NCBI RefSeq assembly: GCF_016433145.1
Contig: NC_058131.1
Location: 394,560,720-394,624,719 of the forward strand
DNA: 64,000 nucleotides
Source: Gracilinanus agilis
Taxonomy: Eukaryota
Reading direction: 5' to 3'
The notes under the pieces were generated by a model that worked only from the letters and a program-made list of their open reading frames with translations, did no database searches and was not told the DNA's origin. The position numbers were made by a program, and so were the translations under genes. This document shows positions 1 through 64,000 of the stretch, in pieces. How positions within the stretch are numbered: the first letter of the stretch is position 1; each line of letters starts with the position of its first letter.

Positions 1-1325
1 CAGATGAATGACTAGCTAGTCATCCCTCTCCCATTTTGTATTTGTAAAGTTGATTTTTGAACCTGAGAATGAAATTTTACATTTATCCTCAACTTGCATC
101 TCATTAGATTTAGTTTCACTTTCTAGATTCTTAGAACCTTTTCTTTTTCTGATTCTATTATCCAATGTGTTAGCTATCCTTTCTAGCTTTCCATATTTCT
201 AGTGTCATCTGCAGCTTTGATAATTCAACTGAGTCTCTATCCAAGTGATTTATAAGAAAATGTAAAAAAGCATAAGACTAAGTACAGATTCACAGTGTGC
301 TCGACTAGAGACCTCTTTCCTATCCAACATAGAAATATTTATTAATTTCCAATTACATTTAAAACAATTTTCAGCATTTATTTAACTGATTTCTTGAGTT
401 ACAAATTTTTCCTCCCTCCCCTTTCTAAGATAGCAAGCAATTTGATATAGGTTATATATGTGTCATGCAAACCATATTAGTCATGTTGTGAAAGAAAACA
501 CAAGTCCTACAAAAAAAAAATAAAGTAAAACATAAAGAAAAGTATGTTTTGATCTGCATTCAGTCCCCATCAATTGTTTCTCTGAAGGTGCATAGCATTT
601 TTCATCATAAGTCCTTTGGAATTGTGTTACATCATTGTGTAGCTGAGAAGAGCTAAGTCATTCACAAATGATTATTGTAAAATATTCCTATTATTGCGTA
701 TAATGTTCTCCTGGTTCTACTAACTTCACTTTGCATAAATAAATTGTCTTTCCAAGTTTTTCTGAAAGCATCCTGCTCATGATTTCTTATAGCACAAATA
801 CCTGCACTATAGTGCCTACTTCACATGTCTTCATCTTGTCTAGATAAACTATATCTAAAATTTTCTTTGTGTCCACCAATCTAAAAGCACATTGATGAAA
901 ATGAGGTTATTGTGGTTTGACCTAATCTCAATGAAATTGTATTGGCCCTTTGTGATAATCCTTTTCTAGATGTTCATTAATCATCCTTCTCTAGATGTCC
1001 ATTAATCATCCTTCTTAACAAACACTTCTAAAATTTTGCCAGGAGTAGAAGTCAATCTTATTACCTTATTGGAATTTAGTTTAAATTTTTTTCTCTTTTT
1101 TTGGAAATCAGGATAAAGTTTTTCTTTCCTAGGACTCAGGCACCTCTCCCATTTTCCATCATCATTCCAAGATCACTGACAAAGACTTCGCAATCTCTTG
1201 GAGTAGTTCTTTCAATAACATGGTAAGTACTTCTAAATACTCCTAAATTTGAACTGCTGAAGTTCAAGTTTAACCTCCCTTACTATCTCCCTACTCATCT
1301 TAGGTTTCAATTCTCTTACCTTAAT
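1..1325 (-). mobile_element. Degenerate L3/CR1 LINE ORF2 fragments, interrupted by an L1 3' end at about 375-815
   Basis: CR1-RT-like tracts (TCATCTGCA..TTTGATAA; AATTTTGCCAGGA..GAAGTCAA; GGCACCTCTCCCATT..AAGATCACTGACA). The intervening segment is a marsupial L1 3' end on the minus strand. Confidence 0.65.
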
Positions 1326-1599
1326 TCCAGGGGTATTTTGGAGTCAGCTTGATTATTAAGTTTTCATTATGAACATATATACCTAGAAATTGACAAATGC
1401 TACAAATCAGGAATTGATTTGTTATTTTGTTTTATTTGTCTGGACTTAAGAAAGTGACAGAAAAATGTTAATAATGCAAATTTTTTGGGATAGTCAATTG
1501 TGAAACATTTGCCAGCTTTATTCTTTCATGTATCCATTATCTCACTTAGTGGGTATAACCTCCACAACTGTGTAGAACACAGCCTATTTATACCTCCTC

Positions 1600-2200
1600 A
1601 TTTTCTGTGACTTTAGTTCCATGTCTCCCCATAAATTCTCCACAAGGCAAGACATAGGGCCAGGACCTTTCTCCTGTATCTCTGGACAGTATATGGATAA
1701 CAAAGGACCACAAAAGATGTACTCCTCTTTCTCATTACTTTACTGGTCCATCTCCTTTTCTCACACATCTTTGTTAATCTTTAATACTTCTGGTGTGCAA
1801 ATCTTCATTGGTCATGCCTAACAGACTATTTATACTTGTCATTTCTTTCTCCATTGTTCTTTGTGTGATCTACAGTTTTAATTCTTGAGACTCTCATCTC
1901 TTAATCTCTTCGGATTAATTTGCTGCTGCGTAGCATTACTAGGAGAATACTGGTATTTAAAAGATGGACATTTGTTTCAGAGAGAAACCGGGATTGTTAA
2001 ACGCATTGTGCCATTTTCTAAATGCAATCCAGCCTGCCTTTTTCTCCCATTTAATTTTAGACCCAAGATATCTATAGTGATAGGGCTTACCATTCAACTG
2101 AATATCATTGTCTGGACAATTGTAAGACTTTATCCTCTTGTGGGTTGTTTTTTTTTCTATAAAGATAGGGTCAAACATTTAACTGATAATGGATTTTACT
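1600..2200 (-). mobile_element. RTE LINE 3' ORF fossil
   Basis: Minus ORF 1957-2178 reads ...IQLNGKP...YLGS...KKAGWIAFRKWHNAFNNP, an RTE motif (YLG..KRAGWIAF). A degenerate RTE C-terminal coding region continues toward 1600. Confidence 0.75.
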
Positions 2201-2454
2201 GAGGAAGCTCAATGGGATGGAGGAACACTGGGACTGAACCAAGCATATACACAGAGGAGATCTGTGCTGGAGGTGACAAAATTTTAGGATACTAAGGAAT
2301 GTATTCATAAAATATCTGCAAGAAAAGAGAATATCAACACTTGGAAAAATATCTTAGATGCTATTACTATGAAAATGATAATGCAGTGTTAATAGCTATC
2401 AACCTGCTTGCTTACTTTTTCATCTCTGCAAAAATTTTTATGAGAAAATTTAAT

Positions 2455-2672
2455 AATATTAATGATAGTTGCCATTTATATAGCACTTTAAGATTTACAA
2501 AACACTTTATATGCATTTCATTCTCATAATAGCTCTGTCAGATAGGACTTTTTTTTTTTACTATTCACATGTTACAGATGAGGTAATAGAAGATTAAATG
2601 ACTTTCTCAGTATCACAAAGCTAATAGCTATCTTTAGGCAAGATTCAAACCTTCTGATTGCAAGTCCAGCTA
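2455..2672 (-). mobile_element. MIR-type CORE SINE
   Basis: ATTTATATAGCACTTTAAG..TTACAGATGAGG..TTAAATGACTT core. Confidence 0.7.
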
Positions 2673-3239
2673 TAGAAACATCAAGAGCCTCCTTGATTAT
2701 GGCATGAGAAAGGAACCTACTTTTGCTTCCATTTTAAAATATATGCATATATGATATAGTATATATATAAATATATATATACTTAACATATAATACATAT
2801 AAACTATATATTTTATACTTATATGTATATGCAGCCACTTTGACGTCTTTAGACAACTCTCCTCTTTTCCTCCTTAAGAATTATTTCTTTTCTTGTATAT
2901 AGAATTTAATTTTAAAGAACTTCCCATTCTTGGTCTGACTTTTCCTGTAGAATTTTAATATAAGGGATTCTACCTAGCCGTTTTCTGGACATTGAAATCT
3001 ATTGTCTCCAATTTAAAAAATATGGCCCAGATTTCCTCTCCTCTATCACAGATTCTAAGATGGAATGGCCATTTCTCCCCAAGGCTCCTTGCAACACTAC
3101 TTATAGCAAGTAGCACCTTTTGTATTAGTAACAATTAGATCCAAAACAGACATTTCTGTCCCTTTTCCCAGGTCATCTTCTAGACAGCATTTTTTGCCAA
3201 GGAAGGTACCCTCTCAACCCCTATTCACAATCCACTCTA

Positions 3240-3370
3240 ATTCAGTATTAGAATGTAAGACTTTGATAAGCAGGAAATCTATTTTTCTATTTAAATCCCC
3301 AGGACTTATCCCAGTATTTGACACATAGTTAAGTAGTAAGGGCTTAATAAATGTTCTTTCATTCATTACT
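3240..3370 (+). mobile_element. L2 3' end
   Basis: GAATGTAAG..ACACATAGT..GCTTAATAAATG..CATTCATT. Confidence 0.65.
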
Positions 3371-4011
3371 CAAATCTTTTTATCTTTTTAAGGACAAAAT
3401 TATCAATAGCAAGTTACAAAATTACTAGCTACTCTCCTTCTGAAAGATCTCTAACAGACATCTAGATAATTGAAGTTTCCATCATTATATGCCATTATGC
3501 CAGACTCATACTCTGTTTCAAAACTCCTCATCTATTTCCTCCACCTGTCTGGGTGGTTTGTAGTATATATCAGATAGTATCTTTTTCTTTTTTCTGCTTC
3601 TTTTGATCTTCAGCAAAATATGTTCTCATCATACATCCTCCCTTTGTTGTCTTGATTTTTCTCACAAAGGTGTATTTTCTAAATATATACTACTACTAAT
3701 CCTCAGCTTTTCATTTTGAACTAGGTATAAGATTCCAAAGCCTTTGTTCAGTCATCTTTCTTGTCCTATAAAGTTTTAGTACTATCTATGAGGTCAAAAT
3801 TATTTACCTATATGAGGATCATCTCATATAGCTACTTTCCTAGACTTCTGACTTGTTGAATATGTATGTGAGGTTAAGTGACAATTAGCAAAAGCCTGAG
3901 CAGGGCTTTCACAAAATTCAGGCCTTGTAATTCTAAATTTAGTTCTTTTCCAACAGATTATGCTGCTGAGACAATCTTAATGTCTGAATTGGCCTAAATC
4001 ACTCCCTATGT

Positions 4012-4245
4012 GAAACATATTTTTGGATAAAGAGCTAGCCCTGGAGTTAGAAAGACTAGAGTTCAGATGTGGCTTGGACACTTACTAGATGTATGGCCCT
4101 TGGCAAATCACTTACCCATGTTTGCTTAAGTTTCCTAATTTTTCAAATGTGCTGGAGAACTCAGAAATGGCAAACCACTTCAATATCTTTGCCAAGAAAA
4201 CCCTAAATGGGTTATGAAAGTTGGGGTATGACTAAACAAGAAGTC
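4012..4245 (+). mobile_element. MAR1-type SINE (CORE plus RTE/BovB-like tail)
   Basis: GAAATGGCAAACCACTTCAATATCTTTGCCAAGAAAACCC tail. Confidence 0.75.
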
Positions 4246-5470
4246 AAAGAGAAGACGCAACTCTGTATTGGTAAAGGAAGTCTCTTACCAGGAACACCCT
4301 ACATTGATGAAATCATAGGCCTGGTAAAACAAACAGCAGACATTTCATAAATATATTTTTAAGTAGCATTCCAGTCATCTGGAATTCCATAATATGCAGA
4401 TAAAGCAAAATCACAGGGAAGCTGATCTTTCCTTCCTAAATCATTCGAGGGCACATTTCCAGACTCTTCTTCCAGAGAAGATATTGGGTTTTTCATATAA
4501 CCTACTAAATTTCAGCTCCAGGGTACATGCATTTTCTTTCTGGGGGAATCAAAAAGCATAAGTTTCCATCTGGTAGAAACATTTATTCTTCATTAAAATC
4601 TAATGGCAATTCCCAACGTCAGTTTAGAACTTGTTTTCCCCATTTTTTTCCAACTTCAAATACTTTCTAAATTGTGTTAGCTGATGCATTGTATGTATAT
4701 AATTAACTGGCAGGTCTCCCTGGGCTCATTTAGCTAAACTTGTGGAGTTTAACTGAGCAAGACAATTGCTGATGTCTCTCCCTGTGGTGACACCCACTGA
4801 AATGAATACCTGAAACAGAAAGAAACAAGTGAAACTGTTTCCCCCCCACATTGTTTTCAGATGATATTTATTCCTCATATCTGGGCAGAACTATATGATG
4901 GAGGTAATTATCACAGTTTGTTTCAAATGCATGGTTGATTTGCAAAAGGAAAATGAAGAAAACGCCATAAATGTTTTCTTTCCAATCAAAGAAGTCAGTC
5001 TGAAGGGTCTAAGAAAGACATCAGGAATAGCAGGCTGTCTTTTTAATTGAGCCGCTCGGAATCCCCACTGGATTGCAATGCATCTCACTGGGTGTACAAC
5101 TTCCGTATACTTCAAAGGGCGTTCCCTGCCTAGAGGAAATTCAAATGATTCTTAGAAGGTGATGTCTTTAAAGACCAAGCAAGTAAAAAGCTAAAGCAAT
5201 TTTGCAGGTTAGAGAAAATTCCAGGGACTGAGCATAGGAATGTTTTCTCATCAGATTCGCAGTTCACTGTAAGGTACTTCCATTTGCCCAGAAAGACACA
5301 AACACTCTACCTTTTAGTACTTGGGAGTGTCATTCCTTTGGAATTGCATATCCTTTGCTTCAGATAGGAAGGGAGGTGCCACACTTGCTAATCCTCAGTG
5401 AGCCCTGACTACATCTCTTAAGGCAATCCTTGGCTCTGCGGGCTACCACTCCCTAGTCCCTTCTCCCCTT

Positions 5471-5488
5471 CCCCCCCCCCCCCCCCCC
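5471..5488. repeat. Poly-C18 tract
   Basis: 18 consecutive C. Confidence 0.95.
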
Positions 5489-5920
5489 GACAATTTAGGA
5501 AAATAAACCAGAGTAGCACCAAAGAGGCACCAGAAACAGTCTACAAAGGGAGCCTGGATGTAGGCTTCACACGGACCCAAAGAACAATCTTTCCCCTTTA
5601 TCTCTCCACCTACTCTCACCCTCCAAAATCCTTTGAGGATGGAGCCGCTTATATGGCTCCTGGAAAATCCAGCGATATAGGGGATTGGGGCGTGTTCCCT
5701 CATTCGGGTACTAGCTCACGATCCCCGGTAGCCTAGACCCGGAGGAGCTGTTTGGGAGAGAGTAAGGTTGGCAAAGCCCGCTGCTGCTCTGGGTAACCTG
5801 GCGAGCCGGGTGCCGCCGCTTTGCCAGGTGTTGGTGGTGTGCGGGCGCGCTGCCTGGCTTAGCTCCACTGCAGCAGGAAGGAGCTGCCATCGCCACTGGG
5901 GGAAGAGTTGCCTGGGCTGC

Positions 5921-5971
5921 TGACGCGGTTGGACAGAGGCAAGCTGTAGGGGAGGAGCCTGGGCTCTAAAT
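5921..5971 (+). promoter_or_regulatory. Core promoter motifs: half-CRE (TGACG 5921-5925), GGGAGGAG box (5950-5957), TATA-like TAAAT (5967-5971)
   Basis: Motifs seen directly. Their order resembles my recollection of the human SCA12 upstream flank (GGGCTGCTGACGCGGTTGG...GGAGGAGCC...TTTAATGC). Confidence 0.55.
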
Positions 5972-6057
5972 GCTGCAGCCTCCAGTACAGCGCCCCGGCA
6001 GCCGCCTCCTGCTGCAGCCGAAGAAACCGTAGTGGCTACAGCAGAAAGCAGAGGAGG

Positions 6058-6099
6058 CAGCAGCGGCAGCGGCAGCAGTGGCAGCAGCAGCAGCGGTAG
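6058..6099 (+). repeat. Interrupted CAG/CGG triplet tract, orthologue of the human SCA12 repeat
   Basis: CAG CAG CGG CAG CGG CAG CAG TGG CAG CAG CAG CAG CGG TAG, followed by CTGTAAGCGCACGCGTGTGGGTGTGAG, which resembles the human 3' flank. It lies about 700 bp upstream of the Bbeta1 ATG. Confidence 0.88.
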
Positions 6100-6630
6100 C
6101 TGTAAGCGCACGCGTGTGGGTGTGAGTGTGTGCACCCGCCCGCACGCCAGCCTGGCCGCAGGGGCCAGCCCGGCTCCCAACCCCCCAGCCGGCGTTTCTA
6201 TCACCGCCCAGTTAGAGCCACCCACCCAGAGCGGAGACCTAGACCCTCTCCCTGCGTGGAGTGGCGTGGCGTGTTGGGGCGAGCTTCGGTCATCCTAGTC
6301 CACCTCTCCACCCGAGGGAGTCCCGATCCAGAAAGACACCATTTTGTAGCTGGACGCTTTCCGAAAAGGGCGGCGGGGGGGTGGGTATCTTTGGTGCCAC
6401 TGCCAACCAGGGGGGACCTGTTGGGCATCTCTCCCCAGAACGCGAGCTCCTGCCTACTCCGAGCATCTCCTCCCCGGGCTGGACCAGATCTTGCCCGGCT
6501 CAGCGCATCCTTCCAGAGCGACAGTAGCTGCTGCAGCATCTCTGGCAATCGAATCCCTAGGAAGTGGTGGCGGTAGTAGCCGCAGCAGTGTTGAAAACCT
6601 CGAGTGTAGGAGGTGACATTTCGAATTCTT

Positions 6631-6677
6631 CTCTTCTCTTCGCTCTCCTCCTAATCCTCCTCCTGCTCTCCGGGAAG
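6631..6677 (+). promoter_or_regulatory. 3' splice site of the ATG-containing exon (pyrimidine tract, CTAAT branch point at 6651-6655, AG at 6676-6677)
   Basis: Long C/T tract and a branch-like CTAAT about 23 nt before GAAG|GAC. Confidence 0.6.
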
Positions 6678-6681
6678 GACT

Positions 6682-6723
6682 ATGCTGTGCTCCCTCCTGC
6701 TACCCTGTCCCCCTCTCCTCTGA
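6682..6723 (+). other. uORF1, 13 aa ([13 protein letters not shown])
   Basis: ATG at 6682 with A at -3; TGA at 6721-6723. Confidence 0.55.
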
Positions 6724-6744
6724 GGCTGGTGGCGGGGAGAGATC

Positions 6745-6813
6745 ATGGATACTTGTCTGCTGGCTTTTAGTTTCCACACAAGTAACCCTGCTGTCAATGG
6801 AGGAGGACATTGA
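6745..6813 (+). other. Overlapping uORF2, 22 aa ([22 protein letters not shown])
   Basis: ATG at 6745 in strong context (ATC-ATG-G). It is out of frame with the main ATG at 6797, and its stop TGA (6811-6813) lies inside the CDS. Confidence 0.65.
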
Positions 6814-6866
6814 TACCCGCAAAATCAACAACAGTTTCCTGCGAGATCACAGCTATGCTACCGAAG
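6797..6866 (+). CDS. PPP2R2B: First coding exon of PP2A regulatory subunit B55beta (Bbeta1 isoform); 70 nt, phase-1 donor
   Basis: Translates [23 protein letters not shown]+G, the known B55beta N-terminus, followed by GAAG|GTAATG. The next exon (ADIISTVEF) was not found in the window. Confidence 0.97.
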
Positions 6867-7838
6867 GTAATGCCACCAGCCGCATTTAACCCCGTGGGGC
6901 CTCCGCTGAGAGGAACTTGTGGGGTGCGAGCATTCTAGAAAGCGGGGTTGGTGGTGCAGGGGACCGGAGGGTAATGAGCATCGTGGGAGAAGAGCTCCCT
7001 GCCCAGCAGCTCTGGGGTTGGGGTGGAGAAGGGAGTGTGTGTGACTGGGGGCTCCGCCTGCAGGCTCCTCTGCTATGTCAGCGATCTTGCGCCGCTTTGA
7101 CCATCCAGGGCCTGCCTGGGGAGATCAGGTTTGGAGCAGCAGGTGGACCAGGAGCGCACTTGAGTTAAAGGCCCGAAGAGGGGCCATATCTCGAGGGTCA
7201 TTTTCCAAATAGAAGATGACCCCAGAGAATCTTAAGTTGCCACCCCCACTTAAGGTGATCAGGCTTCGAAGGTTGAATTGAGATGGACTGGTAGGTGAAA
7301 GGCTCTGAAAGGCAGCAGAATGTTGGTGCATGCCTTAGCGATTCTGTGGAAGGCAGGCTTTCATTTCCTGACCATTTATCTCTCAGACCCGGTGGATACC
7401 TGGGTTGGCTATCAGTCACGCAAAGGCCCTCTGCAAACAAGGACTATGCAAAGAATAGAGTGGTTGGGGCATGGGGGACATAGATGTAGGTAGTGAGTCC
7501 TATCTAGTCTGACACGTGGGGCAAGGAAGACAATCAGCTGTCCTTAAAAAATTATGATTATGAATTCTGCAGGGGCAGTTTTTGCTGAATCAACAGCCAG
7601 CAGGAAGGAAGTATGCTCAGCAGCCCAGCTTTGCCAGGAGGTGAAATTGTCTTTGCTTCCTCACTCAGCTTGTTCTTGGATTAACCTAAATCCTAAGCAG
7701 GCTGGCAGAGCCGGCAGGTGAATTTTCAGTATTCTTTGGTGTGGAGGTTTTCTTAAATTCCAAAACTTTTCCATTGCTGTTTTTCATTTCTATTCTTCTG
7801 CCCTAAAACCTATGGATGCTGACTATATAGAAATGTAG

Positions 7839-7840
<2 letters not shown>

Positions 7841-7874
<34 letters not shown>
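7841..7874. repeat. (AC)17 microsatellite
   Basis: Direct count. Confidence 0.95.
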
Positions 7875-7878
<4 letters not shown>

Positions 7879-8184
7879 CCACCATCATCTTTCCTATTTT
7901 CATTGCTGCATGCCTACAGCACTGGGCACTGTAGAGTAATGATTGGATTGGGTCTCCATAGACCTCCTTCTGTTCCTTGATAAGGGAGATAGAATATTAA
8001 TCTTGGAGTCAGGAAACCTGGTTTCTTGAACCAGCTTCATCACAACCAGCCACCAGATCTTGAGTGAGCCTTTTACTCTCCGGGACCCTTTCCTTCCTTC
8101 TCATCTGTAAAATGAAGGAGTTGAAGATCATCATTAAGCTCCCTTTCAACCTAAAAGTTATGATTTTCAAGCTGTGTTCTTTGG

Positions 8185-8352
8185 NNNNNNNNNNNNNNNN
8201 NNNNNNNNNNNNNNNNNNNNNNNNNNNNNNNNNNNNNNNNNNNNNNNNNNNNNNNNNNNNNNNNNNNNNNNNNNNNNNNNNNNNNNNNNNNNNNNNNNNN
8301 NNNNNNNNNNNNNNNNNNNNNNNNNNNNNNNNNNNNNNNNNNNNNNNNNNNN
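8185..8352. other. Assembly gap (168 N)
   Basis: Run of N. Confidence 1.
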
Positions 8353-8389
8353 TTCATTTCCTATTTCCTACTATGTTCTAACTACACTG

Positions 8390-8745
8390 GCTCATTTTTG
8401 CTATGCAAACTTGGTATATACTATCATGCCTTCTGGTCTTTGCACTGGCAGTGCTTCATGCCTGGAATGCACTCTCTCCTCATCTCTGCAAGAGAATCAT
8501 TATTTTCTTCAAAGCTCAACACAGACACCACCTTACTTGATCCTCAGGCTCCTTTGGCTCTCTTCTTCCTCAAATTATCTTTTACTTGTCTGTCTCTGAA
8601 AATGTTGCCTTACCTTGATGGAAAAAGGCAGACTCCTGAGGACAGGTATTTTTGCTTATTTGTTCTGTCTTTTCTTTGAACCCCAGGACCAGTGCCTTGC
8701 ACATAATGCTTAACAAATATTTGTTGGATTGGATCTGTATTAAAA
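8390..8745 (+). mobile_element. L2 3' region
   Basis: GCCTGGAATGC..TCAAAGCTCAA..CTCCTGAGGACAGG..GCTTAACAAATATTTGTTG. Confidence 0.7.
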
Positions 8746-9614
8746 TAATTATATCTGATTGGCTTCATCACTGATCTTACCTTACTGTGAGACATAAGAG
8801 AAAAAGGGATCGAAAGATAAAATGGAATTCAAATATTAGGGGGAAAAATAATGAACTTGGGATAGAATATGCTACATCATTTTTCTCTTGGCCCATCATT
8901 GAAAATTTTTTAGTTAACACAGCTAGTGAGAGGAAGAAGAATTGCTTCTTTTTCTGCTTGGACACCTTTAGGGGACACTCAAAAAGCCCCATCAACTTTT
9001 CTCTGTTTACTTTTTAAAACCATTTTTACCACTCAATTGAAACAGCTCTGTTTGCTCTGATTCTAAGGCCTTACTTCTCTTTGTGCTCCCCTTTGGGTTT
9101 CTTTCACTGGTTTCTTTCCTTTCCAACTGCTCAGATCTCTTGACAATTTAAAAAAATTCTCATTTGCTGTTACCTCTGCCCTGGATGATCTCTAAGGTCC
9201 TCTCAGCTCTCAGAGTCTTATGTAGCTCTGCCCTCAGCTCTGATCATTCCACACTGCAGTATTCTATTTAAAGCTGAAAGGCTTTTGCTGGGTAGTTAGT
9301 GTGAAGGACTCTAAGCTCAATTTGCATTCTAAGTGGTAGCTGCAGGCAAGTTCTTTCTATGGAGAACTGGAAAACTGCTATAGGCCAGTTTTACCTTAGG
9401 TGCTTGAGTGTTATTTTTTTTAGGCTGGAGAAATGAATTCCTAATGTGTATGCTTGTTAAAGGTATTTCATATCTTGGTGTCCTTTCTTTAGTTTTGTTA
9501 GTGCTTTGGTATATTTCTAATGGATCCCTTTCTTCTCTTTCCTAAGTGTTCTGGTACCTTTGCTTGCTTCACTCACACATATACCTGAGGAGAGAACAAT
9601 TTACAGCCATTTTC

Positions 9615-9862
9615 TTCATCTTTTTTTCTTTTCTTTGGTCTGGACTTAGGATTTCTTTGGTGTCTTTGGTGTAGAAACTCTCTTCATCAAAGTAGATCTG
9701 GACCCGCTCAACAATTTTCACTGTTAGGGGATTGCCTGGGGCAGCGAGAGGTTAAAAGGCTTGTTCTTAAGTCCTCTTGTCACTGTGTGTCTGAAGTGGA
9801 CTGTAAGCCAGGTCTTCTGTCTCTGAGGCTGGCTTGCTATCCTTTATACCAAGGTGCCTCTA
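9615..9862 (-). mobile_element. Therian CORE SINE with GATGAAATCACAGGTCC-type tail (Ther/WALLSI-like)
   Basis: TTTGGTCTGGAC..GATTTC tail plus MIR-like head. Related pieces at about 4255-4325, 26280-26460 and 40365-40590. Confidence 0.55.
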
Positions 9863-11961
9863 TTACTTATTCATCCATTCATCCATTCATATACTATTCT
9901 TATTGTTGTTGTCATTCATTTTGTGAAGTTCCTGTTTTCATCTGTGCTTGAATGCCCTTTGGGGGTAACTTTGAAGGGATTTTCTGCCCCCCCCCCAAGG
10001 CTCCTAAGAGAGAGTTATGGGAAAGTGTACTAGATCTGCCTTCAGACACTTCCTAACTGTGACCCCCCATTGTCTAGCCCTTACAGCTCTTCTGCCTTAG
10101 AACCATACACAGTATTGATTCTAAGATGGAAGGTAAGGGTGTTTTTATTTTTTTTTAAGTGAATTAGAATGAACACATGGAAAGACTGCACAAAGAGGGC
10201 AAGGAGCCATGGGTTTTATTTTTAAGAGCTTCTCTAAACGAGGCTAGGAGGCACGATGAATTCTCTCCTAGGTTTGGGTTTAGGAAGACCTCAGGCACTA
10301 GACTATGCTGCCAGGACAATCTTAATGTCTGAATTGGCCTAAATCACTGCTGTGGGCCATATATCTTTGGGAAAAGAGCTAACCCTGGAGTCAGGAAGGC
10401 CCGAGTTCAAATCTAGACTCAACCACTTATTAGCTATATGACCATGTAATCTCTGCCTCAATTTCCTTATCCAGAAAATGGGGATACTAATTGTGCCTAT
10501 CTTCCAGGATAGTTGTAAGAAGCAAATGAGGTAATAATTGTAAAGTGCTTAGCACAGGCTATAATTATATATTTATACATTTTACATATATATTTATGTA
10601 GAACAGTGCTATATAAGTGCTCTATAAATGTTGGCTTTTATCATCTTAGTTTCATGCAAATTTCTTGGGTTGCCATTAGAAGCGAGAACATCATCTCCCT
10701 GGTTACCCACACCATGTCCATAGTTCCTTCCTGGCTTTTATTCCCTTCTCCCCTCTATTCCTTGTGAGGCAGGGATTTTAGGAGATTTGGCTTAAATCTG
10801 CTTCCTCAGTGCTGGAACCTGAGCAGCCTCTTCTCTCTGTACACATTACCCTTAGTGGATTGAATTCCTGAGCATTCAGTGTGTGCTTCTAGAACAGTCT
10901 CCCTGTGGGGTAGGGTGTGGTGAGGAGCAGGAGAGGTATTGTCACTGTTTTTCCAAATATCTCATTGATTAGAAGGAGGCAGGTGGTGAGTGTTGTACTA
11001 GATAACCTCTTCCAGATCTAAGAATATGATTTCTGGGAAATGTTAAATATACACACACAACATAAAAAATACTACAGAGGAAGCTTACCCCCACCTCAAT
11101 CCCTAATAGCTGCCATTTTAGGGAGTAGGAACAGTGGACCTTTGGTGAAGAGAAAGGAGAGATTGATAACACTAGGCAAGTCCATGAAATTGGTTTTGAA
11201 ATGAGGATTCTGGGAAGACTTAAATAAAAGAAGACAGAAGTATCTGAAGGAAGGGATTCATTGTTGCTCCATAAGTTATTTTGATATTTGTATGCAAATT
11301 CCAGATCAGAATAATATTTCAAATGCATATGGATGAACGTTTGATCTCCTCTGTGCTCAGGAATGGGAGGTGGGAAGAAGCCCCCTTTTGCTATTGTAAA
11401 TGACCTTTCTGGAGCTGGGAAATGTTTTGCTCCTAAACGTAATGACCAGAGTGCATTGAAAATCACTAGTAGGTATTCATTATTATCCTGCTAGTCCCCA
11501 GTGGCTTTCCCAAGCCCTTTTAAGAGTGCCGGTCAGAAATGTGCCAATGAACCTGAGGTGAATAATATTAAGACAGGCCTGTCAAAATGTTTCTACTGCT
11601 CAATGAAAAGTGCTTGCCTAATGACTGAGTTTCTTGGACTTTGGCATTTGAAGAGTAGATGAAACTCCAGTTGGGTATTGAGCTAGACTTAGAGAATCGC
11701 AGCGGTGAGGAAGAGCTGCTGAGAAACCAAGGGGGAAAAAATGAAGGCTTTTGGTTTATCCCCTGGACACATTTTGATGGCTACAAAGAGTGGTTGAAAA
11801 ACAAAGGCTAGTGCAAGTCAAAGCTATCTAGCTCTCCTATGTACTTTTTGGGTTCCCAGCAACTTTTTCAAATGAAAAGTCCTTAGCTAGCTTTCCCTTA
11901 GCACCTTGGCTTCTGGTAAGAGAGCTGGGATATTGTGCCAAAGGAAAGCTGATGGAATTTA

Positions 11962-12160
11962 TTTATTTTTAAAGTTCTTACCTTCTATCTTAGAATCAAT
12001 ACTGTGTATATGTTCCAAGGCAGAAAGAGTGGTAAGGGCAATGAGGGTTAAGTGACTTGCCCAGAGTCACACCGCTAGAAGCCTCTGAGGCCAGATTTGA
12101 ACCTAGGACCTCCTATTTCTAGGCCTGGCTGTCAATCCACTGAGCCACCCAGCTGCTCTC
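11962..12160 (-). mobile_element. Mdo-type tRNA/CORE SINE with 16-bp TSD
   Basis: TSD AAGCTGATGGAATTTA at 11946-11961 and 12161-12176. Confidence 0.92.
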
Positions 12161-13519
12161 AAGCTGATGGAATTTAGCAGGAAAGTTACTGGTGTCTATA
12201 TAGCTAGACTCTTCCTTGTAAGCCCATGGCAACAAATGCAATGGTCTCCTGGATACTGGAGAGGAGAGAATATCTGTCCATCCTTCTAATCCCCTACCTC
12301 TAATTTTCCCCACATTCTAGGTTCCCATGCTCAATTGTTGCCAGAGGGAATGGGGAGGAAGTTTTCATTACATTTGTAGTGTGGACAGAGATGTGGCTGA
12401 ATTAGTTGGGAAACATAGAATTGCCCTTTGCATGCAAACATGCTGGAATTCCAGCAATGTTTTATGCCAGGCTAGCCCACTTTCCCTCTCAGAAGGGTAG
12501 AATCTAGTTCATTTAGCTTTTCACTCTCAAAGGACTAAATTCCCTTCTTTTAGGCCAGGAAGGTCATAGGGCTCAGAAACTGCAAGAACCTTAAAGATGA
12601 TTAGGTTTTAGCCCAGGTAGGAAGAGTTCAGGTTGGCATATGCCACAGCTGAGGCTAGCTAAGATAAGGTAATCCAAGTGTGGTGTCCGTATTCATTTAA
12701 TCACTATGGCAAGATTTCTCTTTAGAAAATAGTTTTTGGGAAATGGAGAGGTGTCAGGGGTCATTTGGAGTTTCTGAGATTGTATGCCAGGTGGAATAAG
12801 GGCTTTAATATCTTTGATCTCCTAGATGTTGCAAAAAAAGAGAGGTATACCCTAGGAATCAAGGAGAATGAAAAAGCTATATGAGAAGATGGAGGATAAA
12901 AAAACTAAAAGTAGTGAAATCTAGGAGAACTGGGATAGACAATAGAGGTGCAAGGTCAGCCAGTAATGGTTATGTGTGTAGGTATGATGTCTGTAAGGTC
13001 TTTATTATATCTGGGTTGAGCTTCAGACCAGGAAGTTGTCTTGAATACCCAATATAAAAGTGTTACCATTTATGTTCCAATGAATCTTGATTAGTATGTA
13101 TAAACCTGGAGTGTTCTCGTTGTCTCTTCATCAGGATAGTTGAAGGTTTAGTTCTGGGATCCTCAGCCCAAGAGGACAGGGTCCGTACCTTAACTACATA
13201 GTCTTGTATTTCTGCTAGCATCTAGCATAGTGCTTTGCACAAAGTAGGTGCTTTATAAATGGCCTGTGAGTGAAAGGATGAATGAAAGGAAATGGCAATA
13301 TGATGGGGGAAAAAGAGAGGAGGTAATTTCAATTTGGCAGTCCTAATGGATTGAAAGATTGAATTATCCTCCTTGGTTTCTGGTATTAACTTTGGTGGGA
13401 CTTTGAAGAAAATAGTATTCTACAAGAACTCTAAATAAGCCACTTTATCCTTTAAGGCTATGCAGAATGGCCCTAAGGTAAAAGACTTATTTGTTTTGAC
13501 TATATCAAAAAAGTTACTG

Positions 13520-13860
13520 TTAACCTTTCAATTTCTTTTCTTTTTTGAAAAATATTTTATTCCTCAATTTCATGTAAAATAAATTCTAAATATTCATTTA
13601 TTTTTTAATTTTTTAATTCCAAATTCTCTCCCTCCTTCCCTTCCTCCCCTTGCCACTCTCTGAGTCAATAAGCAATCTGTTAAAAGATTTTACCTCTGCA
13701 ATTATGGAAGACATCTTTATGTTTTAATCCGTTCATGGAAGAGATCTCAAACAAAAAAATGAAGAAAAAAATATAGTATGTTGTGGTCTGCTTTCAGACT
13801 CCAACAGTTATTTTCTCTGGAGGTGGAATTTTTCATCATGAATCCTCTCTGTTGATTTCT
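13520..13860 (-). mobile_element. Old L1 3' UTR fragment
   Basis: Resembles the L1 3' ends at about 375-815 and 19005-19510. Confidence 0.6.
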
Positions 13861-14616
13861 AGTTTTACTTTCTTCCTCTTTAAAACTGGGACAAATTCTG
13901 AGTACCTATCTGTCTTCAAAGACTTTTGAGGACTCTGACATTGAGGAAAAGCTTTTGAGGCTCCCCTAAAAGGACTGTGATATGAAGAAGGGCAGTGAGG
14001 TTTGGTGATAAGAGATAATCTAATGTAAGGGCATGAAGACTTGAATATGATTCCTACTTTTTCTACTTACAAGCTATAGGACTACTGGCAAGTGATTATA
14101 TACTTTCTACATTCCATTTTCTCCTCTATAATATAAACTGAGATACTGATACCTGGAGAACTTACTTTAGCAGGCTTATTATAAGAGTCAAATAAGATAA
14201 TATAAATAACTGCAGTTTGTGGATGTCAGCTTTTAGCCTTTTATTATTACTAGGATAGGAATATTCATCAGTTCAAGGAATGTTGTTTGATTCCACTGTG
14301 AGGTATGTAAATACCTTTTTTTTTCTAAATATCTGAAATTGAAGACACTCTAAAGACCTCATACTTTTCCAAGGGGAATGAGGAGAAGAAATTCACATAA
14401 AAATTCTTTTACATTCATATTATATTTTGAAGTGCTTTACTGACACTTTACATTCATTAGTTTTTTTGAGTCCCACAAAAATCCTGTGAAGTAGGCACTA
14501 TATTACCTCCATTTTCTAGATGAGAAAACTGAGGTGAGATTCAAATATGTCTTCCTGACTACAAGCCTAGCATTCTAGCCATTATGCTGCCGATTTCACA
14601 AGAATTAAACCTGGTC

Positions 14617-14824
14617 AGGGCAGCTGGGCAGCTCAGTGGATTGAGAGCCAGGCCTAGAGACGGGAGTTCCTAGGTTCAAATCTGGCCTTAGACACTTCCC
14701 AGTTGTGTGACCCTGGGCAAGTCACTTAATCCCCATTGCCTAGCCCTTACCACTCTTCTGCCTTGCAGCCAATGCATAGTATTGACTCCTAGACAGAAGG
14801 TAAGGGTTTAAAAAAAAAAAAAAA
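14617..14824 (+). mobile_element. Mdo-type SINE
   Basis: GGGCAGCTGGG..GGTTCAAATC..GGTAAGGGTTT(A)n. Confidence 0.92.
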
Positions 14825-15111
14825 GAATGCCACCTGGTAAACATTTGACTAAAATAGGATTCTTTTTTAAAAAAGTAGTGTTGTTTTTGTTGTGATAGAT
14901 TCTGACCTAATCTAAAGGGGATAGTGACAGTAACTCTGACACTGGTTGGGATTTCTATTTTAAAGACCCTTCTATGTAGGACCTGAAGCCACAGGAGTCA
15001 ATGACTAATCAAGGGTAGCTATTTCCTCTGCCTGGAATGTACTCCCTTTTCACCCCAACCTGTCAATCCTTCTCTTCTACTTAGGCTCGGCTCAGATGTT
15101 AAACCATTCTT

Positions 15112-15400
15112 TTTTTTTTTTAAACATTTATTAATATTCATTTTTAACATGGTTACATGATTCATGCTCCTACTTTCCCCTTCACCCCCCCACACTCCCC
15201 CCACCCATGGCTGATGCACATTTCCACTAGTTTTGTCATGTGTCATTGATCAAGACCTGTTTCCAAATTGTTGGTAGTTGCATTGGTGTGGTAGTTTCGA
15301 GTCCACATCCCCAATCATGTCCGCCTCAACCCATGCGTTCAAGCGGTTGTTTTTCTTATATGTTTCCTCTCCTGCAGTCCTTCCTCTGAATGTGGGTAGC
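15112..15400 (-). mobile_element. Young 5'-truncated L1 (3' UTR only) with 14-bp TSD
   Basis: TSD GTTAAACCATTCTT at 15098-15111 and 15401-15414; TT/AAGA endonuclease site; close to the 41727 copy. Confidence 0.92.
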
Positions 15401-16434
15401 GTTAAACCATTCTTAAAATGCCTTCTCTGATGTTCTCTCCCTCTCTCCTTCTCTCTTCCCTTTCTCTCTCTCCCCTCTCTTTTCCTTCCCTTTCTCCCCT
15501 TCTCCCCCCTCCCTCTTTACATTTTCTTATAACATTTTGTCTCAATCTCACCTCTTTGCTTATATTTATCTGTGTATATCTCAGTTTCTTCTTTTTAAAA
15601 CACAAACTTTTTGAGGGTAGGGACGGTATCATTTTTCATCTTTGTATTCCCATCAGCTAGCAGTATATCTTGCTCATAAATATTATTTGAAGAGAGGGAC
15701 TGAGAAGAGATGGTTGCCAAAGCTTTCTGCAACTGGTCTTGGCTTAGCTCTGCAACTAGACTGTCGGGTGGCAGCCCAGGACACTGAAAGGAGACATTTG
15801 GTGGAGTTGTTGGCAGGAGCTGCCTTGCTGCAGGGACTAAAGGGAATCTCCTGAGTTGGAGAGAATCAGACATGCAGGCAAAGGTGGGACAAATAGCCAT
15901 CTGGTGAACAGCGAGTGTTTTGCTGGTGCTGCTGGCCTAAAGAGGGAATACTAGCTACCTACCACAGAGGCTGAGCTCTCAATTACTGGCTTTGAATTGA
16001 TACCTTAGAAGGTCTCCCTTGTGATAATACATTCTGCTTTACTAATTATCACCGTGGGCTTAACATGACCCCCTCTCCCTGCCCCCCAGCACAATACATG
16101 CAGCAGTCACTCAGGACCAATTGTTTATCATTATAATCCCAGAAAGAGGGATGAGTCAATAAATTATGGAAGACATTATGGAAAGTTCTTCAATGGGTTC
16201 AGGGAGGCATGAGCCATGGTCCCTGGCTTCAACAAGCATACCATCTGTTTAGAGAGACAGAACATAGGTCCATAAAAAGATTATAGTACAAGGCAGGACA
16301 TGATAAGCAAGACACAGTGTTATAGGGAATAGAGAGGCAAGAGGATCTAGGTTCAAATCCTGTGACTGACATATATGGACCATATGACATGGAAGAGTTG
16401 CTTAACTTTTTTTTACCTGAGATAAGAGGCATCT

Positions 16435-16628
16435 CTGCTAGTGTAGCATTCCTAATTGCAGTCTGAACCAAATTAAAATACAACTGGGAAATATTTAACA
16501 AAATAAATGAAATATAATAAAACATAGATAATGTTAATATATGGTTTTCTAAGTCAATATGCAACCCAGAGGGATCCTTATGTATAGTTTAGGGGCCCTA
16601 GTTTCATTTTGAGTTTGACACCACTTCC
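16435..16628 (-). mobile_element. hAT-type MITE (GTGGTGTCAAACTCAAA terminus)
   Basis: Same family as the copy at about 46660-47075. Confidence 0.6.
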
Positions 16629-16740
16629 CTAGATGACTCTCTAAAACAATGTTCTTAACATGGGATTAATGGATCTTCCCCTCATCCCTAAGGGATCTGT
16701 GGATAAATTTTGGGGACTCTGTAAGTTTGAATGCATAAAT

Positions 16741-16954
16741 TTTTTTTTTAGTATTTTTTTTTAAGCCCTTACCTTCCGTCTTGGAGTCAATATTGTGTAT
16801 TGGCTCCAAGGCAGAAGAATGGTAAGGGTAGGCAATGGGGGTCAAGTGACTTGCCCAGGGTCACACAGCTACAAAGTGTCTGAGGTCAGATTTGAATCCA
16901 GGACCTCCTATCTCTAGGCCTGACTCTCTATCCACTGAGCCACCCAGCTGCCTC
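16741..16954 (-). mobile_element. Mdo-type SINE nested in a hAT-type MITE (about 16645-17040)
   Basis: Full head and tail match to the other copies. Confidence 0.9.
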
Positions 16955-17077
16955 CTGTCTCTTTCAATTATTTAAAAATATTCTATGAAAGGGATCCATA
17001 GCTTCACAAGATGACTGCCAGGGGGAAGAGGTCTAATATACCTAAAGGTTAAGGATATCTTCTAAGACTAGAGGCAA

Positions 17078-17259
17078 GGGGACAGCTGGGTGGCTGAATG
17101 TATAGAGAGTCAGGCCTGGAAATAAGAGACCCTGGGTTTAAATTTGGCCTCAGACACTTCCTAGCTGTGTGACTCTAGGTAAGTAACCCCATTCTAAGCC
17201 CTTATCGCCCTCTTCCTTACCTTAGAACCAATACTAAGGCTTTTAGGGGGGAAAGGGGG
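17078..17259 (+). mobile_element. Mdo-type SINE with 10-bp TSD
   Basis: TSD AAGACTAGAG at 17064-17073 and 17260-17269. Confidence 0.85.
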
Positions 17260-18565
17260 AAGACTAGAGATAGCAGAGTTGCTGCTCTTTCTGTATTGTG
17301 TTTCCTCCTTGGAATTCCCTATACTAATAAGAACATGGGTCTGGTTTCCTCCTTCTCCTAAAAATTAAAGCTCTGTGGTAACTGCCAAGTAATGAAATGA
17401 GTAGGAATTCAAAGAAAGTAAGAATAAACCCTCTAAGGTTTATCAGTGCTTTATATACATTATCTTATATCTAAGGCTTACCCTGCCAAATAGGGGTGTT
17501 TCATCTTATTCCCATTGCCCAGATGATGAACCAAAGATCAGAGAGCTTGCTTTGCTCATGGTTATACAGTTAAGTAAGTGTTGAACCTGGTATTGGAAAC
17601 CAGGGTCTCCCATCTCCAAGTCTAGTGTTCTTTTCACTAAGGTGCCTCTCCAAGGAGAGATCACAACAACTTGAATTGATGATAGATGCATCCCAGAGGA
17701 GGTAGAACTTGGTCTTGACCATGAGAGAAGGGCAGGTGTTAGGCAGAGATGAGAGGGGCCATATTAGAAGAGGGGAAGGAGCCTGTGTACAAGCTCCATT
17801 GGCCTGGAAGCAATGGCTGGTAACATGACATTAGATGAACATTGCTGGAGCTAAGAGGTGGCCATGGGTTCCAATGTTCTATCAGAAATTGTGAACATAT
17901 ATATTCCCAACTCTTAATTCAGTAGGGATGTAGCTTCATTTTAAACCACTCCAAAATCTGGGGTGCTTATTTGATGGTAATCTAGTTTGGCATCAGGTTT
18001 TGAACCTTTTGGGGGGCTTTTCTGTGATTTTTAATATAATAAACATTGTAAGGTATCTTCTCATTTGCAAGACGTTCTACTTGGCCTAAGTGAAGTACTA
18101 GAATTTAAGAATACTTCCTGGGACTAAGCTGACACAGTATATACACATATACACACATATCCCCCCACACACATAAAACATATATGTACGTATACATGCA
18201 CTTAAAATCCATAAGGTGAAGAAATAGAGATAATAGGATGAGAATTTTATTCTAAAGTAAAATTATAATATCTACTTACAAATATTTATATTTAAAGTAT
18301 ATTTGTATAGATAGAAGTTATAGTGAAATAATTTTTTAAAATTTGTGTCAATTGACAGGGCTGGTCTCGCTAGCAAATATGGAATGTTTTGCCCATAGAG
18401 GAGATAAGACATTTGCTTATCTTGTACAACTAACTATATATAATAGTATATAAGAGAGATCCAAATGAATTGACAACAGGCAGACTAAGCTTATAATAAC
18501 TTTTTATGACTGGCAGATCATTCTCCATGTATTCTTTTGTTTTTGCATATTTGATCTCAATTTCC

Positions 18566-18763
18566 TTTTTTTTTTTTTTTAAACCCTTATCTTCTATCTT
18601 AGAATCAGTACTGTGTATATCCAAGGCAGCAGAGTGGTAAGGGTAGACAATGGGGGTTAAGTGCCCAGGGTCACACTGCTAGAAAGTGTCTAAGGTCAGA
18701 CTTGAACCCAGGACCTCCCAACTCTAAGCCTGGCTCTCAATCCACTGAGCCACCCAGCTGCCC
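18566..18763 (-). mobile_element. Mdo-type SINE
   Basis: Poly-T, tail, core and CAGCTGCCC head. Confidence 0.9.
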
Positions 18764-19004
18764 TTTTATTTTTTTATTCTCTTAATTATTCTTTATTATA
18801 TTATTATTACTACGACTAGATATTTATTTTATGTTATTTATTTTTATTTATATATTATATGTAGTTATAATATATGTTTATGTATTATTAATTATTCTTT
18901 TAATAATGAAAATCATATCTCATCTATGCCTATTTATCTTCTTGTACATGTCTTTCCATTAATTTGCCAAAGGAAAGCCTTCTGACATTCTGTGAGTCTT
19001 TCTC

Positions 19005-19510
19005 ATCTTTTTCTTTTTAATTTTTTTAATTGTCATGCAAAATACAATTCCACATTGGTCATACATAACCAAAACCCCCAAATAAAACCATAAATACACT
19101 GATGTGGAAGAAGACTCCAACAGTTCTTGCTCTGGAGGTGGATAGCATTCCCCAAAATAAAGTCTTTCAGGATTGTCTCAGATCATTGCATTGCTGAGAG
19201 TAGTCAAGATCTCACAGCTGATCATCGTACAATATTGCTGTTACTGTGTAGAATGTTCTCCTAGCTCTGCTTATTTTACTCTGCATCAGTTCTTGTAGAT
19301 TTTTCCATTTTTTTCTGAAACCATCTTTTCTTATAGCTCAATAGTATTCCATCACCAACATATATCACAATTTGTTCAGCCATTCCCCAAATGGTGATAT
19401 CTCTGCAATTTCCAATTCTTTGCCATCACAAAAAGAACTGCTATGAATATTTTTGTCCAAGTAAGTCCTTTCCCCTTTTTTATTATCTCTTTGGGGTATA
19501 GACCTAGGAG
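19005..19510 (-). mobile_element. L1 ORF2 end and 3' UTR fragment
   Basis: CAATTTGTTCAGCCATTCCCCAA..GCTATGAATATTTTTGT, typical of the L1 ORF2 end (minus strand). Confidence 0.8.
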
Positions 19511-21394
19511 TTCTCCATGTATTCTTATGATTTTCCATCATAGATGTTTACATGTAAAAGAGCTGCCCTGGGACACATTTCCTACATTTTTATTTGTAGC
19601 TGAGGCTCTCTGGCATGCTTACAAATGTTCTCTCTTCTCTCTTTCACTTATCAAAATCCTTAGCTTCCTGTAAAGCTCCACTGCATTGTCATCTCCTATT
19701 GGAAGACATTTCCAATACCAGTGGTTGGCAGTAATATCCTGCTCCTCAAAAATTATCTCACCTTTCACTTAATGGTATAAATGTTACCAATGGAATATAT
19801 ACTCATTTGGGTCAAGAGTTCTTATTTTTACTTTCTTTTTGTATTCCTAGCACCTAGCTTAGTGCTCAGCAAATAGTAAGAGCTTAATAAATTCTTGCTA
19901 ATAATGATTATTGATAAGAAGGCAATCCTGGATTGAAAGACTTTTTCCTTGCACAGAATTTACCTGACTTAATTAATATGCATCATTCTCTTATAAATCT
20001 AAGGATAGGTAGATTCAGCTTAGGAGAATTGTACAGGCTAATGATATAAAGAAATGTGGAAAAAACCACTACTTTCTTTTTTGATGCTTTTGTCCCCACA
20101 TTTCTTTGCCCTTCAAAACAGAACTAAGGGAAGATCCAAGACCACTTTTGAGTTGGCATCTCCTAATAAGTACATGGATGAGTAATTTGTCCCCAGGATT
20201 CAAATTTGCTTACCCATGTTAAATAAATTGATTCTCCAATGGTCCCAGGACACCACTTGTAAATAAATACATGGAAGCTGGTGGCCCAGAAATGTTAATT
20301 TACCTCAAGTGGGTGAGCAGTCAACTTCCCCAGAATAGTTGACTTAGCTCATCCCCCTATAGTTTTAGATGCATTATTGTAATTAAATGAGGCAGATTCT
20401 CTTGGGTTATAAATTGGTCATTTGGGGATATAGCATTAACTCCTTCAGGGCAGTAGAATTTTACTTTCTAGTAAATTATAGGTTTTTACTATATGTGTTT
20501 GAGGGTGATTCTGACCCAGCAAAATTTGGGTATATTGATCAATATTTGATCCATTTGACCTAAAAAACTTGACTTTTATTATTCTTCTGTACCACTCACC
20601 TACCAAATCCCAGCTTAGTAGCATGTTTGATGAAAGATGAAAACAGCAAATCTCTCATTCTTGCCACAGAGACAACGCATACTGGAAGAGTTAAAGCAAT
20701 GGCTAAAAATACCACATTTCCAAGGAGTAACTAATGTGCAGCAGGGCATGTCTGTAGGCTGAGGCCAAAAATCCTTTAGGTTCTGAACAAGATAAGGGGA
20801 AAAAAAATTTTTTTTTGGTCAGTGTCTTGCTTTTGAGGAAGGTATGTTGATTATACAAACTTTGTTCCCTTAAAGGTTCCCAGATCAAAAAGCATATATT
20901 AGAGACCATGCTGTTCCTGTGACAGGACCTCAAGACACTGTAAAAATTAGAGATGCAAAAATAGCCTGAAACTGCTTGGTTATGGTCCCAAGGTTTCTGT
21001 CTGCCAAGATGCTCATCCCATCCTTAAGCTTTCTCAGCACAATTTGAGATGGAAATTTTTTGATCAGAATTTTTCCTGCAAGTCTGAGTCTTGGATTGGA
21101 GCCCATAGCTTAAGGGCCAGATTTTTTCTTTCCCCTCTAGTTGCCTGGCAAGCAAGGCGGCCTTTGAGTCACTTGTGTTATATTGCATCCAGGGCTGATG
21201 ACTTTGATCTAGACTCTAGAGTGTTCTGCAAAAAGCAAATAAATGTGCCCCCCCTCCCATATTGAAAGAACCCCTAAAAAGATCAATCTAACCACTGTGA
21301 TTGTGTAGTTTGTGAACGTTTGTTTCTTTGTTGCACTTATAAACAATATAATCTTCCTATCTGTCCAATCTCATTTCCTATTACTCTTCTATGT

Positions 21395-21691
21395 CAGAGG
21401 TTCATAACTTTTTTTGAAGTATCCTGAACTCTGGCAGTCTGTAAAGCCATTGGGCCCCTTCTTGGAGTAATTTTTTTTGCTATCGTTTATTTTTATATAT
21501 AATATGATATATAACATAATGACACATTATATGATTTTTTATAAATACATAGTAAATTATTATAAATATGCTTATCCAAAAGAAACAAACTCTCAGATTA
21601 TCTGTCCAAAAATCTGTTCAAATTCTTTTTTTTCCTCTTTCCTCTCACCATTATGTAGAGTTACAAAGGAAACCACCAAGATTGACATGGA

Positions 21692-21757
<66 letters not shown>

Positions 21758-21845
21758 CTGTGTATATACTATACATATCTTGTTTTTTAATACCTATATA
21801 TAATTTTTAAAAACAAGGTCATAGACACCAGATTAAGAACCTCTA
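21395..21845 (+). mobile_element. hAT/Charlie-type MITE with TIRs and 8-bp TSD, containing (TATC)16
   Basis: TIRs CAGAGGTTCATAACT / GATTAAGAACCTCTA; TSD TTCTATGT / CCCTATGT. Related copies at about 36475, 38790, 45925 and 52033. Confidence 0.75.
21692..21755. repeat. (TATC)16 microsatellite
   Basis: Direct count. Confidence 0.95.
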
Positions 21846-22899
21846 CCCTATGTAAACTTTTTATTTCAGTCTATCCTATGTGTATTTAATCAGCCATTTA
21901 ACCACTATTTGCCTTAATTTCCTCAATTGTAAAATGGATATGCTAATAATAGTACCTGCCTTGGGATTTGCTATATTGATGAAATAAGATAATATACATA
22001 AAAGTTCTTAGCATCATTGTCTGGCATATAGCAGGTGCTTAATAAATGCTTATTCCTTTCTCCTTCCCTTTATTCAACAAGCATTTATTAAGCTTTTACA
22101 ACATGTCAGGAGCTCTGCTAGGGAATAGAGATATAAAGACAAAGTCAACTCCATATGGAATTTCCATTCTTTAAAGGAGATCACATACTTGTCTGAATAA
22201 ATGTGAAATAATTGTGGATGGGAAGGAAGGGGAGATTCAAGAAGTTAACTAGGGTAGAGATAAGATCAGGGAAGGCCTCATGATGTTTTCTCCTAGTTGG
22301 AATATTCTCCTCCCTCTTCTTCTCCACTTATCCATATCCTTCAAGACTCATTCCCAACCCCCATCCCATTCTCAAGCCTTTTCTCAGAATTCCTGTAGCA
22401 CGTATTGTTTCCACCTCAGAAATGGGAACTTCTTTATTGTCTGGCATTATTCATCATCATTCGATGATAAGATGGTGAGAACCCAGATGTCAGTCACTGT
22501 ATTTATATCTCATAGTCTTTAACATCATCTTTAGACAGAGATGGTTAATGACTACTTAATGAAGATCTGACTTTGGAAGTATGCTTAATATGAGCTCTTG
22601 GGCTTATGTCGATGATATTGCATCTTTTTTCCCCTGGGACTGTATGGCCTCCTAGTAAGGTTGGAGTCAGGGGTTAATGGTAAGTGCTCTTAAATATGTA
22701 AGCCAGTGATTAAACAGAGGAGTTTTGTGTGGCTCTTAATTATTTTGGAAAAGGGACTACAACTTCAGTGAAGGCACAGATGAATGAATAGTCATTCACC
22801 TGACATTATTGATTTGCTATCGAATCATGTTGTTGTGCGCAGGAGAGATACTGAACACAAATTGATTAGAACGTTAGTATTCTCCAGAATTCCAGTGAT

Positions 22900-23280
22900 T
22901 CTGTATTCTCACTCCTATGAGTATCCCTTCTAATTTGGGGGGGTTTCAACCCATCCTGTGCAAGCCTTTCTTATGCCTTCTCATAAGTTCACCACAAGGG
23001 TCCCTCCAAAATTTGAGAGAACTTATTCGTGTTCTTTTAGCATTAGTAGGATTCCAGTAGAACATGCAGGCTACCCATTGGTTATTCTTTGTTCTTTTTA
23101 CCACATGATCAGTCATATTCTTTTTTGCTCATATATTCTTCAGTTATATCTTTTACAATGCTTCCTGTACATAATTCCTTGGGTTTAATTTGTTGCAGCC
23201 TAAAATTCTCTCACACCATTTGCTTCTCTATTACCTTTTGGTCGACCATCAAATATAGAACTCTAATCAACTGTTGAAAA
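22900..23280 (-). mobile_element. RTE LINE 3' fossil
   Basis: Degenerate homology to the same RTE C-terminal region as 1600-1900. Confidence 0.6.
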
Positions 23281-23414
23281 GTGGATGGTGATTGTTGTAG
23301 CCTTCCCTGGCCAAGATCACTTTCAGATTCTCACATATGGTTTGGGTGGTTAGAGTGTGAATAATCAACTGATGTTGGAGAAAGAAGACCTTTTGACTTT
23401 AAAAGAGATGACTG

Positions 23415-23797
23415 ACTGTACCACTTCTGGGTTTGTACCCCAAAGAAATAATGAAAAATGTTTGTACAAAAATATTTATAGCCACACTTTTTGTGGTGGC
23501 AAAAAATTGGAAAATGAGGGGGTGTTCATCGATTGGGGAATGGCTGAACAAATTGTGGTGTCTGATGGTGATAGAATACTACTGTGCTCAGAGGAATGAT
23601 TAACTGCTCGATTTCTATATGAACTGGAAAGACTTCCATGACCGGAGGCAGAAGGAAATGAGCAGAACCAGGAGAATATTGTACACAGTGACTAAAACAT
23701 TGTGGGATGATCAAATGTATTAGACTTTGGTACTAGCAGCAATGCAATGATCCAGGACAATCCCAAGGGACTTATGAGAAAGAATGCTGTCCACATC
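23415..23797 (+). mobile_element. L1 ORF2 3' fragment
   Basis: GGTTTGTACCCCAAAGAAAT..GGGGAATGGCTGAACAAATTGTGG..GAAATGAGCAGAACCAGGAG. Confidence 0.85.
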
Positions 23798-24154
23798 AAA
23801 ATGACCTTAGTCTAAAGTGATGAAATCCTTACCCTGAAATTAATGGCTATCCCTAGATTGACCCCACTATACCTTCTCCATTTATATTCTATTATTTCCC
23901 AGCACCAATCTTTGATTCCAGCCCAATTGGCCCACTTTCTGTCTCTCAAACATGCCTCCTTCATTCTTGTCTCTGTTCTTCTGTTGCCTTTGCCTGGAAC
24001 AAGCTTCTCACTATTCTTTAGCTCCCTAACCCTTTCAAGGCCAAGCTCAAATTCTTCCACAGGTTCTCTCGAATGCCTTAGTCCAAAGACTCTACTCCAA
24101 GCTCCCCATACTTACTCATATAGATAACTCATTTGGCACTAATAAATACTGTAT

Positions 24155-24390
24155 TATTGTTGTTTAGTTGTTTCAGTCACTTGTGACTCTTCTTGATCCC
24201 ATTTGAAAAAGATACTGGTGCTATTTGCCATTTCCTATTCCATCTCATTTTACAGAAGAGGAAACTGAGGCAAACAGAAGGTGAATTGCCCAGGGTCCCA
24301 TAACTAGTAATTTTCTGAGGTCAGATTTGATGTGAGGAACATGAACCTTCCTGACTGCAGGCCCAGTACTTCTCCACTATGCCCTCAGCT
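24155..24390 (-). mobile_element. MAR1-type SINE
   Basis: GTTGTTTAGTTGTTTCAGTC..GATACTGG..TTTGCCATTTCC tail. Another minus copy at about 25795-26030. Confidence 0.75.
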
Positions 24391-26532
24391 TTCTTGAGCT
24401 ATAATAATATTGTTATTTGATAAATCTCAGATAATAAGCTACTTGAGATCAGGGTTCATGTCCTATCATTCTTTGTATGGATAAACTTCCTTAAGCCTAA
24501 TTTTCCTCATCCAGAAAAGGGGGTTGGAGTTACTTATAATAGTAGCCTCATGGGATACTTTGTAAACCTTAAAGATCTATGGAATTTGTGGAGTTGTTCT
24601 TTTAAATTTCGGTTCTCTCCAACATCTGGCACAAAACTTCACATATAGTAGATGTTCTAAACATTCCTTGGTTGACAGCTTGTGGCCTTCTGACCGCAGG
24701 CATTTCTCTTGGCTGCTACTGAATGAGTCACCAGATGATTGCCTTTTCTAGTCTCCTTCTTCATGGGGTGGATATGAATTTCCATCTCAAGGGTGAAATG
24801 TTCTTGATCCTCTTAGCCTAAGTGGTTCAACTTCCCTTCTGATTCCAAAATAGCAAAACTATGGGGTGCTAAGTCTGAGAAGATTACTGTTATTCTTCCT
24901 TCTCATAATAATAGTACCCACTGCTTCTAAACAGTGGAGAAAGCCTCCAGTCAGCATCTCTCCAGGCCTTAAAATTACTTTCTGCAGTGCTAATGTATGA
25001 GGTTGTTGATGCCTGAGAGCTCTCATGGATGGGTTCAGTAGGCTGTCTGTGGGCAGAGGGAGTTGGGAAGGATTCCAGCTCTTCAGTTCCACTATTCTCT
25101 ATAGCTACTGCTGTGCCTCAGAGGAAGTTCAAAATGACAGTAATAATGTCCAACATTTATGTGGCATTCAAGATATTACAGTTGCTTTACATATGTTGTC
25201 TCAATTGATCTTCATATGATACCTTCTTGGGTAAGTGCTACTTCCCCCCCTCCCCCCATTTTGGAGGTAAAGAAATTCAGATCAAAAGAGATAATTAGTA
25301 AATAAGTGATGGAGGCTCTGGTATCGAGATCCAGCACTGTCCACTTCACCATCTATTTTGTCAGTCTTGTTATGAAAGTTTTCCCAAAAGGGAGTTGTTG
25401 GGATAACCAAATCTTCCTCTTATAAAACACCCTGAATTTGCCTAAGTAGAATATTCTTTCTTGATATCTTTGGGTTTTACATTACCTACATATCTCATAT
25501 AGAAGAGCTCCTTGAGAACAGGCTTTGTTTGGTTTCTATATGTATCACCAGCATACATAGAGACCTAGGACTTGGATGAGAAAGACCAGTTCAAATTTGG
25601 CCTCAAATGCTTCCTAGCTGTATGACCCCAGACAAGTTATTTAACCTATGTCAGCCTCAGTTTCCTCACCTGCAAAATGCTGATGATAATAATAGCACTA
25701 TCTCCCAAGGTTGTTGTAAGGATAACAATAATCATAAAATACTTAGCATGGCGCCAGGTACCTAGGAGACACTTAATAAGTGCTTCCTTCCTTCTTTCCT
25801 TAATGTTTAATTCAGTCAGTTTTTCAGTTGTGTCCAACTCTTCTTGATCCCTTTTGCCCTTCTCCAGCTTATTTCACAGATAAGGAAAGTGAAGAAAATG
25901 GGGCTAAATGACTTGCCTAGGATCACACAGATAGTTATGTGTCTGAGGCCAGATTTGAAATTAGGAAGATGAGTTTTCCAGACTTCAGGACCAGAACTCT
26001 TATCCACTGAGTCACTCTGCTGCCCCCTTCTCTATCAGATAGAGCCATTTCTTGTGCCCCTTCCCCCCAAAAAAAACAGGAGAAAGGGAAGAAGGCAATT
26101 CAGCAAAACTAATGACCATCTTTATAAAGTCAGATTATTAAATGAAATGTGTCATACCCATAGTTGCCAGCGTGTTCAAGCATTCTGTAGTGTATCTTAT
26201 ATGTTTTTATCACTTAAAAACTTTCTGAAATGTTTTGGACATTTCTCTGTGTTCTTCAGAAGAATATAAAGAAGCATAGTGGCATCCTTAATGGATACTA
26301 GACATCTTGAGATCCAAATCTCACTTCTTAACACTTAATAGCTGTGTGACCCTGAGCAAGTAATTTAATTCAATAGTGCATCAGACAAGATTACAAATTC
26401 CTAAGGAATTGCTGCTCTGCATCATGCGGAGAGAACTTCTATGCTGGGAGTCCTGAGTACCAATTAAACTTCAACTTTAAACCATCTTCCTCCCTGCTCA
26501 AAATTTGCATATATAGGTATCCCTTCCACATC

Positions 26533-26741
26533 CTTTTTTTTTTTTTTAAACCCTCACCCTCCATCTTAGAGTCAATACTGTGTATTGGTTCTAAGACAGA
26601 AGAGTGGTAAGGGCTAGGCAATGGGGGCTAAGTGACTTGCCCAGGATCACACAGCTAGGAAGTGTCTGAGGCCAGATCTGAACCTAGGACCTCCTGCCTC
26701 TAGACCTGACTCTCAATCCACTGAGCTACCCAGCTGCCCCC
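26533..26741 (-). mobile_element. Mdo-type SINE with 14-bp TSD
   Basis: TSD ATCCCTTCCACATC at 26519-26532 and 26742-26755. Confidence 0.92.
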
Positions 26742-27341
26742 ATCCCTTCCACATCTTGACTTTCTCTATCCTAGTTTTGCTATATCATAGGTCAGCATAA
26801 GAAATTAAATGGGAATTCTTTGGGAATTTTGCAGAAGCTACAGATAAGATGAGAAGGCTAGCAGATGACACAGAAAAGATTTAGGAACTCAGAAATGTAT
26901 AAAATAGATGTAAAGTAGTATATAATATTAAGATATTTTAATCTTTCAGTGCCATAAATATACAAAATTTCTTTTACTGTAAACACCCCATAAAAGAAAA
27001 AGAAAAAAAAATCAGACATCTTCTATGATATGATGAGATAACCAAATAATTTTACATGGATTTTCCAGATCATGGGAGTGTCATGTTCCTAACCTCCAAG
27101 ATATGAAAGGATCTGCAATTATGATTTTATCACTTTGTATTTATATTTTACTTTCTTTTTTCCTCCCACTTATCTCCATTTTGTAGTTTAGAAAGTTGAG
27201 TCCCAGAAAAGTTCAACACTGTAGCTGGTTTAGGTTAGTAACTTGCCCTAAAGAGGTCATAGCTGAGTTTGAGAAGATGGCTGTAAGGGCATCACTTTTG
27301 CGCCTCCTGGATATTTGATCTGAAGCTCATGTTTGTCCCAG

Positions 27342-27447
27342 GACCCAAAAAAAGATGAGAGAAAATAATGGGATTGATGATGAAGTTTGAAATGTCCAGA
27401 TGAAATAGCCCATGGAAATAAAGGCATTGTGCTTGCAACTCTTAATG
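27342..27447 (+). other. PPP2R2B: Candidate alternative/cassette exon of PPP2R2B (homologue of the human MNYPDENTYGNK isoform exon)
   Basis: Acceptor GTTTGTCCCAG|GAC and donor AATG|GTAAGA in TE-free sequence. The frame reads (TTG)KCPDEIAHGNK+G against recalled human MNYPDENTYGNK+A. Confidence 0.65.
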
Positions 27448-27562
27448 GTAAGATAGTAATAAACAAGATATGATAGGAGATAACATAATATTGAGAATCA
27501 AAGTAAATTTACCTTTATTTGAATTTAATCTCAATGTAGCACATGTATTGGCCTTAATTCAC

Positions 27563-27782
27563 TTTTTTTACCCTTAACATCTGTTTTAGATACTAAGTAT
27601 AGGTTCTAAAGCAGTTGTGATAAGGGCTTCAAGAGGTTCAAATTCAGTCTCAGACACTTGCTAGTTGAGGTTAAGTAACTTGCCCAGATCACCCAACTAG
27701 GAAGTGTCTGAAACTGAATTTGAACCCAATACTTCCCATCTCTCTACCTGGCTCTCCATCTACTGAGCCATGTAGCTGTCCT
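27563..27782 (-). mobile_element. Mdo-type SINE with an internal inverted duplication
   Basis: Normal tail and head, but 27635-27667 is an inverted copy of 27694-27726. Confidence 0.8.
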
Positions 27783-28034
27783 AGCTTTAATTTACTTCTC
27801 ATTTACTGACCACAGTAGATTTATTTTCAATAAGATGTCTAAGAATGATCGTTGGATTTACAACTAGACTGGGGTCTGCCTCGTCCAACACTCTCATTTT
27901 ACAGATGGGAAATTGGAAGCCTGGGGATTTGCTCAGGGTCACACATATAGTAAGGGGCAGAACTAGAATTCTAATTTAGATCTTCTAATTCTAGACCAGT
28001 GCCCTCTCCACAGAACCATTGGATTGCTTCTCAG

Positions 28035-29405
28035 TAGTTTGGTAGAGAATGAACTATGGATCCTTTCAACGTCTATATTGCCCTCTTGTTGAAGAATTTC
28101 AGGGGCAGTTTTGTTGGATAATTTCTTGTAGTATGGAGTCCAAATTTCTATTTATGCTTTTTCAGGAAGACTAATGATTCTCAAATTGTCTCTTCTAGAC
28201 CTGTTTTCTTGATCTGTCAATTTCTCAGTGAGGTTATTTCATGTTTCCTTCTATTTTATCAGTCTTTTGACTTTGCTTTATTTGTTGTTGCTGTCTTGAG
28301 AGATCATTGGCTTCTACTTGCCCAATTCTGGTCTTTAGAGACTGGTTTTCTGCTATAATCTTTTGATTTTCCTTTTAGATTTGGTCTATTCTGTTTTTCA
28401 TGGTTTCCTCCAATTTGCTTATCATTTTGTTTGATTTTGGGGCATCTTTCTTCAATTGGGAGTTTCTGTCTTTTAACCTGTTAATTTCCTTTTGAGCTAT
28501 TTCCTACTTCTCTTGCCAAATCTCTTCCATCTTTCTCATGATCTTGGATTTGAACTCTTCAAGAGCTTGTGACTAATTTTCATTTTTGGGGGAAGGTTTG
28601 GATGTGTTTCCTTGTTTGTCTTCCTCTGCTGCCTGCTCTGTTGTCTGGATTTTTTTTGTGTAAAAGTTATCGAGTGTTAATGCTTTCCTCTTGTTTTTTC
28701 TCTTGGTTAGTTCTTGGGCAATGCTTGCCATTATTATGTTGGTTTTTCCTTCTTAGTCAGGAGTCTGGGTGAGGTGGGCTGGCACTCTGTGTATAGAGCT
28801 GTGGAGCAGTTTTTTCCTGAGTCACAGCACAATGCTGCCCCTCTCAGCTTTATCCTTGCGCTCAAGGACTGAGCTCTTTAGGCTCCTGGAGTCTCAAGTC
28901 TAGCTGTTCTCAGGGTTAAGCCTCTTGGTGGTCCCCTTGCTTGCTCCTCTGCCCGAGGCTCCTTTACAAGTCTCAGTGAGCTGCCACCCTTCTGCTCTAG
29001 GTCCCGCCCAAAGTCTGTGCTCAAGGTCCATGCTCAAAGTCCACATTCTTTAGCCTCTTGGGGTCTTAAGTCTTGTTGCTCTCAGGAACAAGCCCCTGGT
29101 GATCCCAGTTAGCTGTCAAGAACTTAGTGAATGCCCCACACTTGCTCTAACTCTTGTGCGCTGGCTCTGGGACTGTAGGTGGGGTAGGGGTGGGGGGATT
29201 AATCAGCTCATGTTTTAGTGAGAGCTATTTCACCCCCTTATAGCATGGAAATTCCCAAATCCCACATACCTTCAATGCTGTATCCTGTGGGGTCCCTTTA
29301 TTCATCCGGATTTGGTTTTTGTGTCCTTTTGAAGTATCATGTATGGATCCATTAGGAGAGTTAAGTGCCCTGCTTCTACTCTGTAGCCATCTTAACCCAG
29401 AAGTC
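28035..29405 (-). mobile_element. L1 5' end: 5' UTR plus inactivated ORF1 (ATG at 28731), 3'-truncated
   Basis: Begins GACTTCTGGGTTAAGATGGC (L1 5' terminus). ORF1 reads MASIAQELTKRKNKRKALTLDNFYTKKIQTTEQ... with in-frame TAG stops. Confidence 0.85.
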
Positions 29406-29899
29406 GCAATACATGATATTTGATTGTGCATTTGAGACAGAACCTCATGAAGTATTCTCTCTTGAGACCAGTCTTGTAAGAGATAAAAAGGGTTCTGGGA
29501 ACAAAATTAAAGAGAGAATGCTGCCCATTTATAAAAATTGGGAGAAACTCTGATACATACCACCCAGGGGAATAAGGGGGAGAGTCTGTTTAAGGACTAT
29601 ATATATAGATGAAGAATAGGGAAGGAAAGACTAAAATGAATATTATAGACTATAGAGTGGGAAAAAAGGATAGAAGTCAACATCTGAAGAGAGTTGGGGT
29701 ATTAACAAAGAGGCAAAGATAAATAAGTCTCATTTCTCTCTTTTAGCTCATCACATCCAAATGTTTCAGGAAAATCCATTCAAATTAGAGCAATGTTATG
29801 ACTGTGTATTTTTTAACTACCATATGTGACATGATGAATAAGTGAGATGAAAACTTCTGACACTTTTGATCCATCTGAAACCATGGATCCATAGCTCCT

Positions 29900-30370
29900 T
29901 CATTCCATTGATGTAGATGACTACCCATCCATATCTTTTCATCTTGTGCAGTTATCCATGTCTTTCAATAAATCTTCTTAGGAGAATTGACTTAAAATAA
30001 TGGAGGCCTCCCTCTATTTCTTTGAATATCTTGAAAGTAACAATTGAACATTGAGTTTGGCTATTTGCTGCTTCTCATTCTTGCTATGTGACTGGTGCAC
30101 TTCCCTTTTCTGGTCATCCAAGTCTTTAATGATGTCTTTTATGGTATTCTTTGTCTATTATCATTGATGACATAACACAATTTACTTATGCCCACCTCTC
30201 ATATATTCATTTCCTTTGGGGTTACTCATGATTTTGACTCTCAGATCATAGCATTTCATGATGTACAGTCATATGTTACCACTGAAAGGATGTTGGTAAA
30301 CATTAAAAAGTGGTCTTTTGGGGAAGAGGTCATTTAGGATAACTGAGAGCACAATACAATTTTCCAAATG
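29900..30370 (-). mobile_element. RTE LINE 3' fossil
   Basis: Third degenerate copy of the RTE C-terminal region. Confidence 0.6.
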
Positions 30371-31039
30371 TTCTTTAGCACACCCTCTGTATATCTGTCC
30401 CTCTGTCTCTGTCTCTATCTCTTTTATCTGGCTGCCCATCTAGCTCTTGGCATGTGATGTGTATTTGTTTTGTCCAGTATATCTGATCGTGTTTACAGTA
30501 TTACATATCTGTAGTTCCTTGCCTTTTCATCAAAAAGAAAAAGGTGCATTCTCATCATTTCTATAAGACCATGATTACTTATTACAAATACTCAGTGTTT
30601 TGTTTCATTTCATATTTTTTGCCTTTATATTATCATATTCTTTGTTCATTTTGTTCTCCTGATTCTAGTTACTTTGTCCTGCCCGAATTCCTGCAAGTCC
30701 TTTTGTATTTCTCTGAATTTCTCTGAATTTATCAATTTGTAATTTCTTATGATATAGTAATATTGGATTATATTCTCATAATAGTTTGTTCAACCATTCC
30801 CCAATGTATACCTCAGGTTACCATTTTCACAAATTTCACTAATTTACTTTTCCAGGATCAGAAACCCTGAGAAGATGGTCAGAATTGCATCAAAATATCT
30901 GAGACCTCTAGACTCTTGATCATAATTAGACTGTAGTGATTAGCCATGTCAAACAGGATGGCATATTGTCAATATGGGGGGTACCAACATATGAAATAGC
31001 ATAAGTTCCCTAATATATCTCATATCCTCAAAAAAATCT

Positions 31040-31370
31040 TCACTTCATCTATCCCAAAGAAATTCCTTGAGAAAGCCATCTATACTTCTACTTCCTCTCT
31101 ACTCACTCTCTTAACTCTGTATAAGTCTGACTTTGTGACCTTATTATCCAACTGAAACTCTCTCCAAAGTTCCTGGTGATCTCTTAACTGCCAAATCTAA
31201 TGGGTTTTTTTTGGTTTTCATCCTTGATGTCTCTGCAGCCTTGTTCACTATTGATGATCTACTTCTCAATACTTTGTTCTCTCCTGATTTCCATGACACT
31301 GCTATCTTCTGGTTTTCCTCCTACTTCTCTGACTACTCTTTTTCAGTCTTCTTTACTGGATCTTGCTATT
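31040..31370 (+). mobile_element. L2 reverse-transcriptase fragment
   Basis: ORF 31211 reads ILDVSAALFTIDD.LLL..L...D.AIFWFSSYFSDYSFSV, matching the L2 RT motif LDLSAAFDTVDH...WFSSYLS. Confidence 0.8.
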
Positions 31371-31414
31371 CATTTAATCTTTATTTAATTATTTAATATT
31401 CCTACTCCAGTCAC

Positions 31415-31614
31415 CTTTTTTTTTTTTAATCCATAACTTCCATCTTAGAATCAATACTGTGTATTGGTTCCAAGGCAGAAGAGCAGCAAGGACTATGCAA
31501 TGATAGTTAAATGAATTGCCTGGGATCCACAGTAGGAAGTGACCAAGGTCAGATTTGAACCCAGGACCTCTCTGTAGATCTGACTTTTAATCCACTGAGC
31601 TACCCAGCAGCCCT
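31415..31614 (-). mobile_element. Mdo-type SINE with 10-bp TSD
   Basis: TSD CTCCAGTCAC at 31405-31414 and 31615-31624. Confidence 0.88.
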
Positions 31615-32774
31615 CTCCAGTCACTTTCACAGACTTAGGTCTGGAACTTTCTCCTCTCTCACCTCCACCTCTTAGTTTCTGACTTCCTTTAATCTCAAAA
31701 ATCTCCCCTTCTAGGCAAGAAGCCTTCCCCAGTCCTCCTTGATTTTTGTGCATTCCCTTTGAGATAATTTCCAATTTATCTTGTATGTAGATTATTTATA
31801 TATAATTGTTTGTGTGTTGTGTTCTGCATTAGACTCTTGAGTTCCTTGAAAGCAAGAACTATTTTTTTTTGCCTTTCTTTGTATCACTAGTTTTTAAGCA
31901 TAATGCCTGGTACATGGTAGTTATGTAATAAATTCTTGCTGATGACTCAAGAATATAACATATAATTCAATGTGGAGAGAGAGAGAAGCATGCTATTGAT
32001 AACTTAGACTCTGATATCTTGTTACTCTTTCTTCCATTCAGCCTTTAATGTATAGACCCAGAATTTCTCCTAGCTGTGATTCTCTGATACTTTCTTCCCT
32101 ACTTTGTTTGTTATTCTAGGCCATTAGCATGTGACTAAGATGTCTGTGTTTGGGGAATGTCACCACAAACATCAGTTATTGCAAATGACAGTTGGTGGTC
32201 CACGTGTTAACATTAATGGGGAACTATTGAAAATTTTCAGTCACATATTCTCCTGGCATATGGTCCACGCTACAGTTGAAGAGGACCTGCCAGGTCCTGC
32301 AGAAGAGAACAATTAACAAAATCATAAATTCTCCTTCTGTTTATATTTTCAGTCCAAAGGCTAATTGCGAGTTTGTGAGGCATTAGGTAGGCATTGATAA
32401 GAGAGATTTCCTTATAGAAGTATGGCTGAGCTTATCATCAAGGAGAAATGTAAGTGAATGAAATTCAAATATACATGTGAAATCCAAACAATTACACTTA
32501 TTAATGGTCACAAATGGCCTGTAGTCAAACTATAATTTCTTAGGAGAAAAACAATTAGCTTATTTGTTCAAAGTATAAACGGGACAATTCATTAATTTGC
32601 TAATTGTGCTTTACTACTAGAGACATTAATATTGAGCATTTGTCTTTAGCTATCTCCTCAGATTACTTTTTACTCCTGGTTTCATCACCAACATCAACTG
32701 AAAAATCTTTTGATATCAAACAAATAATTCAATTAAAATTTTATCATGTATATTAAATGTAATGCATTGTGCTC

Positions 32775-32780
<6 letters not shown>

Positions 32781-32830
<50 letters not shown>

Positions 32831-33024
32831 CTGGGACTCCATTCAAGGAGCATAGGGCCACAACCAGTAGGCAATGGGTCGCTCAGGGTCACCCAGCTGG
32901 GAAGTGTCTGAGCCCGGACTTGAACCTAGGACCTTTTCGTCTCTAGGCCTGGCTCTCAATCCACTGAGCTAGCCCAGCTGCCCCTACTTTAGGTTGCAGT
33001 TTCTTTAGCAGTGTAGTTTTTACA
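32781..33024 (-). mobile_element. Atypical young SINE: 40-nt 5' extension + tRNA/CORE head + RTE-like tail + about A48
   Basis: TSD GTGCTCAGCTTT at 32769-32780 and 33025-33036; the SINE head ends at 32984. Confidence 0.85.
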
Positions 33025-33359
33025 GTGCTCAGCTTTGAGGAAACAAAAGTTAAATAAAACATAGTCCCCATACACATGGTACATTTCTTGTGAATTCATT
33101 GTTGCTTTTCTGTATTTTTAATAATCTCAAGATCAGGAAAGAACAGGAAGGAGGAGGTAAATATAACCTTTTTGCTGCCTCCCTCCATCATTTCCTTGCC
33201 AACCTGACACACTTGACTAGAAAGCCTATGGATTCAGAAGTGTACTGGCCAGCACCAACTGTTTAATGTCACCGACACCACTACCCCTGGCTTGTAATGG
33301 GCAAAATAAACTTCACAGGATGGAGACTAATAAAAGGCTATAGAGAGGAACCTTTCATA

Positions 33360-33625
33360 ATATATCTTATTCTTTTTATTTTGGGGTTTTGGTTTTATAT
33401 GATTATTCTCTTATAAAAATGAACAATATAGAAATATGTTTTGCATGATAATACATGTATGACACAGATTGAATTGCTTGCCAACTCTGAGGGGGAGAAG
33501 GGAAGGCAGGGAGGGAGGAAGACAGACAGACAATTTGGATCACATAACTTTAGAAAACTTATGTGGAAATTTATTACATGTAATTGGTAAAATAAAATAT
33601 CTTTAAAATAAAAAATAAAAAAAAT
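33360..33625 (+). mobile_element. L1 3' UTR in sense orientation
   Basis: G-rich tract, then ACATGTAATTGG..AATAAA and an A-rich tail. Confidence 0.75.
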
Positions 33626-33869
33626 GTATCTAGGGATAAAGGAGATCAGAAGGCATCCCTTTGAACCAAGCAGCTGCAAGTGAAAAAGCTTAATATTCTG
33701 TAATCAATCATGCAAAATATATGGGACCCAATTCACCTCTAGCTTTTTCCCCCCCATAAGGAACTGAAAAGGGAAAGGGTGCCAGTTCTAGCATGCCATG
33801 TTGAACTAGATTAAATACACGTATAATCCATCTACATATCCAAGCTTTCATGTGAAAGAGTACCTCATT

Positions 33870-34133
33870 TTTTTCTTTTTTTAATATATTTTTTTCATTT
33901 TTATTTTAATTTTGAATATTTTCCCATAGTTACATGTTTCATGTTCTTTCCCTCTCCCCCAAACTCCCCTAACCCCCCTTAGCCAATGCACAATTCCACT
34001 GGGTTTTACATGTATCATTGATTAAGCCCCAATTCCATATTATTGATAGTTGGACTAGAGTTATCGTTTAGCGTCTACATCCCCAATAATATCCCCATCA
34101 GCCCATGTGTTCAAGCAGTTGTTTTTCCTCTGT
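33870..34133 (-). mobile_element. 5'-truncated L1 3' UTR
   Basis: Related to the 15112 and 41727 copies; near-TSD ACCTCATTTTTT / ACCTAATTTTTT. Confidence 0.85.
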
Positions 34134-35292
34134 GACCTAATTTTTCTAATGCTATTCCAAATATAGTCATTTTCAGTTGTCTAAGGCATGCAGATAGAAA
34201 AAGTCATCAGTCTATTCCCTATTTTAAGACAACTCTAGGACAGTCCTGGATCCCCAGAATGTGGAAAGGATGCTCCCCTTCCTCATTTGCCATCTCCTTG
34301 TACTTATGAAAGGACATGAACAAGAATCACACAGTATAGGCTGGCATAGCATAGGATCTATGTCTTTGGAGGGAGTCCCCACAATCCCCAAGATCATATA
34401 TCCATGGGAGTATTAGATAGAGTATTATGTGTGCTGAGCGTGAGCACAAATGCATCTCTCTCTACCTCTCATAGAGGCATTAATTAGCATAATTAATACA
34501 TAGTGTCAGTTTATACAGTCGGGCTCCCTTCACGGCTGCATCATTTTCACACCTTTCCCTTTGTAACTCACCCTTCCAGACTCTTTCAAAGCCCTCCACT
34601 TGTGTCTTGTTTTCTTTAACAAGAGTGTGAGATTGGTTTTTCTGCTGGGCTCTGAGAGTGATCCCCCCACTTAAAGTGTAATCTTCCAAGGCTTTGTGTC
34701 TGTTTTTCAGGAACTTACGGAATGCATTAAGACATTATACAGGGCGGAAGCACCATTTTGACAATGATTATGTCTATTATCTATTTTAATACATGTAAAT
34801 TGCTGTGGAGAAACAAACCATTTTTATGCCACTTGAATTCTTTTCAGGAAAGCTAGAATCTCTTGTGCAGGGCTCGGATGTATTACTGTCATTTTCTCCT
34901 TGCTGAGTAGAATATAAACACTTAAATCGACACCTTTGTTAGTGCACCCTCTTGCTCTGTTGCCCTAATAAGTTGTTGTGATTGTATGCTTTGAAATCCA
35001 TATTCAGCAGTGCATTTAATTTTACATTGACTTCCTCAGCAAACTAAAAACATGAATCGCCTAGATGATCAGAGGCAGAAGGGTTGTGGTTTCACTGGGA
35101 GGATGCTCCTTTTCCCAACACAGATCTAAAATTTATACAGTGCTGTAAGGCTGGCAAAGCAATCTGCACATCATCTCATTTAATCTTAACCTGGGAGCTT
35201 CTTGAGAGCAAGGACTGTCTTTTGCTTTTCTTTTTAACCTCAGCAGTTAGCACATTGCCTGCAAATAGTAGGTTCTTAATAAATGTTAACTG

Positions 35293-35474
35293 AGGGGCAG
35301 CTGGGTAGCTCAGTGGATTGAGAGTCAGGCCTAGAGACGGGAGGTCCTAGGTTCAAATCTGGCCTCAGACACTTTCCAGCTGTGTGACCCTGGGCAAGTC
35401 ACTTGAACCCCATTGCCTACCCTTTCCACTCTTCCACCTAGGAGCCAATACACAGAAGTTAAGGGTTTAAAAAA
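35293..35474 (+). mobile_element. Mdo-type SINE with 12-bp TSD, inserted in an L2 3' end
   Basis: TSD AAATGTTAACTG at 35281-35292 and 35475-35486. Confidence 0.92.
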
Positions 35475-36079
35475 AAATGTTAACTGGCTGACCAGTCTCA
35501 CTTTTGTCTGTTGTTTGAATGGCCAGACCAAAATAATCCAAACCATTCCCCCATCAACCTTTAGGCAGTATCTCCCCAGATTTGGTTAGGTCAGTCTTCA
35601 GATGAGTCTGTTGCTGGGTTGGTGCTTGAGACCATCGAAGTTTGGTAGAAACAACAGTAGCTTCCTTGCCGTCTTGCATCACTTAATAATAGGAGCACAA
35701 CATCAGGGTCACCTTTGTGCAGCATTGGAATAGGGCTTTACAGGAAGAAAATCTTTATCCATACTAATAATAGCACAAATACTAAATAGTCCTAATAATA
35801 GTACAAATGATGATCCCTTGGTTTTACTGAGGGTTTTCAATCACAGGAGTTAAGTCCACTAAGGTAGCTGCTGCCTCTTGGTAAATTCCATACCATCTCC
35901 AGGAAGCAGGAAGAGAGCAAGCGCGATCAGTCAGTTGTCATGATAGAGCTTTCTGCATTCCCTCTGTCCTGCACTCATCCTGAAAAAACACACTAAGGAA
36001 AAATTTCAAATAACCAAAATTTACAAGGGCATTCTGGCTAATTGAATTTTGTACTGAAGCCAAAGCAATGGGTAGAACC

Positions 36080-36290
36080 TGCAAAGAGGCAAGTTTAGGC
36101 TTGATATCAGGAGAAACTTTCTAATGAAAGTGGAATTGGCTGACTCTAGATGTGGAGATCCCCTCTCCTAGGAGGTCTTAAATCAGAGGCTAAAAGACCA
36201 TTTGTCCAATAAGTATAATAGGGATTCCTTCCATGTATAGGTTTGGACTGGTTGGCTATCAAAGGTCCCTTCCAACTCTTTAAATTCCAT
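36080..36290 (+). mobile_element. L3/CR1 3' end
   Basis: AAGTTTAGGCTTGATATCAGG..GGTCCCTTCCAACTCT. A similar piece lies at about 44715-44915. Confidence 0.7.
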
Positions 36291-38089
36291 CAGTCTTGAG
36301 CATTAAGGTTGTCTTAGAATCGATACTAAGGGTTGGTCGATTGAGGTTAAAGTGATTTGCCCAGAATCATGAGTAGGAAGTGTCCGAGGTCAGATTTGAA
36401 CTCAGGACCTCCTGCTTTCAAGTCTTGCTTTCTATCCACTGAGCTACCTAGCTGCCCCATCATTTAGGCTTAAGCCAGAGGTTCTTCAATGTATCATGGA
36501 ATTCCTTTGGGAATCTAAGAAAACCTTTGGACCCAGAATACTGTTTTTAGGTACATAAAATAAAATACATAGGGTTACAAAGGAAAACAATTATACTGAA
36601 ATAAAATAAAGCTAAGTTCATAGGCCCCTGATTTAAATAGAAAACCTTTCTCATTTCTACTATGGCCTAAAAGCAACAGTTAACATTCATGTAATACTTT
36701 AAATGTTCACTAAACCCTCTGGCCTTATTATTTCTTTCTGTCTAAAATACTTTTGCATACAATCCTGCCTAAGTAAATTATTATCCAGCAAATAGAATCC
36801 AATGAAGTCACAGGAATGAATCTTTCTAATCATTTGTAGTATGGCCAGGACTATGAGTTATTCTATGTCACTGATTATTAAGGAGAATGGGAGAGAGGGC
36901 TGAATGGGTATATTCACCATAAAGTGCTATCTGGAAGCCAGTTGCTTTTAAAAAAACAAATATAAACATATCTTTATATGCTTGTCTCCTTATTAAAGCT
37001 GGACTACCTAAAATATTCTGGTTAACTGAGGCTTCCAGGTGGTTGGATTTTGGTTAATTGAAGTTTTGTTACATCTTGTCAGCTTCTATACAGGCATACC
37101 ACTTCATTTGTTATCTTACTCAAAATGTTCATTCATTTATTCATGAAATATTTAAAGGCTAGTTAAGGGGAGAGATGTTATAGAGTTTAGGGAAATCATG
37201 ATTCCTACCCTCCCAGAGTCTAGGAGTGGAGTAAGAACAGATAACACAAATAACTACAATATAGAGCATTATATGATAAGTTCATTAGGTAATTGTAAAG
37301 AAATTGCTATTTTAGGTTTAAGTGGAAAGATCTAGTCATTTCTGAGTACCCTTATGTCTTAAACTTGCTCAATCAAAAGATTATTTCTAATTTAAAAGGC
37401 TGACAGACCTTTTGAGTAAACTGGAAAAACAGGGCTGCTTCAAAACCATCCTCATACTTTCTGTTTCTGGCTCATAGGAGGAGGGGTGCCAGATGTCCAG
37501 TTGCAATTACTTCATGCCCAAAGAGCAGTTCAGGGGAAATTCTCACAGTCAGGGAATGTAAATAGTACATTTATCTTTGGCGGTTGGTTTTTGGTGCTGT
37601 TGTATCTTTTTTCCTTCTTCTTTTTTGGCAGCAGAGGTTGGATTGATTGGCCCCTGCTAAAGCTTCATAGCTTTTTGAAAGAAAAAAAAATTCTTTTTGA
37701 AATTCAGACCAATTATCTTTTGCCCAGAAGTAGTTATTGCTGCCTTTGGATGAGATGTGGGCCAGGTAGAGTTTGAGCTTATGAATAATGAAGAGCTTCA
37801 GAGAAGACTGCTTGCTTTTTGAAAGAGACAGTGAGCATTGTTACAGCTAGTGGCTACTTCAACTTTTAGTGCATTAACCATTATAAATCCATACATGGAA
37901 TAGAAGGTATAGAAAATCCTATCTGCACTTTAAGACCCAGCTCAAATCCTATCTCTTTCATGGAGCAAGTGGCATTCTGTATCTAACATGTATTTTTTCC
38001 TTACTTCTTATAAGAATCCTTTGCTTTCTTAAATCATGGTTCAGATGCTACCCTCTCAGGCTTATCTTCCTACCTCAAGTACTTACAGC

Positions 38090-38240
38090 TCTCCCCCACT
38101 CTCCCTTTCTTTATCTCTCTCTCTCTCCTTCCCCTCTTCTCTCTCTTCCTTTCTCCCTCTCTCCTTTCCTCCCTTCCTTCTCTCTGCTCTCTCTTCTCTC
38201 TCTCCTTCTCTCCTTTTCCCTCTCTGTCTCTGTCTCTGAC
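38090..38240. repeat. Imperfect CT-rich pyrimidine tract within an L2 remnant
   Basis: Almost exclusively C/T; a similar tract lies at about 15420-15520. Confidence 0.85.
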
Positions 38241-39044
38241 TTTGTGTATTTACTTACTTATGTCTATGTAGCCTCCTTCCAGAAAAAAATAAGCTTCTTG
38301 AGGACAGAGATTATTTTGGTTGTGTCTTTCTATACTCAGCACTTACTACAGTATCTTATACATAATAGACACTTAAGTATTTGTTAAATCAGTTTGGTCT
38401 CATTCTCCTTGGGTGCTTAAGATCTTTCCCACAGATTTAAGCACTCATGTCTTTTGTTGTCCACAATTGTTTTATGTGGGTTAGTGTTGGTGTCTAAAAA
38501 TATCATAAAGATATTTGAGGGCAGAGACTATGCCTTCCTCTTCTTCTCTACCACTCAGAGCTCCCCAAGAAGGTGCTAGGCACAAAGAACTATTCAGTAA
38601 TTACTTTTCAGTTATTTGAAACTAAAGTTATTCGTTTGTGGTATCCAACAACAGGGCCACACAGAATGAAGTTAGAGATGATGGGAATGGTTAAATTCAA
38701 GCTTTTGAGTTCAGGAGGTCCAGAGATAGCCCATATAGATTGGAGCAGCAGATATGGAGTTTTGGTTCCTTCTGAGACCTGTGCAAGGGCTGTGTTTCTT
38801 AACCTTTTTGTGTGTATCATGGACTCTTTTTGGTAGTCCAATGAAATTGTAGACCCATTCTCAGACAAGAGGTGTTTATAAGAAAATACACAAGATTACA
38901 AAGGAATTGAAATGCAGTTATGAAAATTTTTTTTAAATTAATAAACCCCAATTTAAGAATCCCTGACCTAGTCTGATAAAACTTTCTCAGATGCTTTTTA
39001 CACATATCTGATACAGTAGAAATGACCACTTTGAGTCTAAGCAG

Positions 39045-39290
39045 TACCAGGGTACCTCAGTGGCACAGTGAATAGAGTGCCAGGCCTGGAATCAGGAAGA
39101 TTTATCTTTCTGAGGTCAAGCCTGACCTCAGATACTTATTACCTGTGTGACCCTGGGCAAGTCTGTTTTCCTCAATTTTCTCTTCTATAAAATGAGCTGG
39201 AGAAGGAAATGGCAAACTGCTCTGGTACCTTACCAAGAAAATTCCAAATGGGATCATGAAGTATTGAAAAATGATCAAACTATAAGAAAC
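39045..39290 (+). mobile_element. MAR1-type SINE
   Basis: GGAGAAGGAAATGGCAAAC..CCAAGAAAATTCCAAATGGG tail. Confidence 0.8.
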
Positions 39291-39814
39291 TATTGGAGAA
39301 ATTTTTTCTGCAGTTCTAAAGGAGGAAAAATCCCTTTGTAATAGAAATAGAACCAATGTCAGCCACTTTATCTGTACAAAACAGTAATTTTTCCTTGATA
39401 GCATGATCCCCTGATCCTTTAGTCTGACTTTGTCCAAAAAAGTAATGCACTCAGACATTTAGACCAAATTAGCCGTCCTTCTTTATAGGTTTTGTCTGAA
39501 CATAATGTTAAAATTGAACCTGACTTATCGGCATCTGATGAGAAAGATTTTATCTGAAACTGCTTTTAAGGTGGCAAAGGACAGAAGTCAGTATATTATT
39601 GAATTGTCCTCACCTTTCACCTCTCCAAAAAAGAAATATAATAAAATTCAAGCTAGTGACACTGTATAACTGCTTACATTATTTTTCCCAGGACCAGAGC
39701 TTGATAAGTCCCTGTGCACCTAGTGGTCAGAAATTTACTAAGTTCCATTTTGTTCATTTTTTCTGACTTTTCCCATCTTTTGGAATTATTTAAAATTTAG
39801 ACCTTGTCTTCTGA

Positions 39815-40040
39815 AGTTTTTTTTTTGTTTGTTTTTTTTAACCCTTACCTTCTGTCTTGGAGCCAATACTGTGTATTGTGTATTGGCTCCAAGGCAGAAG
39901 AGTGGTAAGGGTAGGCAATGAGGGTCAAGTGACTTGCCCAGGGTCACACAGCTGGGAAGTGGCTGAGGCCAGATTTGAACCTAGGACCTCCCCATCTCTA
40001 GGCCTGACTCTCACTCCACTGAGCTACCCAGCTGCCCCCC
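39815..40040 (-). mobile_element. Mdo-type SINE
   Basis: Full length; TSD-like TCTTCTGA on both sides. Confidence 0.9.
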
Positions 40041-41726
40041 ATCTTCTGATTTTTAATTTTGCCACTCAACTTTGGCATTATCAGCAAATTTAACGAGTGC
40101 CCTTTCTATTCTGACTCCTTGAGCCTTTAACAAAACTTAGAAATGTTTCATTGAGGCCTTGTCCCTGCCATCACTTTTCCCACAGACTAGTTTACAGTGG
40201 TCCATTGTTGACTATTTTCCAGGGAAGGCATCTACAAACCAAGATGAAATTCAAAATCTGCATGTTCCTAATTCAAATGAGGCATTTGGAATACTTGTGC
40301 ACCCCTACGCAACCATGCTATAGTTCTTATTTCAAGGATATTTTGTTTTTGCTATGATGAAGAGAGGCAGCAAGGTGTAGTTAACAGCGTCAGATTGGGA
40401 ATCGGGAAGACCTGAGAGTTTTAGTCTTGCCTCTGACACATACTTTTATTATGACCCTGAATAATTCTCTGGATTCTCTGTGCTTAATGCAACCACTAAA
40501 TCTTAATATTGTAGACTACCTGCTGATTTGCACTGGCAATGGCTGTGGAATCTAGTGGGAGTCTGTCAGGGGAAATTTCTCAAACCAATTAAAGTGCCAT
40601 GCAAGACCCCCCCAAGAGGGATGAAACCATATTTATGGATAGGAGGTATCCTTTTTCTCTGATTACCACTAAGAAGTTTTTGGTGCATCTCTTAAGTTAA
40701 ACCGTATCATTTTTCTGTCATTGGCCAAAAGAAAGTAAGTGGAAAAATGGAATCCTAGAAGGGAATCACATGCTTTGATGCCTTTTGATTCTCTTATCTA
40801 CAGTGGATTTATTCTGACCTTTTATGACCTTTGGATAACTGCCAGAAACCAGAGATTCCCAAAGCTACCTAAATGGGTGGACCTTTCTTTGTTCATACTT
40901 CACTGAGGCAAAATCATAATTCTTAAGTAAATATGGTCAAAACTCAGGGTTTAAGGGATATGTGGCCTCTCTCTGCCCATTGGGCTTGGTATTAATGGTT
41001 TGCTCTTCACCAAGAAAAGCTATCCAAGGCTGGCATTTCCTTACTTCTAATTTTAAAAATCTGATTTCACAACCTAAGATCTGATCGTTGGTCATTCATC
41101 GAGACTGCAGAGTCTCTAAGACACTTGCTATCAGAAAAGTTGGAAGTCAGGAATGTGAAGCAGCTACCCCTCTAAAAGGATTCAAGGTAGTAAGGAAGCC
41201 AAACACTTTTTTTTTCCTACTGAGGAAAGAACAAAGTTGATCGTGTTTCAGTGAATTTAAGATGGAACACTGTCCTAGTGAGTTTAGACAGGACCCTATG
41301 CTATTCTGAGGTAGTAATCTGAACAAAGGAAAGTCAGTAATCAAATGAATGCCTTCATATTGATCCTGATTACTGTAATCTTGACAAATGGAGATTCTCT
41401 TAAAGCCATTACTAATGTAATATCAATGTGTGTAGTTATGGATGTATCCTCCTGACCAAATCAGCCACAAACATAAATCATAATGTAGTATAGTTGCATG
41501 AGATTTGGGGTTGGCCACAATCCATATATATGTGAGAACGGATTTTGTGAAAGGTTGGCCTCTGACCTGACACATTCAAAATTGCTCACTAATTTGAAAA
41601 CAAAAACAAAAACAAAAAACAAAAACCAGAACAGATCTATTATAAACATTACTGTGGCATAAAGTTGTTAGTGCACCTTTGAGAGAATCAGCCCTGTTCC
41701 AGGAACAATGCTGTCCCACTCTTTTT

Positions 41727-42613
41727 TTTTCCCCACAAACATTTATTAATATTCATTTTTAACATGGTTACATGATTCATGCTCCTCCTTTCCCCTTCAC
41801 CCCCTCCCCCACTCCCCCCACCCATGGCCGATGCGCATTTCCACTAGTTTTGTCATGTGTCCTTGATCAAGACCAATTTCCAAATTGTTGGTAGTTGCAT
41901 TGGTGTGGTCGTTTTGAGTCCACACCCTCAATCATGTCCACCCCGACCCATGCGTTCAAGCAGTTGTTTTTCTTATATGTTTCCTCTCCTGCAGTCCTTC
42001 CTCTGAATGTGGGTAGCGTCTTTACCATAAATCCCTCAGAATTGTCCTGGGTCATTGTATTGCTGCTGGTACAAAGGTCCATTACATTCAATTTTACCAT
42101 AGTATATCAGTCTCTGTGTACAGAGTTCTTCTGGCTCTGCTCCTTTCCCTCTGCATCTGTTCCTGGAGGTCTCTCCAGTTCGCCTAGAACTCCTCCAGTT
42201 TATTATTCCTTTTAGCACAATAGTATTCCATCACCCGCATATACCACAGTTTGTTCAGCCATTCCCCAATTGAAGGACATACCCTCCTTTTCCAATTTGT
42301 TGCCACCATAAAAAGCGCAGCTATAAATATTTTCGTACAAGTCTGTTTATCTATGATCTCTTTGGGATACAAACCCAGCAATGGTATGGCTGGATCAAAG
42401 GGCAGGCATTCTTTTATAGCCCTTTGAGCATGATTCCAAATTGCCAGCCAGAATGGCTGGATCAGTTCACAGCTCCACCAGCAATGCATTAATGTCCCAA
42501 TTTTGCCACATCCCCTCCAACATTCATTACTCTCCCCTTCTTTCATTTTAGCCAATCTGCTAGGTGTGAGGTGATACCTCAGAGTTGTTTTGATTTGCAT
42601 TTCTCTAATTATT
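41727..42613 (-). mobile_element. Young 5'-truncated L1 (ORF2 C-terminal domain plus 3' UTR) with 15-bp TSD
   Basis: TSD TGTCCCACTCTTTTT at 41712-41726 and 42614-42628. ORF reads [33 protein letters not shown] (CCHC knuckle); premature TAG at 42184-42186. Confidence 0.95.
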
Positions 42614-43099
42614 TGTCCCACTCTTTTTAAAGAAGCTTCAGAATTATACTATTCTGTCCTAGTAGGAGGACCAACTTCTGTTGTATTAAGTAGCTGTCTT
42701 ACGTGGAAACCCTTTTCCAATGTTCTTCAGGAATGATTCAGGGTCTCTTATTGCTCTCTTTGGAACATATAGGCTGAAATGAAGAGGTGGCAAGATGAAG
42801 AGGGCTAGATTGGGAGTCACTGGATCATGTTGAGATCCAGAGAGCATAAATGATTTATTCAGGGTCTAGAGAGTTCAAGTGACTTGCCCAAGATCTCACA
42901 GGTAATCAATAGGAGACTGAAAGTAGTGGAATTGAAATGTAGGTCCTCTGACTTCAAATTCAGTTTTTCTATTCTAATCTGATGGGGATGAGGTGACATG
43001 AGTTCTAACACCAATTTGGCCCCTAGGATCTTATATGATATGAGTCCATTCCCATCTATGTTGTTCTATAAAATATAGGAATAGGCGGCTAGTTTAAGC

Positions 43100-43535
43100 A
43101 TTTAAGTATTTTTCCATGGTTACATGATTCATGTTCTTTCCCTCCCCAAACAAAAGAGCACAACTATGAATATTTTTGTACAAACATTTTTCCTTATTTC
43201 TTTGGGATACAAACCCAGCAGTGGAATTGGTGGATCAAAGGGCAGGCATTCTTTTAAAGTCCTTTGGGCATAGTTCCAAATTGCCTTCCAGAACGCTTGG
43301 ATCAATCACAATCCCACCAACAATCTCAATTTTGCTGCATCTCCTCCAACATTTATTATTTTCCTTTTCTGACATATTGGCCAATCTGTTAGGTATGAGG
43401 TGATACCTCAGAGTTGTTCTGATTTGCATTTCTCTAATCAAGAGGGATTTAAATCACTTTTTCATGTGATTATTGATAGTCTTGATTTCTTTATCTGAAA
43501 ACTGCCTATTCATATTCTTTAACAATTGGGCAGCT
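43100..43535 (-). mobile_element. L1 fragment with an internal deletion of about 0.5 kb
   Basis: The 3' UTR tip (43100-43150) is joined directly to ORF2 ([16 protein letters not shown]). Confidence 0.8.
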
Positions 43536-45924
43536 GGTTTAGAACACTGGACTCTTGGAATCAGTAAGACTTGAGTTTCAATTATTCCTCATACACTTAC
43601 AATTATGTGACTGTGAAGGAGTCACTTAACTTCTCAGCCTCAGTTTCCTCACTTGAAAAGTAGAAATAATAATAGCATTATTTTTTCTACATATTAAATA
43701 CATTAGTATATATAATACCATAAATAAAATATAGTATTATCAGAGGGCTGTTGTGAGAATCAAATGATATCACATATATAAGGTATTTTGCAAACCCTAA
43801 AGCAACATATAAATGCTAGCTCTTATTTTTATTATCTTTTAGGGTCAGATACAACTCTTAACACTCTATGAAGCTTTAGGAAAAGGAATTGATACATAGG
43901 GATTATCTCACAAGTTAAATGCTAGCAGATGATGAATGTACCAAATGGCTGAAATCTGTGGGTTAAAGAAACCATTGGAAAGAGTCAGCCCAACTAGGGA
44001 TAAATGGACCACTTTGGTTCAGTGGCAGTTTATAGTTAGCAAAATGGTAGATCTTATTAGGGCTCTACTAACCTGACTGCTTAGAATTTTTCACATTTGT
44101 CCCTTTTCTATACCATTATACTTTTACAAGGAATTATTTAAATCTCATTCATTAATCAGAAATTTTCTTAGGCAGAACTCAGGTCATCTTCTATTTACTA
44201 TGTCACTCTGCACCATGTTATCAAAGGGATGCAAATAAATGTTTTCACTAAAGATAAAATGGAGGTAAGCCAACAAACTATTCAGCTTAACCTTTTTAGA
44301 TGTCTATTTGTTTCTGATGCTGGAAATCCAGTGTTGAAGGGAGAAATACAGGCCAAACTATCTTCATGGAATGTCAGAGCTGGGAGTAATTTTAAATATC
44401 ATCCAGTTCTATTCTCTCATTTTAGTATGTTTATGATTTTCCACAAGTAATGCGCTGTCATTATTACACACAAAAAAAAGAAGTAAAATGTCACTCTTTG
44501 ATGATAGGAACCTGCATTGTACGGAGGGGAGACGGAGTGGAGGTTAATTGCAATTTGAGCAAAAGCAGCTTGAGAAATTTGATTCTGTCCATAAAGACAC
44601 TAAGATTATAAACACTCCCTCAGATAAAAAGACAAGTGGCTTACCTTGTGTACACCCTCCCCCCCCCCAAAAAAAAAGATTTCCCCTAATGAAATTAAAA
44701 GCTTTATTCTGGACAGCATAAAAATATTTCTTACCAATGGAGTCACTAGACAGTAAGCTGATGCCATAAGAAAAGAGTTAGAAGCATTATCTCTAGGGAC
44801 ATTTAAAGCAAGATTGAATAAAGCCCTGGGATGTCTATTATAGGGGAAAATCCTTTCTTAGCCTGAGAAGAATAGGCTGGATTGTATAATGGGTCATTTC
44901 TAATTTCTCTGCAGGATTATGTGAAAATAAATATAGTTCTGTCCATCGAATATTACACAGTTTTTTGTCCATTGAATATTGATTGGCAAAGAACAGGGGG
45001 ATCAATATTAATAAATGTTTGAAGTTATTTGACAGCTGTACTACTATAGACCAAAAAAGGTGAGGGGGTGGGGGTGAGAGGGGCCAAGAGACACAGAGAA
45101 CTGCCCAGATGACAGAACACTCTGGAGCTCATCTCATTACTTCCCATTCACTAGAGTTTAGTATGAAAATGCCTTGGAGAATGGAGAAGCTGTTTCAACA
45201 TGTCATCCCCACAGTAGGTGAGATGTCAAGATTTCATAACCACTGAATGCCCTGAAGTTAGACACTGACTTGTCACATCCAAGGCAAAGTCAGGGTGGAA
45301 AATGCAGTGTTTCCATTACTAGTTTTCAAACAGACTGTAGGAATTTGGTCTGAGGATATAGACACATTTTGTTCCCTGGCAGCTTGATTAATATCTTTGC
45401 TTAGATCCTTGTAAGTTCTCTCTGTTACTGGTGAAAAAGTCTAAAGATAACAATAAAATCTGAAGCTAGTTAGTAAACATGGCTTGCAAGGCAGAAGAAC
45501 AAAGAAACAGCTCCTTTCTTTTGATATACTGTGATAAAGACCAGCATAGAAAAGAAACTCTTAGCCAGTTAAGTACAAGTTTCCCATCTTTTTAATTTGC
45601 TCCATGTTACAACGAGCCCAGCACTCCAAACATAAGTACTGTTTGATGGTCAACTCAAAAGACACTGACTTTGAAGACAACACAAAATGGTGGGTTAATG
45701 CTGGAATTTCAGATGCTTGTATTATCTTGAAGAGGGAAAGTGAAGACTGCTGAGGCACTTTCTAAACATTGAAGTAGAGCAAGATTTCATTCATCGCATT
45801 TCTGAAATCAACTAATTTGTATTTAATTGTCTTTAAAAATATACATTCAACATGAAAATTAAAGAGAGACCATAAGAACTCATAGATTTGGAGATAGAAA
45901 AGATATTAGAGAGACCACATAGTC

Positions 45925-46139
45925 CAATGATTCTTCACTGTTTTTAAACCATGGGCTTTCGGGCACTTTGAAACCTATGGAGCCCCTTTCCAGAATAATA
46001 GTTGTTTTTTTAAAAAATCAGAATGAAAAGAAATATTAATTTTTAGTTAGTTTAATGAAAATGAAGATATAAAAATTTTCCCATCCAAATTCACAGATCT
46101 GCTGAAAGTTCCTTATGAACTACAAGTTAAGAATTGCTA
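45925..46139 (+). mobile_element. hAT/Charlie-type MITE with 8-bp TSD
   Basis: Degenerate TIRs; TSD ACATAGTC / AACTAGTC. Confidence 0.65.
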
Positions 46140-46179
46140 AACTAGTCCAACACTTCATTTTATACATAAAGACCTAAGA

Positions 46180-46394
46180 GGGGCAGTTAGGTGGCCCAGT
46201 GGATAGAGATCCAGGACTAGAGATGGGAGATTCTAGATTCGAATATGACTTTAGATACTTCCTAGCCATGTGACTCTGAGCAAATCACTTAACCTACATT
46301 GCCTAGCTCTAGCACTCTTCTGCCTTAGAGCCAGTACACAGTAATGATTCTAAGATGAAAGGTGGCAAGGGTTTTTTATTTTTTATTTTTTAAA
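46180..46394 (+). mobile_element. Mdo-type SINE
   Basis: Full length; ACCTAAGA on both sides. Confidence 0.88.
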
Positions 46395-46779
46395 ACCTAA
46401 GACATAGAGATGATAAATGACATCACCCAAGTAGTAAATGGAGTCAGTATTCAAACCTGGAGACTCTGACTCTCTCCCCAAGGAGTACGTTTCCCACTAT
46501 ACTATACTGTAGTACACCTTTCTAGATTATAATGCTTTAGGCAAGTTTGTATCCTTGGAATAGGAAACTTTAGTAAAAAAGTCTTTAGCCAGAGGGAAAG
46601 AGTTCAATATATACAAAAATATGTATAGTAGCTCCCCCATCAATGAGGACGGTTTATATCAGTTAATGTCAAACTCAAATAGAAACAGGAGCCACAAAAC
46701 CAGATCATACTGACATAAAAAATGTCAATGCTCTATTGTATTTTTATTTTTCTTGTTAAATATATCCCAATTACATTTT

Positions 46780-46957
46780 TTTTAACCCTTAACTTCTGTG
46801 TATTGGCTCCTTGGTGGAAGAGTGGTAAGGGTGGGCAATGGAGGTTAAGTGACTTGCCCAGGGTCACACAGCTGGGAAGTGTCTGAGGCCAGATTTGAAT
46901 CCAGGACCTCCCATCTCTAGGCCTGACTCTCAAATCACTGAGTTACCCAGCGCTCCC
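46780..46957 (-). mobile_element. Mdo-type SINE with 14-bp TSD, nested in a hAT MITE (about 46660-47075)
   Basis: TSD CCCAATTACATTTT at 46766-46779 and 46958-46971. Confidence 0.9.
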
Positions 46958-47473
46958 CCCAATTACATTTTAATCTCAATTACATTTTAATGTTTCCCAC
47001 TTGCATTTTAATAATTCCCAATTACATTTTAATACTCAGAGTAATCACATTGGGGCCTTCAGGCTATGTGTTTCACACCTGGTTTATACAATACCTACAG
47101 TAATGTGAAGGCAAATACCACTGAAAGACATTAGAACTCCATTCAATGTGGTGAACAATCATGACTTCAGAGAACATATGGTAAACCTTGTCTTCCTCTC
47201 AGCATAAAGACAGTGAACTGTAGAAGAATGAGGCTTATGTTGTCAGAGGCCATTATGTTCATTTGTTTTTCCTAACTGTACCCCCTTGATAGCTGGGAAT
47301 GTTCCATTGATCAAGGGAAAGTAATAATATTTTTTAAAAGGGCATCAAGAAAAATATGTACACACGTATGTATATCTATCTATATATCTTAATATCTGTT
47401 TCTCTCTATATATATCAAAGTATGATATATATCATATATATAAAAAGTATTCTTTGTATATGCCATACCAATT

Positions 47474-47533
<60 letters not shown>
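47474..47533. repeat. Compound (TA)9(TG)21 microsatellite
   Basis: Direct count. Confidence 0.95.
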
Positions 47534-47537
<4 letters not shown>

Positions 47538-47610
47538 AAACCTAAAAAAAGGGAGGATTAGTTAAAAGCTGAATTGGTTTTTGTTTGTGTGTATTCATCA
47601 GTTAATCTTT

Positions 47611-47798
47611 TTTTTTTTTTTAAACCCTTGTACTTCGGTGTATTGTCTCATAGGTGGAAGAGTGGTAAGGGTGGGCAATGGGGGTCAAGTGACTTGCCCA
47701 GGGTCACACAGCTGGGAAGTGGCTGAGGCCAGGTTTGAACCTAGGACCTCCTGTCTCTAGGCCTGACTCTCACTCCACTGAGCTACCCAGCTGCCCCT
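47611..47798 (-). mobile_element. Very young SINE (GAGACAATACACCGAAGTACAAGGG tail subfamily)
   Basis: TSD AGTTAATCTTT at 47600-47610 and 47799-47809. Confidence 0.93.
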
Positions 47799-49042
47799 AG
47801 TTAATCTTTAATACCATAGATTTTTTAATGTGCACTTGAATTACTTACTTTTCCCATGTTACAAGCTTGTTTACTTTGAGGGGGATATCCATCTTGGTCA
47901 GTGTTGTTCCTCTCAGGTCCTCTTAGCTTGGGTTCATAGGACATGAGTCAGCTGGGTGTGGTACCTTAGCATTCAGTCCATCCACTTTTCCTGGAGCTTC
48001 TCAATGCCATATAAATACAGGTCCTTGTCAAATGCCACAATCATGTGATAAGCTACAATGCATTGGCTAGAACAAAGTATTTTGGCTTGATTCCATTGAC
48101 CAACATTTAATTGACAAGATCAGATCATTTAGGGTTGGAAGGGATCTTAGAAATTATTTATTTCAATAACCCCCTTTTATAGATGAGGAAACTGAGAGCA
48201 CCCACAGGTTGTAGGGCGAGTCCATAGACATTTGGGTATTAGAGAACAAATCAGAGATTCAAACCCATGTGCTATGATTATAGTTTTGATGTTCATTTAT
48301 CCTATACCACAGTGCTCTTTAGAATGTGTTATGTTCATATTGCTGGCCACACAAAGAGTTAATTAGATTACATATCTACTTACTTTTTTTTAATCCAATT
48401 GCTTCCAGTGCTGCATAAGTAAAAGTTACCATTGATGGCATTTTTTGGCATTGATTCAATTTTTTAAAATGTTTCACAAAATTTGTATTTTGTTAAGGAC
48501 AAATGTTCTGCCAATTTGTCAGCCTTTCAGGTAATAAATCTGATCTTAAATGGTATTTTCATTTTAACTATAAGTCCAGAACATTGGAAAAGTTCTTTGA
48601 GAATCAATTTAACATCACCTGCATATAGATATGGGTTCAACTCGATTACTGAAGGAAAGAGTCAAAACAGAAAGCAAGAGGGCCTAGGATAGACCCTCAG
48701 GGTACACTGAGGGTAAGGGAGTAGTAATTCACAATAATACCACAGAGACCCAACTAAACATTTTCATTGGCATATAAGGAAATTTAATGCCAAAAAAATA
48801 AAGTGACTTTTGAAAGGTCATGCTACCTATTAGTAGTAGAATCAGGACTGGAACTCAGACCTCCTTGTTTCTAGTTCACTGCTCTTTCTAGTGTGGGCTA
48901 CATTCATTAGACTACATTGCCTCTTTATATTTTATACATTCTCATTACACGGAAGAATGACCTATCCCAAAATAAGCATATCACAATTCCTACGGAGGAT
49001 TCTCAAATTATTTTCCTAAGCCTCTCTTTTGAAATATTGCTG

Positions 49043-49253
49043 ATTCAGGGGTAGCTAAGTAGCCAAACTTGGAGTCAGGAAGACCTTGGGGTTGGGAAGA
49101 CCTGGGTTCAAATTTGACACCAAATTCTTACTAGCTGTGTAACCTTGGGTAAGTCACTTAAGCCAGATTGCTTAGTCCTTATCACCCTTTTGCCTTGGAA
49201 CCAATACTTCATATCAATTCTAAGACAGAAGGTAAAGATTAAAAAAAGAAAAA
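49043..49253 (+). mobile_element. Mdo-type SINE with 12-bp TSD
   Basis: TSD GAAATATTGCTG at 49031-49042 and 49254-49265. Confidence 0.88.
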
Positions 49254-49588
49254 GAAATATTGCTGCTTCATCTTAAGCCAAAGGTTGTAGGCCATGTGCT
49301 TGTATTTCTCTTTGTAACCCAATGAAAGGGGTAATTTGAATGCCATCAACAGTAATAAATCCTATCAGAAGTATTTGAACCAGACCTGAGAATTCCAAAA
49401 CACAAAGAAAAATGTCCTTGAATGTTTGGCATGTAATGAAACAAAACTGTCATATTTTTAGTGCTATCTGTTTTGTGATTTTAAAAAAGGGATCATCATT
49501 TTTGGCTGTAAGTCACCCTCCTGTATTATCTCCATCTGGATGTCTGCAGCAGCTCTCTGCCCCTAAGCTCAAAGTAAGTGTGTACCAG

Positions 49589-49730
49589 CAGCTATTAATA
49601 GCTGAATCCTGCAACAGTCTGCTGTCACAGATGGGACTCTGAGCTTCCGAAGCCTAAGACCATAAAAACTCATTACAAATAAAGCAGTATACTGTTTGGC
49701 ACTAAATGCAATTAAGCTAGCTATAAATAA
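49589..49730. promoter_or_regulatory. Candidate neuronal enhancer: two MEF2 sites, CAGATG E-box, NFI half-site
   Basis: CTATTAATAG (49592-49601) inside the 16-bp palindrome CAGCTATTAATAGCTG; ACAGATGG (49627-49634); TTGGCA (49696-49701); CTATAAATAA (49721-49730). Confidence 0.5.
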
Positions 49731-52497
49731 GATTCGTTCTTAAAGCAATATACAGTCCTTGATCCCTGCCTGTATTTAATTTCCATTGGTATGTACCCTT
49801 ATTTGTTAGCTTTTCTTTTCTGTTAATGTGTGTATATATAGATTTTTGTGTGCATGCTTCTTTTTTTTTTTTTTAAACTAAAAGCCTATTCAGTAACTCA
49901 CATGGGAATATAGTTTAGAGTGTTGTATGTGAGGGGGATGGACAACATAGATGGGTGGGGCTCTATCTTTGTACCAGCTAGCTCCTGTGGTCATGCTTTT
50001 CCAGAAATTTATCCTGAGGATTTATTAAATCAGACTAGACTGTTTACTCATCTGTTTTAGAGCCTAAGTAATATCTAAGATCTGAAATATCCAGAAGATG
50101 TGAGAGCACAGTATTCTTCATGTAATAAATGCTCAAATATTTGTGGAATATATGAACAAAAAACACTTTGCATTCTCTTATTCTTTGTAGATACTCCTAA
50201 ACAGCATGTGAGCTATTGACAAAGGGAGATGAGAATTCCTTGGTGGCCCTATGTTGATGAGCCCATGATCTGAATCATAAAATTTTATTCACCTTTGTTA
50301 AGCTCACTAATTATGAGGATTAGTGTAGTGGATTCATTTTCTTTGGAAGGTCACTCTCATTTTCTCGGTCTTAGCTTCCTTTGACCTAAGTGTTTTATTT
50401 ACATATATGCAATATTATTTTGAGTTGGAATCAAAAAATTTTTGAATGACTCACTTTTCTTTTTTTTTTCCCTTCAAAAATCAAACCAACAATTATTTGC
50501 TGAGCATTTATTATGGGAAAAATTCAATATTAGGTGCTGTGGGGAAATACAAATAAATATAACACAATCCTTGTCCCCAAGACACAGTCCAGTCAGAGGG
50601 ATAAGACAAAATAAATCTAAGAATGGCTAAGTATAACAAGAGTTAAATAACAACACAAAACAGCAAGATAAGAGATGTCAGGAGGCAGCACATGATTAAT
50701 TGCTGAGTGAGTGGTAAAACAATAAATAAAGAAGAAAACAAGATCTCTGTTGGCTGAGGTGGGTTGTAAAGGTTGGGGTTTATGGAGAAAGAGGAGCTTA
50801 AGCCAGACCTTGAAGAATAGGTCAAGATTTAGTTAGAGGCACAAGGGTGTTATGTGTCAAAGGCATTTACTTTTTTTCCCAAAGAATGGTATCTACTCAA
50901 ACTACTAATGATTTTTAGTGAGAGTGAGAGTGAAAATCCAAGCAGGGCTTAACCTCATAGAGCACTTTTATGGTACAATGAAATCCCATTGTTTCTTTGA
51001 AGCTGCATTTGTGCAGAAATCACACTTGAGACATTACTGGTTACTCTCAAAAATTTCAGATTTTAAAAAATGAAATTTGTCTCCCTGCCTTTTTCTCTCT
51101 GTAATACCCGATACTTGGGAACCCAACCATGAGCAAGATTTCATGGAACAAGTCTTGTAGAAAATTCTACTTTGTTACTATATGTCCAAAGTGTGGCTTG
51201 GTTTCTGAATGGCTCTAATGGTCTTGGGAGAATACTTGAAGAGGAATCTCAGAATCTGACCCAGCATTAGGCTTTATCTTTTACAAAAGATTCATTAGAA
51301 AGTGAAGTGCATAGAACCAAGAAACTACTATATACAGAGGTAGAAACAGTGCTGAGGAATGACTAGTCAATGTCCACCTCCAGTAGAAGAACTGATATAA
51401 TAGAAATATAGCAAAACATACATATACACATGTGCATACATATTTCTTTTTATTAAATGATTCTTTCTCTCAGTATAGGGAAGGGAAAGAAGGTGGAAGA
51501 TATCTAGAAATTTTAATGTAACAAACAAGTAAATTTTTATAAAGAATTTAAGGATGATGGGGTTTGGTGATTTAGTTTATTTCATCATTTAGTTTTAGCT
51601 CTTCCAAAGGAATATCAAATTTCCTCAGACTTCTAAGGTTCTCTTGGATAGGAGGGGTTGATGGCAATACCACCCTAACTTGGGGACACTCTAAACTGAA
51701 GCAATAATAATCTATAATGGATATTTTTTATATCCAGAGCACTCTATTAAATCTTCAACAGAAACTTTTTTCATTCTTTGATCTCCTCTCCCATGTGTAG
51801 TATAATCTAAGCTGGCAAACCTTGAGATGTCAAAACATACATGCAAGAAAAATTATTTTTTTTAAATATTGGGATCTTTCATGAACTAAGATACGAAAAA
51901 GTATTAGCTCTCTATGTGCTCTCAAACAACTCTTTTTCCCTCTCTGAATCTCAGTTTTCTTTTCTCTAAAATGAAGTGATTGGCTTGCTTGATCTCAGTG
52001 GTCACTTCCACTTCTGTTGCAGAAGTACTTAACCAGAGGTTCATGGACCCCTTGGTGGTGGTCTATGGATAGATTTCAGAACCTGGATGGGAAAAATTAA
52101 GTCCTTATATCTATTTAATTGGTTTTCTTTATAATGCTGTATATTTTACTTTATGAATTTAAAAACATTTCTTTTTTAAAAAGGGAAGTCCATGACATAA
52201 AAGACATAAAAAACTCATGCCCTTAGCTTTGCATTTTGTGATTAAAATGAATTTAAATAAATGTATTAGGTAAGTGCTGAAATTATGTAGATGAAAGGAA
52301 TGACAGTTCCATTTATAGTGGTTTAATTGACAAAGGCATCCTGCAGTAAAGGAGTTTTCAAGAGAGAATTCCATCTGTCATTCAAGGTCTGGACTTAACA
52401 GGACCAAGGCCAAACAAAACTAGATAGAAGTTTAGCTGCTTTTTATGATTTTCCTGTGTAGCAACAGCTTTTGAACCGACAACAATTGGGCCCTTTC

Positions 52498-52518
52498 CCC
52501 AGCACCATGGACAGCAGC
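52498..52518 (+). promoter_or_regulatory. REST/NRSF binding site (RE1/NRSE)
   Basis: CCCAGCACCATGGACAGCAGC vs canonical TTCAGCACCATGGACAGCGCC: 17/21 matches, with both half-sites and the 2-bp spacer intact. Confidence 0.75.
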
Positions 52519-53655
52519 TCAGTGTCAGTCTGTTGTGGGATCACTGCCTGGATGGGAGTGCGTGAGCTGGTTGTCTTTGATAGCATCAGCTCTGCGAAGC
52601 CCATGGGATCTGACCTGACCTTGTAATGTTCACTCAGTAGGGAACATAAATTTAAAATAGCAGTGGAATTGCATTAAGTGCTTATTCTGGATGTTTCATT
52701 AGTGTCAATAAGTATGACACATTTGAAACTATTGATTCTGGCATTTTTCTTAATTTGAAACTATGGTAGGATTAATTATCCTGAAATGCAATTTATAGTG
52801 CCTTTAAAAAATCATTGTTTAAGGCTCATTTCCATGAACTAATCTGTTAAAATGCACGGTTTTCAGGAATCTGCTCTTCCAAACCTATTCTTCCCTCCTC
52901 AATTTTATTTTCTTCTTTTATCACCCCTTAGCTCAACTAGCTTTGCAAAGTAAGGGTGACCCCCTCCCCGAGGAGGCAATGGCTGAATAGAGGTCCTTAG
53001 ATGTTAATCCTGCAGTCGGTGAAGAGGCCTCCCTAGGGAGCAGCATGAATCGCTTATAAAGTTGAGAGTACTAGCATGCTGCTTCTACTGCATTTCTTAC
53101 CCTTCACTGGCCTGGGGACATGGGCAGATTGGCATGAACAAAATGGACTCAGGCAAAATGAATACAGCTCCGCATTGGTTGGGAACTCTCCCCTGTTGTT
53201 TTGTATGCTGGAAACCTTCATTCATTTTTAAGAGCTCGCTTTTTAAATAACATTTTTAAAGGTTTCGTGTTCATAGCATTTGAAATAAAATTAGCCCTGC
53301 ATACCGTAAGCATTCTGCCTTTCAGCTAAAGAAAGCTTGAGTGGGAGTTGGAGTGCTTACATAGATGAGATCTAACGCGCCCCCTTTGTGTGCCTTCATG
53401 TGGCAGCTGATAAAAGGGATTGGGGGCTCATCTGTTTGTAAAGATGAAGAAGGAAATCATTTTGGTCATTCCATGAGTCCAGAGTTGGGTGAGCTTTAGA
53501 TATCTTCAGTGGTCAGGTGCAAGGGGAACTTTTAGCTCCAAACCTTTCAGAGAGATCTGAACAAGTAATATGTATACAGCACTTTTAAGGTTTACACGAT
53601 TCTTTTCATTCCCCATTAGACTGTGAGCTCTTTTGAGAGTAGTGACTATCTGTTA

Positions 53656-53845
53656 AGGCAGGCAAGTGGCATAGAGTACCAGGCCTGGAGATGGGAGGAC
53701 CCTGGGTTCCAAATCTGACCTCATACTTCCAATCTAACCTAGCTGTGTGACCCTGGGTAAGTCACTTAACCCCAATTGCCTAGCTTTTGCCACTCCCCTA
53801 TCTTAGAATTAATATGGAAGATAAAGGTTAAAAAAAAAAAGAGAG
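53656..53845 (+). mobile_element. Mdo-type SINE
   Basis: Head, core, tail and poly-A. Confidence 0.8.
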
Positions 53846-54384
53846 AAACCTATCCTTCAAACTCTTACTAATTGGGTGACAATGAGAATGTCATCACTTA
53901 ACCACTGCCTGCCTCAGTTTCCTCAAGTGTAAAATAAGGATAGTATTAGCATCTACCTTACAAAGTTGTCGTGTGGATCAAATTAACTATTTGTAAAGAA
54001 CTTAATACAGCGCATGTTTCCATCCTCCGTTTTGCCTTGCCAGTGCTTAGTGCAGTGCCTGGGACATAGTAATTACTTCATAAAAGTTTATTGGGTTGAC
54101 ATGTTGATGATATTATAGCATTTGACCCTCAGGGCAATGCTACGAGGCAGGGAATATGGTGGGGTTTATTCCCCATTTTAAAATGAGAAAATAGACTCTC
54201 AACAAAGTTCAGTAACTTGCTCAGGGTCACATAGCTAGTGAATATCAGAAGCAGGATTCAAACTCTGGGTTTCTTCTGTGTCCAGATCAGTTACACCACA
54301 GAACCTCCCAGTAAGAAATAAGCACCTTAGTTTGGGATGATACAGAGTGAATCCATTAACTACTTTTACTTCTTTTCTCTCTCT

Positions 54385-54815
54385 TTTAAAAACAAAAACA
54401 AAAAACTCTTCCCTTCTGTCTTTTTTTTTTTTTAAACACTTTGCCTTCTGTCTTTGTGTCAATACTATGTATTAGCTCGAAGGCAGAAGAGTGGTAACTG
54501 TTAGGCAATGGGGGTTAAGTGACTTGCCCAGGGTCACACAGCTGGGAAATGTCTGAGACCATATTTGAACCCAGGAACTCCCCTCTCTAAGCCTGGCTCT
54601 CAATCTGCTCAACTGCCCAGTTGCCACTGCCTTCTGTCTTAGAATCAATACTAAGTATTGGTTCCAAGGCAGAAGAGCAGTAAGTGCTAGGAAATGAGGG
54701 TTAAGGGACTTGCCAGAGTTGGTCACACAGCTAGGAAGTATCTAAGGTTAGATTTGAACCCAGGACCTCCTGACTCCAGATCTGATTCTCAGTCTACTGA
54801 GCCACCTAACTCACC
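54385..54815 (-). mobile_element. SINE nested in SINE (inner copy 54423-54629)
   Basis: Inner TSD CCTTCTGTCTT at 54412-54422 and 54630-54640. Confidence 0.88.
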
Positions 54816-57718
54816 TTCTGTTGCATCTTAAAATGCTATGGAGGAACCTCATACTAGATCACATCCTATACATTTGATCCATTAGCTCGCTGAATAAGTA
54901 ATACATTGATTGATTTTATGAGGTACCAGACCACCCATCATTATGGTTCTTGGTACTACATACATTCAGAAAGATCAACCAAGCATGAATTTATTTAATG
55001 AGAGCCTAACATATGCCAAGCATGAGATGTGGCCCCAGACTTCAAGGAACTGACATTCAAACTGGGAGTACAAAACTCACATGGACACACAGACATATAC
55101 ATTAAAACAGAAATAAAAATGCTAAACTCATTGGATCCAATAATAAATACAACAGGAGTAGGAGTTTCTGAGAGCTAAAGGCTGAAATATTGAGGTATAT
55201 TCATCTGAGTGTGCTTTTAGAAGTAATATCTGATTCTGTCTGGTCAAAACCAATGCTTATTATTATTTGCTCTTAACTCTGAGATGTATTATGGTCTAGT
55301 TTGATTTGATCCCTATTAGTTTCCTAATCTATAAAATGAGGGCAGTAGACATGAATTAGCAGCAAGTGCTAATTTCTTTTCTAGTGCTAAATCTGTCATC
55401 CCATGATCTTGGTTTCTTGAAAAATAAAGGAAATAAAATGGTAACTAATACAAAATAGTAAACGAATGCACCTTAAAAGCTAGATTTTATGTTTTAACAG
55501 TAACTTTTCTTTCTCAAGAGGGCTGTAACCTTATTTGATTTTGTACTAAAACTCATAAGATCCACAGAATCGTTGCAAATCTAAGTGCCTCTGGAAATAT
55601 TTAAAAGGAGCTCATTGTCTTCTTGGACAGTGATATGAATAGGCAGACAAATCTTTGAGCAACAGAGATGGAGGAAAAATAAAGCTGCATTTTTTTCTTA
55701 AGAAAAGTTATTTCTGGCCCATGCCCAATAGGACCTGAGTCATCAGATTTCCATCAGTGCTGACCTGCAAGGCTACTAGATCTTTTGATTGTTGATGATA
55801 GACATGGAAAGGAAAGTCTGAGAGATGTTCTTTCTTTGTTAGCATAGATTAGAGTAATATACCCTATTTTGCTTTGACCCTAAACTCAATCATAGAATCC
55901 TCCATCTTATTTCTCTTTCACCATAACAGGGAACCATACTCCTGGCAAGGGAGTCATGCCTGGCAAGGTCATCACAGAAAAGTTTAATTTAAATGTGCAG
56001 GTGAGGGGGGAAATAGGTCATTTTGCCCAATATGTAACCTTCAGTATTCTTCTACGTATGACACAAAGTGAATTTGGATAGAAGAGAGTGTCCGAATGGA
56101 ACCAGATACTATATGCCTCTTGGGTTGGGAAGTAGATCGCAATTCTCAACAGAGAACTAATTTTACATATAAGTAGACTGAGACTTGCCCTGGTGTCTGC
56201 AGTTTGATGGAAACACTGGTCTTCCTGATTTTGGTTCTGGTGTCCGATCCACTATTCCAAGCCACATCTAACCTTATCCTTGGAATATTGACTGACTAGG
56301 GATGATTTATTTTGGCCACAGTAGCTCATGGAAGTATCTACTAAGGCACAATGGGGCTACCATTTGAGTTGGTGATGGGAAAATTCAAACCAATGAAGCC
56401 ACAGGATCATGGACCTGGAGTCAGTGGAGGAATAGTTCAAATTTTCTCTCTGAGACTTACTTTAGCTATGTCACTTAAGACAAGCCACATTATTCTTCTC
56501 TCTGCACCTATTTCCTCACCCGTAAAATTGGTATAATAATGCTGTACTGTTGTTGGGGCAGTGTTTGAAAACCTTAGAGAAATGTGACATTCTTGTAATT
56601 AATGAAGCACTAATATTTATATAATCACGATGGGAGCTTTATAACTAAAATTTTCAGATCATTTAAAAGTGAATCCCTGTAAATTATACATCTTTGAAGA
56701 TTTCCCTTTCTTCCTCATCTACATTTTGCATGTTGCAGAAAACCTGCCCTCTACATTCTCATTCATAAACAAAGCTGTATGTGACTGTTCAAATCTAGGC
56801 ATCAAAAGAATTGTTCTGAATGGTCACTTTTGGAAAAAAAGTTCAGTCAGTTTATATTTATTTGCAGATTCTAGGTGCTTTGGCTCTGGAAGCTCTTAAA
56901 ATGAAGACTTCTATTGCTTTGGGAACTCTTGATGTTGTTGCTAAGGGTTTTTCTTTGGGAGGGAGGGTGGTGAAGGGGGGAGATTCCGCACTATTCTGTA
57001 TGGCAAGTATGTTAAGAGCCGACCTTGCCCCGAGGGCACAGTCAGTTTTCTGAACAATCTACCTTGTATTTCCCTGGAAATAGGGAGAGTTCTATGTTCT
57101 CATTTGCAAAAACATGCTATTAATTAGTAGTGCCATTCCTATTCTTGAAATTTCACTGCTCTATTTCATTTAAAATAAATGGATTAAAAACAACGACATA
57201 AAGCATGCCACATATGATTAGCTGGCCATTCCTTCTGAAGTCACACTTGTTTTCTCCTGTGTGCTACGAGTGACAGCAAAAAGAAATTCTAACATACAAT
57301 TATAGCAAAATTGATGTAATTATATATATTGTCCTCCCAGACAACATTTTAAAACCTAGCCTAATGTATTTCTCAATTATAATGCTTTTAAAAGACATGC
57401 CCTTGAGGAAAACAGTTTGGAGGGATTTTTTTTTAAGCTACATAGTTACTCTCAATTATTCATATTTTGATTGCACATAACAAATTTTAAATCCCATTTC
57501 TCCCTCCATCTTTGTTGGTCGCCCCCATTTGTTGATAGGTGGCATGTGTGTTTGAGGAATGCAAACCCTATAAATGTGCAAAATATAATCTATATGTAAA
57601 ATCCTACCAAAAAACTATAATGTATTCCAATCCCTACTGTTTGCAATGATCTTTGCCACTGTATTTCTCTCTCAAGTGTAAATAATGGAAAATTGACTGA
57701 ATGTTTTATACTCTATGT

Positions 57719-58029
57719 CCATGGCCTACAAACTTTTTTGATCATCCAACCATCTTGGTAAGAAGATGTTTGAGCACACTTTGTTAATGATTATGAATGA
57801 ATTATTATTAATGTGTGCTCATTTATGAATTGCTCTTATAATATATTACTATATATAATATATCTATACTATTACATATATAATCTATTACTATAGTAAT
57901 AGATTGTATACATTGTTAGCATAAAAAGACAGAAGAATATGATAAAAAGGAAATAAATGATATTTTTAAATAAAATTGAATTGAATGGTATAAAGAATTT
58001 TTGCTCACATTAAACTATTATTACTAGGA

Positions 58030-58089
<60 letters not shown>

Positions 58090-59395
58090 GTACTTCGGTG
58101 TATTGTCTCATAGGTGGAAGATTGGTAAGGGTGGGCAATGGGGGTCAAGTGACTTGCCCAGGGTCACACAGCTGGGAAGTGGCTGAGGCCGGGTTTGAAC
58201 CTAGGACCTCCTGTCTCTAGGCCTGGCTCTCACTCCACTGAGCTACCCAGCTGCCCCTAGGAGTAAGATTTTTGATGAGAGCAATGTGGTTGGATTTGCT
58301 TCATTATTTTCAAATTTTTTGTTTCAGCACTTTGTGATGCAGCAATTTCAAGGTCTGGTTCCAAATAACATATATTTCAAATTTTAATTTTACTGACTGT
58401 CGTAGCTATAGAGGAGATCTCACAAAGAAACTTGGACCCAAATGGAAGAAGTGCATTTTTGGCTGCATTTACTAAATCATAAAACTCATCAATTATGCAA
58501 AGCTTTTTGTTGAAATTTTGGCTAGTAAATTTCCATCGTCCTTGATATCAATCAGTTGTTCTTGCAAGAAAATTGGAAAGTGTTGTATTTTTAACAGATG
58601 GGTTCAAAAATCTACCACAACTCTTTGGATGTTTTTTTAAAAACAAGTTAGAAAACTATTGCCAAGTTTAAGTATACAAGTATATAAGAAATTTATTTTT
58701 AAAAGGGTGATTGTTAACAAAAGCATAGTTTTTAAATGTCTTGCTAATTATGTCTTTGTACAATCATTTAATATCTCAAGTCGCAATAAATACTTTAATT
58801 GTTGACAATGAATGTAAATACATATTTCATATAACCTTGATAATTTCAGATTTGGAGAGTATGAAGGGTGATTTCTCTTCAACTTGCCACTTTTTTTCCA
58901 CTTCCTAATGTGGCTAAAAAGAGCTCCCGCTTGGAGTAGGAAATGTCTGCTCTGCCAGTTTCTTATTATTCATTGTAGTCATGCTCAATATCATCTGTAT
59001 TCTGCTATTCATTTGTAGAATTTTTTTTTCAGTCATTTGTCCATTTTGTGAATGCTAGTTTACTAGACTAGTTAGCATAAACTATAAATCAACTTAACCT
59101 AGCACAAACAACTGCCATACACCACAATATGCAGAAAGTAAATGAAAGAGTGGGAGCACTACTGCAAACCCTTTCATGTTTTAGAATTCCCACTCTTCAG
59201 GATCTCACATACCAAATGTGAAATAGGATTGCCTAATATGTAAACCGAGAGCATCCCAATGGACTCTTATGGAATAGTAACAAAACTCAATTTCTTGTTT
59301 TCTAGGTTAATTATAAACTTCTCATATTTTCTCCACCCTGATATAGTATCTTGTGCATTCCCTAGGGTGCACACACCTCACTTTGTGCTATACTT
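57719..59395 (-). mobile_element. Internally deleted Charlie-family hAT DNA transposon with transposase C-terminus
   Basis: Minus strand around 58330-58490 reads DLVNAAKNALLPFGSKFLCEIS...LEPDLEIAAS (hAT dimerisation motif LLPFGSTYLCE...LEPDL); degenerate termini. Confidence 0.8.
58041..58257 (-). mobile_element. Very young SINE with about A48 tail and 16-bp TSD
   Basis: TSD TAGGAGTAAGATTTTT at 58025-58040 and 58258-58273; T run 58036-58083. Confidence 0.95.
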
Positions 59396-60744
59396 CCAGA
59401 GGCAGATTCCAAAATAACACCACAAAGGCAATCTACCCCTGCCAAGTTCAATCTCATTGAGGCACGGGCCATTTCCTATTCCTAACATATTTATTGAAAT
59501 TCTTTGCACAACCTCATATTTCATTAGATCACAAGCTTCTTGAGGGCCCAGAATGTCTTTTGCTTTTTTTTTTTAATATCCCTAGCACTTAGCACAAATG
59601 CCTGACATGTGATACATGTTTAATAAATATTTATTGAATTGTCTCAAATGTTATTAATCTCCCTCCCCCCCCCCCCAAATGCATCATGAAAAAAGGATAG
59701 CATTCTAAATTTGATACTGGAAAGAGCATGGGGAGCTGAAGTTAGAGAACCTGGTTTGAATCCCCAGTCTGTCATTTCTAATGTCGCTGATCTTGGACAA
59801 TCATTCTACCTCTCTGGGTTTCAGCTTCCCTTTCTTTGAAACAATATGGTTGGACTAGATGATCAAAGGTCCCTTTTAGTTCTAAATCAATTCCATTGAA
59901 GAAATGTAAGAAGTGATGGGATGGATGGCTTTCTTCTTGACAATTAGAGGAAATCAGTCAATGGAAAAGTTAGCCTGGATTTGGAAATTATTTTGTGCCA
60001 AAATAATTCATTTTCAAAATGGTATTCAGAGCAGGCCCTGACCAAGGAGAAAAATCAGGACTGATTTTTTTTTTTTTTTTTTTTACTGGAGCTATGGTAA
60101 ATCAAATCTGGGGCCAATTTATAAGGAAAACTAAAACAAGGAGGATGAAGGGGTTAATTTAAAAATTAAAAATTTGTCCCTAGTCAATATTTGGATTGGT
60201 AGGAGAAGAAGAGGAATGTGTTGAACTCAAGGGAATAAATTCCTCACATTAAGAATATTTATTTGTTTGTTTGTTTTTTTGCGAGGGGAGTCTGCAAATA
60301 CAGTTCCATTTTGTTTCTATCCAGACCGATACAGCCAGTTGCTCCACTGAGGCCATAGAGAGGTAAAGTGACTTCCTTATAATACGGTTAGTGTCAGGAG
60401 TAGGATTTGAACCCAGATCTTCTTGATCCCTGTACCAGACTTTGATTCATTGTACTAGAGTATCTTTCAGCCTTACTGCAAGAAGAAGAATGTCAATCAA
60501 AATCTCCTAAATTTGTTTAGCTTTTTGCATTATCCTGGAAATGCTTTGATATCTTATCACCATTTCTAATCCTCACAGTAATGTTATGAGGTTATTTGTC
60601 TTTTGTTGTTCTATGGTCAAGGAAAGAGAGGAAAAATTATTTCATCAGGGAGAAGAGTTGGGACCAGAACCTAGAACCTCTTAATAAGCCAAGTCTTTTT
60701 CCATAGATCATAGCAAGCACTTATTAGATCACTTAAAATCAGGA

Positions 60745-61100
60745 GAATGTCATAGACTTTGTATTCTTGGATTTGGTAAGGTATTTGATAGAACCCTTCC
60801 TGAGATTCTAATAAATACCTGGGAAAGTTGTGAGCTGAGTGAAAGTATTATTAGGTGGACTTAGAAGTGGATAACTGCCTGCTCCAAAGATTGTTAATCA
60901 ATATGTCAAGTCCAATTTGGAGTAAGTCTCTAGTAGAGTGCCTAAAGGCTCAATCTGTGGTCCTATTCAAGTGACAAAATTGTCGTAGATGACATAAAGC
61001 TGGTCAACAAAGATAGATGGCAGAGTCAGGATCCAAAGAGATCTTGACATGCTTGAATGATGAGTTGAATCTAATATAATAAAGTTTAATAAGAATTCAG
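60745..61100 (+). mobile_element. L3/CR1 reverse-transcriptase fossil
   Basis: Degenerate DFxKAFD...EVSSGVPQGS..GP...DDxKL...RIQxDLD coding pattern. Confidence 0.75.
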
Positions 61101-61119
61101 CTAATTCAGAATTCATAAG

Positions 61120-61585
61120 CAAGATGATCTCAGAGAAACCTGAAAAGACATACATGAACTGATGCAAAGTGAAGTGAGAAGAACCAGAACATTGTACATG
61201 CTAATAGCAGTATTGTAAGATGAATGACTGTGAATGAACAACTTAACTAATCTTAACAGTACAATGATCCAAGACAATCTCAAAGGACACCCAGTGAAAA
61301 ATGGCATCTGCCTTCAGAGAAAGAACGGACGGAGCCTCAATCCATATCAAAGCATACTATATTTCATTTTCTTACTTAATTTTTTTTTAGTTTTTGTTTG
61401 ACTCTTCTTCCTCAAAAGGACTAATATGGAAAAATGTTTCACTTGATTGCATATGTAAACTCTATCAGATTGCTTACTGTCTCAGAGAGGAAAAGAGGAT
61501 TCAAGACTCAAAAAATTTTAAAAATAGAATGTTAAAAATTGTTTTTATATGTAATTGGGGAAAATTTCAATATTATTTTTTAAAA
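61120..61585 (+). mobile_element. Old L1 ORF2 end plus 3' UTR
   Basis: ATGAACTGATGCAAAGTGAAGTGAG..ATGATCCAAGACAAT..ATGTAATTGG. Confidence 0.8.
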
Positions 61586-62060
61586 GTATTCAGCTCATTC
61601 AGTTCCACAAATAATCATGTCAAAAACTCTGTTAATAAAAATATAATAGTGCTTGCCCTCAACCTTCCATTCTATTAGAGATACCTAACATGAAATATAA
61701 GTATAATATAAGGTACAATGTATTATTTGATAGTACTATAGTAGAATATAAAGTATAACATAAGGACTGAATACAGTGTTCTAGAAAAATTGAGTGGGGA
61801 AGCAAATGATTGTAGTTGGGGAATATGTGAAGGTTTCACAGAGGAATAAGAAAGAATAGTTTTGAAAGGCTGCAATAAAGAGGGAATGAATGCATCCTTG
61901 TCATGGGGGAAGGCTTGTGGATATGCCCAGAGGCAGGCAATAAATTTTAAATTCAGATAATAGCAAATAGTCCAGTTTCACTAGAAGCAGAATTGTATGA
62001 AGGTAAGGATTTAAAATAACTCAGGAAAGGTCAGTTTGTATTTTATTCAAGAGCCAGTGG

Positions 62061-62400
62061 TTTTTATTTGTTTTTTATTTTTCAAAAACCCTTCCCCTTC
62101 CCTCTTAGTACTGTGAATTGCTCGTTGGCTTCAGGAAGAGGTGGGAGGAGGGTAGGGAAAGAACATGAATCATGTAACCATGGGGAAAACACCCCAAATT
62201 AATTAATTAATTAAATGAGCTTAAAAAGAATCAGCACTGTGTATTGGTTCCAAGCCAGAAGAGCATTAAAGGCTAGGCAACGAGGAGTAAGTGACTTGCC
62301 CACAGTCACACAGCCAGGAAGTGTCTGAGGTCAGATTTGAACATAGGACCTCCCATCTCTAAAGCTGACTCTCAATCCACTGAGCCATCCAGCTGTCCCT
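62061..62400 (-). mobile_element. Mdo-type SINE interrupted by a plus-strand L1 3' tip (about 62113-62226)
   Basis: The SINE tail is split by GGGTAGGGAAAGAACATGAATCATGTAACCATGG..(TAAT)n. Confidence 0.8.
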
Positions 62401-63756
62401 GCTAGGGGTGATTTTTGTGTAGATAATTTATATACAGCTTGTACCTTAGGAAGATTATTTTGGTAGTTTTTCGAAAGATGAATTGAGTGGGGGGAATGAG
62501 GGGTGCCCCCAAGACTGGTGAGGAGAGTATTAAAATAAGTTAGGCTATAGGAGACAAATGAGTTGGAGAAGGAAATGGCAAACTTTTCCAGCATCTTTGC
62601 CAAAAAAATCCCCAAACAGGGTCACAAAGAATCAAACACAACCGAAATGACTGAACCATAACAATAATATGAGATCAGAGTGAAGAGATGTGTAGCAATG
62701 AGCTGGAACTAGAGCAGGAATTCCCATGGCCCTCCACCTCCAACTAATAGCCTATGAATATTCTTGGCTATGGCAAAGAAACTTGGTTCCTTGTGATTTT
62801 TTTTTTCCCCTCCCAAAAAGTCACTTGTGGGATCAATAAGTAGTCCTGCATCTTTCCTCTGTAAGGTAGAGCCCTGGTAAAGACTTCAGGAATGATATCC
62901 TGGCTGGCTTCCTCCTATGGAAGACATCCTTCCCTGCCTTTGAGGCTCCATCACTGTCCAAGTCAGTTTATCTAAGTTGTTGCAGTAGAAGGTATTTATC
63001 ATCAGAAATAAACCTGTTGGTTTAATTTGAGTACAAAGAATATGCCTAAATATTTCTCTCTATTCTCTCTAAATATTTCTTTTTGTTTGAGGGAGGCACT
63101 GGATTCTTCTACAGCCCCTCACTGAGATAGGTCCAAAGGATATGTTAATTCCAATAATAAGGAGAGAATGGTCCTGTTGTGTGTTTGTGTTTGTGCCTGT
63201 ATGAATGGGCTGGGGGCCGGTTGAACATAGCCAACCCACGGAGCTAATGACTTTGGGGCAATCAAGGCTTGAGCTGTCAGCAGCCTGTGAACAGGATTCA
63301 CCCTGCTAATAGAATTGGGAGTTTGAGCTATAGGTGACAAAGGGAACTGGCAGCAGAGATGAATGAAGGTGTGATCGCCTGGGAAGTGTTATGGAAATAA
63401 TGAGGCACTACTCTTCATATACAAAGAAAGTCTCCACAGGAAGTAGCATGGCCAAAGGGGAAGAACATGGGATTGAACCAGAGATGGACTGGAGGGGAGT
63501 TCCTGCTTGGAGATTTCCTAGCTGGGTGATGGTAGCCCAGTCACTAAAAGTCTCCAGGCTTCTGTTTTTTCATTCAAGAAATGGGAAACCTGAAATGTGC
63601 TTATGGTTATTGTAAGGAAAGTATTTTTTTAAACCTCCAAGTGCTATGGAAATGAGAACTGTGACTTTCATTATTTCATTTTCTTCGCTTTATCCATGAA
63701 GAATTCATTACCTTATTTTTTTATTTTTATACCTTATAATATTATTGGGCTGGGGT

Positions 63757-63942
63757 GGGGCAACTAGGTGGCTCAAGAAATGGAGAGCCAAGCCTAGAGA
63801 TGTGAAGTCCTGGGTTCAGATCTGAATTCAGACACTTCCTAACTCTGTGACCCTAGTCAAGTCACTTGCCCCCATTGCCTAACTTGTTGCCCTTCTGCCT
63901 TGAAACTAATACACAGTATTGCTTCCAAGTTGGAAGATAAGA
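63757..63942 (+). mobile_element. Mdo-type SINE
   Basis: Head, core and tail. Confidence 0.85.
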
Positions 63943-64000
63943 TCATTAGTTATTAAAATTAACTTATCATTTATTAATTCTACATTATAATTAATAATTA

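Follow-up and report, generated by a model that had tools for sequence, protein, structure and literature searches.

Two upstream open reading frames of conserved geometry before the Bbeta1 start codon of PPP2R2B, and a proposed reinitiation-dependent throttle on B55beta

Both an excess and a shortage of B55beta harm neurons, and PPP2R2B, which encodes it, is the SCA12 gene. Whether the leader in front of the Bbeta1 start codon limits how many ribosomes reach it, and by what kind of mechanism, is the question raised by the window analysed here (the whole 64,000-nt stretch of Gracilinanus agilis DNA), in which two short upstream open reading frames (uORFs) stand directly before the Bbeta1 AUG and the second runs across it. 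Work on the PPP2R2B locus has so far dealt with the CAG repeat, transcription, RNA foci and RAN translation (e.g. PMC11070597). No description of PPP2R2B uORFs was found in the literature searched under uORF, ribosome profiling and ISR topics; co-mentions of the gene with uORF topics in reviews were unrelated table entries, and the Ribo-seq catalogue supplements of PMC10032668 and PMC4568590, from which PPP2R2B is absent, draw mostly on tissues other than brain and are thus uninformative here. Pairs of uORFs with an overlapping second member are already known; what is new is their presence in this gene, an unusually clear record of conservation and a geometry that departs from the textbook one.

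Anatomy of the leader in the Gracilinanus agilis window

The Bbeta1-specific first coding exon of PPP2R2B contributes 23 residues and is closed by a donor GT at 6866-6867 (Table 1); a run of 168 N (8185-8352) lies within the first intron. An earlier note on this DNA had described two uORFs in front of this exon, and on re-reading of the window its coordinates for uORF1, uORF2 and the main AUG proved exact to the base. The Kozak contexts that it gave for the three start codons are those listed in Table 1. The sequence also bears out its statement that uORF2 is not in frame with the main ORF and stops 14 nt beyond the main AUG; uORF2 is read in frame 2.

Table 1 Features of the PPP2R2B leader and Bbeta1 exon in the Gracilinanus agilis window
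Feature	Position	Strand	Details
ATG-free part of presumed 5′ leader	6033-6681	+	CpG-rich island; CAG/CGG tract at ~6058-6105
Pyrimidine tract and AG, possible conserved 3′ splice site upstream of uORF1	6626-6677	+	AG at 6676-6677
uORF1	6682-6723	+	ATG 6682, TGA 6721-6723; 13 codons including stop; context aggactATGc (A-3/C+4)
Spacer, uORF1 stop to uAUG2	6724-6744	+	21 nt
uORF2	6745-6813	+	ATG 6745, TGA 6811-6813; 22 codons including stop; context gagatcATGg (A-3/G+4)
B55beta (Bbeta1) CDS start, exon part	6797-6865	+	weak AUG context ctgtcaATGg (T-3/G+4)

A pair of ATGs within 115 nt is nothing unusual in a single sequence. The start codons of the two uORFs (uAUG1 and uAUG2) are the only ATGs across the 764 nt preceding the main AUG (6033-6796). 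The 649 nt of 6033-6681 hold none, against 4.6 expected (P=0.005, dinucleotide shuffles), while the opposite strand of the same segment holds seven, and the gap from 5970 to 6682 (712 nt) is the longest between consecutive plus-strand ATGs in the whole 64-kb window. In the eutherian-like loci described below, uAUG1 is preceded by 580-690 nt or more that contain no further ATG. As far as the sequences can tell, this is what a long leader looks like when uAUGs have been purged from it and two of them spared.

Geometry, peptides and RNA structure across eleven lineages

In the window, frame 0 stays open over the 60 codons that precede the main AUG, and this open frame, 90 codons in all, served as query for a protein search, which returned 30 proteins, all of them gene-caller ORFs that pass from exon 1 into intron sequence in contigs from other animals. 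The 11 lineages compared are the window itself, the Damaraland mole-rat (Fukomys damarensis, NCBI assembly), five further eutherian-like lineages (L007, L008, L009, L010-L012 and L013/L014), three sauropsid-like loci with divergent flanks (L002-L004) and the alpine tree frog (L005/L006, from runs listed in its genome paper, PMC12171712). Each L-series locus was recorded from one to four contigs, from one run or two. Clusters that are possibly human were left out (P0009/P0035, with 33 and 28 contigs, and P0002/P0003/P0019/P0031-34, from ENA metagenome sources, with up to 35 contigs), and human sequence is not among the 11 lineages. The window differs at several sites from the sequence shared by the eutherian-like loci and is nearer to that sequence than to the sauropsid-like loci; the 19-mer GATCATGGATACTTGTCTG of the earlier note is identical in mole-rat and four of the five other eutherian-like lineages. 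A protein search with the 68-aa leader ORF (6564-6767) gave no matches, and one with P0030 for spliced transcripts gave mostly exon-2 matches, drawn from all four paralogues, without a usable mRNA contig; in teleosts the protein begins MDEEID. Matches to Rfam were chance ones, below gathering scores, among them one to isrG at the 5′ edge of the CAG/CGG tract.

A multi-species alignment of both uAUGs and the uORF2 stop had been proposed in the earlier note as a check, and in the alignment made here all three are kept in every lineage, down to frog. uAUG2 lies exactly at -52 relative to the main AUG in 11 of 11 lineages and opens an ORF of 22 codons with its TGA at +15 to +17, and its A-3/G+4 context is retained throughout. 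uORF1 starts at -115 to -119 (-108 in frog), and its length is 13 codons in all amniote-like lineages, against 12 in frog; a purine stands at -3 of uAUG1 in all 11 lineages, within a full ACCATGG in the eutherian-like loci. The spacer between uORF1 and uORF2 measures 21 nt in the window and in six eutherian-like lineages including mole-rat, 22, 22 and 25 nt in the sauropsid-like loci and 17 nt in frog, and 69-77 nt separate the uORF1 stop from the main AUG, which has T/U at -3 in every lineage. The sauropsid-like loci carry an extra AUG at -55. Indels are found in the spacer and upstream of uAUG1, with none inside uORF2 and none inside amniote uORF1; owing to those in the spacer, uORF1 and uORF2 do not stand in the same relative frame in every lineage.

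uORF1 therefore has the form of a short 5′ uORF of the ATF4/GCN4 type (12-13 codons, purine at -3), and uORF2, running out of frame from -52 to +17, that of an overlapping downstream uORF in all 11 lineages. By its sequence it looks like a strong inhibitory overlapping uORF (uoORF) before a weaker main AUG (A-3/G+4 as against U-3/G+4), with its stop beyond that AUG. All six uAUG columns of the alignment are invariant across the 11 lineages, whereas of all columns in the 125 nt that precede the main AUG only 29% are (P=4e-4, naive hypergeometric test). Since the leader is depleted of ATGs, the pair is retained in ten other lineages and its columns are invariant, the twin uAUGs are not a product of chance.

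Codon-position counts, taken as the minimum numbers of changes at positions 1/2/3 over the 11 lineages, separate the main ORF from both uORFs. The main ORF has 0/0/9 and its protein is identical in all lineages, whereas the unique part of uORF2 has 6/7/8 and uORF1 has 9/13/10, which is not the pattern of a conserved peptide of the nascent-peptide stalling type. To judge from these counts, neither uORF peptide is under amino-acid selection. A conserved uORF1 tail, LP[CF]PPL, with possible Pro-Pro stalling, was attractive with eight sequences and fell on the addition of L010-L012, in which LPCPPLL is replaced by LPRAPLP and the codon-position bias is gone (2/4/5 in the C-terminal half). An in-frame N-terminal extension of B55beta was also considered: frame 0 lacks codon-position bias and has a stop at -54 to -52 in the sauropsid-like loci, and both other frames across the uORF2 region are equally flat, so that an extension or an alternative coding use of the block is excluded. 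The middle of uORF2 changes at about the same rate as synonymous sites in neighbouring codons (21 changes at 48 sites and 7 at 15, respectively). Within the main ORF, codons 2-8 (6800-6820) show no synonymous change in the 11 lineages, as against nine in codons 9-23; the silent stretch spans the overlap with uORF2 and its TGA.

If the block were kept for RNA structure, a protein-binding site, exon splicing signals or a DNA element, the ATGs could be passengers. Conservation around uAUG2 does extend past the AUG, a possible splice acceptor lies just upstream, and RNAalifold draws two hairpins, one from just past uAUG2 to about -9 and a second enclosing the main AUG and the uORF2 stop. A conserved RNA hairpin is nevertheless unsupported: the fold energy is unremarkable against shuffles (z = -0.89), the covariation term is +0.94, and both partners have changed in just three pairs, all of them in a poorly kept stem inside uORF1. 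Moreover, in L013/L014, where uORF2 opens with MES instead of MDT, three bases of one hairpin arm are changed without compensation, yet AUG and frame persist. The middle of uORF2, drifting near the synonymous rate, is free of indels in all 11 lineages, unlike the spacer; this is the signature of a kept frame, and the passenger account is thus very unlikely. An inverted repeat at 6792-6815 (tgtcaatg / cattgata, 8-nt loop) would pair the main AUG with the uORF2 stop; this hairpin is beyond a covariation test, because all its bases are invariant. On the evidence of the alignment, selection has preserved start codons, ORF lengths, the uORF2 frame and the distances, and not the peptides, with no sign of selection for structure; in other words, the comparison indicates that the twin uORFs are kept for their position, independently of what they encode.

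A proposed throttle by reinitiation, weighed against other mechanisms

Given this conserved placement, the uORF pair very probably holds down translation of B55beta. Two plain, additive repressors would do so in the simplest way, each uORF losing ribosomes and B55beta arising only from leakage past both uAUGs. Most uORFs simply repress, and both uAUGs here have a purine at -3, with the full strong context on uAUG2. Leakage past ACCAUGG at uAUG1 (in eutherians) and AUCAUGG at uAUG2 to a main AUG with U-3 would, however, yield very little product for an abundant neuronal protein, and the narrow range of uORF1 length and of distances amid drifting sequence would be left unexplained, which makes this account unlikely.

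Reinitiation needs a new ternary complex, and its likelihood grows with the distance scanned, as in GCN4 and ATF4; in Kozak's intercistronic-length experiments reinitiation reportedly rises with distance. Short uORFs let part of the 40S subunits resume scanning. Set against this background, a fairly probable reading of the conserved geometry is that the pair acts as a constitutive, reinitiation-dependent throttle, not induced by stress, that sets how many ribosomes get to the B55beta start. uAUG1, met first and with a purine at -3 (ACCAUGG in eutherians), would engage most scanning ribosomes, and after the 13 codons of uORF1 a share of 40S subunits would return to scanning, as its length suggests. 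With uAUG2 only 17-25 nt on, most of these re-scanning subunits would pass it before picking up a new ternary complex; by the time they reach the main AUG, 69-77 nt after uORF1 ends, they would be competent again and could reinitiate on B55beta. Ribosomes leaking past uAUG1 would be caught by the strong uAUG2, translate over the main AUG and be lost to B55beta, and the few passing both uAUGs would meet a weak main AUG. The suggestion in the earlier note that uORF1 may let ribosomes bypass uORF2 is plausible on this anatomy, given the distances of ~21 nt and ~73 nt.

A one-parameter sketch of ternary-complex reacquisition against distance scanned was used to compare this geometry with that of ATF4. 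For B55beta, modelled output stays on a plateau of 0.32-0.43 of re-scanning ribosomes while the recharging length varies five-fold, and beyond that range drops to 0.21 and lower; capture at uAUG2 is at most ~45%, and no induction appears. For the ATF4 geometry, the share of such ribosomes that arrive at the main AUG goes up from 0.08 to 0.25, a roughly three-fold induction. The short spacer would thus leave B55beta output buffered against a fall in ternary complex, or mildly lowered by it. That the fixed geometry serves as a buffer or band-pass, keeping B55beta synthesis near constant over a range of ternary-complex levels, is put forward tentatively, as a possibility well short of even. If it holds, output would be set chiefly by reinitiation capacity (eIF3 retention, DENR-MCTS1/eIF2D), and a dosage-sensitive neuronal phosphatase subunit would have retained a design unlike that of ATF4 for ~350 million years.

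In ATF4, a spacer of ~87 nt between uORF1 and uORF2 lets uORF2 capture nearly all ribosomes until stress delays recharging. An ATF4-type delayed-reinitiation switch at PPP2R2B would have unstressed ribosomes restart on uORF2, whereas eIF2alpha phosphorylation would cause uORF2 to be skipped and B55beta to rise. The topology is shared, since the ATF4 leader likewise places a short uORF before an out-of-frame uORF that runs across the main AUG, the first letting ribosomes pass the second (PMC7494916, PMC11058473), and deep conservation shows that the arrangement matters. ATF5 and yeast GCN4 show the same order, with a first member expected to be positive. The distances differ: the conserved 17-25 nt found here in 11 of 11 lineages is far from the long spacer that would give restart on the inhibitory uORF at normal ternary-complex levels. 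Because so short a spacer leaves few ribosomes recharged at uAUG2 even without stress, there is little for stress to relieve, and in the model the 69-77 nt to the main AUG become limiting under stress, so that B55beta output falls, from 0.43 to 0.21-0.33, and is not induced. The dimensions of the uORFs also depart from those of ATF4, uORF1 having 13 codons as against 3, and uORF2 22 codons with a 17-nt overlap as against ~59 codons with ~83 nt; under low ternary complex a flat or negative response is predicted for PPP2R2B, in contrast to the induction of ATF4. No literature was found that ties PPP2R2B to ISR-resistant translation, and a switch of the ATF4 type is distinctly unlikely here. Of the ATF4-like design proposed in the earlier note, the tandem and overlapping anatomy stands, while the stress-inducible switch does not fit the short spacer or the flat-to-falling model response.

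The same note had held that ribosomes translating uORF2 cannot reinitiate on B55beta. The out-of-frame overlap behind this claim is real, but the wording is slightly too strong, as the stop is 14 nt away and 40S or initiating complexes are reported to move back and forth over ~15 nt (PMC11058473). Such mobility would be needed for a termination-coupled restart, in which ribosomes ending uORF2 slide back 14 nt and start B55beta, so that uORF2 delivers ribosomes; the constant stop at +15 to +17 and the lack of synonymous change in codons 2-8 would be in keeping with it. Backward restart after a 22-codon ORF is, however, generally inefficient, and the conservation of the uORF2 stop is weak evidence, because its codons are fixed by the protein except for one wobble base; a restart of this kind is highly improbable.

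The proposed throttle has partial counterparts elsewhere. uORF7 of thrombopoietin (THPO) resembles uORF2 in having a strong context, lying out of frame and ending past the main AUG, and it keeps translation of a dosage-sensitive protein low. Unlike THPO, PPP2R2B has a second short uORF at a fixed small distance upstream, which would probably relieve part of the block; no disease mutation or reporter data of this kind are known for PPP2R2B. In C/EBPalpha/beta, start-site choice is made via a short uORF near the main AUG; as in PPP2R2B, this uORF is short and conserved, and the distance to the next AUG, not the peptide, decides the site of restart. The AUG that is skipped leads to a long protein isoform in C/EBP and to a 22-codon decoy in PPP2R2B.

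A tetrapod-conserved gate before the Bbeta1 start would be an unrecognised layer of B55beta dosage control. Leader variants that make or destroy a uAUG, or indels that shift the frame of uORF2, could alter protein output, and the gate offers an experimental handle through reporters or oligonucleotides masking a uAUG. The locus would also be a natural case of what a very short spacer between uORF1 and uORF2 does, as a counterpoint to ATF4.

A possible splice acceptor, other leader ORFs and hints of exceptions

A pyrimidine tract and AG lie 4-17 nt before uAUG1 in every lineage (4 nt in the window), and every other lineage has a better copy than the window does, for example CCTCCTCAG followed by G, CCTTGCAG followed by G and CTTTGCAG followed by A. 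The GenBank gene model of the mole-rat joins an upstream exon exactly at the AG before uAUG1, and similarity between the window and mole-rat begins at ~6625. The AG in the window may therefore be a conserved 3′ splice site, in which case both uORFs would lie within every Bbeta1 transcript.

Other ORFs occur further upstream. In the window, a third upstream ORF (5970-6032; MLQPP..., 20 codons) starts just before the CAG/CGG tract. A similar ATG in the eutherian-like loci (cctttaATGc, MHQPPPAS...), at -695 to -722, reads into the repeat; the SCA12 RAN-translation constructs of PMC11070597 have a single ATG mutated, which is probably the equivalent of this one. The sauropsid-like leaders contain a putative long AUG-initiated Q-rich ORF of 135-191 codons (L002:1443-1851, L003:340-915, L004:1019-1487), which in L003 runs into the frame of uORF2 and shares its stop.

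Two ENA proteins from the clusters left out of the comparison hint at exceptions. P0003 reads MDTCLPASGS, and a C run shorter by 1 nt joins its uAUG2 to the main ORF in a single frame. P0002, which shares the intron tail of P0003, reads LPFTT where others have GPWCSPT, so that uAUG1 may be absent from it.
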